A stretch of 64,000 bases of DNA from assembly GCA_964016885.1 (NCBI GenBank), contig OZ024745.1:112654001-112718000 (forward strand), read 5' to 3'. Positions within the stretch are counted from its first letter, which is position 1, and each line of letters opens with the position of its first letter. Under the pieces are notes generated by a model that made no database searches, was not told the DNA's origin, and was given only the letters and a program-made list of their open reading frames with translations. Below are positions 1-64,000 of the stretch, one piece after another. The translations under genes and the position numbers were made by a program. The stretch is from Eledone cirrhosa (Eukaryota).

Positions 1-75
1 GTAAATGTTTAAAATATGAAAGAAAATGATTATAGTCGATTTCAATGAAAGTAAAATGAATGTCTAATTTGGCAG

Positions 76-665
76 TTGTTGAATTGTCAACAATCAGTTA
101 TAATGGACAAAACACTTCGATTCAGGCTAAACAAAAGAACACGCCTACGGCTGTGTAGTTTACCAACACTATACCTAATGACGCCCTCGATAACTACTAC
201 ATGTTTCTCTGAAATGGTTATATCAGTCTTCTTGCGTTTGAGATTGTTGTCTCAGGTTGTTGTTCATCTGATCGAAAGCTGTACATAGCTATGGTGCGTC
301 CACACTTAGAATTTGTATCACCAGTCTGGAACCCCTATCTTGCGCAGAATGTTGATCTGGAAACTGTTCAGAGACGTGCAACCAAACGATTACCCCCCAT
401 TAGGCATCTACCATACTCTGAACGCCTTGCTTCCCTGGGCATGGATACATTAAAGCTCCGACGCCCAATTATTAACCATCTTTCCAACAACTCTGATCAC
501 GTTTTTGAATTCCATGTGTCTAACACCCCTTGACATGTTTACAAAATCAGAAAACAGTACAGCTCCCATGACTTTCGGAAACATTGAGTTGCTGAAGCAT
601 GGAACAGACTACCTGCATCAGTTGTTAGCTGTCGGGACACTGCATCTTTCAAAACTTCCATGCTC
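76..665 (+). mobile_element. CR1/L2-type LINE, degenerate 3' end of ORF2 (RT C-terminus)
   Basis: Translation YIAMVRPHLEFVSPVWNPYL...LETVQRRATK...YSERLASLGMDTLKLRR matches the CR1-clade post-RT motif; frameshifted. Confidence 0.85.
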
Positions 666-780
666 CCCAAAATTCGCCAATGCTACACCTGATATCCCCC
701 CTCCATATACACGCATGCATCTCTGTGTGTATATCATGACTCATACACTCTTCACTTTCCTGACATTTGTACATTATTCA

Positions 781-965
781 TGGATTGGCAGTATCGGTAG
801 AGGGTCGGACACCATGCTTTGACGCACAGAGTTACGGCCCTTGCCATTCTGAGTTCAAATCCCGCCGCGGTTAACTTTGCCTTTCATCCTTACGGGATCG
901 ATAAAATAAAGTACCAGTAATGCACTGGGTATTTGCTGGCCTTGTGCCTAAAGTAGAAACAGTTA
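781..965 (+). mobile_element. tRNA-derived SINE, family A
   Basis: A-box TGGCAGTATCGG, B-box GAGTTCAAATCC, core TTTGCCTTTCATCCTTACGGGxTCGATAAAATAAAGTACCAG; many near-identical copies in the window. Confidence 0.9.
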
Positions 966-1007
966 TTCTATGCACTATGCATGCACCTGAGTACTGTACA
1001 CAATAAT

Positions 1008-1195
1008 AATTGTTTCTACTTTTGGCACAAGGCCAGCAATTACCCAGTGCATTACTGGTACTTTATTTTATCGACCCCGTAAGGATGAAAGGCAAAGTCA
1101 ACCTCGGCGGGATTTGAACTCAGATCGTAAAGGGACGTAACTATGCTGGAAAGCATGACGTCCGACCCTCTACCGATACTGCCAATCCACCGCCC
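1008..1195 (-). mobile_element. SINE family A
   Basis: Reverse complement of the family A consensus, full length. Confidence 0.9.
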
Positions 1196-1463
1196 TTGTA
1201 CACAATAATAATAATTATTATTAGTGATCATTTTCCACGAGGAGGTCGTCAAACTTGGGTCCTAGTTGTACCAGTAAACTATTGCTCAGTATCGGAACCA
1301 ACATTCTCCATGACAGCAGCTTGTTTGCAGACACTTGCCGCCCACCAATAAACAAGGCAAGGAAGTAGGATATGAGACTCAGTGTTAAAAAAAAAAAATC
1401 TTATCTATTTCTTCAACATATAAACAATTTATAAATAAACATTGTTTCATTAATAGCCGAGTT

Positions 1464-1670
1464 TGGATTGGCAATATCGGTAAAATGGCGAACATGCTTT
1501 TAGACATATAGTTACGTCCCTTTACGTTTTGAGTTCAAATCCCGCCACTTTGCCTTTCATCCTTACAGAATCAATAAAATAAAATACCAGTAATGCACTG
1601 GGCTCGATTTAATCGACTCCTCCCACCCAAAACAAACTATTGTTGGCCTTGTGCTTAAATCAGAAACCAT
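1464..1670 (+). mobile_element. SINE family A, older/longer variant
   Basis: Same head and core, extra internal segment. Confidence 0.8.
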
Positions 1671-1816
1671 TAATAGCCGAGTTTTAGTCATTACTGATGG
1701 TTCTTCTTCTGTCACCTTCTTGCTACAAATGAAAGATTAATGTTTGTGTCCAGTTTACAACTCTATATCTCACTATATGTAATGTATGCATGATATAGCC
1801 AATAACAGCAGTCTAA

Positions 1817-1996
1817 TAATTGTTTCTACTTTAGGCACAAGGCCAGCAATTACCCAGTGGATTACTGGTACTTTATTTTATCGACCCCGTAAAGATGAAA
1901 GGCAAAGTTAACCTCGGCGGGATTTGAACTCAGACTGTAAAGGGACGTAACTATGCTAGAAAGCATGGCGTCCAACCCTCTACTGATACTGCCAAT
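1817..1996 (-). mobile_element. SINE family A
   Basis: Reverse complement of consensus. Confidence 0.85.
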
Positions 1997-2011
1997 TCGC
2001 AGTCTAATAAT

Positions 2012-2320
2012 GGTCAGGTCAGGCTATTGCCTGCTACTGGTACTATCATAGTACAACTTACTTCATGGTTGAGTGGTTGGCAACTAAATTGGCTCCTCTA
2101 ATGACTCTGGTCTGGTGAGAAGGGTAAGTGGAACCCCAGCAGCACCCAAAACAAAGCTGTTAAAAAGGGCTGATGAACTCTTCAGTGTCAATGGCCATCC
2201 ATCACAATTATGGGTTAAATAGCCTCACCAACCTGCAATTGGCCAAGCTACATCCATGACATGACCAAAACCAAGCAGCAAGTGGTGGAGGTCAATAAGG
2301 GAGGGGTTCCTCCAACTCAA
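2012..2320 (+). repeat. Interspersed repeat, probable LINE (RTE-type) 5' region; second copy at 62060-62400 (-)
   Basis: Shared blocks GCCTGCTACTGGTAC, CTTCATGGTTGAGTGG, AAGTGGAACCC.AGCAGCAC and GGGTTAAATAGCCT with the reverse complement of 62060-62400. Confidence 0.6.
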
Positions 2321-2488
2321 GTTAATGATTAAGGAACTTAGTTTGTAAGGGTTTTCAAATAAAAAGTTCCAAATGTGAACTTTGGATTCTCAATCTCATT
2401 AGGTCTACGTAAATGCTCTACTCTAGAAATCTCATATGTTCACAACTCATCCCAAATGCTGCAATAAAGGTGTGGGTCAGCTGCATCT

Positions 2489-2735
2489 GTGGTAGAATGG
2501 GATAAACTAGTGCAATGCAATGGACTATTGGGAAATTACATTTTTCAGTCTGTAGAATTTGAGACATTCAGAAGAGCTGGGCCACTGAAAGTGTTTTTGT
2601 TATCATTAGTGGCTTGCCTTACTGAAGTATCAAATGATTCTTATAAGTGTTATTGGCTATTTCAGTGTATTAGCCTTACTATCACCTGCAGTAATGCCAT
2701 GGATTACTTGTCTTATTTTAAATATTTTTAGAAGG
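2489..2735 (+). mobile_element. Decayed 3' fragment of a CRE-like RLE retrotransposon
   Basis: WLFQCISLTITCSNA resembles WLFQRISLSILRGNA of the element at 20240-23403. Confidence 0.6.
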
Positions 2736-3808
2736 TAGCCCTAACATTTCCTGTTGTAGTGTATAAATCAATGCATGTCATGTCCTGTTTTCTTTTTCTT
2801 CTTTCTTACACTTTTTTTGTTGAATTGTTTCTATTGTAAATCTTAAACATTCTGTAAAAATGTACACCATTTTTACTGGTTGTTCATCGTATGTATATGC
2901 TACATATAACTAGGTTCTTGAAGTTGTAAACTATATGCTGTTATTACTAGATGATCATTGAATGAAAGACAATTATTTTTTTTAAATTGAATTTAACATC
3001 TTAGGAGGCAATGGTGTGACAAGAATAATGAAGTAGGTTGCTTCTGATAAATTATAATTTTTACTAGGAATAGAATTCAATAATACTTAAATTTTGCAAA
3101 TATCTTTTCCTATTACTTTTCTTTGTATAAATACCAAATTATAGCAGAAAAGTTTAGTACAGAGGAAGAGTTCTTTATTCATATCCCATCAAAAATGTTC
3201 TGGGTAAGATACTAAATATTTCTTTGGACCTCTCTTATTTTTAAACTGATTCTTGATTGCAAAAGACCATTGCTAGTTTCCTTGAATTCAAGCGATTATA
3301 TTTGATTACCAACTAAATACTTCCTGTGTTTCTTAATAGATTGCAGGTAAGATGAAAGCAAATACTTTTCTTTGACAAGTTGTTTACAATGCTAAAATCA
3401 TGTTTCTTACACTTAAACAAAATATTGTCAATATAGAAGGCACTGTGTATTGTTATTGCTGTTGACTGTCCCTGGTTGTTCAGATCTATGAGGAAAACTA
3501 TTCCAGCCATGATAATTTCATCGTTTTTCAGATATATTCTATCCAGGAATACATTATGCAATGTATCTTTCCTTTTATTTTAAAATGGTATGGTCTGACT
3601 GCTATTTCTAGTAGGTTGAGTGAATAGGTTTAAGTTCCTTTGTTGGCAAAATAATTAGATATAGATACTGAACTTTTATGTTAAACAGAAAATTCCTTTT
3701 GTTTGCTTTTTAAGGAAAAAGAAAGGAAATATTGTAATTTTTTGCTTGGATTCATTCGACCTTTGTAACTTGTATAAAAGCTATCATTTTTTAAAACTAT
3801 CTTTTCAG

Positions 3809-4283
3809 GATATTATGTTGGGGTGACCTGTTTGGTGGAAGACCGTCTTCTCTTTGATTTGGATGATTTAAGTTCAGGATGGGCAACATATTTGATTCTG
3901 GCCATTGGCTTTCCAATTGCTACTCTTACACTCTTCTACTACTGGTCATTAAATAACTGGGAGCAGCACCCAATAGCTAAGCAGTTACAACTGTTAACTG
4001 AAAATGGTTCATCGTGGCGTGATATTGCTTCCTCCATCAATGTGGAATTTCGAAGACCAGATAAATTTACTTCAGGTTCTGCGGCACGTCGAGCTATTGT
4101 AACTGATTCTTGGGTTATTAAAACTTCTACTTACCATGTATATGTTGCTCACCAAAATGATATTCAGCTTAGCCTTGCCAGCAGTGAAGAACATCAGATG
4201 TCTTACGAATCAATGTCAACTGTCCAGTATCTTAATATCAACATTATTCCCAACAATGCAGCTCTTAAGTCTTTTACTATTCG
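3809..4283 (+). CDS. TMEM129: E3 ubiquitin ligase TMEM129, internal exon (first exon not found in window)
   Basis: Acceptor cttttcag|GA, donor CG|gtaag; GYYVG...WEQHPIAKQL...WRDIASSINVEFRRPDKF...IVTDSWVIK is typical TMEM129. Confidence 0.93.
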
Positions 4284-4362
4284 GTAAGACTCACTAATGA
4301 TTTTTTTTTTAATTCAAATTTACTGATTTTCTTTTTTCTACAAGTTATTAGTAATCATCACA

Positions 4363-4613
4363 AGGTGGTAGATTGGCAGTATTGATAGAGCATGCTTTGT
4401 GGAATATAGTTACATCCCTTTACATTCTGAGTTCAAGTCCTGCCATGGTTAGCTTTGCCTTTCATCCTTATGGGGTCGATAAAATAAAGCACCAGTAATG
4501 CACTGAGGTCGATTTACGGGATCGATAAAATAAAGCACCAGTAACGCACTAGTGTTGATTTCATTTAACCCCCCACCCCCAATTATTGGCTTGATGCCTA
4601 AATCAGAAACCAT
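4363..4613 (+). mobile_element. SINE family A variant with internal duplication
   Basis: B-box and core; TCGATAAAATAAAGCACCAGTAA occurs twice. Confidence 0.75.
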
Positions 4614-4664
4614 TATTAGTAATCAATACTATCCTTGTTGTTTTTATATTAATACTATGTAAAA

Positions 4665-5752
4665 AAAAAAGTGGATTTAGTGAAGAAATTAATGTGCAGG
4701 TAGGAGTTCATCAGGGTTCAGTTCTCAGCCCACTGCTGTTCATTATAGTTCCCCCAGCCATAACAGGAGTTTATGACTGGCTGTCCATGGAAACTTCTCT
4801 ATGCAGATGATTTGGTCCTTATAACTGAATCTATAAAAGAACTAGGGAATAAGTTCTGGCTATGGAAACAGAATTTGGAATCAAAAGGGCTAAGAGTAAA
4901 CTAAATGCTAGTAAGTAGGAAAGAAGATAGGACCCTGATTCCTTCAGGGAAGTGGCCTTGCTCAATATGTCGAAAAAGAATAGACATAAACTCTATATGA
5001 TGTACACAGTGTAAATCTTGGATACACAAGAGATGTAGTGGGATAACTTGTTGACTAACAAGAAGGCTAGACTTTGTATGTAGAAGATGCACAGGGGTAA
5101 TCAACAGGAAGAGAATCTGTGATATAAATCTTTTCCAATCACATGAAGGATCCATAGAAATGGTTAATAGCTTCTGCTATCTCGGTGACCTATTTAGTAG
5201 TGGAGGCGGGTGCTCTGAGAATACAATAGCTAGAATAAGGATAGGATGGAAGAAGTTTAGAGAGCTTCTTCCACTGTTGACAACAAAGGGATTTTTCCTA
5301 CATGCAGAAGGACATCTGTATGATGCCTGTGTGCAAAGTGTGATGCTATATGGTAGTGAAACATGGGCAGTGACTGCAGAAGACATGCATAGGCTGGAGA
5401 GAAGCAACCCTGCTTCGCTGGATGTTTTATGTAAATATGGAGGAAAGGCATAGCTTGGATGAACTGAGGGAGAAAATGGGTTTAAGAAGAATCCGAGATG
5501 GTCTGCAAGAAAGATGACAGTGTTGCTATGGGCATGTGATGTGTATGGATAATGATCGCTGGGTGAAAAAGTGCCAGGAAATTGCAGTAGATAGACCAAG
5601 GAAGACCTGGGCAGATGTGGTGACAGCTTATCTCAAATTGCTGAGACTCACAGAGGAAATGACAAAGGAATGAGTGGAGAGATGCTGTGCTGGAAAGGAC
5701 CTGTCCAACCCATGTGAGTGTGGAAAAACGGATGTAAAAATGATGATGATGA
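4665..5752 (+). mobile_element. RTE-clade LINE, 5'-truncated and degenerate, in TMEM129 intron
   Basis: VGVHQGSVLSPLLFIIV, LLYADDL, FCYLGD, ARIRIGWKKFRELLPLL, MLYGSETW; 3' tail CCAACCCATG...AAATGATGATGAT. Confidence 0.9.
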
Positions 5753-6587
5753 TATATATATAAACATACATAACATTTGGTTAATGTAGGAAGCATTGTG
5801 AAATTTGAAATTATAGTTGCACCAATGCAGTAAGTAATCGTTGAATAAATTGAGTAAAGTACCCCTGGAGATGGAATAAAAATGTCAGGTACCTTTGGAG
5901 AATCGAACCATGTACAGCTCATGAGCTTGTAGAGCCCATATTGACTCTGTGTAAATCTTTATTTAGTGTTACAGCTTATCTGGATGATGTTTAGTCCTCA
6001 TCTCCCTCAAGCAGAATTTTATTCAGAGTTAGGTTGCTTTCACTCTGGCTCAGATTTCCATAATGCCATTAATGGTCTCCACGATGCGATAGTTAGAAGG
6101 GAGATTGTAACTTTTAGTGTAGGCTAGTTTGATTGTTTGTAGTTTATGAATTCCTAGAAGTAAAAATTAGGGGCTTACAATCAACTGGCTAGCTTTCTTA
6201 TACTTCTCATAATAAGGTTTTCAGGCATCATCCTCATGCTTTCCAAAAGCATTATTTCTATTATGACACCCTAAGCAGATCACAATATAGTTTAAATATG
6301 TAACTGATAGAGAAATATCCAGTCACCCTTTCGTTACCATATTTCTAATGAAAGGCAGTGCTTAGAATTTTCAAATGATTTTGAAAATTATAAAAAATTT
6401 GAAGGGTTCTTATATAAAATTATGATGGAAGGATTTTATATCATAAAATCAAGGTCAGTTTTATGCAGTTTGGTATTAAAATAACATTCAAGATTCCAAA
6501 GACAGACAGTAACAACAGTAAGAAGAAGAAATGGTAATTTAATTTATTCTAGCTTTTCTCATCCCCATTCTTTATGCTTTCTGTAAG

Positions 6588-6965
6588 TATTATGTGTTAG
6601 TCTAGGAGTACAGTGCAATGGTAGGGGTCATTGCTTTGAAGACTATTATGTGTTAGTCTAGGAGTACAATGTAATGGTAGGGGTCATTGCTTTGATGACT
6701 ATTATGTGTTAGTCTAGGAGTCTAATGCAATGGTAGGGGTCATTGTTTTGATGACTATTATGTGTTAGTCTAGGAGTACAATGTAATGGTAGGGGTCATT
6801 GCTTTGATGACTATTATGTGTTAGTCTAGGAGTCTAATGCAATGGTAGGGGTCATTGTTTTGATGACTATTATGTGTTAGTCTAGGAGTACAATGTAATG
6901 GTAGGGGTCATTGCTTTGATGACTATTATGTGTTAGTCTAGGAGTCTAATGTAATGATAGGAATC
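6588..6965. repeat. 56-bp minisatellite, about 6.7 copies
   Basis: Unit TATTATGTGTTAGTCTAGGAGT...GATGAC starts at 6588, 6644, 6700, 6756, 6812, 6868, 6924. Confidence 0.95.
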
Positions 6966-7277
6966 ATTTCAAAGCAGTTCAGTGTATGTTCTCTCCACGT
7001 GTTGCATTATATCAAAAGAAATATCTCTTTAAAAGGCACGAAGGTTACAACTTTCCTCATTTATTTTGAATTAAATCTGAAATTCTTTTACAGCATCACT
7101 AAGTGTGTTTTATGTTTAAAAAGAAAATCCATTTGTTATATACTCTTACATAATATTTTTTTTTACTTTTGTATATTTTCAAATTTACATCCCTGTTAAA
7201 AGCAAGATTGTCTAAGTTTATAAGAGATAAAAGAACAGATTTATTATTAATAATAATTTTTTTTCTTTTTCTTTTAG

Positions 7278-7437
7278 ACTAAATTCTTTAGAATATGGTG
7301 AGTTGAGAGGGAAGTTAAGAGCTCCGGTTCTGAATGCACGCAATTTCATTATTCATCAGTCGTTGAGTGATCAATTCCTTGTTGCTTTTCATAATGAAGT
7401 AGAAAAAAATCCTGTTTATGTTGTACCTCCGGAAACA
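7278..7437 (+). CDS. TMEM129: TMEM129 internal exon
   Basis: cttttag|A ... ACA|gtaagt, phase-compatible with both neighbours; RLNSLEYGELRGKLRAPVLNARNFIIHQSLSDQFL...NPVY. Confidence 0.93.
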
Positions 7438-8229
7438 GTAAGTTGTGTTTACTAACTGCCTATCTGCTTGCTAACACAAACACACACAGTCGCTTACTTG
7501 CTAACAAACACACATATAGACACTTGCTTGGAAAATGAAATTCTAAAATTGAAGCTTTATTTCTATATAAATAATCCTTAGAGCCTTATTTCTAGGAAAA
7601 GATAACTTCTAGCCTAGGTTGTATCACTCATATTGTAGTTCTAATGAAAGTATGAACATTCCTTCTCTTCATTACTGCCCATCTATAAATCAGTCTGTCC
7701 TTATGTCCATTAAATATCATTATTGTCAGAGCAGGAAGGAGATGGATTGACAAAACTGTTAGATCGTTGGACAAAATACTTTGCAGCATTTAGTTACAGC
7801 CCTTTATGTTCAGCCCTTTAAATCCTGCTGAGGTCACCTGTGCCATCATCCTTCCAGGGAGTTAATAAAATAATCTACCTGTCATGTACAGGGGTCAATG
7901 TAATTGACATTCCTCTCTCCACAAATTGTTGGCCTTGTGTCTAAATTATAAATCATTATCAGGGCAGTGATTACACACAGAATATTTTAGTGAATATTAT
8001 TTACAGCATCTCTACTCAATACATGCTGTAAAATTTTCATTCAAATTTTCTCAGAACCTGTAAATATGATAATCCTAATTGGATAATCATCATCATCATC
8101 GTTTAACGTCCATTTTCTATGCTAGCATAGGTATAATATAAATATATAAATTTAATACAAGTCAGCAAAGAAATTCTATTTGACCATTTGATCTGTTCAA
8201 TCTAACAACAAAATCTCCTTTAAAAGGAC

Positions 8230-8708
8230 TAGTAACTAGAATAAGAACATGCTAGAAAAAGTTTAGAGAGCTACTACCCCTCTTGGCAACAAAAAATTTC
8301 TCCCTACAAATGAAAGGTTGGCTTTATAATGCCTGTGTGTGATGTGCAATGCTGCATGGTAACAAGACATGCTTTGATATATGTGCAATGTAACTGTGCA
8401 TGAATGACAAAGTATGGATGAACTGAGAGAGAAATGGGGTATAAGGGAATCAGATGTAGTGTGCAAAAGAGGAGACTGTGCTGGTATGGAGATGTGATGT
8501 GCTTGGATGATGATCACTACGTGAAGAAGTGCTAAGAAATTCCAATGGAAGGAAACCACGGTAGGGGGAGACTTGAGCAGAAGCCATAAGAGCTCATCTC
8601 AAATCGTTGAAACTCAGAGAAGATGCAACAAGTGGAGTGTTGCTGTAGTGAAAAAGTCCTGTCCAACCCATGGAAGCATGGAAAAGCAGACCTAAAATGA
8701 TGATGATT
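8230..8708 (+). mobile_element. RTE-clade LINE 3' fragment
   Basis: Similar to 5225-5750, including KFRELLPLL and the ACCCATG...ATGATGATG tail. Confidence 0.8.
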
Positions 8709-9129
8709 CTTTATTTCCAGTAAACAAGGAATATCAAATGTGATGCCAGTCTGAATTCCTGATATAGTGGGGAATATGGAAGGCTCATTTTCGTACAGGT
8801 CAAACTAAAAGTAAATCAGCCAATTACAATAAAGATAGCTTTTTCTACAGAATTAACCTTCTTGCAAAACTCAGCTTGAAAATAGGGTATTTTTGTGCTC
8901 TTTTTATCTACAATTTCACCAATGAAGTGAAGGTCAACACAATCAAGCACATCTGGGGAGAAAAGACAAAGATTTAGACTGTTTATATCTGAAGGAGTAC
9001 TGGAAAATTTTGATGAGGAAGAATGGATGTTTGATTAGGCATATCTAGATGATTTGGAATTGTTTGATGATGTTTTAAAATTGAAGACTAAAACGGAATT
9101 GATGTTAATGTTTCAAGAAGGAAGTGTGA

Positions 9130-9497
9130 TGTTCTGTCAGCTGGTAGTAACAGAGATAAATAGAGTTTTGATTTAGCTTGGAATTGAATTTTGTTTTCAG
9201 AACCAAAACTTGACTTACAGTTTGACAGTATTAATGTAGGCCTACAAAGTATTCTTAATTTCATAGCAGCTGAAAGTACAGCTATTGAATTTTTGTGTTT
9301 ATATTTTGATGATGCATTTTGCGAGTACTTGTGCAACATGACAAATTTATGTGCCTGTCAAATTCATGAACATAATCAAAATTCTTACTATGCTAAAAGC
9401 TTTACACCAGTGTCATCAGTTGAAATGAAAGCATTCATTGGGCTTGGTCTATAATGAAATACTTAATTATCAAACTATAGAGACTGTTGGTTTAATG
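9130..9497 (+). mobile_element. piggyBac-like transposase fragment (PGBD4-type)
   Basis: EFLCLYFDDAFCEYLCNMTNL...PVSSVEMKAFIGLGL*..YRDCW resembles the N-terminal part of piggyBac DDE transposases; contains a stop. Confidence 0.7.
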
Positions 9498-9657
9498 AAG
9501 TTGACATTTTCAGTTCAGTTCCCACCAAAGTCGACATTTTCAGTCCAGTTCCCACCAAAGTCGACATTTTCAGTCCAGTTCCCACCAAAGTCGACATTTT
9601 CAGTCCAGTTCCCACCAAAGTTGATATTTTGAGTTCAGTTCCCACCAAAGTTGACTT
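9498..9657 (+). repeat. 30-bp tandem repeat, about 5.3 copies, at the front of a degenerate family A SINE that continues to about 9795
   Basis: AAGTCGACATTTTCAGTCCAGTTCCCACCA at 9498, 9528, 9558, 9588, 9618. Confidence 0.9.
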
Positions 9658-9924
9658 TGTTTTTAATCCTTCCAGGGATCAATAAAATATTTACAGCATA
9701 TATACTGGATTTAATCAACTGCACCACCTACCGCCACACACATACACGCATGCAAAAAAAAAAAGAAACTTGTGGCCATGTCCCTTATGTTAGAAATCAT
9801 CATCATCACCACCATTACCATCATCATTATCAGCACCACCATCACCATCATCTAGGAATATCATACAGTGCAAATTGAATTGCAATGAATTAAACTAGTT
9901 TTCATTGTTTTCTTTATTTTGTAG

Positions 9925-10179
9925 GATGTGGAAACATGTGTTGGTTGTCTTCAGAAAGAAGCAAATGTAAAACTTCAAAAGTCATGTAGTGACCTGAGAG
10001 AAGGGGATTGTGAGCAGTGCTATTGTCGGCCAATGTGGTGCATTGATTGTATGGGGAAATGGTTTGCAAGTCAACAAGATAGGGATAGCTCGCAGACATG
10101 GTTAAGTGGTAAAACACCTTGTCCAACTTGCCGTAGAAGATTTTGTATCCTTGATGTCTGTTATATTAATCAGCAATGA
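9925..10179 (+). CDS. TMEM129: TMEM129 last coding exon, C4C4 RING domain
   Basis: ttttgtag|GAT; CVGC...CEQCYCRPMWCIDCMGKWFASQQD...PCPTCRRRFCILDVC; stop TGA. Confidence 0.95.
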   Translation, partial: DVETCVGCLQKEANVKLQKSCSDLREGDCEQCYCRPMWCIDCMGKWFASQQDRDSSQTWLSGKTPCPTCRRRFCILDVCYINQQ

Positions 10180-10299
10180 TACTTTGAGACTTTTATTGAA
10201 ATTACTGTTGTGGGGTGCCAAATATGGTTGATAAAAAATATGAATGCTTGCTTTAAACTCATCTATTTGTCTACTTAGTTCGACTTATTAATAATAACC

Positions 10300-10305
10300 A
10301 ATAAA
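10300..10305 (+). terminator. Candidate poly(A) signal of TMEM129
   Basis: AATAAA about 120 nt after the stop codon. Confidence 0.4.
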
Positions 10306-11049
10306 AAGCACATTTGTATCTACTTGTATATTTATTTATTTGAATTGTGAAAGTAAATTTATGTCAGAGACATGTCTAATAATTTAAATTGACCTCATTT
10401 TAATACTGCTATTTATCACCTCAATCAGAAAAACAAAACTGCATAGTTGACTGTAATGAAATTTGAGACAAAATTGAAAATTGTAAAGTATTTACTTCAG
10501 TGCTTTACTATCTCAACGATGTTATCTATCTTGAAATTTGTAATAAAAAATAACTTTGATAAAAAATCTGTATTTATTATGAACATATTTCTTCTCCCTC
10601 TCTTTCTCCTTCTCAATGTTCTTAATCTATTTATTAAACACCATGTGGCCTCACCAGCGATATCAGTTACTTACAGGTGATGTGAACTAAAAGTCTTGGT
10701 AAACAGGTACAGACTGATCCACCTGTCAACAGAACTATTTCGTATATGAGTTCACCATTAGTTCTATGTAGAAAAGTCTATATGTTCCATTAAATAGAAT
10801 ATAAGGGGTTGGGAGGACCCTTCAGTTGTGTCAAGGATATGAAAACTTCCCTAGTGTTTGTGATCTACACAATAAAAGCACCCAGTACATGCTGTAAAGT
10901 GGTTGGTGATAGTAAGAGCATGCAGTTGCAGAAAGCTTACCAAACAAAGGGTTGGGAGGACCCTTCAGTTGTGTCAAAGACATGATAACCTCTCTTGTGT
11001 CAGTGCACTTGGTAGAACATGAGACTATGTAAGCAAGATGCAGACTCCC

Positions 11050-11665
11050 AGCCTGTCTGGAAAGTCAGTAGCACCACTCCAATATTGACTAAGTTTACTC
11101 TTAGCCTTTTTGATTCTAAATTGTTTCCACAGTTGGAACTTATTCTCTAGTTCTTCTACAGATTCAGCTATAAGGACCTGATCATCTGCATAAAAAAGTT
11201 CTCATTGACAGCCAGTCATGAATGCCTCTGTTATGGCTTGAAGAACTAAAAGGAACAGAAGTAGGCTGAAAATCAAACTCTGATTAATTATCTGTACCCT
11301 GAATTTCTCACTAAATTCCTTTCCTACTCTCATTTTACTGACAGCTCTGATGTACATGGCTGGCACTGATCTCACAAGCCATTCTTCTACATTTAGTTTC
11401 CTTAAGGACCACCAGATGATAGATTGAGGTATTCTGTCAAAGGTCTTTTCTAGATAAACAAAAGTTAAACATAGTGGCTTATTCTTGGCTAGGAACTTCT
11501 TTTGTAGTCTCACTAAAGAGAGCATCTGTAGTACTTCTCCAATGCACAAAATCAAACTGCATCTCATCTAGTTTGACTCTTTCCCTAATTAGCTGTGCTA
11601 GAATTCTTTCTGTCAATTTCATAACTTGATCCATTAGTTTTATTCCTCTGTAGTTGCCTTTCACC
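11050..11665 (-). mobile_element. RTE-clade LINE RT fragment
   Basis: NYRGIKLMDQVMKLTER, STTDA, FVYLEKTFDRIP, LFYADDQ. Confidence 0.85.
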
Positions 11666-12827
11666 ATCAACCCATCTGTAACATCTAAGCTAGTGGTCCT
11701 CACAACTGCCAAAACCCTAAATGGCTAACTCACAGCTGTGAATATTTTCCCACTGCTGCAACAAATGCAAGATGGTAATCAGAAAATAAAAAATACTTTG
11801 GTTCGTATAAAGCCTGCAAGCTCCCCTGTCTCTTATATTGAGCTTTATGGGCCCAACACACACTTTATACAAGATATACAATTTAATCCCCCTGCAGTAG
11901 ACATACACACAGGTGTCAACCTAAACACCTCATATCAAATTTGCATTGTTCTCATAAATATCTTGGGTAGGTGTGTCTTTGTACATACTACAGGCTAAAC
12001 TGGAATTTAAGAACATATCAAGGGAACAGTCTTATATCTCACTCTCTACATATAAATAATACATAACTAGAGCCTTCAGAATGTGTGACAAATACTAACA
12101 ACTTTATATATATATAATGCTTTCTAATTTAGGCACAAATCCAACAAATTTGGAGAGAGGAAAGTTGATTATACAACTCCAGTGCTTTACTGGTATTTTA
12201 TTTTATTAACCTTAGCAGGATTTGAATTCACACTATAGAAATTAATTAAACACTGCAAAGAGATGCTGTGCGGAAAAGGACCCATGCAAGCATGGAAAAA
12301 TGGAAATAAAAAAGATAATTATGATGAAAGCAGTTTGTTCAATGTTCAACTTCACTCACAATATTATCAAAAATAACTACAAAAAAATAAGATTCTTTTT
12401 TAGTGCTAAAAAATACTTCAGTTGCTGTTGTACAAGTAAGACCCTTATTAGAATACTGCTCATATTTATAAGATGGTGCAGTTGCTGTATACACTAATGT
12501 ACTAGATTACATTAAATAGAAATATATTCAACTAATTTTTTTTATTCTTCCATAATTGGGGCAGCTTTATTTTGACTCTAATCACTTTCAATGGTATAAC
12601 AGTATCTTCCAAGATGGTGTTAGATTACAATGTGGTTATGAAAATGAAAAAGGAAGAGGCAAGGCAAGGGTTCTAGAGTCCAAAGATTCAGTTACCAACA
12701 TGCTTCAACTAATGGTTGTTTAATCTACCTTCTTGAAAACAATTACAAATATAAATGTCACTGAAAGACTTTAATGAACCAGACAGTTAAGTTGTCAAAC
12801 AAATGCATATAGAATCTGACAGACATA

Positions 12828-13031
12828 ATGGTTTCTGATTTTGACAGAAGACGAACAATTTGGTGGAAGGGGGGAAGACAATTAAATTGACCTCAGTGCA
12901 TTACTGGTTCTTTATTTTATTGACCCATAAGGATGAAAGGCAAAGCTAACTGCCGTGGGATATGAACTCAGAATGTAAAGAGCCATAACTCTATGCCACA
13001 AAGCATGTCCAATGCTCTACTGATACTGCCA
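12828..13031 (-). mobile_element. SINE family A variant
   Basis: Reverse complement of head and core. Confidence 0.75.
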
Positions 13032-13154
13032 CGACTATGGTGGATCCAAATTTATACAGGCATTAAAAAAGTTGGTGTTTAGTTTAGCACCTAATTTAAT
13101 AACATGGAGTAGATAAGCAACATTTCATCTGGATTGGAAGCCATTTTGTAGTAG

Positions 13155-13430
13155 ATAGCCCACACTGTAAAGTGGTCCTGTAGGTGTTACGACAAAAAGC
13201 ACCCAGCCAACACTGTACAGTGGTTGTGTTGGTGTCACCATAAAAAGCACCCAGCACACACTGTAAATGGAGTTGGTGTTAGGAAGGGCACCCAGCCATA
13301 GAAATCTAACCAGAAACACTTCTAAATGAGCAAGACATGGTCACCTGACCCAACTTGCCTCTAATGGGATAACCCCTCTAACCCATGCTAGCATGGAAAA
13401 TTGACGTTAAATGATGATGACGATGATGAT
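13155..13430 (+). mobile_element. SINE-like family B with RTE-type tail
   Basis: AAAAAGCACCCAG..ACACTGTA subrepeats, GTTAGGAAGGGCA.CCAGC, tail ACCCATGCTAGCATGGAAAA..GACGTTAAATGATGATG. Confidence 0.8.
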
Positions 13431-14062
13431 TACCATAATATTACAGGAAGACATGACACTTCAGTATTCACAATAGCTAGAAGAATGGATTTAACTATCA
13501 TTCTAAAGATGTAGTGAAGACACTGCTGCATATGATGACCTGTGAATTGTTTGTCTTTGTTTATTTGGACATTAGTTTCTAATCACACTTGTTTGTTCAA
13601 GTAGATGGGTTAACTGAACAGATAAAGAGCCATGTCGATGTCAAGAGATAAAATAATTGTGATTAGTATTTATATATATCGGCATGTTCATGAAGATGTA
13701 TTGCAGTTAGGAGAATTATATATTTACATTATAGACACGAACAATGAAAATGTTATTATCATATTTCAATGAATTTATTTTCAGCAACCATTGTTATTTA
13801 TATTTTTACTGTTTACCCCAGATTTTTGCATGTGTAAGGTGGTTTTGTTAAATTTACACATCAGCATATATTGGGGCAATTGTATTTTTTTTGTTTTTTT
13901 TTAATGACAAAATGCCTTTCCGACCTTTTGTCCGCTTGTCAGTACATACTTATGTACATATGTATGTATGTACACATATATGGGTGGATGGGTAGAGGGA
14001 TGGATGGATGGAATTGTGGCAAATTTTGACACCAGATGAAAGTTTTCTATTGTTTTAAAAGA

Positions 14063-14201
14063 TAATTGTTTCTACTTTAGGCACAAGGCCAGCAATTACC
14101 CAGAGTGCATTACTGGTACTTTATTTTATCGACCCCGTAAGGATGAAAGGCAAAGTCAACCTCGGCGGGATTTGAACTTAGATCGTAAAGGAAAGCATGG
14201 C
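14063..14201 (-). mobile_element. SINE family A, 5'-truncated
   Basis: Reverse complement of B-box, core and tail. Confidence 0.8.
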
Positions 14202-14671
14202 ATAAAAAATAATGACAATCAACACCAATAACCTAAGTGAATTCAACAATAGATAAATTTTCCTTTGTTTGAGGATATGAGCCAGGGGTGGCCAGTGTGT
14301 CATTGTTTGATTTGATGCCTTTGGAAGAAAAGCTGAGGTTGTCTCTCACACTCACTCATTGACTTGCACTCAGACACAGATACACTGACCCTGCCAGGGT
14401 CAGATCTACCAAATTTCATTAAAGGTTGGTTCAATTAGAATTTCGATTCATTTCTCACTCAATTAACAACGCCAAAATCACACACACTAACCACACGGTC
14501 AAAAACATACTTTGCATTCAGGGCTGGGCTTTCACCTGCTGAGGCCCTAAGCTATATGAAATTTGAGGACCTTCTCTTAAAAAATTTTAAATAATTATAC
14601 ATGAATATTATTTTTTATATTAATGTTAATGTAAAGAATAAATAATATATATATATATATATATATACGTA

Positions 14672-15141
14672 TACACCTCTCCAAGACAATGTCACTGGAC
14701 CGAGACCTTTGGCGGTACTCAGTAATAGAGAAGACCCGCCTTACCTAAATACATAGTAAAACCTATTACAGTCAGTAGGCATCTCTAACAAAATACACCC
14801 CCGTCCCACCACCCCCACCCCATCCACACCACCCCCTTCTATGTAAAGTTATGTTGGTGCCACACCATCCAGGCCGAAACAAATGAGATCGTGTAGGTGT
14901 CACGACAAAAAAACACACAGTCCACGCTGTAATGTGGCCGTGTAGGCAACACGGTAAAAACCTCCCAGACCCACACTGTAAATGTGGTTGGTGTTAGGAA
15001 GGGCATCCAACTGTAGAAAACCTGCCAGACAGTCCTATGCGAGCAAGACAATCACTCTTGCCTCAAGTGGGAAAACCCCCGTCCAAACCCATGCAAGCGT
15101 GGAACACGGACGTTAAACGTTGATGATGATGATGATGATGA
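14672..15141 (+). mobile_element. SINE-like family B
   Basis: Same body and (GAT)n tail as 13155-13430. Confidence 0.8.
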
Positions 15142-16087
15142 TATGTGTATATATATATAATATAAAACGAAAAATCAGTGATGTATCTGAGCTCAATTTA
15201 TTATGTGTTACAATTGTTTCACCGGCTGACAGCTCGAGATGCGATCATTGTGTGGATCTGTCTGATTCTGGCACGCGAATGCATACTCGGCTGGAAATAG
15301 AAAGTGTAGCCTATGCCTATCCGAGGCCATGGAGATAGTCAGACTGAAGGATGATGCGGTCAACCTGAAATCGGAAATAATCATGACGTGCAGGCACCAG
15401 AGAAGGTGCACACTCTCCGCATGGAATCCACCGAGCAGCCCAAGCTAAAGGTATGCGGCGGAGCGCACGCCGACCAAAGCGGCGAAAAGGGTTCAAGAGA
15501 TCAGACACCATACCCTGTTGACTATATATGCCCCGTGGGGTAAGCCGAAATAACCCAGGATGCATACTCGACTCTGCACGTCACCCTAGGCAAGATCATC
15601 GCCTGAGCCGGGACAGGTTGACTTGGATTCCATTGACTTTCAGTCAAATGCCTTACACCAATAAGGCACTATACCTCAACCACAGTGACATACTCCAGTA
15701 TGGCCAGTTCACGCACCACCCCTGCATGTGTATCTTTTCAATAGAGAGTTCATACTCTCCACGTATTCCATTTTGTAACACCTAAAGTATTTTCCATATA
15801 CAGACCCACGTGTGTATCTCATACTTCTCTTGTGTACTATCTCATATGCATTCACGTTCCTTCTGCTTTTTGTATATATTTTCTGCACGCATTTTCTATG
15901 TACGGTCTGCGCATACTATGTACTGTAATACCATGAACACCCATTATATGGCTTTACGCAAAGATTCCATACGTGGATTGATCCATGTTCGCAACGTAAC
16001 AACATCTCTGTAGACACATACAACTGGGCGTACCCTTTCATGTATAGCACACTGTGTATCTCTATGTGACGTTATATGTATATTTTA

Positions 16088-16275
16088 AGGGCGGTGGATT
16101 GGCAGTATCGGTAGAGGGTCGGACGCCATGCTTTCCAGCATAGTTACGTCCCTTTACGATCTGAGTTCAAATCCCACCGAGGTTGACTTTGCCTTTCATC
16201 CTCACGGGGTCGATAAAATAAAGTACCAGTAATGCACTGGGTAATTGCTGGCCTTGTGCCTAAAGTAGAAACAGT
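16088..16275 (+). mobile_element. SINE family A, full length
   Basis: Near-consensus copy. Confidence 0.9.
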
Positions 16276-16299
16276 TATATGTATATTTTTAATATATCC

Positions 16300-16694
16300 T
16301 ATATTTCTTTTATATATATGTATATATGTATGTGTATATGTATATATATATGTATATATATATATATGTATGTATAATTATATATGTATATGGTTATATT
16401 GTTTATATATGTGCATGTTTATAACAAGATGCATCCTTTCATGTATAACCCATTGTGTATCTTTATATGACTTTGTGTGTATATCCTATTTGTGTATATA
16501 TATATATATATGTGTGTGTATATATATATTTGTGTATATATATATGTATATATATATATATGTATCTTTTTATGCGTGTGTGGGCGTGTATGTGAATATG
16601 CACATATTTGTAAGAGTGTATATGAGCCAGTGTGTGTGTGTGTGTGCGTGTGTATATACAAGCACCCAATGTAGGGAAAGGGCTTGTTTGTGTG

Positions 16695-16725
<31 letters not shown>

Positions 16726-17025
16726 TTGCGAGCGAGTGTGTATCTGTGCCTGTATATACGGATACGTGTGTGTATATGTGTGTGCATGGGGAAAAAGAAG
16801 GGCGAGGTGTCTATGTATATATCTGTACATGTTTGTGTGTACGGGTATATATATGCATGTGTGTGTGCCTGTGTGTTGATGTATATAGGTATGTAGGCAT
16901 GTGTATGTTTATAGGTTTATATGTTATCCTTAAATGTGTGTGTATAGCGGGAGTCTATCTATGCGTACGACTGTCGTTATCTATGTGATTGTGTGTGTGT
17001 GAGTGCGCGTGTGCATGGATGTGTG
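16300..17025. repeat. Degenerate (TA)n/(TG)n low-complexity tract
   Basis: Alternating purine-pyrimidine sequence; source of spurious ORFs. Confidence 0.9.
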
Positions 17026-17697
17026 AACTACCAAACCCAGCAGTAATTCATTGAAGTGTGGCAGACATAGGACAGCTGATGGTCAGCCGAACGATACCTG
17101 TGGTCAGAATTATGATGACGTAGACAACTAGCGGCCAATAACAGGACGCGCGAAGAGGATGAAATTTTTGACGGTAATACCCCAGTGAAAGAATTTGCTC
17201 CGAAATCATTAGACGTGTCTGTCGAACCTGCGGGTCCAGAGTCAGATAGATCCACACAATGATCGCGTCTCGAGCTGTCTGCCGGGGAAACAATTGTAAC
17301 ACACAATAAATTGAGTTCAGATGCATCACTGATTTTTCGTTTTATATTCTATCATACTCTGCTCTGTAAGAGCATAGAGTCCTCAACCAGCATACCGCCT
17401 ATGGAAGCATCTTAGCTACTATCAGACACACACATATATATATATAGGAAAAAGTATGACCCCGAGCTCAAGCCGTTTCGATGGCTATTTCTAGTCCAGA
17501 AATAGCCGTCGAAACGGCTTGAGTTCTGCCGTCGGGGTCATAACTTTTTCCTATTTCCCACTCTACTACCCTAAGTATTGAGTACTCTGGTGCGTTATGG
17601 TCCATCTGGTTCATTACCACAATTCCTTTGTTAAATATATATATATATAAATGGAAAAAGACAGGTGATGTGTTGGTATAAATGGAAAAAGACGGGT

Positions 17698-17769
17698 GAT
17701 GTGTTGGTGTAAATGGTAGCACAGTGGTCCGGATAACCAAAGATGTGGGTTCGACTCCCATGTACGTCA
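17698..17769 (+). pseudogene. tRNA-like cloverleaf (tRNA pseudogene or SINE head)
   Basis: A-box TGGTGTAAATGG, D-stem GTGT/GCAC, stem TGGT/ACCA around loop CCGGATA, T-arm GTGGG-TTCGACT-CCCAT, acceptor GATGTGT/GTACGTC with G-U pairs; non-canonical C33 and U37. Confidence 0.6.
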
Positions 17770-17954
17770 ATATTCATCTTTTTCCATTTCTCTGAGGGTT
17801 CTTAACCCCACTATCAGGCTAAATAATTTCTTTAATTTCTTTAGTCCAAATACGGCGATAGCTTACATTTCTAATAATTTCAAACCCACTCGCTGTTTCG
17901 AAAATATTCTTTCGAAAATATTCTTACATATATATATATATATATATATATATA

Positions 17955-18314
17955 CATGACCGTGACCTCTGGTGTCACGTAGTAATACAAAAGACCCGAC
18001 TTCCCACGGGTACAAGCCGAAGCTGAAGCATATAGACAATATGCCCCACCAAGTTGTTGTGGCGGTGCCACAGCAAAAAAGCACCCAGCCCACACTGTGA
18101 AGTGGACATGTAGGCGCCTCGGAAAAAAAGCACCCAGCACTCACTGTAAATGAGGTTGGTGTTAGGAAGGGCATCCAGCTGTAGAAATCAAGCCAGAATC
18201 AGTTCCCGTATGAGCAAGATAAGGTCAGCCGACCGGACACTGCCCACAACAGGACAACCGATTTAACCCATGCTAGCGTGGAAGAACTGACGTAAAACGG
18301 TGATGATGATGATG

Positions 18315-18315
<1 letters not shown>
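17955..18315 (+). mobile_element. SINE-like family B
   Basis: Same subrepeats and tail; flanked by (TA)n. Confidence 0.8.
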
Positions 18316-18346
<31 letters not shown>

Positions 18347-19503
18347 TTAGGATTTAATGTTAAAGAATAGAAACGAATGATAAAATAAAAATATATATTT
18401 AAAAATGAGGCCCCTTAGGGTGTGTGACCCTAAGCTATAACTTCTTTAGCTTATAGGTAAGTCCACCACTGTTTGCATTTCTTTAAACATGTTCTTATTC
18501 CCCGCCTGATTTTGTTGTAAACCATAGTGCAAAATAAAACATATCTTAACTATAATAAAGGAAGGTCTGCGGGATTGCGTCCAGAATATATTTTTTTACC
18601 CCGTTTGTAAAATAAGTTGGATTACTTTGAATAAATAATGAATGAATATTACATAATTGATGTGCTAAATTTCGTGGCTGTTGATTAAATATATTTTATA
18701 GCTTAATCTTTAAAATTCACTTCTTTAAAATTATCAAATGTCAACACTTCCGGTTAGCGGCGGTTATATTATAACACTTATAAAAAATCGCATATATTTC
18801 CGTCGCTAATTTTCTCCTAATGCAGTTTATATATAATGTCGTCTTTTTTTAAATATATCATGGATTACTGATTACAGAAGACAGTGTAACATAGGCTTTG
18901 TTCAATTTCTGTGTATATTGTCAATTACGATTTTATTTGATGTATCAGATTTACATGCATATATATTTGTGTATAATATCAATATACACACTACACATGC
19001 TAGCAGAAAAACCACGCGTAGGGTGGTTTTTCTGCTAGTTAAATTAATTGTAGAGTGGTTTTGAGGTTTTGTTCATTTGTAAATTCTGTATCAATGTGAT
19101 TGGGGAAAATCACTTTCCCTGCAGCAACGTCACATCAAGCTCAACAAGCAACTTCAACTGCTCGTTCAACTTACCATGGTAAGCATCACAGCTACAATTC
19201 ACTTCACTCAATGGGACACACAAGCATCACATGTCATGAATTCAACCAACCACATATTCACTTCAACTTACACTACAACAATTGAACAACAAATCTCAGA
19301 ACCACCACTAAACAATAATTGACATGATTGAACAAAGACATGTTGTCAACTTTTTGGACATTATTGCATTCTCAATAGATAAGGTAGCAATGACAATAAG
19401 TAATCTGAATCTTGATGAAATGGAATATGTACCATAGTCTTATGCTTTGGTGGTAGTAGTCTCAGCCATGATAATACACCATGTGTTTATATTCCTATAT
19501 ATA

Positions 19504-19604
19504 CAGCGTGTCCCACAAAAATTTATACACACTTAAAACAGCGTTCTAATAAATATTGCTTGTACAGATAATCAAAGTGTGTGCACATTTTTGGGGACAC
19601 ACTG
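19504..19604. mobile_element. Tc1/mariner-type MITE; related copy at about 51774-51862
   Basis: TIRs CAGCGTGTCCCACAAAAAT / ATTTTTGGGGACACACTG, flanked by TA. Confidence 0.75.
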
Positions 19605-20239
19605 TATATATCTCCACCTGTAATTCTTTAAAATTTACCGACACTCACAAACACACGCACACACAATGCACTACCTATCTTAGTCATGTTGCTACAATAA
19701 GAAGTTCACTTTCCAGTCACAGGGTCCAAAGTTCTAGCCCTGCATTTGTCCCTATAAATAGTTAGTTCTTCTAAGTTACTCATACATTTAATCCTGTATG
19801 TCATAACAACAATAACAACAACCCCGCATCTTGGGTGAAAGAAGGAATTTGATTCCCAGCAACCAGCCTGGCAGCCGAAATAGGTATCGGTATCAACTAC
19901 TACTACCATTAAGAAGAGGAAGGATATGACAGCAGCAGTGACAATAACAACAACAACATATGTGTATACACCAACATCTTACCAGCAATCACTAGCACTA
20001 CCATTAACAAGAGAAAGCCAACTCCAGCATCAGTGACAATAACAACCTTTGGGTCATTCTGCTGGGAATAACCCCCTGTTTTCTTTTTGTACATTCATCC
20101 ATTCATTGATTTATTTATTTGCTAACTTTCTACTTTCGTATGTGTCCCCCTCCATGCAATCCCCCCCACCCCTCTTCTCTTTTATCTTGTCTTCTGTAGC
20201 CTCCATATCTGATGTAGGTGAGCTATGAGGCCTCACTCA

Positions 20240-23200
20240 TACCAACACTTTCCCTTCCACCCACGTGCAATTGTGCCTAGCGCCTAGGCTGGTGAAAACC
20301 AGCCACTCACCCCTGATGCCGCTTGGTGCCCCAGTCCCCTGCTCCACGCCCCATCCTCCATCCCCACCAGTCGACATCTGCAGCACTTGCAGCACCACGA
20401 ACAGACGGAAGAGGGGCCGTAACTATCGGCGTGCGGCTGCTTCCACCACCTCACCTGTGTTGGCTTGACGCGTCGAGCTTCCAGTGTCTTCGCAGCGTGG
20501 AGATGCAGAAACTGTCTCTTCCCCCTCGTCTGCCCAACCACGGCCGTCTGGCACTCCACCAGATGAGACAGCGAGCTTGCCTGATGCTCAAGCCTCGCTG
20601 GTCAACATCGCTCAGCTTAGGAGGCTCCGGAAGATTTCGCTCAGGATCCCGAGAGCAACCCGGGTGCCGGTAGCCGATGCCTTCGCTTCCTCGAACGAGA
20701 GTGCTCTGGATTCCAATCGAGCCAGCGACTGGAAGCGCCTCTCCTATTTCGCCCCACTCGCCCTCGGCCTCCCCAGCTCTGGCGCTGACCGAGACGGCCG
20801 GTCGACAGCAGCCTTTGTCAAGGCTAGTGCCCATTCCAAGCGTTCCGAAGGATGCCACAACCCCTGCTCTTGGGTGCCTCCAATCATCCACCTCTGAGGC
20901 CAGCGCCAAGCGTTTGCGTGACCGCGTAAACGTTAAACTTATCATGGGTGGTATCAAGGCTGCAGTCAGAGTGGTTGTCTCAGAGGACACTGTCCTCCAA
21001 CCCACCGAGGTTGTCCTGGCTGCCCTGCGACTCAAGCACTTTGAGCTACACGCTGAGCTCCGACCCATACCCACACCTGATCCCCCACCTGCTCCTTGTG
21101 GCTTCCGACGCAGACATCATGTCCGCTATCAAGTCCTTCCCAGCTAGCAGCAGCGGAGGTGCTGGTGGTCTCCGACCAGGCCACCTCAAGGAGTTGCTAT
21201 ACCCCCTCTCCGCTGAGGCCGGGCGCCACTTTCTGAGTGCTATTGTGGCACTTACCAATAGGCTTATCCATGGCGCCCTGGATGATCACGCCCGAGGCCT
21301 TTTTTTTTTCGGCTAACCTGACGCTCTCAGGAAGAAAGAGGATGGCATACGCCCCATCGCTGTGGGCAATGTCTTCCGGGGGCTGGCTGCTAAGGGGGTC
21401 TGAAGGTCCATAACACCTGAACTGGGTGAGGAGTTCAGTCCGATGCAACTGGGTGTCGGCGTGTCCGGTGACTGTGAGAGGGCCGCACATACAACCAGGC
21501 AGTTCTTCAATAGCTGCCCACGGAACCGGCATCCAGGGACTCCAGGCACCTCATTGTCAACCTTGACATGGGGGATGCCTTTAACTGCTGCATACGCCAG
21601 GACATCTGCTCAATGCCTGCCTCAGCCGAGCCCCCTCCGCCTACCCGCTGGCCTACTTGTCATATGGAGCCCCGAGCATGCTCCTTGCTGCTGGCACGGT
21701 CATACCTTCGGCCACTGGGGTCCAATAGGGCGACCCTCTGGGCCCCCTCCTGTTTGCCCTTGGTATAGACCACATTACCCGGAGTATCACGGCCCCTCTA
21801 AACGTTTGGTACCTGGACGATCCTACGCTGGGCGGGCCCGTGGAGAGTGTCTGCCACGACCTTCAATCGTTGGTTCCTGCCCTGGCGGGAATCGGCCTCT
21901 AGGTCAACTCGTCCAAGTCGGAGGTGGTGAATGTCAGCTATGATGCTCAAGGCTTTGCAGCCTCCGTCTTGGACGTGTGGTCCAATCTCCATCAGGTACA
22001 GGTGACCCCCCAAAGAGGATGTCCTCATCCTCGGGTCACCGATCCTCTCGCCGGCCATCCACTCCACCATCAGGTCTAGGCTCCGACAACTCCAGACCCT
22101 CACGAGCCGACTGGGCTTGATCGACGACCACCCAGCTCTCTTCCTGTTGAGGAACTGCTTCGCCATGCCGAAGCTCCTCTACATACTTCGTAGCGCTCCG
22201 TGCTACAGCCACGCATCTCACCTCGCTGATCTCGATACTTGTATCCGAGCGGCAGCTGAGGAGATATGCAACGTCCGGTTTGACGACATTGGATGGCAAC
22301 AGGCCACTTTACCTGTCAGATTTGGCGGCCTTGGCCCGGTCCCCGATCTCGCAAGCTTTGCCGGCGTTTCTTTCATCGGTAACCTCATGTCACGTCCTCG
22401 TCAGCAGGGTTCTCCAAAATACAATGGAACCCTCTGTGTTCAGGGAACGTGAGGTCACCTGTAAGACGTGGAACAGGCTGGGACTTAGCCCAGTAGACGT
22501 CCCTCCTCATTCTCCCCCTGCTGACGTCGAGTCTCCCCAAAGCGTATGGGATGCCATCCAGTGCAGCCAGGCCTCAGACAGGCTCACGCGCCAGCTCGAC
22601 CAGCACCGCCTTGCCTGTTTTCGCGCGGCCTCCAAACCCCACAGTGGTGTCTGGCTCCATTCCTTGCCATCCTTCCCCACTGGCACGCAGCTGGATAACG
22701 ATATCCTGCGCATCGGCGTTTCCTTGAGGCTTGGACTCCGGATCTGCGAGCCACATAAATGTCGCTGTGGATCCACCGTGAACTCTTTCGGACTCCAGCC
22801 GCTTTCCTGTCACCACAGGGCCAGCCGCCTTCCACGCCATGTTGCCCTCAACGAGATCATTAAGCATGGCTTGGACACTGCAGGCTTCACCTCCCAGCTC
22901 GAGGCGGTGGGGTTGGATCGAGAGGATGGCAAAAGGCCAGACGGTATGACTATCTTCCCGTGCCGCGGTGGTAAACGCCTCGTCTGGGATGCCACTTACA
23001 GCGACACTTTCTCCAGCCGCAACCTGGTGCAGTCTGCGACTAACCCAGGTACTGCTGCACGTCAGGCTGAGGAGGCCAAACTCTTCAAGTACCGGTCGCT
23101 CTTCGACAGGCTCGCCGTCGTGCCCTTGGCAGTGGAGAATTCTGGTGTCCTTGGCTCTAGGGCTACCTCCATATTCACCTCCATAGGCGCCGAGCTGGCC

Positions 23201-23403
23201 AGCCGCAGGTGTGAGCCTCGCGAGTTGGAATGGCTCTTCCAGCGTATCTCCCTTAGCATCCTCCGGGGAAACGCCTTTTCATTCCTGTCCGCCGGGGCTG
23301 TGCGGAGGCCACCACGTGGGACCCCATTTGCTCACCATACGGATTAATAGGCAAAGTTATAAACTATTGTAAATAAATAATCACATATACTAAAAAAAAA
23401 AAA
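20240..23403 (+). mobile_element. CRE-like non-LTR retrotransposon (PHD + RT + restriction-like endonuclease), frameshifted
   Basis: GC-rich block; KKEDGIRPIAVG, QLGVG, LDMGDAFN, GDPLGPLLF, WYLDD; CRCG...RHVALNEII; KRPDGMTIFP..GKRLVWDAT..DT; WLFQRISLSILRGNA; poly(A) at 23392-23403. Confidence 0.9.
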
Positions 23404-23610
23404 TTGTACATATATGCTAAACCTTTACGTAATCATATCCTAGAAATAAATTATTAAACTATCATTCTTATCTTTAATCACATCCACGTGTCAGTAATCA
23501 ACATAAACCATTAATTTATCAAAACACAAATTCCACATATATCTGGTAATCCTTGGAGACTCCAAAAATGAAATATATTTAACACCATTGTCATCATTAT
23601 TGACTATATA

Positions 23611-23800
23611 GTGGTTGGAATTGGCAGTATCGGTAGAGGGTCGGACGCCATGCTTTCCAGCATAGTTACGTCCCTTTACGATCTGAGTTCAAATCCCGCC
23701 GAGGTTGACTTTGCCTTTCATCCTTACGGGGTCGATAAAATAAAGTACCAGTAATGCACTGGGTAATTGCTGGCCTTGTGCCTAAAAGTAGAAACAATTA
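23611..23800 (+). mobile_element. SINE family A with target-site duplication
   Basis: Near-consensus; ATTATTGACTATATAGTG on both sides. Confidence 0.9.
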
Positions 23801-24080
23801 TTGACTATATAGTGATCTTTCTGAGATGCGCCTCAGTGACATTTATTACTTTGCCATTCATATCTCTATAGACTGATGTTTGGTTTCGTCTGAATCATTA
23901 ATTAATTACTTTCCTTTCATCCAGCCTCTTCAAGTATCAACGTTTCTCGCTGCTGACAATTCTTGTTTGAGAGTTATCAGATTATATTGAAGAGTTCTGG
24001 TTGTACTGTTACCAAACATCGTTTCTATTTTATTTTTCACTCTTTGTTTAGTACTATTATATATATATATATATATATAT

Positions 24081-24445
24081 ATTGGTAAACGGAATAGAAA
24101 ATGCTGACAAATTGTTCACAGTTGAAAAATGGTTTAATTAGGAATAAAAGAGTATTAGTGATTATATGGGTTAGTATTCAGTTGTGGTTTTAAGTTTTTA
24201 AGTTTTTACCGGTTGCGCATTTCTAAATGCTTTTCAAAAATAATTTTGAGATAGAGTGTCCGTGCTGTTTGCTCTGATCTGATTATTTTTGAAAAGCATT
24301 TAGAAATGCGCAACCGGTAAAAACTTAAAAACTTAAAACCACAACTGAATACTAACCCATACAATCACTAATACTCTTTTATTCCTAATTAAACCATTTT
24401 TCAACTGTGAACAATTTGTCAGCATTTTCTATTCCGTTTACCAAT
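24081..24445. repeat. Inverted repeat, arms about 165 bp, spacer about 35 bp; same family as 33986-34184
   Basis: 24081-24245 is the reverse complement of 24281-24445; abuts (TA)n. Confidence 0.9.
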
Positions 24446-24521
24446 ATATAATAACTTGTGTTACACCTCTATTCTTTTAACTATATATATATATATATAT
24501 AGACAGTTGATCTTTCCAGTT

Positions 24522-24617
<96 letters not shown>

Positions 24618-25569
24618 AACTGGAAAGATCAACTGTCTTCTCAGCTTCACTTTCTTTATTTATCAACTTGAGAAGACGGATGTAGAGAAACAAGTCCTGT
24701 CCTCGATTTAATGCACTCGTAATTAAAGATAATGGAGCATTTCTTTCACATTTAATGAATTATATATTTGCACAAACGTGCGCGCACACAGACGCGCACG
24801 CGTACATCCCGCCTCCCCACACACATTCCACATATGGCTAGAAGGAAAGGGAAAGGGTCCCTGGCTCATGACGAAGTTATAATGACACTGTCCTGACATA
24901 CAGATATAACGGAGTACTCCTATGTTTTACCGGCGAAGATTCGAAACCGAATTTGAGGTTTCTCGCCTCTGGGGCCATCTATCGTTGGAGGTTCCCACCA
25001 TTGTCTTGTGAAAAGACAATGGTGGGAACCCAGCTTTGTAGAAAGAGGAAACACAGATGGCTGCCCACAAATCAACTGATATACACATCCTTCTAGCTAT
25101 AAGGTTATTATAAATACAAGGACTTAGGAAATCCTACAGAGCGACCGAAGCAAGCAGTCCGTGTTAAGGTTAACGATATAGCACACCTTTCACTCTATCT
25201 CTCTCCTGGCCTTACTGGCTTTCACCTTCTCGGACACAGATACAGCCAGACAGCCATATATGAAGCAGCAGTCCTTGAGACGAATAACATATACTAACAA
25301 TAGACACGCATACACATAGTAAGTTCATCTATTCTTCCGTCTCCCTGTCATATTGTAACGTCGAATTGATACATGCATGCACGCTAGCTCGAAGTAGCAA
25401 GCCAGTAATTAATGTAGCGATAAATTCTGTCACATATGGTTATTGTAGAATAAACATTGTCAACAACACAATCATGGCATTATTCTTTTCATCAAACATC
25501 CATCAAAGAGTAACATTTATCCGCTACACGGATGTTTTGGACATTTTAAGCTTGACAGAACCGTTCCGA

Positions 25570-25600
<31 letters not shown>

Positions 25601-26023
25601 AAGAAGAACTGCAATAGTACTTTATTTATCCGACTTAGACGGATGAAAGGCAAAGCTGACTATGGGGGCATTTGAATTCAGTGCGTTGTAAGCCGGCATT
25701 TAATCCGGTGCCCTAACGCCTGTTCCAATTCCGTGCCCTGTATACTTTATTATATAAACAATTTATTGTAATATTGTTTTTGATTCTTTGTTATTTCATT
25801 TGGCGCATTTCTCCTTTTTCTTTAAAAAAATTATTACAGCAAAGTTCGTAATTAAGTGCCTTACAACGTTTTTTCAGCCCTCTACACTCTACGTTTAGAT
25901 CCTACTCGGGTAAACTTTGCTTTTCATCGTTCTAAGTTCGATAAAATTACTGCCAGTAATATTAACGGACTGCAACGGAAAGGAAATGCGGGATATTAAA
26001 AGTGTAAGTATATCTAATAGCAG

Positions 26024-26029
26024 TTTATT
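26024..26029 (-). terminator. Candidate poly(A) signal of the minus-strand phosphorylase
   Basis: AATAAA on the minus strand about 70 nt after the stop codon. Confidence 0.45.
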
Positions 26030-26100
26030 TAGCCCTTTTTAAAAATACTTTTATGTAAATCATGAACTGTTTTTTATAAACCATTCATTTAAGATGGTCA

Positions 26101-28584
26101 TTAGAAGTTATGTGCAATTAACTCAGCACCCCATATATTAGATGCATATTCTTTGACAGCTCGATCACTTGAGAATTTTCCACAAGAAGCTATGTTCAAT
26201 AGAGATCTTCTTAACCATTCTTTAGTATTTTGATAAAGAATTTCCACTTCATCTTGGGCTCTTATGTAATCTTCGTAATCTTCAAGAAGCATATACTGAT
26301 CGTAATGATACAAGCTATCATAGATGTCCATAAACAGAGAGTGATTGTCAGGACTGAAGTACCCTTCTTTAATCATGTCCATTGCTCTTCGTAATTCTTC
26401 ATTACGATGATAATGACGGGATGGTGTATATCCATCATCTTTCAAAGTCTTAACCCCTTCAATGCACAAACCAAAAAGAAACATATTATCTTTTCCAACT
26501 TCATTCGCAATTTCGATATTGGCACCATCCATTGTACCAATTGTCAACGCTCCATTGGCCATGAATTTCATGTTTGATGTGCCACAAGCTTCTGTTCCGG
26601 CTGTCGAAATTTGTTCACTAAGATCTGCAGCAGGTATAATTTTCTCAGCCATAGATATGTTATAATCTTCTAAATAAACTACTTTAAGTTTGTTTCCTAT
26701 ATCAGTATCATTATTGACAATCTTCGCAATATTATTGATAAATTTTATAATAAGTTTACCCATTTTGTAACTAGGAGAGACTTTACCACCAATGATGACG
26801 GTACGAGCAACAACATACTTCTTATCGAATTTGATACGACAATATTTAGTAATTATATGAAGACAATTCAATAACTGGCGTTTGTGTTCGTGAATACGTT
26901 TTACATGGACATCAAATAAAGATGCTATGTTTATATTGATAAGATATTTTTCTTTAATATAATCAGCCATTTTCTTTTTATTTTCCATTCTAACTTCCAT
27001 TAAATCTCTTAAAATATGGCCATCAGACTCGTATTTTCTAATATCATTTAAATTTTGAAACTCTGTGACCCATGACTCTCCAATTCTTCCTGAAATCAAA
27101 TCCGAAAGACATGGATTACACTGAAGTAACCATCGCCTTGGTGATATTCCATTAGTCACATTTTTAAATTTATGTGGCGTCATTTCATAGAAGTCTTTAA
27201 ACATTTCATGTTTTAGTATTTCTGTATGTATTATAGCTACGCCATTAATTACATGTGAACCAACGATACACAAATAAGCCATGTTTATTTTTTTGTAAGG
27301 CTCCTCTTCGAATATGGACAGATTCCTTCTTCGTTCACCATCATTTGGCCATATTCTATCAGCTTTTTCTAAATGTAAATGATTGAGATGGTAAATAATC
27401 TGCATATGCCTAGGAAGCAATGACTCCACTACCGTAGCAGGCCAACGCTCAAGAGTTTCTGGGTCGAACGTGTGGTTTGTGTAAGAAAAGACATTACAGC
27501 TAATTTCCCATGCATCATCCCAATCCATGCATTCATCATCGACAAGTATTCTCATTAGTTCTGGTATTGCCAATCCAGGATGACTATCATTCAACTGTAT
27601 CGCTACTTTGTTTGGTAATTGAAAAAAGGCTTCTTTTCCCATATCTTGTCTTTCGCCTTTATCCTCTTTAAATCTTCTTATAATATCATGTAAAGTTGCT
27701 GCTACTAGAAAATATTCTTGTTTGAGGCGCAATTCTTGTCCTTCGAAGAAAGCCTCATTAGGAAAAAGGACAGATGAAAGATTTTCAGCCACGTTTCTTT
27801 CTAAAAGTGCTCTCATGTAATCTCCGTTATTAGAAAATCGTGCATGAAATTCTGTTGAGGAATTAGCTGACCAAAGTCTAAGAGTATTTACTATGTTGTT
27901 CTTGTAACCCGGAATTGGATAATCATAAGGAGTTGCAATTATGTTTTGCGTATCAAGCCAAGTAAAGCGACCATCTATAACTTCCACTCTTCCCCAAAAA
28001 CGAACGGGAACACTGTGTTCGGATCGACATTTTTCCCATGGGCACCCATATTCCAACCATTCATTTGGTGATTCACATTGCCATCCATTTTCGATTTTTT
28101 GTGTAAATATTCCATAATCATAGCGTATTCCGTATCCATATCCTGATACACCAATTGTAGCCATGGAATCTAAGTTAGAAGCTGCTAATAGACCAATGCT
28201 GCCGTTTCCTAATCCTGCTTCTGTTTCCATTTGAATAAGATTACTTAACTTTAAGTTCATCTGTCTTAAAGCTTCTTCGTTAGAATACATATTCCCAAGA
28301 CATAACATGGCATTTTCTAGAAACTTACCCATATAAAATTCCATAGAAAGATAATATACCCTTTTGGGATCATTATCAGTATTATATTGCCGAGTTTTGA
28401 TCCAACGTCCAGCAAGTTGGTCTTTAATAGAGTGGGCTAAGGCGACATAGTAATCTCTTCTGCTAGCTACATCTCTATTTTTCATACATGTAAAGTGAAG
28501 ATGTCGATTGAAAGATTTTTTAATGTTTTCTATATTCATCTCCTCTTGACCCCCCGACGTTTTGTATATATTATTCGAAGACAT
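26101..28584 (-). CDS. Glycogen phosphorylase-family protein (GT35), intronless, 827 aa, divergent
   Basis: Uninterrupted ORF; FNRHLHFT, ELRLKQEYF, IIRRFK, IQLNDSHP, YTNHT, VKRIHEHKRQLLN, EACGTSNMKFMANGALTIGTMDGAN, GKFSSDRAV. Confidence 0.96.
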   Translation of the reverse strand: MSSNNIYKTSGGQEEMNIENIKKSFNRHLHFTCMKNRDVASRRDYYVALAHSIKDQLAGRWIKTRQYNTDNDPKRVYYLSMEFYMGKFLENAMLCLGNMYSNEEALRQMNLKLSNLIQMETEAGLGNGSIGLLAASNLDSMATIGVSGYGYGIRYDYGIFTQKIENGWQCESPNEWLEYGCPWEKCRSEHSVPVRFWGRVEVIDGRFTWLDTQNIIATPYDYPIPGYKNNIVNTLRLWSANSSTEFHARFSNNGDYMRALLERNVAENLSSVLFPNEAFFEGQELRLKQEYFLVAATLHDIIRRFKEDKGERQDMGKEAFFQLPNKVAIQLNDSHPGLAIPELMRILVDDECMDWDDAWEISCNVFSYTNHTFDPETLERWPATVVESLLPRHMQIIYHLNHLHLEKADRIWPNDGERRRNLSIFEEEPYKKINMAYLCIVGSHVINGVAIIHTEILKHEMFKDFYEMTPHKFKNVTNGISPRRWLLQCNPCLSDLISGRIGESWVTEFQNLNDIRKYESDGHILRDLMEVRMENKKKMADYIKEKYLININIASLFDVHVKRIHEHKRQLLNCLHIITKYCRIKFDKKYVVARTVIIGGKVSPSYKMGKLIIKFINNIAKIVNNDTDIGNKLKVVYLEDYNISMAEKIIPAADLSEQISTAGTEACGTSNMKFMANGALTIGTMDGANIEIANEVGKDNMFLFGLCIEGVKTLKDDGYTPSRHYHRNEELRRAMDMIKEGYFSPDNHSLFMDIYDSLYHYDQYMLLEDYEDYIRAQDEVEILYQNTKEWLRRSLLNIASCGKFSSDRAVKEYASNIWGAELIAHNF

Positions 28585-28721
28585 ACCTCTCTTTCCTTTG
28601 CGTCTTCTATTATACCTTTGTTATTAAAGTTTCATTTTCTTTTGACATAGATTAAACTCTCGAAATATATAGCTGAGTAAAATTAAGATAGTTTGTTTCT
28701 GATAGTATCAGCTTGACTTTA

Positions 28722-28765
28722 TTACGTCACTGCACAGATTCACTTGACCTATCTTATGACATCAT
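28722..28765 (-). promoter_or_regulatory. Two CRE/ATF-like sites upstream of the minus-strand phosphorylase
   Basis: TTACGTCA at 28722-28729 and ATGACATCAT at 28756-28765, about 140-180 bp upstream of the ATG. Confidence 0.4.
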
Positions 28766-29431
28766 ATTGATTTTCGATATACGTTCGTTTTGCTTTCATT
28801 TTGTAGGACTTGATTAATATTCGCTTCTCCATTCGCCAAAAAAGAATATTTTAGACTATAAATAATATATAGTTTTTTTTTGTTTTTTTTAATTAGTAGA
28901 AGTTTTATTGTAAAAAATGCAAGTGTCTTTTGTGGTTATGAAAACGGAAAAGGAAGGGAAAGGCAAGGGTTCCAGGACCACAGAAGAATGGGAGGGGGTG
29001 ATAGGCTTTAGGCCCAGGGCGCGGCGGTATTGGGGCTGCGCCCCGTGTTTGTTTAGTTTTCGTTGCAACACAAACAACAAAAATTATATACTATACAACT
29101 TTGATTTTTAGAAAATAAAATTCTAGGGTATATATTCAGTGTGATGTTGTCATTTAATCATGTCAATTATTTATATAGTATCGTTCCAGTTTTAATTAAA
29201 TATTCAGTATACAAATACAAAAACCTATAAACAACAACAAAAATGTCTAACTTCCAAACGCTGTGCCTGAAAAAGCAGTCAAGTCTACCTTGTCTTCATT
29301 TATTTTAGTCATTAATGTCTGTTGATATACGTGACCAGTCTCGGCAAACAATACAGCACGCCAAGATTGCTACAATGCAATTCAACAATAAATCATGAAT
29401 ATATGGAATATCCTGAGGGCTTGATCTGTGT

Positions 29432-29686
29432 CTAAGTCTAAAGTCTGTCTTAAGACAGAAGGGTTGTTAGGCCGGTGCTTATCCTGATTTCATGGCGTGA
29501 AGCGACTGAGATTACAAGACTTTCCCCTGGACAGGACGCTAGTCCATCGCATGGTTAAACCCCCGACTATTACTTGTACTCATTTTCAGCTGAGCATACT
29601 GGAGCAACGTAAAATGAAGCGTTTTACTCAAGAATACAGCACGCAACCCAGCCCAGGAATCCAATCTACTAGGCCACGCGCCTCCA
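29432..29686 (-). mobile_element. tRNA-derived SINE family C; other copies at 50275-50531 and 62540-62813
   Basis: Minus-strand head GGAGGCGCGTGGCCTAGT, then TTCTTGAG.AAAAC.CTT and GTTGCTCCAGTAT.CTCAGCT, shared among the copies. Confidence 0.75.
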
Positions 29687-30134
29687 CTCTGTGCATGACA
29701 ACCAAATGTTCGGCGTAATCCCTATAGATTATAGATCCGTTGTGCAGAGTTATTTAATACGACACAATTGCAATTACAATAAAGAATTATATTAATTTAT
29801 TTTTGACAAATCACAAAGTCTAGCTCTGTGTCTTTACAGGGCTTAATTTACTAAAATCGTATATTTTCTCTAGGTATTCTAAGATCTGGCAGTGATATTT
29901 AGTTTTTTGTCCGGAAGAAGGTGACGTGTTCATGGTTTTCGCGATCATTTTGATATCAGAATGATTCAGCCTTTAATATTTATCTTAAGCACTTTCATGT
30001 CAACAGCCGCAGGAAAAATGTGCAGAAAGAAAACCCCAAAAGTTGAGGAAGGGTTGAAAATATAGTTGATGGGAGCAGAGACTACTGAAGTAGTGGTAAA
30101 CAAGACGGTGTGGAGGAGAAAAAGATTGAGAGGG

Positions 30135-31745
30135 CCGATTCTTCTGTCCCTTTTCTTGATCTCTCTCTCTCTATCAATTACTCTCACCAGACCCTCTCTA
30201 CTTCTATCTTCTATAAACCTACTGACTCCCACTCTTACCTCGACTTCACCTCCTGCCATCTAACCCACACCAGACTCTCCATACCCTACTCCCAATTCCT
30301 CTGTCTTCGTCGGTTCTGTAGCTAGGTCCACGATTTCGAAACCCATTCCCTTCACATGGCTTCCCACTTTATCCAGTGTGGATATTCCCACACCCTGATC
30401 TAAGCTGCTCTCACCCTCGCCCATGAAACCGACCGTACCGCAGCCCTCTCACACCACCAGTGCCCTCCCAACACCAGCCTTCCTTTCCCTCTCATCTACC
30501 ACCCCATCACTTTACCTCTCCGGCGACATATTCTCCGTTCCTTCCGCACCCTCTCCTCTGATCCCATCACTTCTCGCTTTTTCCTAACCCATCTATCACC
30601 GCTTTTAAGCGCGCCCGCAATCTCCGCGACCTCCTGCTACGCAGTTCCTTCTCGTCCTCTCCTACGACTCCACCCGGCTCTCATCCTTGTTCTCGTCCCC
30701 ATTGTAAGATCTGTCCTTTCATTTCTAGCCTCACCACTCTCACAGGCATCAACAGTTCATTCCGTATCCGCCACTCCTTCACTTGCACCTCCACCCACGT
30801 AGTCTATGCCCCCCGGTGTTCCCTTTGCGGGTCCTTATACATCGGCCAAACGGGACGCCGTTTGGCAGACCGTTTTGCTGAACATTTGATGGACATACGA
30901 CTCGGTATGGATACTCCTGTCGCCCGTCATTTCCGTACCCCAGGTCACTCTTCCCTACGTGTCTCAGTCCTTGGTGTCCTTTTACATCACGGATCATAGG
31001 CCTCACATACCATGACGAAACAGAATCTGATTTTCCGCCCTGGGTCCTGTTTCCCTCATAGACTCAACTCCCCTCCCCAATTTTTTTAATATTACACACA
31101 TAGTTCGTGCTTACTTCTCTACTCTTTGTCCCCGTCACGTTTACCTCGCCAGTTGTCACACACGCGCTTGTACATTCACCCCTAGATTCCTTTGGCTCTC
31201 TTAAGGTCATAAACATATACCCTTACAGCTGATACAGACCAACAAAATGCTCACACACACCTTTACTTTTCCCTTCACAGCTCTGTATACAAATACACAC
31301 ACTCCCTTTTATTAACATACTTTTGCTCACAGCTTCGTACTTACAAGCGCACACACTTTTTTACTTACATATACACACACATATCCTCTTAGCTTCGTGC
31401 GGATGTATAACAACACGCATACACACATGCATACGCACGCGCACACGTATAGTTCTATATACAAAACATTTTTTTTTCCATTTCAGGTAGATACACTCCA
31501 TCATCCACTTTTCTAAAAAAAGTATATCACACACAAAACGCCAGCATCAACAGTTTTCCAAGGAATGGCAACATGAATGGATCTGTTATTTTTCTTTAAA
31601 AACATTTTTTTTTCGATTCCATCCTGCCCGTACCTTCAATCTTTCTAATTTTTCATTCTTTTGATGAAGGACTATCGTCCGATACGTTAAGGTCCTCTTC
31701 CTGCTATTTCAAGCGTTAAACTAATATATTATATCCATATACTTT
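30135..31745 (+). mobile_element. Penelope-like element, degenerate (RT thumb + GIY-YIG endonuclease + 3' region)
   Basis: SVPFLDLSL...FYKPTDSHSYLDFTSCH...SIPYSQFLCLRR; CSRPHCKIC; FTCTSTHVVY..RCSLCGSLYIGQTGRRLADRFAEH..VARHF; stops and frameshifts. Confidence 0.9.
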
Positions 31746-31773
31746 ACCGATTGTGTTGTTATTTCTGTTTACC

Positions 31774-31862
<89 letters not shown>

Positions 31863-31864
31863 TA

Positions 31865-31970
<106 letters not shown>

Positions 31971-32599
31971 TAGGTTTGAAGAACATACAGATAAAATTTA
32001 CCTAATCTTTTTTCTTAGTCCAGAGAAATTAACTAAATAAATAATCAATTAAACGAAGCTAAGTTTAAAATGTAAGTTTGAAGTTAATAGATAAATGTTT
32101 GCCGATGCTCCCCTAACCCCGACAGCCGGCAGTTTCGTTTGTGCTATGTGGAAATGTGGAAGACCGCTACACATTTACAGTATCCATGAGGTGTCAAGCA
32201 AACATTTATCTATTAATCAAGGCAAACATTTATGTATTATTTCTTCAAATCCCGCCGAGGTTGACTTTGCTTTTCATCCTTACGAGGTCGATAAAATAAA
32301 GTACCAGTAATGCACTGGATAATTGCTGGCCTTGTGCCTAAAGTAGAAACAATTATTTCTTAAGACTTACATTTTAAACTTAGCCCCGTTTAATTGATTA
32401 TTTATTTATTTAATTTCTCCGGACTAAGAAGCAAGATTAGGTAAATTTTACCTGTATGTTCTTCAAATTTATAATCTTATATAGCTCTGATTAATGACTA
32501 TTTATTTAATTCATTCATTGAGCTACATCGTTGAAGGTGGGTTACACTCATATATGTATCTATGCTTATGTTTAAATATATATGTTTCCCCTGACTTTG

Positions 32600-32636
<37 letters not shown>

Positions 32637-32648
32637 TATATATAGTAA

Positions 32649-32838
32649 TAATTGTTTCTACTTTAGGCACAAGGCCAGCAATTACCCAGTGCATTACTGG
32701 TACTTTATTTTATCGACCCCGTAAGGATGAAAGGCAAAGTCAACCTCGCCGAGATTTGAACTCAGATCGTAAAGGGACGTAACTATGCTGGAAAGCATGG
32801 CGTCCGACCCTCTACCGATACTGCCAATCCACCGCCCT
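32649..32838 (-). mobile_element. SINE family A, full length
   Basis: Near-consensus reverse complement; partial plus-strand copy at 32244-32355. Confidence 0.9.
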
Positions 32839-33024
32839 ATATATATAGTAATAATAATAAATTTATTTTTATATATATAAACACTTCTCCCTAAGACGAA
32901 CCCACAACATACACACGTCAACATACATACCTACATCAGCACACATCTCTACCCACATATAAACACAATGACATACGTAAACACACATGCTCTATGGTGC
33001 AACACAAAAAATATATATATATAG

Positions 33025-33154
<130 letters not shown>

Positions 33155-33495
33155 ATATATATATAGTGAATATCATTTCACACCTTTTATTGTTAAGATT
33201 TTTGATGTTCTATTAAGAGAACCGATTTTACTGAAAAAATCGAATAATGTACACCATTTTACCAGGGGGGAAAAAATACTCGTCCACCCACACACACACA
33301 CACACATTCTCACACACACACACACATATATATACACACACACACACGCACGCGTACATTAACATACAAAGAGACTTATACACACACACACACACTTCTC
33401 CGTATAAGACAAAAGCTGAAAAATATCTTTTGACATGCTAAAATACTTACAGACACATTCTTACTGACCATCCCTGCTACCACGAATTACTCTGC

Positions 33496-33604
<109 letters not shown>

Positions 33605-33721
33605 ATCTTAATAGCCATTTGACACACATCCCTGCTAACCATTATCACAACATCGAACATCTTACTACTACCACACACACACACACACACATACATTTGT
33701 TGTGAAAGAGTCATTTCTCAA

Positions 33722-33965
33722 TCTTGGCGCAAAACCAATTTTTTATTCACATGACCTCTACCGACCAATCAAAATTGTTTTGACCACAAGAATTTTTGCA
33801 AACACCAAGTAGCGCTGGAGCCACTTTTTTAACATAAAAACTGTCTTGGCGCAAAATCAATTTTTTACATTCACATGACCTCTACCGACCAATCAAAATT
33901 GTTTTGACCACAAGAATTTTTGCAACACCAAAGTAGCGCTGGAGCCACTTTTTTAACATAAAAAC
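33722..33965. repeat. 122-bp tandem duplication inside an unclassified interspersed repeat (about 33160-34184)
   Basis: TCTTGGCGCAAAA.CAATTTTTT starts at 33722 and 33844. Confidence 0.9.
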
Positions 33966-34178
33966 AGGTAGAATTCCCAAAACTAATCAGATCAGAGCAA
34001 ACAACACGGACACTCTATCTCAAAATTATTTTTGAAAAGCATTTAGAAATGCGCAACCGGTAAAAACTTAAAAACTTAAAACCACAACTGAATACTAACC
34101 CATACAATTACTAATACTCTTTTATTCCTAATTAAACCATTTTTCAACTGTGAACAATTTGTCAGCATTTTCTATTCC

Positions 34179-34244
<66 letters not shown>

Positions 34245-34543
34245 TAGCGAGAATCGTTTTCAGCTCAGGAATTAACGAAAATCAACGTCCGATATGTGTG
34301 GCAAGCGCTCGATGAATCATATGAATCAGAGCTACAACATACGTTAAGGGCCAAACACACTGAGATGATGGTTAAACATATCATCCGCACAGCCAAAACA
34401 AAACGACCAAGTAATTCGGGTCAAAACAATAAAAATATATGTGTTGATACTTTCCGATATATATATATATATATATATCGTTTCAGAAAAATGGCGTAGG
34501 ACAGAACAAAGGAAAGGCACAGAAAACAAAGAAAGGAATCCCC

Positions 34544-34588
34544 AGTCACTGAAGAGGTCACAGAATGTGTGACGAAAGGACTATGACT
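34544..34588 (+). ncRNA. Minimal type-I hammerhead ribozyme motif
   Basis: AGTCA-CTGAAGA-G-GTCACA-gaatg-TGTGAC-GAAA-GGAC-TA-TGACT; helices I and II pair perfectly. Confidence 0.7.
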
Positions 34589-34754
34589 ATATATAAACAA
34601 CTATCTGGTTGTGAACCAACCAACCAACCAGAAATTTATAAATTTATAAATTTGTAAATTTATAAATATATAATAAATTGAAGTGAAAGCCAACTGTGGC
34701 GTGTGTTTCTTATTGGCAACATGACCCTCCCAAAGTATAACAATATATATATAT

Positions 34755-34798
<44 letters not shown>

Positions 34799-34867
34799 TA
34801 TATTATAAATAAAGTACCAGTAATACACTGGGTAATTACTCAGTGTATTACTGGTACTTTATTTATA

Positions 34868-34916
<49 letters not shown>

Positions 34917-35158
34917 ATATTATAAATAAAGTACCAGTAATACACTGGGTAATTGCTGACCTTGTGCCTAACCTAGAAACAATTATATTATATTATATAT
35001 TATATTATATTATATATATATTCATTTTATTAAAGCTAAGTAGTGAGTCTCGTTACTCTGGAGTTTCGCCTGTTTATCACAGGGTCATAAAATGAATATT
35101 AAAACTCTATTTCGGTATTGAGTACTCTTTTCTCTCACCCGTCAACCTGTGTGTGGAA

Positions 35159-35189
<31 letters not shown>

Positions 35190-35489
35190 GAAAAAAAGAG
35201 GAGACAGCATGTCTGTGGGATAGAAGTTGGGTTGTGTTGGTGAGCAACTTTATGCAATAGCTTTTTTGGGGTGCGGTTAGGATGTTTGTATGTGTAGCAG
35301 CAGTACGTCTCAAATCTGGAGGCAGTTCCCCTCTTGCTCCACAATATATCTATGGATAGGAAAAGGAAAAAGGAAAAAAGTGCTCAATCTAGTGTAAGAG
35401 AGCTGATATATTATTTATTTATGTTTATACACAGAACACGTATTGCGCTAGTTAAGGTTTCAAGGTCAGTTATGGACCACCCCTGTAGA

Positions 35490-36850
35490 CTATACACGGT
35501 GATGGAGAATGCGTGAAGGTGCAAAGAAAAACTTATCTCTTTCATCAGGCGCTAATATATAGATAGCCTATCCAAGAAGATGTGAAAGTAATTCTTCCGA
35601 GAAAAGCAGAAGAAGTAATTTCATAGTTTTTTAATGCGGTTCTCCACCAAGAAATATATATGGGTCAATCTGGTAGTTGGCATAACGATGGACTGTGTTT
35701 TTCCAATACTGTTCATATTGGTAATTGCGTTTATCTCCAAGGTCAATAAAACTCGGGAATGGATATTGAAGTAGACCCCTATCATCTAAAAGTTTTCATG
35801 GATGATGCTACAGTTCTTGCCACAAAAAGAGAGGAAACACAAGATACTGAAGCAGTCGAATGAGATAGTCGCCTTTCCATGGTAAGTTTCAAACTAAAGA
35901 ATTGCCGGAAAGGAAAAGTAGCTGTCATATTTATTGTAGCCAATTAGGTCATTCCAACAGTGACAGAGGAACCGGTCAAGATCCTTGGAAGATGGTATTA
36001 TGACTCCTAGAAACATACAAAAAGAGGAACTGAAAGCAAGCAAATGGCAGAAAAAAAGCCAACAGATAATTGAGCAGTGTGGCCTCTCTGGTAAATACAA
36101 GGTCTGGTGACTGGAGTTCATGTTTAACCCGAAGCTTCTCTAGCTTCTACTGAAATACGACATCAGCACTAGTACAATGGAAATGATGGAGGCCTAAATC
36201 AATAAATACATAAAGGGACTGGCTGGCTGTCCCAGCTGGTTTCACTGACGTTGCGTTCTACTGTCTTTCACCAAGCGATGCCTAAGGATTGCCCCTCAAG
36301 TTCATCTCCTAAGAACACAAGGTTGGAAAAGCATGCTTGGAGACAAGGCAAGGTGTGAAATAAATGCAACCCAAGCTAAAGACTCATGGAATGTCTGGAG
36401 GCGATGAATATGCTGTAAAGGAAATACTCATGGTCAAATAGATAACGGGACATATGCAACTCAGTAGAGAGGAACTGGGTTCAACAAGAATGGAATGGTG
36501 GTCAAGGCTAACAGGTAGACAAGAATGGATTCGGTATTATATGAAGCGAAAAAGAGAGGGTTGTCTTAAGAATCCGGAAGGCAGTCCAGTAAAGTCAACA
36601 GTTGAGACGGCCTGTTTATGACCTCATGCACTCGAACCTGGTGAAGTCGAAGGAACCTGACAACTCCAACTACACACTCTGCCAGGGAAAACAGACAGTG
36701 GAACATAATCTCAGCTCACGCAGAGTAACGCAAATCCGAGACGTCTAGAGGTGGAGGCACAACCAAATGCTTAAGAAGATCACACATGTGATAAGTACTG
36801 CCAAAAGTCCATACCAACGGAATTTCCAGTAACATCCCACACTACAAGAG
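35490..36850 (+). mobile_element. Heavily decayed RLE-type LINE (HERO/NeSL-like)
   Basis: KVFMDDATV, SLGRWY, IEQCGLSGKYKVW, CQGKQTVEH.LS, WRHNQMLK; many stops. Confidence 0.7.
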
Positions 36851-36963
36851 GCAACAAACTGGGGTCAGGAATTGATGTGAGATCCGAGGGCATAGGATGT
36901 AAGAGGGAAAAAGGGGGAGAGTGAAAAGGCGTTGTGTTGAGAGAGAGAGGAAGAGAGAGAGAG

Positions 36964-36999
<36 letters not shown>

Positions 37000-37262
37000 A
37001 GTGAGAGGAGAGAGAGAGATGTGTGTGCGTGTGTGTATTCACAAAAAATCTAGTAAACACATTTGCTGGCAGTTAGTTGGTTCAGCCATATATATATATA
37101 TTTCTTCCTTCTTCCTTCGTCATTTCTTATCAAATGCATATAGCATCAACCCTTCATGAGTAACGATTACTAATTTAGGCAGAAAGCCATGAATTTGGGA
37201 AGAGGGAAAATCGATTGTATCGACCCCAGAAGAATGAAAAACAAAGATTCGGCAAAATTTGA

Positions 37263-37461
37263 NNNNNNNNNNNNNNNNNNNNNNNNNNNNNNNNNNNNNN
37301 NNNNNNNNNNNNNNNNNNNNNNNNNNNNNNNNNNNNNNNNNNNNNNNNNNNNNNNNNNNNNNNNNNNNNNNNNNNNNNNNNNNNNNNNNNNNNNNNNNNN
37401 NNNNNNNNNNNNNNNNNNNNNNNNNNNNNNNNNNNNNNNNNNNNNNNNNNNNNNNNNNNNN
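37263..37461. other. Assembly gap
   Basis: Run of N; 37152-37262 is repeated identically at 37462-37572. Confidence 0.99.
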
Positions 37462-38184
37462 NCTTCATGAGTAACGATTACTAATTTAGGCAGAAAGCCA
37501 TGAATTTGGGAAGAGGGAAAATCGATTGTATCGACCCCAGAAGAATGAAAAACAAAGATTCGGCAAAATTTGAACTCAGAACGTAAAGAGCTAGAAGAAT
37601 ACGGCAAGGCATTTTGTCCAATGCTTTACTGATTCTTCCAGTCAACTATGCTTTAGTTTATGTAATGCATGCAAGCTCCCGTAACTCCCGAGGGAGTCGT
37701 AGAGATGGGGGATCCGTATTGACATACGGCATTTTAGGGTATTTCTAAAACCTGGTGAAGCCCATCTCCTCTCCAAGTCTGAATACAGCAGATTTCTTCC
37801 AAAGAAGGATAGAAAGTAGAAGTGAAAAAGAGATATAGAGAAATAATCGACCCCAGTACTTGACTGCTGTTTTTTTTTATCGACCTTGAATGAATGAAAG
37901 GCAAAGTTGACTTCGGCTTTATTTGAACTCAGAGCGCAGAGACCCTTAACGAATCCGACGTTCTAACGACTCTGCCAATTATTTAATACGATTTAATACA
38001 TTATTTAATACGATTTAATATGATTGTAACACTGACATTAAAAATGTTGAAATATATTTTATTAACAAGAAGATATTATCAACATTAAAAATGTCTTAGG
38101 GACATGGGTGCTTCTTAGACAAACTCAATTGATTCTTCATAGTCGATTCTGAACGTTGAGAAACATTAAAAGATGAGCCTAAAG

Positions 38185-38302
38185 TTTTTTTTTTTTTTTT
38201 TCGCTGTGCATAGAATATTTATTTACAATAGTTTATAACTTTGCCTATTAATCCGTATGGTGAGCAAGTGGGGTCTCACGTGCTGGCCTCCCCACGGCCC
38301 CA
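38185..38302 (-). mobile_element. Extreme 3' end of the CRE-like element
   Basis: Reverse complement of about 23295-23380 (GCTCACCATACGGATTAATAGGCAAAGTTATAAACTATTGTAAATAAATA) plus poly(A). Confidence 0.85.
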
Positions 38303-38409
38303 CATATCTAAATTAGAAACTTTCTGGGAAGTTATTGGTTCCCGTAATAAAGTTCTGTTATATTCAATATTCTTGAAGCGTTAGATACACTAAATATGAA
38401 AATTAACCA

Positions 38410-38423
38410 TTATGACGTCATAA
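38410..38423. promoter_or_regulatory. Perfect CRE (TGACGTCA) within a 14-bp palindrome
   Basis: TTATGACGTCATAA about 240 bp upstream of the ATG at 38658. Confidence 0.5.
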
Positions 38424-38657
38424 AGAAATTGAAGACGCTCCTAAAAACACAAAATACATTAAAAGAAAAGGAATCGAAAGTTAGCTAGTTCTACCTCTAA
38501 TTCTTTCGTTTATCAATCTCTATGGCATTTAATGTTAAATTTGATTAATCACTTACATATAAACATATATTTATGCTTTATGTGTTCTGTGAAGAACTTA
38601 TGTGAAGAAACATAAATTCAAAATTCGAAGATAATATTTCAAGAATTAGTTGAGAAA

Positions 38658-41165
38658 ATGGATGAGGGTGCTCTTTCAAAAAAACGTATCACGATTCGTG
38701 GCCCTATAGAGAATGATACTATTGAGAATATAAACAAAGCTTTCAACCGTCACCTTCATTTTACTTTAATGAGAGATCAGAGTTCGGCAACCTTAAGAGA
38801 TTATTATTATGCATTGGCGTTTACAGTAAAAGACCAGTTGGTTGAGCGCTGGCTTCGAACACAACAACATTACCACAATGCTGATCCAAAAAGAGTTTAT
38901 TTTTTGTCAACTGAATATTACATGGGGAAATTTTTGCAAAATGCATTGATTTCTTTGAACAGCTTTGCTAATCATGAGGAAGCAATGTCCCGGTTAAATC
39001 TAGATATAGACGAACTGATGGAACAAGAACCCGAAGTGGGTTTAGGAAACGGTTGTCTTGGCATGCTAGCCTCTTGCATTTTAGATTCCATGGCTACAGT
39101 CGGTATCGCTGGCTATGGCTATGGAATTCGGTATAATTATGGTACATTTAAACAGGTCATAGACAATGGATGGCAGTGTGAATCAGCTGACGAGTGGCTT
39201 CAGTTCGAAAATCCATGGGAACGACCAAGACCGGAGCACAAAGTAAATGTACGTTTTGGAGGTCACGTTGAATTGGTTGATGAACGATTTGAGTGGGTTA
39301 ATACCTACTCAATAATTGCAATGCCATATGACTACCCAGTTCCCGGTTTTGCAAATAATAAGGTAAATACACTTAGGCTTTGGTCAGCTAAAGCATCGTC
39401 TAATTCCAAAGTGCAATTTGGCAATGACGGTGATTATATAAGATCCGTTTTAGAAAGAAATGCGACTGAGAATATCACCTGTGTCCTTTTCCCAAATGAT
39501 GCATTTTTTGAAGAGCAAGAATTGCGACTCAAGCAAGAGTATTTCTTTGTAGCAGCAACCTTAAATGATATCGTAAGAAGATTCAAAGCTGACAGTTATG
39601 GACGTTCTAAAAAAGGAAAAGAAGTGTTTTTTCAATTCCCAAAGAAAGTTGCGATTCAGTTGAATGAAAGCCACCCTGCATTGGCAATACCAGAGTTAAT
39701 GAGAATTCTTGTAGATGAAGAATTTCTTGAGTGGGATGATGCATGGTGCATTTCCTGTCAGACTTTTGCTTTTACAAATCACACAATATTAATAGAAGAG
39801 TTTGAACGGTGGCCTGTCACCATATTTGAAACATTACTTCCGAGACATTTGCAGATTATTTATCATTTGAATCATTTACATTTAGAAAAAGTTGCTAAAG
39901 ATATTCCGGACGATCATGATTGCATTCGGAGAACGTCAATATTCGAGGAATATCCTTACAAGAAAATAAACATGGCATACCTGGCTATTGTTGGTTCACA
40001 TGCAGTTAATGGTGTGGCATCTCTTCACTCAGAAATAATGGTACATGAAATTTTCAAAGATTTTTATGATCTGCAACCAGAAAAGTTTCAAAACAAAACA
40101 AATGGAATATCTCCAAGACGATGGATGCTCCAATGTAATTCTGCACTAGCAGATGCACTTGTAGAAAGAATTAGTAACCAATGGATAACTAATTTGTCGA
40201 AAATAAGAGAAATTGAAGCATTTATAAATGATCCTGGGTTTATAAGAACTATAATGTCAATAAAACTAGAGAATAAAAAGAGACTAGCCAAATATATTAA
40301 AGATAACTTTGACAAAACTATAGATGAGGATTCATTGTTTGATGTTCAGGTCAAAAGGATTCATGAAAATAAGCGCCAGTTATTGAACTGTTTGCATATA
40401 ATAACTAAATACTGTCGTATTAAATTCGAAAACGAATCAGTGGTGCCTCGGACATTTATATTTGGAGGTAAAGCAGTACCTGGGTATAGAATGGCCAAAC
40501 TAATAATAAAGTTAATTAACAATATTGCTAATGTCATCAACGAGGATTCTGATATAGATGGTAAACTTAAAGTATTCTACTTGGAAAATTATGGTATGTC
40601 TTTAGCTGAGATAGTTATTCCAGCAACTGATCTTAGTGAACAAATTCCAACAGCTGGTACAGAAGCTTCGGGAACAACCAACTTAAAATTCATGGCTAAC
40701 GGAGCTTTAACAATAGGCACACTGACTGGAACTAATGTTGAAATAGCAGAAGAAGTAGGACAAGAGAATATGTTTCTTTTTGGAAATAATTTTGACGAAG
40801 TACGTCAAATAAAAGAATCGGGATATAATCCATCGGAATATTACCATTCTATAGATGAATTAAGAAGAGCGATGGATTTAATCAGAGACGGACATTTTAG
40901 TCCTGAAGATCACGGCTTGTTCACAGATTTATTTAATAGTTTGTTCTACGCCGACGAATATTTACTATTAGCTGACTTCCAGTCATATTTGGAAGCGCAG
41001 GATCGAGTTGAAAAACTTTTCCTTACGCCTGAAGAATGGACCAAAAAATCAATCTTAAATATTTCTTCGTGTGGAAAGTTTTCTAGTGACAGAATGATAC
41101 GAGAATATGCCAAAGACATTTGGAATGCAGATGTGTCAGACAAACTTATTCGGCCGGTCTCCTAG
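38658..41165 (+). CDS. Glycogen phosphorylase-family protein (GT35), intronless, 835 aa, divergent
   Basis: Uninterrupted ORF; KRITIRG, FNRHLHFTL, ELRLKQEYF, FTNHT, KTNGISPRRW, VQVKRIHENKRQLLN, EASGTTNLKFMANGALTIGT, GKFSSDRMIREYAKDIW. Confidence 0.96.
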   Translation: MDEGALSKKRITIRGPIENDTIENINKAFNRHLHFTLMRDQSSATLRDYYYALAFTVKDQLVERWLRTQQHYHNADPKRVYFLSTEYYMGKFLQNALISLNSFANHEEAMSRLNLDIDELMEQEPEVGLGNGCLGMLASCILDSMATVGIAGYGYGIRYNYGTFKQVIDNGWQCESADEWLQFENPWERPRPEHKVNVRFGGHVELVDERFEWVNTYSIIAMPYDYPVPGFANNKVNTLRLWSAKASSNSKVQFGNDGDYIRSVLERNATENITCVLFPNDAFFEEQELRLKQEYFFVAATLNDIVRRFKADSYGRSKKGKEVFFQFPKKVAIQLNESHPALAIPELMRILVDEEFLEWDDAWCISCQTFAFTNHTILIEEFERWPVTIFETLLPRHLQIIYHLNHLHLEKVAKDIPDDHDCIRRTSIFEEYPYKKINMAYLAIVGSHAVNGVASLHSEIMVHEIFKDFYDLQPEKFQNKTNGISPRRWMLQCNSALADALVERISNQWITNLSKIREIEAFINDPGFIRTIMSIKLENKKRLAKYIKDNFDKTIDEDSLFDVQVKRIHENKRQLLNCLHIITKYCRIKFENESVVPRTFIFGGKAVPGYRMAKLIIKLINNIANVINEDSDIDGKLKVFYLENYGMSLAEIVIPATDLSEQIPTAGTEASGTTNLKFMANGALTIGTLTGTNVEIAEEVGQENMFLFGNNFDEVRQIKESGYNPSEYYHSIDELRRAMDLIRDGHFSPEDHGLFTDLFNSLFYADEYLLLADFQSYLEAQDRVEKLFLTPEEWTKKSILNISSCGKFSSDRMIREYAKDIWNADVSDKLIRPVS

Positions 41166-41643
41166 AAATTAATAATTAATAACTTCTTAATAATGAATAA
41201 TTTCTTGGATATGATATACGTTTATTTAAAAAAATATTCTCTAATTAGAACTGCCTATAAAAAGTTTTATTAAAATTATTTTAGAACCAAATTGCTGTCT
41301 ATAAATAGGTAGTTAAGCCCCCAAAATAACTGTATAACTGTATTTCATTTGTTACTGAAATGGGTGGCAGTATGGTTTTCGATTAAGACGATCATAATCT
41401 GCATTGTTAAGAAATTACATTTCATTTTACTGCAAACTATGTATTCTTGTAATGTTTATAAGCTTGTCGCTCTGTTTATTGTATGTGTGTGCGCATGTAA
41501 ATACGTCATTTACATTTATGTATATATTTGTATTTTAAGTAATCATTACATGGTATATTGTTTCTTATGTGATATCTATATAGTAAATAAGAAAATTATT
41601 GCTGGTGTGTTATCTGGCTCACACAGACCTTGCATTGGTAGTT

Positions 41644-41882
41644 CAGGGGCGGTGGAAGCATTTCTGAATAGAGGCGCCAAGTTTGGACAATTTAGTTGTA
41701 GTGATCAGTTTAGAACTTTGCACTCTAAAATGGTAAAAAAAAACTTCGATATGCGATAAACATACCATGTACATAAATTGTAGCGCATATCCAAATAGAT
41801 GTGTGTTTTGGTAGTTTGGGGAGGAAAATATGATTATGGAGGGGGGGGGGGGCATATCTCGCCACCCGTTCCACCGCCACTG
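41644..41882. mobile_element. hAT-like MITE
   Basis: TIRs CAGGGGCGGTGGAA / TTCCACCGCCACTG; no matching TSD. Confidence 0.6.
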
Positions 41883-42351
41883 TATATATATAATTTTAAA
41901 AAATGATGCTCTGTGCCCTTTCCTAAGGGGTTAATATATCGAGTTACTTCGCATTTCGTAAGAAACTGGTATTATACCCAATTTATTCATCTCCTCTCTC
42001 TCTCTGTCGCTCTCTTTCTATATATATATATATATATATACAGTGTACCCCCGACATTCGTGGTCCAGGTTATTCGCGGAATAATCCTTAGAATTTAACT
42101 AATAATTCTTAGTGGAAACCACACCATATTCGCGGAATCGTAAATATCTTCCGCGATTTTTCAATAGCTTTTTCCGTGGCAATGCATATTTTGTTAACGC
42201 TCAATTCATTTACTATGACTATTGGTGAACTTTGTTACTCTTTTAGCAGAATATTGATAATGATAGTTATATTTGTATTAACAGTGGTCACCAATAGAGC
42301 AGACATTTAATAGTCACCAGTTTAGCAGAAAAATAATAATATGCCATGTAA

Positions 42352-42558
42352 TAATTGTTTCTATTTTAGGCACAAGGCCAGCAATTACCCAGTACATTAC
42401 TGGTACTTTATTTTATCGACCCCGTAAGGATGAAAGGCAAAGTTAACCTCGGCGGGATTTGAACTCGGCGGGATTTGAACTCAGATCATAAAGGGACGTA
42501 ACTCTATGCGTCAAAGCATGGCGTCCGACCCTCTACCGATACTGTCAATCCACCGCCC
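42352..42558 (-). mobile_element. SINE family A with duplicated B-box
   Basis: CTCGGCGGGATTTGAA occurs twice in tandem. Confidence 0.85.
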
Positions 42559-42642
42559 TTGTAATAATAATATCAACGACATTGCCATGTAATAATAATA
42601 TTGCCATGTAATAATAATATCAACGACAATAATAATAATGAT

Positions 42643-43876
42643 TTCTTTATTAACCACAAGGGTTTACTTAAAGTAGACATTAAGGACAGTGCAGGACAAT
42701 GCAGGACGGTACAAATGGGCATTTCTGCGTGTAAAAAACAAAAACAGAGGATGTAACAAAAAATAACAATGAAAAATTCCCCAATAGGGGGGAGACTTCG
42801 GAGGGACATTTGTGGAGAAAGCCCAGTAAAAACCCACAATGACCCTGACCACCAAGGCAAGTGCCCTCTCAGTTTTCCACCTTTAATTTACAGATATATA
42901 CTCAGAGTAGGCCCATTCACTCGGGCCATTCTTGCTTCTCTCACCCATCTTTCAACAAAATGCTGGGAAGAGAGCACTTCCCTCTCTACTCTGATTTTCC
43001 TTTTCAAATGAAATTTGAAAAAGTCAATCAGGGCATCACCGAAGAGGTAAGTGCTCGTCTTCAGCCCTTTCAAACGTGTCCACCATACTATCTCTTTCGC
43101 CATGGCCACCAGACAGATAAAAACTGCCTGCCCTTCCCGGCTAAAGGAGGAGAGCGGGGCAATCCTCACGATGGACTCAGATGATAGTCGGATCCGTCCT
43201 AAACGCGACAGCAGGTGTTCGACATAAACCCACAAGTCAGCAATTTTCGGACACTGGACGAGTGCGTGCAGGACGGTTTCGTCGCCCTGCGCGCATCTCG
43301 GACATGCCCGGCTGACGGCACCTCCATGCCTGTAGAGTTTATCCCGAACTGGCAAGGCTCCTCGGTAGCACTGCCAGGCCAGAGATTTCTGGAAGTTGTC
43401 CATAGGCCCTGGCCCGAAAGTTCTTCCGAAGAGATTGGCTAGTTGATTTTCGTCGACGCCTAGAGTTTCCCCAAGTACGTCGTCGCTCTTACCCTCCACT
43501 AATCCTCTATAGAACGCCGAGGTGGAGTTTCCACCGATCACATTGCCCGATTGGTCGAGGGCTGTGAGCGCCTGAAGACATTCCAGTCTCCAGGCGCTCC
43601 CTCTCGGTCTTCGCTTGACCCAGGACTGCAGCTCCGTCAAGGAAACGAGCTGGGGAAATACGTGTCTAGCAAACGGCGACCACACCTGATCACCGTCGAG
43701 GAAGAGGTGGAGATGTCGTAGCCTGAGCGCGTGCCTGCGCATCATCAGCCACGGCATGCCCAGCCCTCCACGTAGCGGGTGTTGACAACAGATGGACCGC
43801 CTGACCATCGGAGCACGTCCCTTCCACAAAAAGCGAAAGAGCAAACGCTCCAGCGCAGTCAGGCGAGGCTTAGGAC
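42643..43876 (-). mobile_element. L1/Tx1-clade LINE, 5'-truncated 3' end of ORF2 plus 3' UTR
   Basis: FRFLWKG...PLRGGLGMP; zf-RVT LPVRDKL...CPRC...ETVLHALVQC; reading frame open to the stop at 42888; flanking direct repeat CAACGACAATAATAATAAT. Confidence 0.9.
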
Positions 43877-44959
43877 AACGACAATAATAATAATAATGAT
43901 GTATTTTGTTGTAGCAGGAAAGGTATGGTTTCATTATATAAATAAATGTAACGGTTTTGTTATATGGCAATGTTAGTTGAATTGAGGTTCGGCTGTAAAT
44001 CCCAGGTTCTGTTGCTGCAGTGATGATAACTCTGGAAAGGATCTTTCCATATCACATTTAAAGGTTATATGGCCGTGGTAATAGCATCACAAGACTTTAC
44101 AAACCGATTATAAAGGTTGAGCTGGCATGCCAAACAAAGGAATAAACAAATTAAGAGTTTAGAAGGTACGGTCCACTGGCTGAGGTGCTGGCCAGGCCGT
44201 AGTTATGCTGTTGTTGCATATTGGCTGGTGGTCATATACGACGATACAATGTAAGTGATTCAACAGGAAGACGGAAGAATAGATAAAACATAGAAGTAAA
44301 CAGTATAATCGAACCTGTGTGTGTGTGTGTGTATTCTTAGTATATGTTATTCATCTCAAGGACTGCGGTTTCGAATCTTCGCCGGTAAATTTATGGGAGA
44401 ATTTCGTTATAGTATCATCATTTTTACTAATTTTATATCGCAGTCGGCGAACAATTGCATCGTCGGTTACAAATTTTCCATGGATCAATCGGTGGGCCAC
44501 TGAATTTCTGGCTGCGAGAGAACAAATATCGCTAGAAATCTCGTTCGAAAATATATAATCTTTTTTTGCTAATGTTTATATCCGTTGCAGATATACATCG
44601 GCGAAAAATATGTACATATATACATGATGACAGCCACCAAGTAATCGGGTATGGCTATCAAATGACATCCGCTTGATTCTTGTGGGTGTTGTGAACGGAA
44701 ATGGCTTTTTAGGCCTAAATTTTGAGCGTTCCTTTTCATCAAGTCACCTTTTAAGGCTACAGTCAGCCATTCACACCATTCAAAGATCCTATGATATCGA
44801 ATGATGCCTGTGCGTGAAGCTTTTTATAGTAAGGAAAGTCCTTGCACTGAACCTATCCCACTTACTGAACAACAATAGCTATAATCCGAAAAGAAGAATA
44901 AATCAACATATCGGCTACTACTGAGCCGCAGGTTTTACATCTGATTTTCACCCTCCTAG

Positions 44960-45385
44960 AGATCTTTTCACATCTTCATCTATCCTTTGCAAGACATTCC
45001 CAACCTACTAGAGAGACGTGCTCCTTTCTTAGATAGGATTTTAAGCAGTCCTGGGCATTGGTTTTGAGACATTGCGTTAGTTCTTCATAGAACATTTACT
45101 TTGGATCAGCTATTCGGACAATATGGCCGGACCAACACAGACAACTTTTCATGATCAGAGACGATACATGGTAAAGATGCTCTCTCAAAAACATTGATAT
45201 TTGAAGATTGTAACCTCCATCCAATGCAAAAAATATTTCCTCTCTATTAACCGTATCTAATGCTTTACATGCATCAATAAAGCAATGATACAATGGCATA
45301 TTCTGCTCTCTACACTGCTTTTGCGGCGGAGGGACGCTAAATATCATGTCTATTGTACCGCGTCTTGCACGGAAGCGACTCTGAT
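44960..45385 (-). mobile_element. RTE-like LINE relic
   Basis: RARRGTIDMIFS..CREQNMPLY..FID..KALDTVNRE; LCWSGHIVR. Confidence 0.7.
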
Positions 45386-46781
45386 TTGTATGCTTCTATG
45401 AAACAGGCTTTGGTTTCTTTGCGATTTCAGTTTGGAACACCTAGTCGTTTAGGGGAGATGTAGACCGTGTGTGTGTGTGTGTGTTAATATAAGGGTGGGT
45501 GTAACATAATTGAAAAGAAAAGTGTTCAAAAATAGCTGGAGTCATAACACAACCTTTTTTTTTGTTGTTGTTGCTTGAAACATGAAAACCACCATTATTG
45601 CATGAAAACAATTGATGACATTTAACATCTTATCAGGTATACTCATTTTTTTAGAACTGTTGAGTGAGCATTTCTGTTGACTGCGTCGGAAGCTTTAGTC
45701 AGATCTATAAAACCCATACACAGTTCAACCTTTTTTCTAACGAACTTTCTCTGCAACCTGACGAAGTGAAAAGATCATACCAATGGAACTGAGGCCTGAT
45801 CTAAAACCACATTATGACTCCGGAAATATGCCATCAATAACACGCTTGATTAACCTGTTAACAACTACTCTTGCCAAGATTTACCTGCAATACACAGGAT
45901 AGTGATGCCTCATGAGTTATTACAGATAACTTATCTTCCCTTATGTTTTTAGGAGATGCTTGATGGAGGAATTCTTGTAGCTTTGTGGTGCACGCCCAAC
46001 TTTCCCGATTACTTCAAAGGAGTCAAAAATTCTTTTGCACCCGTTTTTTCGTTTTTTTTTTTTTGTCGTTATATTTGAAGGTGGTATGCCATCCTTATTG
46101 GGAGCTTTTTTAATGATATTTACTTTATAGCAGAGTTTCCCAACCTGGGCAATATCGCCCACCGGCGAGCAATTTCAACTGATGGGTGGGCGATGAGCAA
46201 TTGAACAGAGAATATTGGGCGATTTGAAATTTTGGTGGACCATATAGGATTTTGAGTATTTAAGAAGGTATTTCAACATATGCTACCCGAAAAAATATTC
46301 AAAGGTGATATGCAAAGAACCTGTCTCTATATATATTAAAAACAACAACAAAAAAAACAGGATGCTACATGAGAATAACGAACCAGTCACAAAATTTTAC
46401 CAAACATTTTTGGTGTGCTTTTGAATATTTATCATACAGGAGGGCGGTGACGATTTTTTCCACGTGAAAGTGGGTGTTGACGCAAAAAAGGTCTGGAAAC
46501 TCCTTCTGTATAGAATCTTTAAACCTGGTTCAAGAGACAATTCCAAGATTTCTAGTCTTTGAAGAATGGAATCAATTACATTATCATTAATGTCAGTTGG
46601 AACTAAGAACAGCTTCAAAATGTTCCTTTCTTCAAGAAATAAATAAGACTACGAAAAGAAGTACTAGAAAAAATGACAGCTCAAGAGTAGATTTGGGAGG
46701 GAGGGGGTAATAAATTAATTTTCTTTTTCGGTACTAAAGATTATAATTAAACCCAGTGGCCTAGAAAGGTGGCGTTAATTT

Positions 46782-46962
46782 TGGATTGGCAGTATCGGTA
46801 GAGGGTCGGACGCCATGCTTTCCAGCATAGTTACGTCCCTTTACGATCTGAGTTCAAATCCCGCCGAGGTTGACTTTGCCTTTCATCCTTACGGGGTCGA
46901 TAAAATAAAGTACCAGTAACGCACTGGGTAATTGCTGGCCTTGTGCCTAAAGTAGAAACAGT
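46782..46962 (+). mobile_element. SINE family A
   Basis: Near-consensus. Confidence 0.9.
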
Positions 46963-47145
46963 TAATTTCTTAGAGTTTGGTGGTTTGTGGTCGATTATGT
47001 AACGATGGAGGATGTGCGTGTACATCTATTATTCATGTATCCAAATATTTACATACCTATGTTTATCTGTCTCCTGGTGGTTATATGTAGATATATGTGC
47101 AGGCGTGCATTGGTATATATATAGATATAGACATGTATGTATGGG

Positions 47146-47193
<48 letters not shown>

Positions 47194-47229
47194 GTGTGTG
47201 TCTGTGTGTGTGTATATATATATATATTC

Positions 47230-47319
<90 letters not shown>

Positions 47320-47531
47320 CGGTTGATGCATATTTATATATACATATGTACATGCTTGTTTGTTTGTATAGCTCGCTACATATATAGTTGCATATGAGCG
47401 TGTGTTGACATACATGCCAGTTCATTTGTTTACTTCTCTCCCTTTCTCACCCATTCACTCACACTCTTTCTTTCTCTCTTTTTCTTTAAATATATATACG
47501 CAACATATATGCATACGCACACACAAATATG

Positions 47532-47574
<43 letters not shown>

Positions 47575-47618
47575 AAGTTAAATAAAATTCAAATGATTAA
47601 AATTTAGCTTCGTTTATT

Positions 47619-47673
47619 ACTGCTATATATATTTCAGTGACAGCCATCTTTGGCTGTGACCTCTTCAGGCAGT
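47619..47673 (-). ncRNA. Minimal type-I hammerhead motif, mirror copy in the left palindrome arm
   Basis: Exact reverse complement of 47904-47958. Confidence 0.65.
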
Positions 47674-47903
47674 TTGAATTAGTATGGTATAGACAAGTAC
47701 ATATGTTGTTTAGGTGTATAATATTGTCAATACTCTGATATGCCCAGTTCCTTGTTGGGTTGTTAATTCACTGAGGAACTGGAGTCATATGACTCCAGTT
47801 CCTCAGTGAATTAACAACCCAACAAGGAACTGGGCATATCAGAGTATTGACAATATTATACACCTAAACAACATATGTACTTGTCTATACCATACTAATT
47901 CAA

Positions 47904-47958
47904 ACTGCCTGAAGAGGTCACAGCCAAAGATGGCTGTCACTGAAATATATATAGCAGT
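47904..47958 (+). ncRNA. Minimal type-I hammerhead ribozyme motif
   Basis: ACTGC-CTGAAGA-GGTCACAGCCA-aaga-TGGCTGTCACT-GAAA-TATATA-TA-GCAGT; palindromic helix III. Confidence 0.65.
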
Positions 47959-48099
47959 AATAAACGAAGCTAAATTTTAATCATTTGACTTTTATTTAAC
48001 TTTATTTTACACTACTCCGGAGTAACCTAACCAACCTGCGCACTTCGTCGAGTGCTCCAGCCTGCATACTGAGGTATTGGTATACAACCAACATAAACT

Positions 48100-48176
<77 letters not shown>

Positions 48177-48777
48177 CGTGTGTGTGTGTGTGTATGTGAG
48201 CATAAATATATATTTCAATGAAAATACAAGACCGGATTCCAATATCTTCCTTTAATGTTGCATATTTGCATAATACGTATTTTTGTGGTCAACTTAAGTC
48301 ACCAGACCAAGACGCAAGACAATCGGTGGCGTCATTAGATGTAATGATCATGAAATATTTATTTTAGTAATCCCTCCTTGGTTACAACAAAATACAAACT
48401 AGAAATTGATATGGAAGCGGCTCAGCTAGCGATGCTATTACTACGGCGGATAGCTTCCGTAAGCTCACACAGTCGTAGGTTAATAGGCACCACCAAAGGG
48501 AGGGTATGTGTGTTTGACAGCGATACATTCTTACCAGGGGTTGATACGTGATGCTATCCCACCCTAAACCATTGGTTTAATATCTTCAATCAAGGTCGGG
48601 AGGCGTCATTTGTGCTATGATACCCCGGTTGGTTCTTGGCCGAAAACCAGCGTTGATTGACTGTGAATCTCTTAAAAGGTATACATATTTTTAGTGTAAA
48701 TAGAAATACCATTATAGTGGATAACTATAAAAATTATAGGAGAATCTTTTATAAATTTTACAAATTATAAAAATGGA

Positions 48778-49282
48778 AGCTACAGCCACGCATCTCTCCT
48801 CGCTGATCTCGATACTTGAATCCGAGCGGCAGCTGAGGAGATATGCAATGTCAGGTTTGACGACATTGGATGGCAGCAGGCCACTTTATCTGTCAGATAT
48901 GGCGGCCTTGGCCTCCGGTCCCCGATCTCGCTGACTTTTCTGGCGTTTCTTTCATCGGTAACCTCATGTCACGTCCTCGTCAGCAGGGTTCTCCAAAATA
49001 TAATGGAACCCTCTGTGTTCACGGAACGTGAGGCCGCCTGTGAGACGTGGGACAGGCTGGGACTTAGCCCAGTATACGTCCCTCGTCCTTCTCCCCCTGC
49101 TGACGTCAAGTCCCCCCCCCCCGAAGCGTATGGGATGCCATCCAGTGCAGCCAGGCCTCAGACAGGCTCACGCGCCAACTCGACCAGCACCGCCTTGCCT
49201 GCTTTCGCGCGGCCTCCAAACCCCACGGTGGTGCCTGGCTCCATACCTTGCCCTCCTTCCCCACTGGCACGCAGCTGGATAA
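48778..49282 (+). mobile_element. Internal fragment of the CRE-like element
   Basis: High identity to 22202-22698. Confidence 0.9.
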
Positions 49283-49739
49283 GTGTGACGACGCACTGGG
49301 CGTCGAGGAAATCGAACTGACCAGTCTGTTCCGGAAGACTTCCGAGCCGGAGACTATGGATAACCTCCAGAAATCCTTCGCCTGGCAGTGCTACAGGGGG
49401 CGGGGCACTGCCGGTTGGAGATAAGCTCAACAGGCACGCAGAGCCTTCTGTTCTCAGCTAAAAAATGCTGGGGGCCGCAAACCTCCGTTGCTGCAAACAC
49501 CAGTGCCGGGACACAAAACCTCACTATCAACAACGCCAGCACCGACAGCAGTTACCCTAGAAGCAGCATCACCGGCACCAACAACAGCACCAGCTAAACC
49601 ACCACCAACAGAATCAACCCAAGGGGGAAAACGAGGAAAGTTCTTTCACATAAGATAGAAGGAAATGCCCTCTTCCCAATAGAGCAAAAATGCTACCTCG
49701 CAGCTCATACGGATGTAAAGGTGAACTGCCGCTCAAAAC

Positions 49740-50095
49740 ACTAGAGCTTCACCAGTATATGTCTAGACAACAAAAAAGCCTTCGACAGTGTCCTGGATAC
49801 CCAAATCCATAGAATTTAACCAAAGTTAAGTCAGTTTTTAGGCACAGCATGACCTTGTGGAATACTAACCTCATTTTCTCACATTCAATCGATACAATGA
49901 ACTATGACAACATAAATTTTAATCGTGGCATTTTTCAAGGAGAGAATCTCTCTCTCTCCCTTTTCTGTATCTTCTTAATTCCCTTATTGCTACAACTAAT
50001 TAAAACAGGTTTTGGATACAAGAGCAGCGATATGAAGATTATCCGTTTATTTTATATGGATGATTTAAACCTGTATGGGAGAGCGACGAATGACA
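49740..50095 (+). mobile_element. R4/Dong-like RT relic
   Basis: KKAFDSV, FNRGIFQGENLSLSLFC, LFYMDDLNLY. Confidence 0.7.
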
Positions 50096-51443
50096 CACGT
50101 TGCGGTAGATCGACCTGCTACAAATAATAGCCAAATTTCCTTCAAATCACACTTTACCATCTTAAAAAAAGGAAGAAACAACATTGTCTGAAAATAAGAT
50201 GTGTTGGTCATAGCTGGAATGCTTGGTCAGAGCTGATCTTATGCTAAGTAACATCAATATAATTAGTCTGTCTCGAGCCCGGGGGCTCATCAGGATAGAG
50301 CTTGTCCCGGTTTTCGTGGCGTTAAGCGACTGAGAGTACAATACTTCACCTGAACATGGCGCCAACCCATTGCAGGGTTAAACCTGCTGGTACTCATTTT
50401 TAGCTGAGTATACTGGAGCAACGTGAATAAAGTGTTTTGCTCAAGAACACAACACACAACTCAGTCCAGGAATTGAACCCACGACATCAGGATCGTAAGT
50501 CCAACACACTTATCACTGGCCTCGCGCCTCCATATAACAGCAGCGTATATCAGATCAAACTTGACCTGAAAAAAATTGAGTCAATATCTGAGAAAATCTA
50601 TTTCGAGTCATCAGATATTGTTTGATCGTATGTTTTAAATACATGACTAGGAATAATTATTTTTGCTGAATTGATATTATATTCTCTGTTGTAATCGACA
50701 CACGCAAGCATGCACACCATTGAATATATATAGTCATATATACATATGTATATATGTACACGCATGTGTGTATGTTAAGTCTTCTTGCTTGGAGGCAGTG
50801 TACAACTTTTTAAACGGGTAAGTTATTTAGTAATATATTTATTGCAAAAGGAGACTAAGTTACATGGAACTTTTGGTATGTTCAATAAAGCCAATCTCAT
50901 ATATATATATATATATCTGAGGAGGACGTGTTTTCTTTATGTTATACATAAACTTTACACCTTCGAAATATATATAATGAAATAGAGATGATATAAAGTA
51001 TATATCTTTCGTTTATTACCATTATTATTATTATATATGTGTGTGTGTATAGAAACTTCATTAAGGTGAATAGAATTATATATATATATATAATGTATAT
51101 TCATGGAAGCGAAATTCCTTCATTCTATGTAAATAAATTTAGGTGGAAACTACTATTATTTGACGTCTTTAATATGTGGTTGGGAAATTTTTCAACAACG
51201 GAAACGTTGAAAGGACGAGTGTTAAACAGCATCGAGTTTATCTCTCAGCTCTTCTGGGCAATAATGTAGAATCAATATTGATCTTTCCTATTTAGAAAAC
51301 TACTATTATTTGCACTGTCAGAATCGTTTGGGTGTGTTGAGACCATGGCGATTGTTTGACAGAGTGGTGACGGACAAAATATCTTGTAAATATAACATAA
51401 CAAATTGTTCACAATTCTTTCAGAATGAAAATATAAATACATA

Positions 51444-51604
51444 TAATTGTTTCTATATTTGGCACAGGGCCAGCAATTATCCCAGTGCATTACCCCGTAA
51501 GGATGAAAGGCAAAGTTAACCTCGGCAGGATTTGAACTCAGATCATAAAGGGAGGTAACTCTATGCTTCAAAGCATGGCGTCCGACCTTTACCGATACTG
51601 CCAA
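51444..51604 (-). mobile_element. SINE family A with internal deletion
   Basis: Reverse complement of consensus, part of core missing. Confidence 0.8.
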
Positions 51605-53547
51605 TAGATACTAATATAGAGAGGGAGAGAGAGAGGAAATGATAAAGAATGATATAGAGATTGAGGAATGGTAAAAGAAGTAAAACACAAAATCTGGAGT
51701 GGGGCGGGAAGAGGAGAAACAAACGATTGTTACATAAAATATTAAAGGAGAATGGAAAACTTATGTGTATATATAGAGTGTCCCGAAAAATGTATACACC
51801 ATTCTAATAAATATTGCTGTACAAGTAATCAAAGTATGTATACATTTTGGGGGGACACCATGTATATGTGTGTATGTGCATACATTTTTACTTTTGAAAA
51901 GTAATAAAATTATTTCCTTCAATCCCCTCTACTTAATAAGAACACCGATCTTATGACTTCTTGTGTCCATAGATCCTTCAAAACTCATCGAAAACTCATT
52001 ACTTTTCAACTATCTGATTACCATTCAACCTCCTAAGTTTCCCGCTATTACTCTGCTATATTTGTCGAGATACACGCTTTTCTTTAAACCAACATTTCTT
52101 TAGCAGTTATTCATTGTTTAAATATTCTGCATTTATATTTTTGTTTTTATCTATACGTGTATTTGCTTTCTGCTCACTCCCACCAGTCTCTGTGCTTATC
52201 GTACTCATTTCTGTTTTGAACAATTGTGTAAAGATGTATTCAGATTAGGCTGGTATATAAGCATGTCTGTTCTGTGTTTATTTAGTTTACTTCCGTTCCT
52301 GTTTGCGTTCCTGTTTACACCGTATATATATTTTCATACAGTTTTCTCTACACATTTACAAGACTTTATCTATTTGTACTTTATTTGTTTATACGAGAAG
52401 ATCTATGTTATGTTTATGCATGTTTAAATTATCCTCTTCGTCACATATTGTTCGACTTAAATATCATACATTTCATTTTATTGGTATTTGTCCTCGCTAT
52501 ATAATTTCACGTAAATTTTGTTTTGTTTTCGTCTTATAGAATACTCTGGGACAGTATTTAATTATCCTGTTAGACACTGTAATCCCCGGTGGATCTCTCG
52601 GCGTAACCAAATAGCTAGTGTAAACTTTTCATGTTTCTTAACACAAATTATAATTAAATATCAATTTCTAATTTATGCAAAAAGCCAGGAAAATTTAGAG
52701 GAAGAACAAAGTTGATTAAATCAACCCAGTATTTGACTGGTATTATAGTATATCGACTCGGGAAGCATGCCCAAGAAAGTTGACCTCGCTGGGCTTTGAA
52801 CTGAGAATGTAAAGAGCCAGAACACAAACTACAATGGTGTTTTATTCGACGTTCTACCAAGTCTGCCAATCCACATATAAGAAAATAATAATGGAATGGT
52901 CAGTAGCTTCACTAAATCTAAAATTGTATCTGGCTAGATCCTCGTATCTTTGAGACATCTATGACTTCTACAAAGCTTCTCCAACACAATAAGTCTATGT
53001 AGCCTTCCATTTGTGATACTAAACACTGGTTAGTGGTATAGTTGGTTTTCTAATCATGTCTAATCAGAATTAATTTATTTTTTAACATAATTATTTGTAA
53101 CTTAAGTACAAAACCAGCAATTTGTTGAGGGGTAGAGAAATCGATTATATCGACCCCAGTGCGTTACTAGTACTTTATTTTATTGACCTCGAAAGAATGA
53201 AAGGTAAAGTTGAACTCGGCGTGATTTCAACTCAGAATATGAATATAAATATTGCAAAGCATTTTACCAAACGCTCTAACAACTCTGCCATTCCATCGAC
53301 TTTTTTAACATATGACCAGATAATTGTTTTTGCAAAAAAAAAAAATGGTAAACAAAAACAAAAACGACCATCAATTCGCCACCAAGTGTGGAATCAGCCG
53401 CTATTTAATTATGGGTCTTTACATTCTGATTTCAAATCTTGTCGAGGTCAACTAACTCTTTCATCTTCCCAGGTATATATCGAGCAATGGCATTAGTTGG
53501 AATGAATTCCGTACAGAGTGGACCACGTAAAAGTTGCCATTCCCCGC

Positions 53548-53745
53548 CGCTCGAGCTGGGAGGGGAAGCCTGCAGCATCCAAGCCATGTTTAATGACCTC
53601 TTTGAGGGCAGCATGGCGTAGAAGGCGGCCGGCTCTGTAGCGACAGGAAATCAGGTAGAGACCGAAAGAGTCCACAGTGGATCCGCAGCGACACTGGTGT
53701 GGCTCGCAGATCCGGAGGCGAAGACTCAGGGAAACCCCTGGCATG
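53548..53745 (-). mobile_element. CRE-like element fragment
   Basis: GVSLSLRLRICEPHQCRCGSTVDSFG...RHAALKEVIKHGLDAAGFPSQLE, homologous to the ORF at 22280-23347. Confidence 0.85.
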
Positions 53746-55121
53746 TGAATATTATAAGGTCTGTACAGTTATAGCGAAAACACTTACAGAATATTTGCCT
53801 GTTATAAATAAGATATAAGTAAAAATGTATCAACACACAACACAGGAAAAGAAAGATATGTGCTAGGTTGTTTAATATACATTATATTGAACAAATCCCA
53901 CCAAGGTTGACTTTGCCTTTCATCCTTACGGGGTCGATAAAATAAAGTACCAGTAATGCACTGGGTAATTTGCTGGCCTTGTGCCTAAAGTAGAAACAAT
54001 TATATTGAACAATAACAAAATCAAAACTGATTTGGTGTTAGCAGCTGACAACCGGTGTAATGGGTAAAGTAAGCTATTAGTAAATATTCCAGAAGAATAA
54101 CAGTCATCATGTTAAGGACTCCGATGTTACATATCAACATAGCAGGTAAACATGTAATTTACATCTTCGTTATTGAATATAATCAAGTTCTTTTAAGCCT
54201 AAATAATGTTGATTTAAAAACAAACGAACAAAAAAAGAAATGTTATGTAAATCGAATCAACGACGGAAACTTTTCACCAAAGGTTCTTTACTCTGAGTAA
54301 CCATATGTTCCTGGGGTACCCATATGTTCCTGAGTACATATATGTTACTGGTTCTCTAATCTAATTTTTTATGGATTAAATGATAATATTTTTATGATTG
54401 TCTCTCCTCTTTTAATCCTGGTTATCCATTTGTAATATAAATATAACCCATTGTCATCGTTTCAAAGTCATGTCGTTATCTAATTGAACTGATGAAGATA
54501 GTGTTGGGTAATCCTTGAGGGCTCTGAAATCGTAAAAAGATAGAGAGCACTTGTTTTACTACGTCGTTCGCCCTGCTAGAAATAGCAGCTATATTTCCTC
54601 AAATCCGTCCCCATCCTTAAATAAATAAAGGTCATACCAAACAATGTAATTCTCGATATATAAAAAGACGCGATGGCTGAGGCTGCACTATTTTCGCCAG
54701 AGGTCTGCTCAACTACAACGTAATACTTTATTTAAAAAACCAATATTTATGTAGACACATAAACTTTAAAATATTTAAAAGACACGCGGGAATCAAAGCA
54801 ATGTTTCTAAACTATTGATTATATAACGTATGGTTACCCTAGCAGTATCTGATTATATAATACTGTATAAATAACATTACAAATCGTTTGCAATTCTTTC
54901 AGAGCAACTTTTAAAAAACACCAAGGCTATTGAGTCTCACCAAGGTTTTATTTATACTTAGGAATTACTTGTTAATTCCTAAGAGGTATTTCTTCTTAGT
55001 CCTTACAGATTCTCGTCATCACAACAAGGCAAAGAACAAAACCCTCTAACCCATGCTAGCGTGGAAGATGGACGTTAAACGATGATGATGATGATGATGA
55101 TATATATTATATCATCTTAAT

Positions 55122-55560
55122 CATCATCGTTTAATATACATTTTCCACACTAGCATGGATTAGACGGGATGTCCCATTTGAGGCAAGTTGGATGTCTTAC
55201 TCATATAGTACTGTTTCTGACTAGGTTTCTATGGCTGGATGCCATTCCTAATGCCAACCACATTTCCAGTGTGTGCTGGGTGCTTTTTGTTGTGACACCT
55301 ACACGACCACTTTACAGTGTGTACTGGGTGCTTTTTGTCGTGACACCTACACAACCACTTTACAATGTGGGATGGATATATTTTGTTCATTTTGTAATGG
55401 TGGTGTAGATACGAGTGAGTGGGTGGGGGTATAGTGATTAAGAGGTGCCTACTAGATGTATGTTTGAGTCTGTGTGCATGGGAAGGCATGTCTTCTGTAT
55501 TACTGCATAACGCCAAAGATCTCAATCCTGTATCATTGTCTTTGAGAGGTTCAGTTGCGC
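55122..55560 (-). mobile_element. SINE-like family B
   Basis: Reverse complement of body and tail; faces a plus-strand tail fragment at 55045-55100. Confidence 0.75.
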
Positions 55561-56537
55561 AAGGTCAGCTTTTATATATTATATAAAAGAGTTTTGATAA
55601 ATTGATAATACAACCATATAAAGGCAAAGAATATATCAAAGCTCAATGTGATTTTATAGTCCACAACAAGTTAGCTAAGAGACAGTTCAGAGTTTAATCC
55701 AATCAGTAAATTTTCAAATAGTAGTTTTACAATATCACAGAGCATATATATAAATGAATAAAAAATAACCAAGATTTTAATTAAATGATTTAATTGATTG
55801 ACAAACATTTCAATTAAAACAACGGAAATATTCATTCCTGCTATATTAATCTTTTGAGAATCTATTAAATAACATTAATATTTACCAACACATGTCCATA
55901 AGACAATCACTGAAGTTCGAAAAGGTAAACAAATTCAAATAGTGTTGGGAAAATGTTAAAGTTTTAAGGAAGCCTAAATACATAATTAAAAATCTATTAG
56001 TAATAAAGATCTAAATTCAGTAACTAAAGATATTATACTAAGCTGTTACACATTGATACACTGCTCACCAAATTAAAGTTATAGGTATATAGTTAGAGCA
56101 TATATGCTTGATAATATTTAGAGCTGGGAGGACCCCTCTGTCGCATCAAGGTGTGACAGCCTCCCAAGTGTTTGGTGATCTACACGATAGATGCACCCAG
56201 TACATGCTGTAAAGTGGTTGGTGATAGGAAGGCCATCCAGCTGTAGAGAGCTTGCCAAACAAAGGGTCAGGAGGACCCTTCAGTCATGTCAAGGTCAGCT
56301 TGAAAATTCCTTTATTGATTCAGTAAAAAATGTTACTAATGAGCGACAACAAATAAAAGGTTAAATGTTTTTTATATTTTTATATCATTATATTCTGTAC
56401 TGGGTAATTGCTGGCCTTGTGCCTAAAGTAGAAACAATTATATTCTGTATCTTTTTATATCATTTCTTTATCTTTTTATCTCCCTATATTCTTTCTTTAT
56501 CACTTTCTATGTTTAATACAATTATTTTCCTTTTAAG

Positions 56538-56610
56538 GAATAACATTTCGAAGAATGTCAACTAAACGCACATTAGCCAAAAAGTACTATGGTTGTGAAA
56601 AAAATGTCTG
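56538..56610 (+). CDS. KYAT3: Kynurenine aminotransferase (KYAT1/KYAT3 type), exon containing ATG at 56555
   Basis: ttttaag|GA acceptor, TG|gtaagt donor; MSTKRTLAKKYYGCEKNV(W), phase 2 joins the next exon. KYAT1 and KYAT3 cannot be distinguished here. Confidence 0.8.
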
Positions 56611-56984
56611 GTAAGTTTTATTTTTTATTTATTATTTTATTCATTTCAGTCATTAGACTTCAGCCATTTGGGGGAACCACCTGGATTTAGTCAACCATAT
56701 TGGCACCACTACCTATTTTATCTTTTTGGTTGAACTGTTGAGTTATTAGACATAGGCACATACATAAACATTGACATGAACACACGCACACACACACACA
56801 CTCACATACGATAGGCTCCTGCAGATTCTGTCAACCAAATTCCACACACAGGACATTGATCAACTTGAGGCTATAATAGAAGACATTTAAGCCTAAGATG
56901 GTGCTGTGTAACAGGATTGAACACAAAACCATGTGGTTGCAAAACAAACTCCTTAACCACACAACCATGTCTTAAATAATAATA

Positions 56985-57202
56985 ATGATTTCTAGTATAG
57001 GCACAAGGCCAGTAATTTGGGGGGAGGAGAAAGTCGATTAAATCAACCCCAATAGGTTGCTGGCGTTTTATTTTATCGACCCCGTAAAGATGAGAGGCAA
57101 AGTTAACCTCGGCGGGATTTGAACTCAGACCATAAAGGGCCGTAACTCTTTGCTGCAAAGCATGGCGTCCGACCCTCTACCGATACTGCCAATCCACCGC
57201 CC
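56985..57202 (-). mobile_element. SINE family A variant
   Basis: Reverse complement of consensus. Confidence 0.85.
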
Positions 57203-57234
<32 letters not shown>

Positions 57235-57689
57235 GGGGGAAACGATAACCAAAAAACAAAGACTGCCAATTACAATGACACCCATGCCACACCACTACCT
57301 CAGAAACGTTTGAAAAAAGTAACAATTTTAAAAATGATAATGATTTCACCATTAGCCACACAGGTCTTATATTAAGAAAAAATATTATCTTAAAAGTGAT
57401 CCCACCAAAAAAGAAACAAATGCATAAAATCTGGAACAGTATTGGTCTATTTAAATTAGGTGAACAAAAACTAGTGGGTCATAAGAACTAATGGATGGAT
57501 AAGCAAGTTGGAATTGGAGGAACTTCTCCCCATTTGTAGTTTGTTTTCTAATTAGAAAAAGAAATTAATTGCCAAATTAAATAGCAATTACAGATTGATT
57601 ACCGAGAAAAAGTAAACTATTTTTTTTTTCTAAATAGTGTAAAATAGAAAAATGTGAAAGGTGTATCTTATTTTATCCATCACCTTTAG

Positions 57690-58140
57690 GCGAGACAGCA
57701 AGTCCAACTTCATGTCAGCAGTTTGTTTCCCATCAAAGTTTGTAGGCTTTCCTTGTCAATTCTAGTGCCTCTTGCTATAATACCTGAACTTTCTGATAGA
57801 AGAGATTTTCCATAACAAGAGGTTTGAAACCAGCTCATCTTTTACATGGAAGCAGTGACCAGCAAACCTCATATGAGGTTCAGTCAATAGGATTTTTCTG
57901 TATATCTGATTAAATGTCAGATGGGTCTGCCATAGAATATTTTAAGCCTTTCTCAGAAGTGTAGTGCAGCATCTATCTAACGGCTCTGTAGAAAGGAGTG
58001 CAAGATCCAAGTCTCGGAACCATAGAGAAGGATATACTCTACTGTTGTTCTAATCAAGCTGATTTTAAGTTTGTTTGGTATATTGGCCTTCCAAATTTTA
58101 TTCAGCTTAAGGAATGAATTCCAGGCCAGGGCTCTTGTAG
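57690..58140 (-). mobile_element. Decayed LINE ORF2 3' fragment (RTE-like)
   Basis: ALAWNSFLKLNKIWKANI and downstream post-RT-like remnants. Confidence 0.55.
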
Positions 58141-58425
58141 AATTTGGAATGAAGACAACTCTATAACTAAACTAAAGTGGTAACAACTTACACATTAATA
58201 CTGATTTCATTTACACAAAATCAATTCTGTAGGGTTTATAGTTGATTTTATCAAGATATTCCAGCTAACCTTGAATATATGAAAAGTAAGTTTACCATAA
58301 CCATTTAACTGTACATATACTATTTATTGTTACTTTTAGTAGTAAATAACTCAATGTTTTGTGGGCAGAATAAGTAATATTCATTTTCTCCACCAATCTT
58401 TAGCAAAGTTATGTATTATGTTTGT

Positions 58426-58474
<49 letters not shown>

Positions 58475-58924
58475 AATATTGATTAGGGCAGAAATAATTA
58501 ACTGTCAATAAAAATGGAAGAGTGTCAGATTCAATACTTCGCAGTTTTTAGCTTCACCGTTCTTCTGTTCCAGACATGTCAATCCTGTCTTTTTTCATCA
58601 TCTAAAGAGCCCTTTCTTTTTTAAAACTGTAATATATGATTAGAAGGAGATTTGATGGCTATATCTAGCAAGTCAAGCAACTGCACATGATTTGATAAAA
58701 TGAGGTGACTGGTGGGGTGGGATAGATGTAGCTTATGAAATATTTGTCAGTCATGCACTGGTGTGAATTCAGTGAATAATATTCTTCTTTAGCTTGTGTC
58801 AATGTAAGTCATTATCATTTTTAAATAAATGTTTCTGTAAACTTTATTGTACTATTTTTATATCATTTATTTTGATCATATCCTCTTTACATTTAATGAC
58901 ATAAAACAAACCATGTAATTACAG

Positions 58925-58976
58925 GGTGGAAATGAGCAAATTAGCTGCAGACTATAAAGCTGTCAACCTTGGGCAG
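58925..58976 (+). CDS. KYAT3: Kynurenine aminotransferase exon
   Basis: ttacag|G ... CAG|gtaac; WVEMSKLAADYKAVNLGQ. Confidence 0.9.
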
Positions 58977-59869
58977 GTAACTAACTTAAATTATTTTCTT
59001 TTTAAAAGGAAATGAACTGATCATCAGATTGGTTGAAGAAAACTATTTCCATTGGTCTTTCCATTGCTGATACTATTTAACGGTTGTAATTCCTGGCTGA
59101 AGGAGGCAGGATTTGAGCTCAGAATGCACAGAGCCAGATCATGTACCACAAAACATCCTGTCCAATTCTTTAACAATTCCACTACACCTAGACTGGTACT
59201 TTATTTATTGACCTTGAAAATATATATAACAAGACAAAGCTGACCTCTTTGAGAATTGAAACTTGGAACACAGTGAGCTGAAACAAATGTGATTCATTTA
59301 ATCTAATTCCCTAACAACTCTGCCAAATTGGCAACTTTTTTTAAAGTTTCGCTATAATGTTATAAATTATAGATTTCATGAGACTTGATGTAAAATCAAC
59401 CTGTGTTTTTGGTAGACATAGTTGATTGAACTACTCATAGCTATTTTATAAATCCGAGAAGAAGAAAATATAAATTTTTAACTACAGAATGTTAGTATGA
59501 GCCAACGAAAAAGCATCTTGCTTAACCTGCTATATAATCTCCTTGTATCACACCCTACTATCTTGAAAAAGGGAAGGACACATTAGATAATGTAGTCTTA
59601 GATACATTGTTCCTGAAGACAAATAATAAGATGGTCATGAGTGCAATATATTTGATCAAAGGTTAACTCGGTCAGAACTTGAATGTAAAATATGAGTGGG
59701 AGAGAGGTTAGCTTCTGTTGATCTTTCCTGATGACCCCCAAAAATTTCATTTCAAAGATTGCCTTACTCATCTGAGCCAGAAAATAGTTCAGATCTACAA
59801 ACATCATAGACCACATTCAAAGTATGGCCTGCAAAATCTCACATTTCTGGTTCACAGCTGTTGAATATA

Positions 59870-60056
59870 TAATTGTTTCTACTTTAGGCACAAGGCCAGC
59901 AATTACCCAGTGCATTACTGGTACTTTATTTTATCGACCCCGTAAGGATGAAAGGCAAAGTCAACCTCGGCGGGATTTGAACTCAGATCGTAAAGGGACG
60001 TAACTATGCTGGAAAGCATGGCGTCCGACCCTCTACCGATACTGCCAATCCACCGC
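59870..60056 (-). mobile_element. SINE family A with TSD
   Basis: Near-consensus; CTGTTGAATATATAAT on both sides. Confidence 0.9.
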
Positions 60057-60608
60057 TGTTGAATATATAATGTTAACCTGCATGAAATTGTAACACAGAT
60101 GATCTGATAGAGCAATGGGATATTAAAGACATTAACCAAATGGTGATACTGGGGTGTAGAGTTCTCATGGAAGAGGAAGACATAAGAAGGATGCTGGCCC
60201 TCACAGAAAAAAGGACAAGAGACCAAGACAAGCAGACACATCCAATCTATACTTGTAAAAAAACTAGATGTTAAAATATTATTGATGATTTTCTCATTAA
60301 ATCATATGTACGCTCTTGTTTCCAACTAATAAGAGAATAAGATGGACAAAATATTACAAAAATGTACTGCTACTATGTCTTCAGCTCTTTTGAACTAGCT
60401 AGCTACACATCCACTTCACCCATGTCCATCCAAAATGCTTGTCACATCTTTTCTCATCACCCTTGCTATGTTTTACTTCCTGGATTCTGTACCAAAACAA
60501 ATTCTTTCAACTCTTTACAATCACCCAGATAATAGTACTTTAAAAAATACAGTAGACTGTATGTTATATTTGTTGAAGCTTAACTTGATTAGGGTCTATT
60601 TTATTTAT

Positions 60609-60815
60609 ATCATCATCATCATTTTACGTCCGCTTTTCCCTGCTTGCAAGGGTGGGATGGGAACTGATTCTGGCTTGATTTCTACAGCTGGATGCCCTTC
60701 CTAACACCAACCTCATTTACAGTGAGTGCTGGGTGCTTTTTTTCTGTGGCGCCTACACGTCCACTTTTCAGTGTGGGCTGGGTGCTTTTTTGCTGTGTCA
60801 CCTCCACGACCACTT
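60609..60815 (-). mobile_element. SINE-like family B
   Basis: Reverse complement of the 18060-18200 body plus (GAT)n tail. Confidence 0.8.
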
Positions 60816-61480
60816 TGCAGTGGAATGATAGGGACCCCAGTCCTATCATCTCATTTCTACAGCTGAGTAAACTGGAGCAATGTGAAATAAAGTGTCTTGC
60901 TCAAGGAAACAACACATCACAAACTGCAACTATCAAAGTATGACAATTACTAGTGGTGAGACGGAATGCTGTTGAGTTCTTGTTGACATGGTTGTATCCT
61001 TCTCAATTCTTCTTGGATTTGTGTTAGTTCAACAATCAAAGTTTTATATGTGTTAGGTGATATGTGAGCAAGACATGGTCATCTGATCTGACTTATCACA
61101 CAATGGGACAAGTTGTCTAACCTATGCTAAGCGTGGAAAAAAGGATGTGATGATGATATACAAACCACCAAGAATGATTTAATCAGCACATTTTCAAGCA
61201 CATTTAAACCTGTTCAGCTTTTGCCATCTGACAAAATTTCAAAATACTAAACATTCTAAGATAACTTTTTAATCTAACATGGTCTTTCTGGTTTTTAGTT
61301 TTGAAGAACATGAAGTAGTTTTAATTTTTATCATTTACAGACTAGCTTCACAAGAAACATTATAGATATTGACTGGGTGCTTTTTCTTGTGTCACCAGCA
61401 TCCTTACAGGATGAACTGGGTAAAATGTCAGTAATTTTATCAAATCACCATTATATTTGAAAACTCTGTTTTACTTTTAG

Positions 61481-61579
61481 GGTTTTCCAGACTTTAAACC
61501 TCCACAACATGCTATGGATGCTATGGTAGAAGCTGCTAAAACCAAGAAACATTTACTGCACCAATATGCTCGAGGATTT
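61481..61579 (+). CDS. KYAT3: Kynurenine aminotransferase exon
   Basis: cttttag|GGT ... TTT|gtaagt; GFPDFKPPQHAMDAMVEAAKTKKHLLHQYARGF. Confidence 0.92.
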
Positions 61580-61669
61580 GTAAGTAATTTTCTTTTCCAA
61601 TCTGTTGTTCCTTGGTTTTACAAGACAGAAGGAAAACTTCTACTTAATGGCAACTGATTTTTTTCTTAA

Positions 61670-61890
61670 CCCTTTAGCATTTACATTGCTCTATATTTAC
61701 TATTATATTTTCACGATAAAGGCTTTATCTCACATAATTATCTCACTTAATATCGAATCTATGAGATTTGGATATTATTTATTTTGAGAACAATACCTTA
61801 ACATCAATATGAGTGGCTGGTTACAGTCGGTTTGAACATAAAGAAGTGAAAGAATTTTGGCTGGATACAGCCGGTTTAAATGCTAAAGGG
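61670..61890. mobile_element. piggyBac-type MITE
   Basis: TTAA on both sides; 14-bp TIR CCCTTTAGCATTTA / TAAATGCTAAAGGG. Confidence 0.9.
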
Positions 61891-62975
61891 TTAAATGTCT
61901 TGGTAATTGATGAGAAGTCAATTCTAAGTTTTGACATTGAGAAGTTGATTTGTAATAACAGTAAATGCCAAATAAGTAGCATTCTGGATTATGTGGTGAA
62001 GAACTAAGGCATATGCTTGTTGTGTTCTGAATTTTGCTTAAAATCCAAACCAATCCAGAGCCTTCTCATTCCTGTTGGGGGAACCCCTCCTTGGTTAACA
62101 TCCACCGCTTTCTGTTTGGTTTTGGTCTTGTCAGGGCTGTAGCCACACTCACCACTCTTGGTTAATTGCATATAGGTTAGGCTATTTAACCCACAGTTGG
62201 GATGGATGACTGTTGACTCAGGAGGAATTCACCTGCCCTTTTAACAGCTCTTGTTTTTTGTGCTGCTAGGGTTCCACTTTTCCTCCTCACCAAACCAGGG
62301 TTTGATGGGGAACTGGTTTAGTCACTGACCACTCAACCATGAAGCAGGTTGTACTAGGTTATATGGTACCAGTAGCAGGCAGAAGCTTAACCTGACTTGT
62401 TCAAAATAGTAATGCCTAAATCCCCAAATAGCATGTCTTATAATTAAGACAGGATGACAAGACATTTAGAATTAGTGGCATTGAGGCATTTTATAACTAA
62501 TACTGCAACCACTCACTATCACCATCTACATCAAAAAAGTCTAAAGTCTGTCTTGAGCTGAAAGGCTCATCAGGCCGGTGCTTATGCTGCTTTCCATGAT
62601 GTTAAGCAACTGAGAGTACAAGACTCTCCACCTGGACAGGGCACCAGGGTTTTAAACCTCCAGCTTTTACTGGTACTCACTTTTAGCTGAGAATGGAGAA
62701 TTGTAAAATGAAGTGTTTTGCTCAAGAATACAACACACAACCCATTCCAGAAATCGAACCCACAACATTATGATTGTAATATCAAGACCCTTACCACTAG
62801 GCTACGCACTTCCACTTGGTCACTCTTAATTGTACTTTACTACTTATTGATGACATCTACTAACCTGCAACTTCCATTCCTCAGTCTGCATGCAAATGAA
62901 AAGATATCTTATATATTTGTCATTTTAAAATAAAAATATTTCCTATTTGCTTGTTTATGTATTAATAATTACTAG

Positions 62976-63125
62976 GGACATCCTCGATTGGTTGAATCAT
63001 TGTCTAAAGTATATTCTCCAATAATGGGTCATACACTGGATCCATTTAAAGAAATACTAATCACTGTTGGCGGCTATGGTGCTTTATATTGCTGCATAAA
63101 TGGCTTCATGAACCCAGGAGATGAG
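62976..63125 (+). CDS. KYAT3: Kynurenine aminotransferase exon (gene continues beyond the window)
   Basis: ttactag|GGA ... GAG|gtaagt; GHPRLVESLSKVYSPIMGHTLDPFKEILITVGGYGALYCCINGFMNPGDE. Confidence 0.92.
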
Positions 63126-63180
63126 GTAAGTCAGAATCAGTGACAAGTTTTTCTATTTATTTCACTTGATCATCATTTAA

Positions 63181-63400
63181 TCCTTCAGCATTTACATTAC
63201 TTTATATTTACTATTGTATTTTCACGGTAAACACTATTTCACATAATTATCTCACATAATATCGAATCTATGAGATTTTGATACTTATCTATTTTGAGAA
63301 CAATACCTTAACATCAGTATGAGCAGCTGGTTATAGCTGGTTTGAACAAAAAAAGGTGAGAGAATTCTGGCTGGATACAACCAGTTTAAATGCTAAAGGG
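63181..63400. mobile_element. piggyBac-type MITE, second copy
   Basis: TTAA flanks; same TIR and body as 61670-61890. Confidence 0.88.
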
Positions 63401-64000
63401 TTAAATGTCTCTTAAAAACTGTTATTATTCTAACATAGTGATATTATAGTTGTAAATAACTGAGAGATGGCAGTAAAATAGTAAATAAAGTGAATACATA
63501 GAATCTAAACTGATTGAATGTTGGAGTGATTAAGGAGGAATCAATTGAATCTTATCTGTTTGATATCTTGCGTGTGAGTTGGTCTCAGGTTGTTGACATT
63601 TGCTTGGTTGAAATCAGAGATCAGTTTTCAGAGTCCATCATGATATGGTTGACAAACTTAAGCTGCCTATTGGATATGTAATATTGGCTTATGTAAAAAG
63701 TTAGGCATAACAGAGTTGAGGAAGTAATCAAGCATTGAAGATATTGCCTAATATTTATAGAAGAAGAAAGGCTTGTTCTTGGTATGTGTTGTAAAATGAT
63801 GATGACAGTTAGTGAGAGATATGACAAATGTAGAACAAGAAAGACAGAAAAATGTCATTGGATAAGACCTGAGGTTAAGCTTCATAAATTTGATGATCAT
63901 GCTGGTGCTGGATCAAGAAATATGAAGAGATGATATATGTAGGTTTGTACTTCTCATTCTAACTTAGAAAATTGGATATTAAAACTATGATAATAATGAT

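Follow-up and report, generated by a model that had tools for sequence, protein, structure and literature searches.

Two neighbouring, intronless glycogen phosphorylase-like genes in the window (the whole 64,000-nucleotide stretch of DNA that we analysed) are GT35 retrocopies with active sites that no longer fit the definition of the enzyme, and they most likely work as pseudoenzymes. From their sequences, we consider it somewhat better than an even bet that both proteins are folded, cofactor-holding pseudo-phosphorylases whose catalysis has been released from selection. Most normal phosphorolysis is likely lost in both copies, and both are probably maintained for some task other than catalysis. 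The likeliest such task would be to bind glycogen or to serve as a structural protein in one specialised tissue. Databases label such copies as ordinary "brain form" enzymes, in a family that is among the most conserved and best studied.

An intronless gene pair and its cephalopod relatives

The plus- and minus-strand genes (Table 1) lie head to head with about 10 kb between them, and an assembly gap falls inside that interval. Their proteins are 60% identical; the start Met of the plus copy was set by alignment to 835-aa orthologues. Both ORFs cover the Pfam profile PF00343 from position 1/2 to 712 of 713, with scores above the cut-off of 27 that places them in the GT35 sequence family, and human and rabbit phosphorylases match both proteins at ~1050 to 1067 bits. 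Comparison of the upstream regions gave no convincing alignment that would indicate a shared promoter.

A third phosphorylase gene in this genome is intron-rich and lies on contig C12, with at least 16 exon-like matches over 34 kb. These matches are canonical at the glycine loop, the 280s loop, and residues 338 to 342, 375 to 384, 568 to 575, 664 to 681 and 690 to 696. Protein and DNA searches of the genome, the first of them with a stricter initial screen, revealed no further copies beyond the pair and the C12 gene. With single ORFs on contig C5 and an intron-bearing gene on C12, the pair has the structure of retrogenes. Because the canonical C12 gene remains, housekeeping glycogen breakdown is covered.

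Table 1. Coordinates of the two phosphorylase-like genes and of their altered or retained regions in the window.
Feature	Positions	Strand	Remarks
Plus copy, intronless glycogen phosphorylase-like ORF, 835 aa	38658-41165	+	Single ORF; Pfam PF00343, 987.9 bits
Minus copy, intronless glycogen phosphorylase-like ORF, 827 aa	28584-26101	-	Single ORF; Pfam PF00343, 985.6 bits
Assembly gap in the intergenic interval; an exact 111-nt duplicate flanks it	37263-37462	.	Gene spacing and head-to-head layout span the gap
Plus glycine-loop region: A129V, G135C (39054-39056), R138M (39063-39065)	39036-39065	+	C135 common to organism B, M138 not
Plus 280s loop: Y280F, N284A (N284 change clade-wide)	39489-39503	+
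Plus D339E, T340S	39666-39671	+
Plus glycogen-storage-site region, about residues 396-437 (approximate coordinates)	39837-39962	+	Y404, N407, L411, R426, S429, E433, K437 all intact; site list not derived from coordinates
Plus K568, R569, K574 intact; Y573N (40368-40370)	40353-40373	+
Plus cofactor region: S667P, G677T, D693T, A695T; E672 and K680 (40686-40688) intact	40647-40733	+	S667 retained in organism B
Minus glycine loop: G135S, L136I, R138L, C142S	28177-28200	-	Organism B minus copy retains G135, R138, C142
Minus C-domain cleft: Y573H (26884-26886), V650I, S674C, G677S; K568, R569, K574, E672, K680 intact	26566-26901	-

The closest relatives of the pair are "brain form-like" models of Octopus bimaculoides, O. 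sinensis and O. vulgaris, one Argonauta hians protein, and five further sequences. Together with both window proteins they form a clade of 13, which a quick tree placed as one group on a long stem, separate from the C12 gene and other animal enzymes. The clade consists of cephalopod-only intronless phosphorylase copies. Judged by similarity, the window comes from an octopod other than these three Octopus species. A more careful tree of the non-core columns, built without a mixture model, resolved three subgroups with full support each: a three-member group (P0009, P0128 and P0129), probably from squid or cuttlefish, one group with the plus copy, and one with the minus copy. On the same columns, the window pair as a single clade was rejected (AU p=7e-44). 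P0128 was called as a gene at full length within a contig of 189 kb, which suggests that it is also without introns. The Logan proteins P0003, P0009, P0127 and P0129 come from contigs of 2.9 to 3.6 kb; we set aside the idea that they are transcripts, since these sizes resemble those of the DNA contigs. Among the sequencing runs listed as containing the genes there was no RNA run, which speaks neither for nor against expression. A profile search and a 50% representative search revealed no clade members beyond the four known clusters, and Argonauta yielded no counterpart of the plus gene.

The Octopus pair (XP_052834372/373, XP_036356236/237 and CAI9717426/427, with automatic names) is related one to one to the window pair, at 75% and 77 to 78% identity. 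XP_036356237 and XP_052834373 correspond to the plus copy, and XP_036356236 and XP_052834372 to the minus copy. Adjacent accession numbers suggest that these genes are also neighbours. Unlike the window pair, the Octopus proteins retain G135, R138, Y280, D339, T340, Y573, S667, G677 and D693, and the three-member group likewise has a canonical cleft. The cleft is changed in this genome, organism B, Argonauta hians, and the octopod sequences P0003 and P0127. Across 329 invariant positions, the proteins with a canonical cleft (Octopus and the three-member group) differ at 30 to 36 (26 in the partial model P0126), compared with 64 in the plus copy, 61 in the minus copy, 51 in P0127, 45 in P0003 and 102 in Argonauta. 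Since the Octopus orthologues are canonical, the erosion is lineage-specific and repeated, and cannot be put down to the gene pair itself. The tree and the absence of introns suggest that a retrocopy was born in the cephalopod line and then duplicated in octopods.

Substitutions in the catalytic cleft

Residue numbers are those of the frog muscle phosphorylase P0189 less one, a scheme in which 20/20 landmark residues matched their rabbit numbers. The plus copy carries G135C, R138M, Y280F, N284A, D339E, T340S, Y573N, S667P, D693T and A695T, and the minus copy carries G135S, L136I, R138L, Y280F, D283E, N284A, T340S and Y573H. Every change and every retained residue listed in the first-pass annotation was present as stated, with H377, N484, K568, R569, K574, E672 and K680 intact in both copies. 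Beyond that list we observed A129V, A383E/T, A610V/S, V650M/I, G677T/S and S674C, and the AMP site is eroded too. Y280F, D283E, D339E and T340S are conservative, as are about half of the changes common to both copies, and D693T and G677T/S are two base changes each. The glycine loop G134-G135-L136-G137-R138 and Tyr573 that define an active enzyme are thus broken in both copies (G135C/S, R138M/L and Y573N/H), whereas the Schiff-base lysine K680 and the basic cluster K568, R569 and K574 are in place.

How unusual are these residues among phosphorylases? In a set of 169 ordinary animal enzymes (matches of 820 to 900 aa outside the clade, including 15 named proteins from molluscs), G135, L136, R138, Y280, D339, T340, A383, Y573, A610, V650, S667, S674, G677, D693 and A695 each occur without exception in 169/169, and D283 is conserved in 168/169. 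By the first-pass annotation, its inference of altered specificity or pseudoenzymes would fall if the same residues were common in ordinary mollusc phosphorylases; apart from D283E in 1/169, not one of the 169 carries them. Among 149 distant family representatives, of which 128 to 148 cover each site, G135, R138, Y280, D339, T340, Y573 and D693 are retained in 85 to 92%, N284 is Asn in just 21% (of 142), and G677 is Ser in 26%. N284A, which had been counted among the altered sites, is present in both copies; however, the position is A, S or T in 13/13 clade proteins, including canonical-looking ones. Because N284 is changed across the whole clade, it is no marker of these two genes.

Regulatory sites are affected as well. 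A regulated animal phosphorylase combines the Ser14 phosphorylation site with an intact AMP site, and neither copy has this combination. Position 14 is Thr in the plus copy, as across the clade, and is not alignable in the minus copy. Changes at the AMP site are R43Q, N44S and Y75H in the plus copy and D42N, N44D, Q71R and Y75T in the minus copy, and our tally counts 2/12 and 4/12 AMP-site residues as changed. R242, R309 and R310 are intact.

Could the substitutions be assembly errors, or be reversed by A-to-I editing back to canonical codons? Cephalopods recode heavily, and editing could return both S135 of the minus copy and T695 of the plus copy to the canonical residue. However, only 5/30 plus and 7/33 minus changes at core sites (defined below) are restorable by A-to-G, and R138, Y573, Y280, T340 and D693 are not, so that recoding, which had been raised earlier as a possibility, would reach few of the sites. 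A contig of run X1 spans positions 38500 to 41300 and matches the plus gene letter for letter with 0 differences, a comparison that checks letters only, as X1 may be the source of the assembly itself. In the RAD-seq runs X5 and X6, 9 and 10 of 30 bins were covered, and neither run yielded a usable comparison. Because X1 has no differences and organism B also has C135 and F280, the plus-gene substitutions are not assembly error. Artefact or rescue by editing is therefore largely refuted, and we regard it as highly improbable.

The first-pass annotation had proposed that fold and cofactor site are retained. An AlphaFold model of the plus copy had a pLDDT of 88 and a pTM of 0.88, with a TM score of 0.94 to solved phosphorylases of two-domain GT-B fold. 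The model drew on an alignment that included 45 members of the family and speaks to compatibility with the fold, not to stability. Fold retention is therefore supported by prediction for the plus copy, and the intact PLP lysine K680 agrees with a retained cofactor site in both.

Parallel erosion, timing and selection

We defined as core sites the 275 positions that do not vary in the animal set and that six intact, full-length clade members also keep; these six score zero by construction. In the five eroded sequences, core changes numbered 30 (plus), 33 (minus), 11 (P0003), 21 (P0127) and 68 (Argonauta). The plus and minus copies are both changed at 13 core sites (44, 75, 135, 138, 257, 280, 340, 383, 573, 610, 650, 677 and 710), at 3 of them to the identical residue; with 3.6 expected, the overlap is more than chance (p=3e-6). 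Restricting the count to the 136 positions also conserved in distant members left 14 changes in each copy, 7 of them common (p=6e-5). Pairwise overlaps had p under 0.05 in 7/10 comparisons, and the remaining three all involve P0003. Gene conversion as the origin of the common sites was ruled out by the different residues at 10/13, a paralogue pS of 0.70, and the AU test.

Changes were also concentrated in the cleft, for which a list of 42 sites known from rabbit and E. coli structures, not derived from coordinates, was fixed before counting. Enrichment was observed in the plus copy (9/42 versus 19/221 other core sites, p=0.019), the minus copy (12/42 versus 17/221, p=4e-4), Argonauta (19/42 versus 45/221, p=1e-3) and P0127 (7/42 versus 14/221, p=0.033), and was not significant in P0003 (3/42 versus 7/221, p=0.2). 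As the counts elsewhere indicate (19/221 and 17/221 in the pair), changes are enriched in the cleft and not confined to it. Unchanged in all eroded copies were 15/42 cleft sites, including K568, R569, K574, E672, G675 and K680. Overall, core sites changed about threefold less often than variable sites (0.11 to 0.12 versus 0.31 to 0.33).

These patterns may also be read as those of enzymes that still work with a remodelled cleft, with low turnover, deregulated, or shifted to another acceptor or to hydrolysis through the retained cofactor, Arg569, Lys574 and Glu672. H377, N484, K568, R569, K574, E672, G675 and K680 are all intact in both window proteins, and if the six cofactor and phosphate residues had changed like the rest of the cleft, their conservation in five eroded copies would have a probability of ~0.002. 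Identical changes recur (T340S in 5/5 eroded copies, Y573H in 3/5, and Y280F, D339E and L384F in 2/5), R138 is replaced every time by an aliphatic residue (M, L or I), and D693T and G677T/S each needed two base changes; directional selection could produce such a series. For T340S, Y573H, A610S and R69K, an ancestral change followed by reversal in Octopus would, on the more careful tree, be equally parsimonious as parallel change. On the other side stands the Argonauta hians protein (GAB1598723.1, P0130), an 821-aa open frame with H377Q, N484C, V455N, H341R and R138I that retains K568, R569, K574, E672 and K680. Because Argonauta keeps these basics and lysines with H377 and N484 lost, their retention needs no phosphorolysis. 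We consider the remodelled enzyme a real possibility, and clearly a less probable one than the pseudo-phosphorylase.

When did the erosion occur, and are the genes still under selection? Both genes are present in run X4 (organism B), in which the plus contig differs at 168 letters over 2801 bases; the only gaps listed lie past the stop codon, and no indel is listed inside the plus ORF. Of the 14 plus core changes that fall in the range read, organism B has 8, C135 and F280 among them, and is without six, one of which is M138. In its minus copy, whose states were read from 30-letter consensus strings at loose contig ends, we found G135, I136, R138, C142, H274 and Y280. G135 and Y280 thus changed before the split of the two organisms in the plus gene and after it in the minus gene, and R138 changed after the split in both. 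On these states, the losses appear stepwise and separate in each gene.

For the first 333 codons of the plus gene, read from 34 coding rows among 40 of 254 in one difference list (taken as complete up to 39024) and from 40 of 42 rows in another, the comparison with organism B gave dN 0.059, dS 0.156 and a ratio of 0.37 (p=8e-5). Residues differ at 38/333 codons (17 derived here, 12 in organism B and 9 unassignable); two Octopus species compared in the same way have 7/333 replacements. Among core codons, 7/118 were replaced, against 36.5 expected if neutral. At the neutral divergence of 0.156, ~16 stop gains are expected per gene, and none was found in either window ORF or among the organism B differences read. 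Pseudogenes show frame disruption and a dN/dS near 1, whereas both frames here are open and the ratio over the first 333 codons of the plus gene is 0.37. The proteins are, by this comparison, still under purifying selection. Pseudoenzymes lose conserved catalytic residues with fold and purifying selection retained, and the window proteins fit this description, the catalytic loss being partial.

Slow decay offers another account of the same data: the copies would be dispensable and drifting to pseudogenes without a new job, with residual selection removing only truncating or misfolding alleles while they are expressed. A dN/dS of 0.37 is high for the phosphorylase family, and on non-core columns the branches of the copies measure 0.23 to 0.26, against terminal branches of ~0.02 in Octopus. 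Although the branch since the split from organism B is short, ten codons of the minus glycine loop have seen three replacements on it, and allosteric and tower positions change too. Against this, frames are open in both genes, in the organism B plus gene as far as read, and in the 821-aa Argonauta copy after 0.6 to 0.8 changes per site, and the core replacements (7 versus 36.5) are far below neutrality. No member of the 13 clade proteins is broken, although protein databases cannot reveal broken genes. Taken together, slow decay seems unlikely to us. If the copies were merely decaying, they would still be a well-documented case of parallel relaxation. The fast evolution of the whole protein, beyond the cleft, also fits general relaxation.

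Retained properties and comparison with known proteins

Under the pseudo-phosphorylase reading, sites conserved only for catalysis or allostery would have been freed (the 130s loop, 280, 339-340, 383, 573, 610, 650, 674-677, the AMP site and the tower), and sites for folding, the cofactor anchors K568, R569, K574, E672, G675 and K680, and the glycogen-storage surface would not. Release of a common set of sites would explain why the lineages change at the same positions, each site drifting, lineage by lineage, to any residue that the structure tolerates. By what is known of the family, turnover would fall, as the phosphate and the cofactor phosphate would be misplaced by a side chain at 135, by a hydrophobic residue at 138 and by the absence of Tyr573. 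In E. coli MalP, a Tyr-to-Phe change at the equivalent of 573 reportedly lowers activity and does not abolish it. The four residues that hydrogen-bond glucose according to PMC6479789 (His377, Asn484, Glu672 and Gly675) are present in both window proteins, as are the phosphate-binding basics, and some activity may remain. In a bacterial phosphorylase, according to PMC2837607, cofactor and dimer stability are mutually coupled; PMC11046441 places the cofactor on a C-domain lysine and glucan binding mainly in the N-domain.

The first-pass annotation had suggested reduced or changed phosphorolysis, with several possible roles. Selective erosion of the cleft, a canonical enzyme elsewhere in the genome and continued purifying selection are all supported, and reduced phosphorolysis is a well-founded prediction. 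A different substrate now seems a weaker option: the residues differ between the copies at 10/13 common sites, and Argonauta is without glucose-binding residues. A regulatory heterodimer may also be considered, though modelling the complex would say little about it, as likeness to solved dimers would let any two phosphorylases pass. A glycogen-binding scaffold or structural recruit fits best among the options. At the storage site, the five eroded copies have the residues of the intact orthologue at 7/7 positions, a weak test on a list not derived from coordinates (p ~0.04 versus matched sites) that may point faintly to glycogen binding.

We tentatively suggest that octopods have repeatedly converted a phosphorylase retrogene pair born in cephalopods into a structural protein that holds vitamin B6 and binds glycogen but whose sugar site is dead. 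Just as tentatively, the copies may form an animal pseudo-phosphorylase family caught at different stages, with Octopus still canonical, this genome partly converted and Argonauta almost fully so. The Argonauta protein is a minus-clade member that has an open frame, Y573H, T340S, S674C, N647D and an aliphatic 138 in common with the window sequences, but is much further eroded, at 68/275 core sites including H377, N484, V455 and H341. With its sugar site gone and its cofactor lysines present, it could represent the end of the path. Five separate erosions would constitute a natural series that separates invariant residues serving catalysis or allostery only from those on which folding, the anchoring of the cofactor or glycogen binding depends, and would make non-catalytic phosphorylase roles directly testable.

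How does the pair compare with known systems? Animal glycogen phosphorylases of GT35 (human PYGB, PYGL and PYGM, and rabbit GPb; PDB 5iko, 1fa9 and 1axr) have the same predicted fold at 54 to 57% identity, and the pair keeps their cofactor lysine and C-domain basic cluster. It differs from them in having no introns, in Ser14 (Thr in plus, absent in minus), and in changes of both copies at G135, R138, Y280, T340, A383, Y573, A610, V650 and G677. According to PMC8343624, PYGM R139W and A130V were found together in a McArdle patient, with activity presumed from an exercise test. These alleles lie at the two positions changed in the plus copy, A129V being identical and R138M having Met instead of Trp, and by analogy point to loss of function there. 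They are rare loss-of-function variants of the sole muscle gene, however, whereas the plus-copy changes are fixed in a spare copy.

Cephalopod S- and Omega-crystallins and Drosophila sperm leucyl aminopeptidases are duplicates of metabolic enzymes that lost catalytic residues, kept the fold and are maintained by selection. They belong to other enzyme families and their tissue and role are known, so that the likeness is one of analogy; the pair is a further candidate among the enzymes that cephalopods tend to recruit for new functions. Our literature search, for which subscription journals were largely outside the scope, found no description of the clade or of any animal pseudo-phosphorylase, and PMC3387010, PMC6071262 and PMC8781192 contributed nothing further. 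In PMC10225486, "pygb" is reported as highly expressed in squid photophores, and the gene meant by this name is ambiguous; the 12/20 supplements searched gave no match. Counts of "pygb" genes in cephalopod studies may include inactive proteins.

Erosion and fixed residues in the cephalopod clade

Among the clade of cephalopod phosphorylases to which both window genes belong, the most eroded member is the Argonauta hians protein P0130 (GAB1598723.1), which has changes at 68 of the 275 core sites that are invariant in ordinary animal phosphorylases and unchanged in six intact clade members. Its reading frame is open (821 aa), and its database name remains glycogen phosphorylase. If one protein is to be tested as a dead phosphorylase, this copy is the strongest choice.

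Seven residues that are rare in other animals (H405, H408, E412, C588, C808, K93, and N116; rabbit muscle numbering) were fixed in 12/12 full-length clade proteins. Residues 404-412 presumably lie on the glycogen-storage-site helix, which would give this helix a His-rich face.

Canonical gene and distant homologues

In exon matches to the canonical phosphorylase gene on another contig of the genome (G000:C12:46975161-47008755), residue 14 is Thr and residue 686 is Gly; Thr14 may be general among cephalopods. Two full-length distant phosphorylase homologues, P0214 and P0217, have degenerate catalytic motifs, and these sequences suggest that pseudo-phosphorylases may occur outside animals too.

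Surroundings of the two genes

The two putative remnants tabulated below, neither with a Pfam match, also resemble one another by eye.

Other features in the window
Feature	Position	Strand	Basis
TMEM129-like gene exon	3778-4287	+	Pfam PF10272, 149.5 bits
Non-LTR retrotransposon remnant, putative	20451-23347	+	Similar by eye to 42888-44051
Non-LTR retrotransposon remnant	42888-44051	-	zf-RVT match
Non-LTR retrotransposon remnant, putative	48820-49424	+	Similar by eye to 42888-44051

The sequence ∼240 bases upstream of the plus gene contains a perfect CRE-type palindrome (38413-38420), and two near-matches lie 140 to 180 bases upstream of the minus gene (about 28725-28765, minus strand). The window holds two perfect palindromes of this type, the one at 38413-38420 included, versus 0.53 expected, and at least two occurred in 11/100 shuffles. 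These upstream sites are a weak hint of cAMP-type control.

An exact 111-nt duplicate flanks a gap of 200 N on either side (37152-37573), a pattern typical of overlapping contig ends; the true distance between the plus and minus genes is probably ∼311 bases less than assembled.
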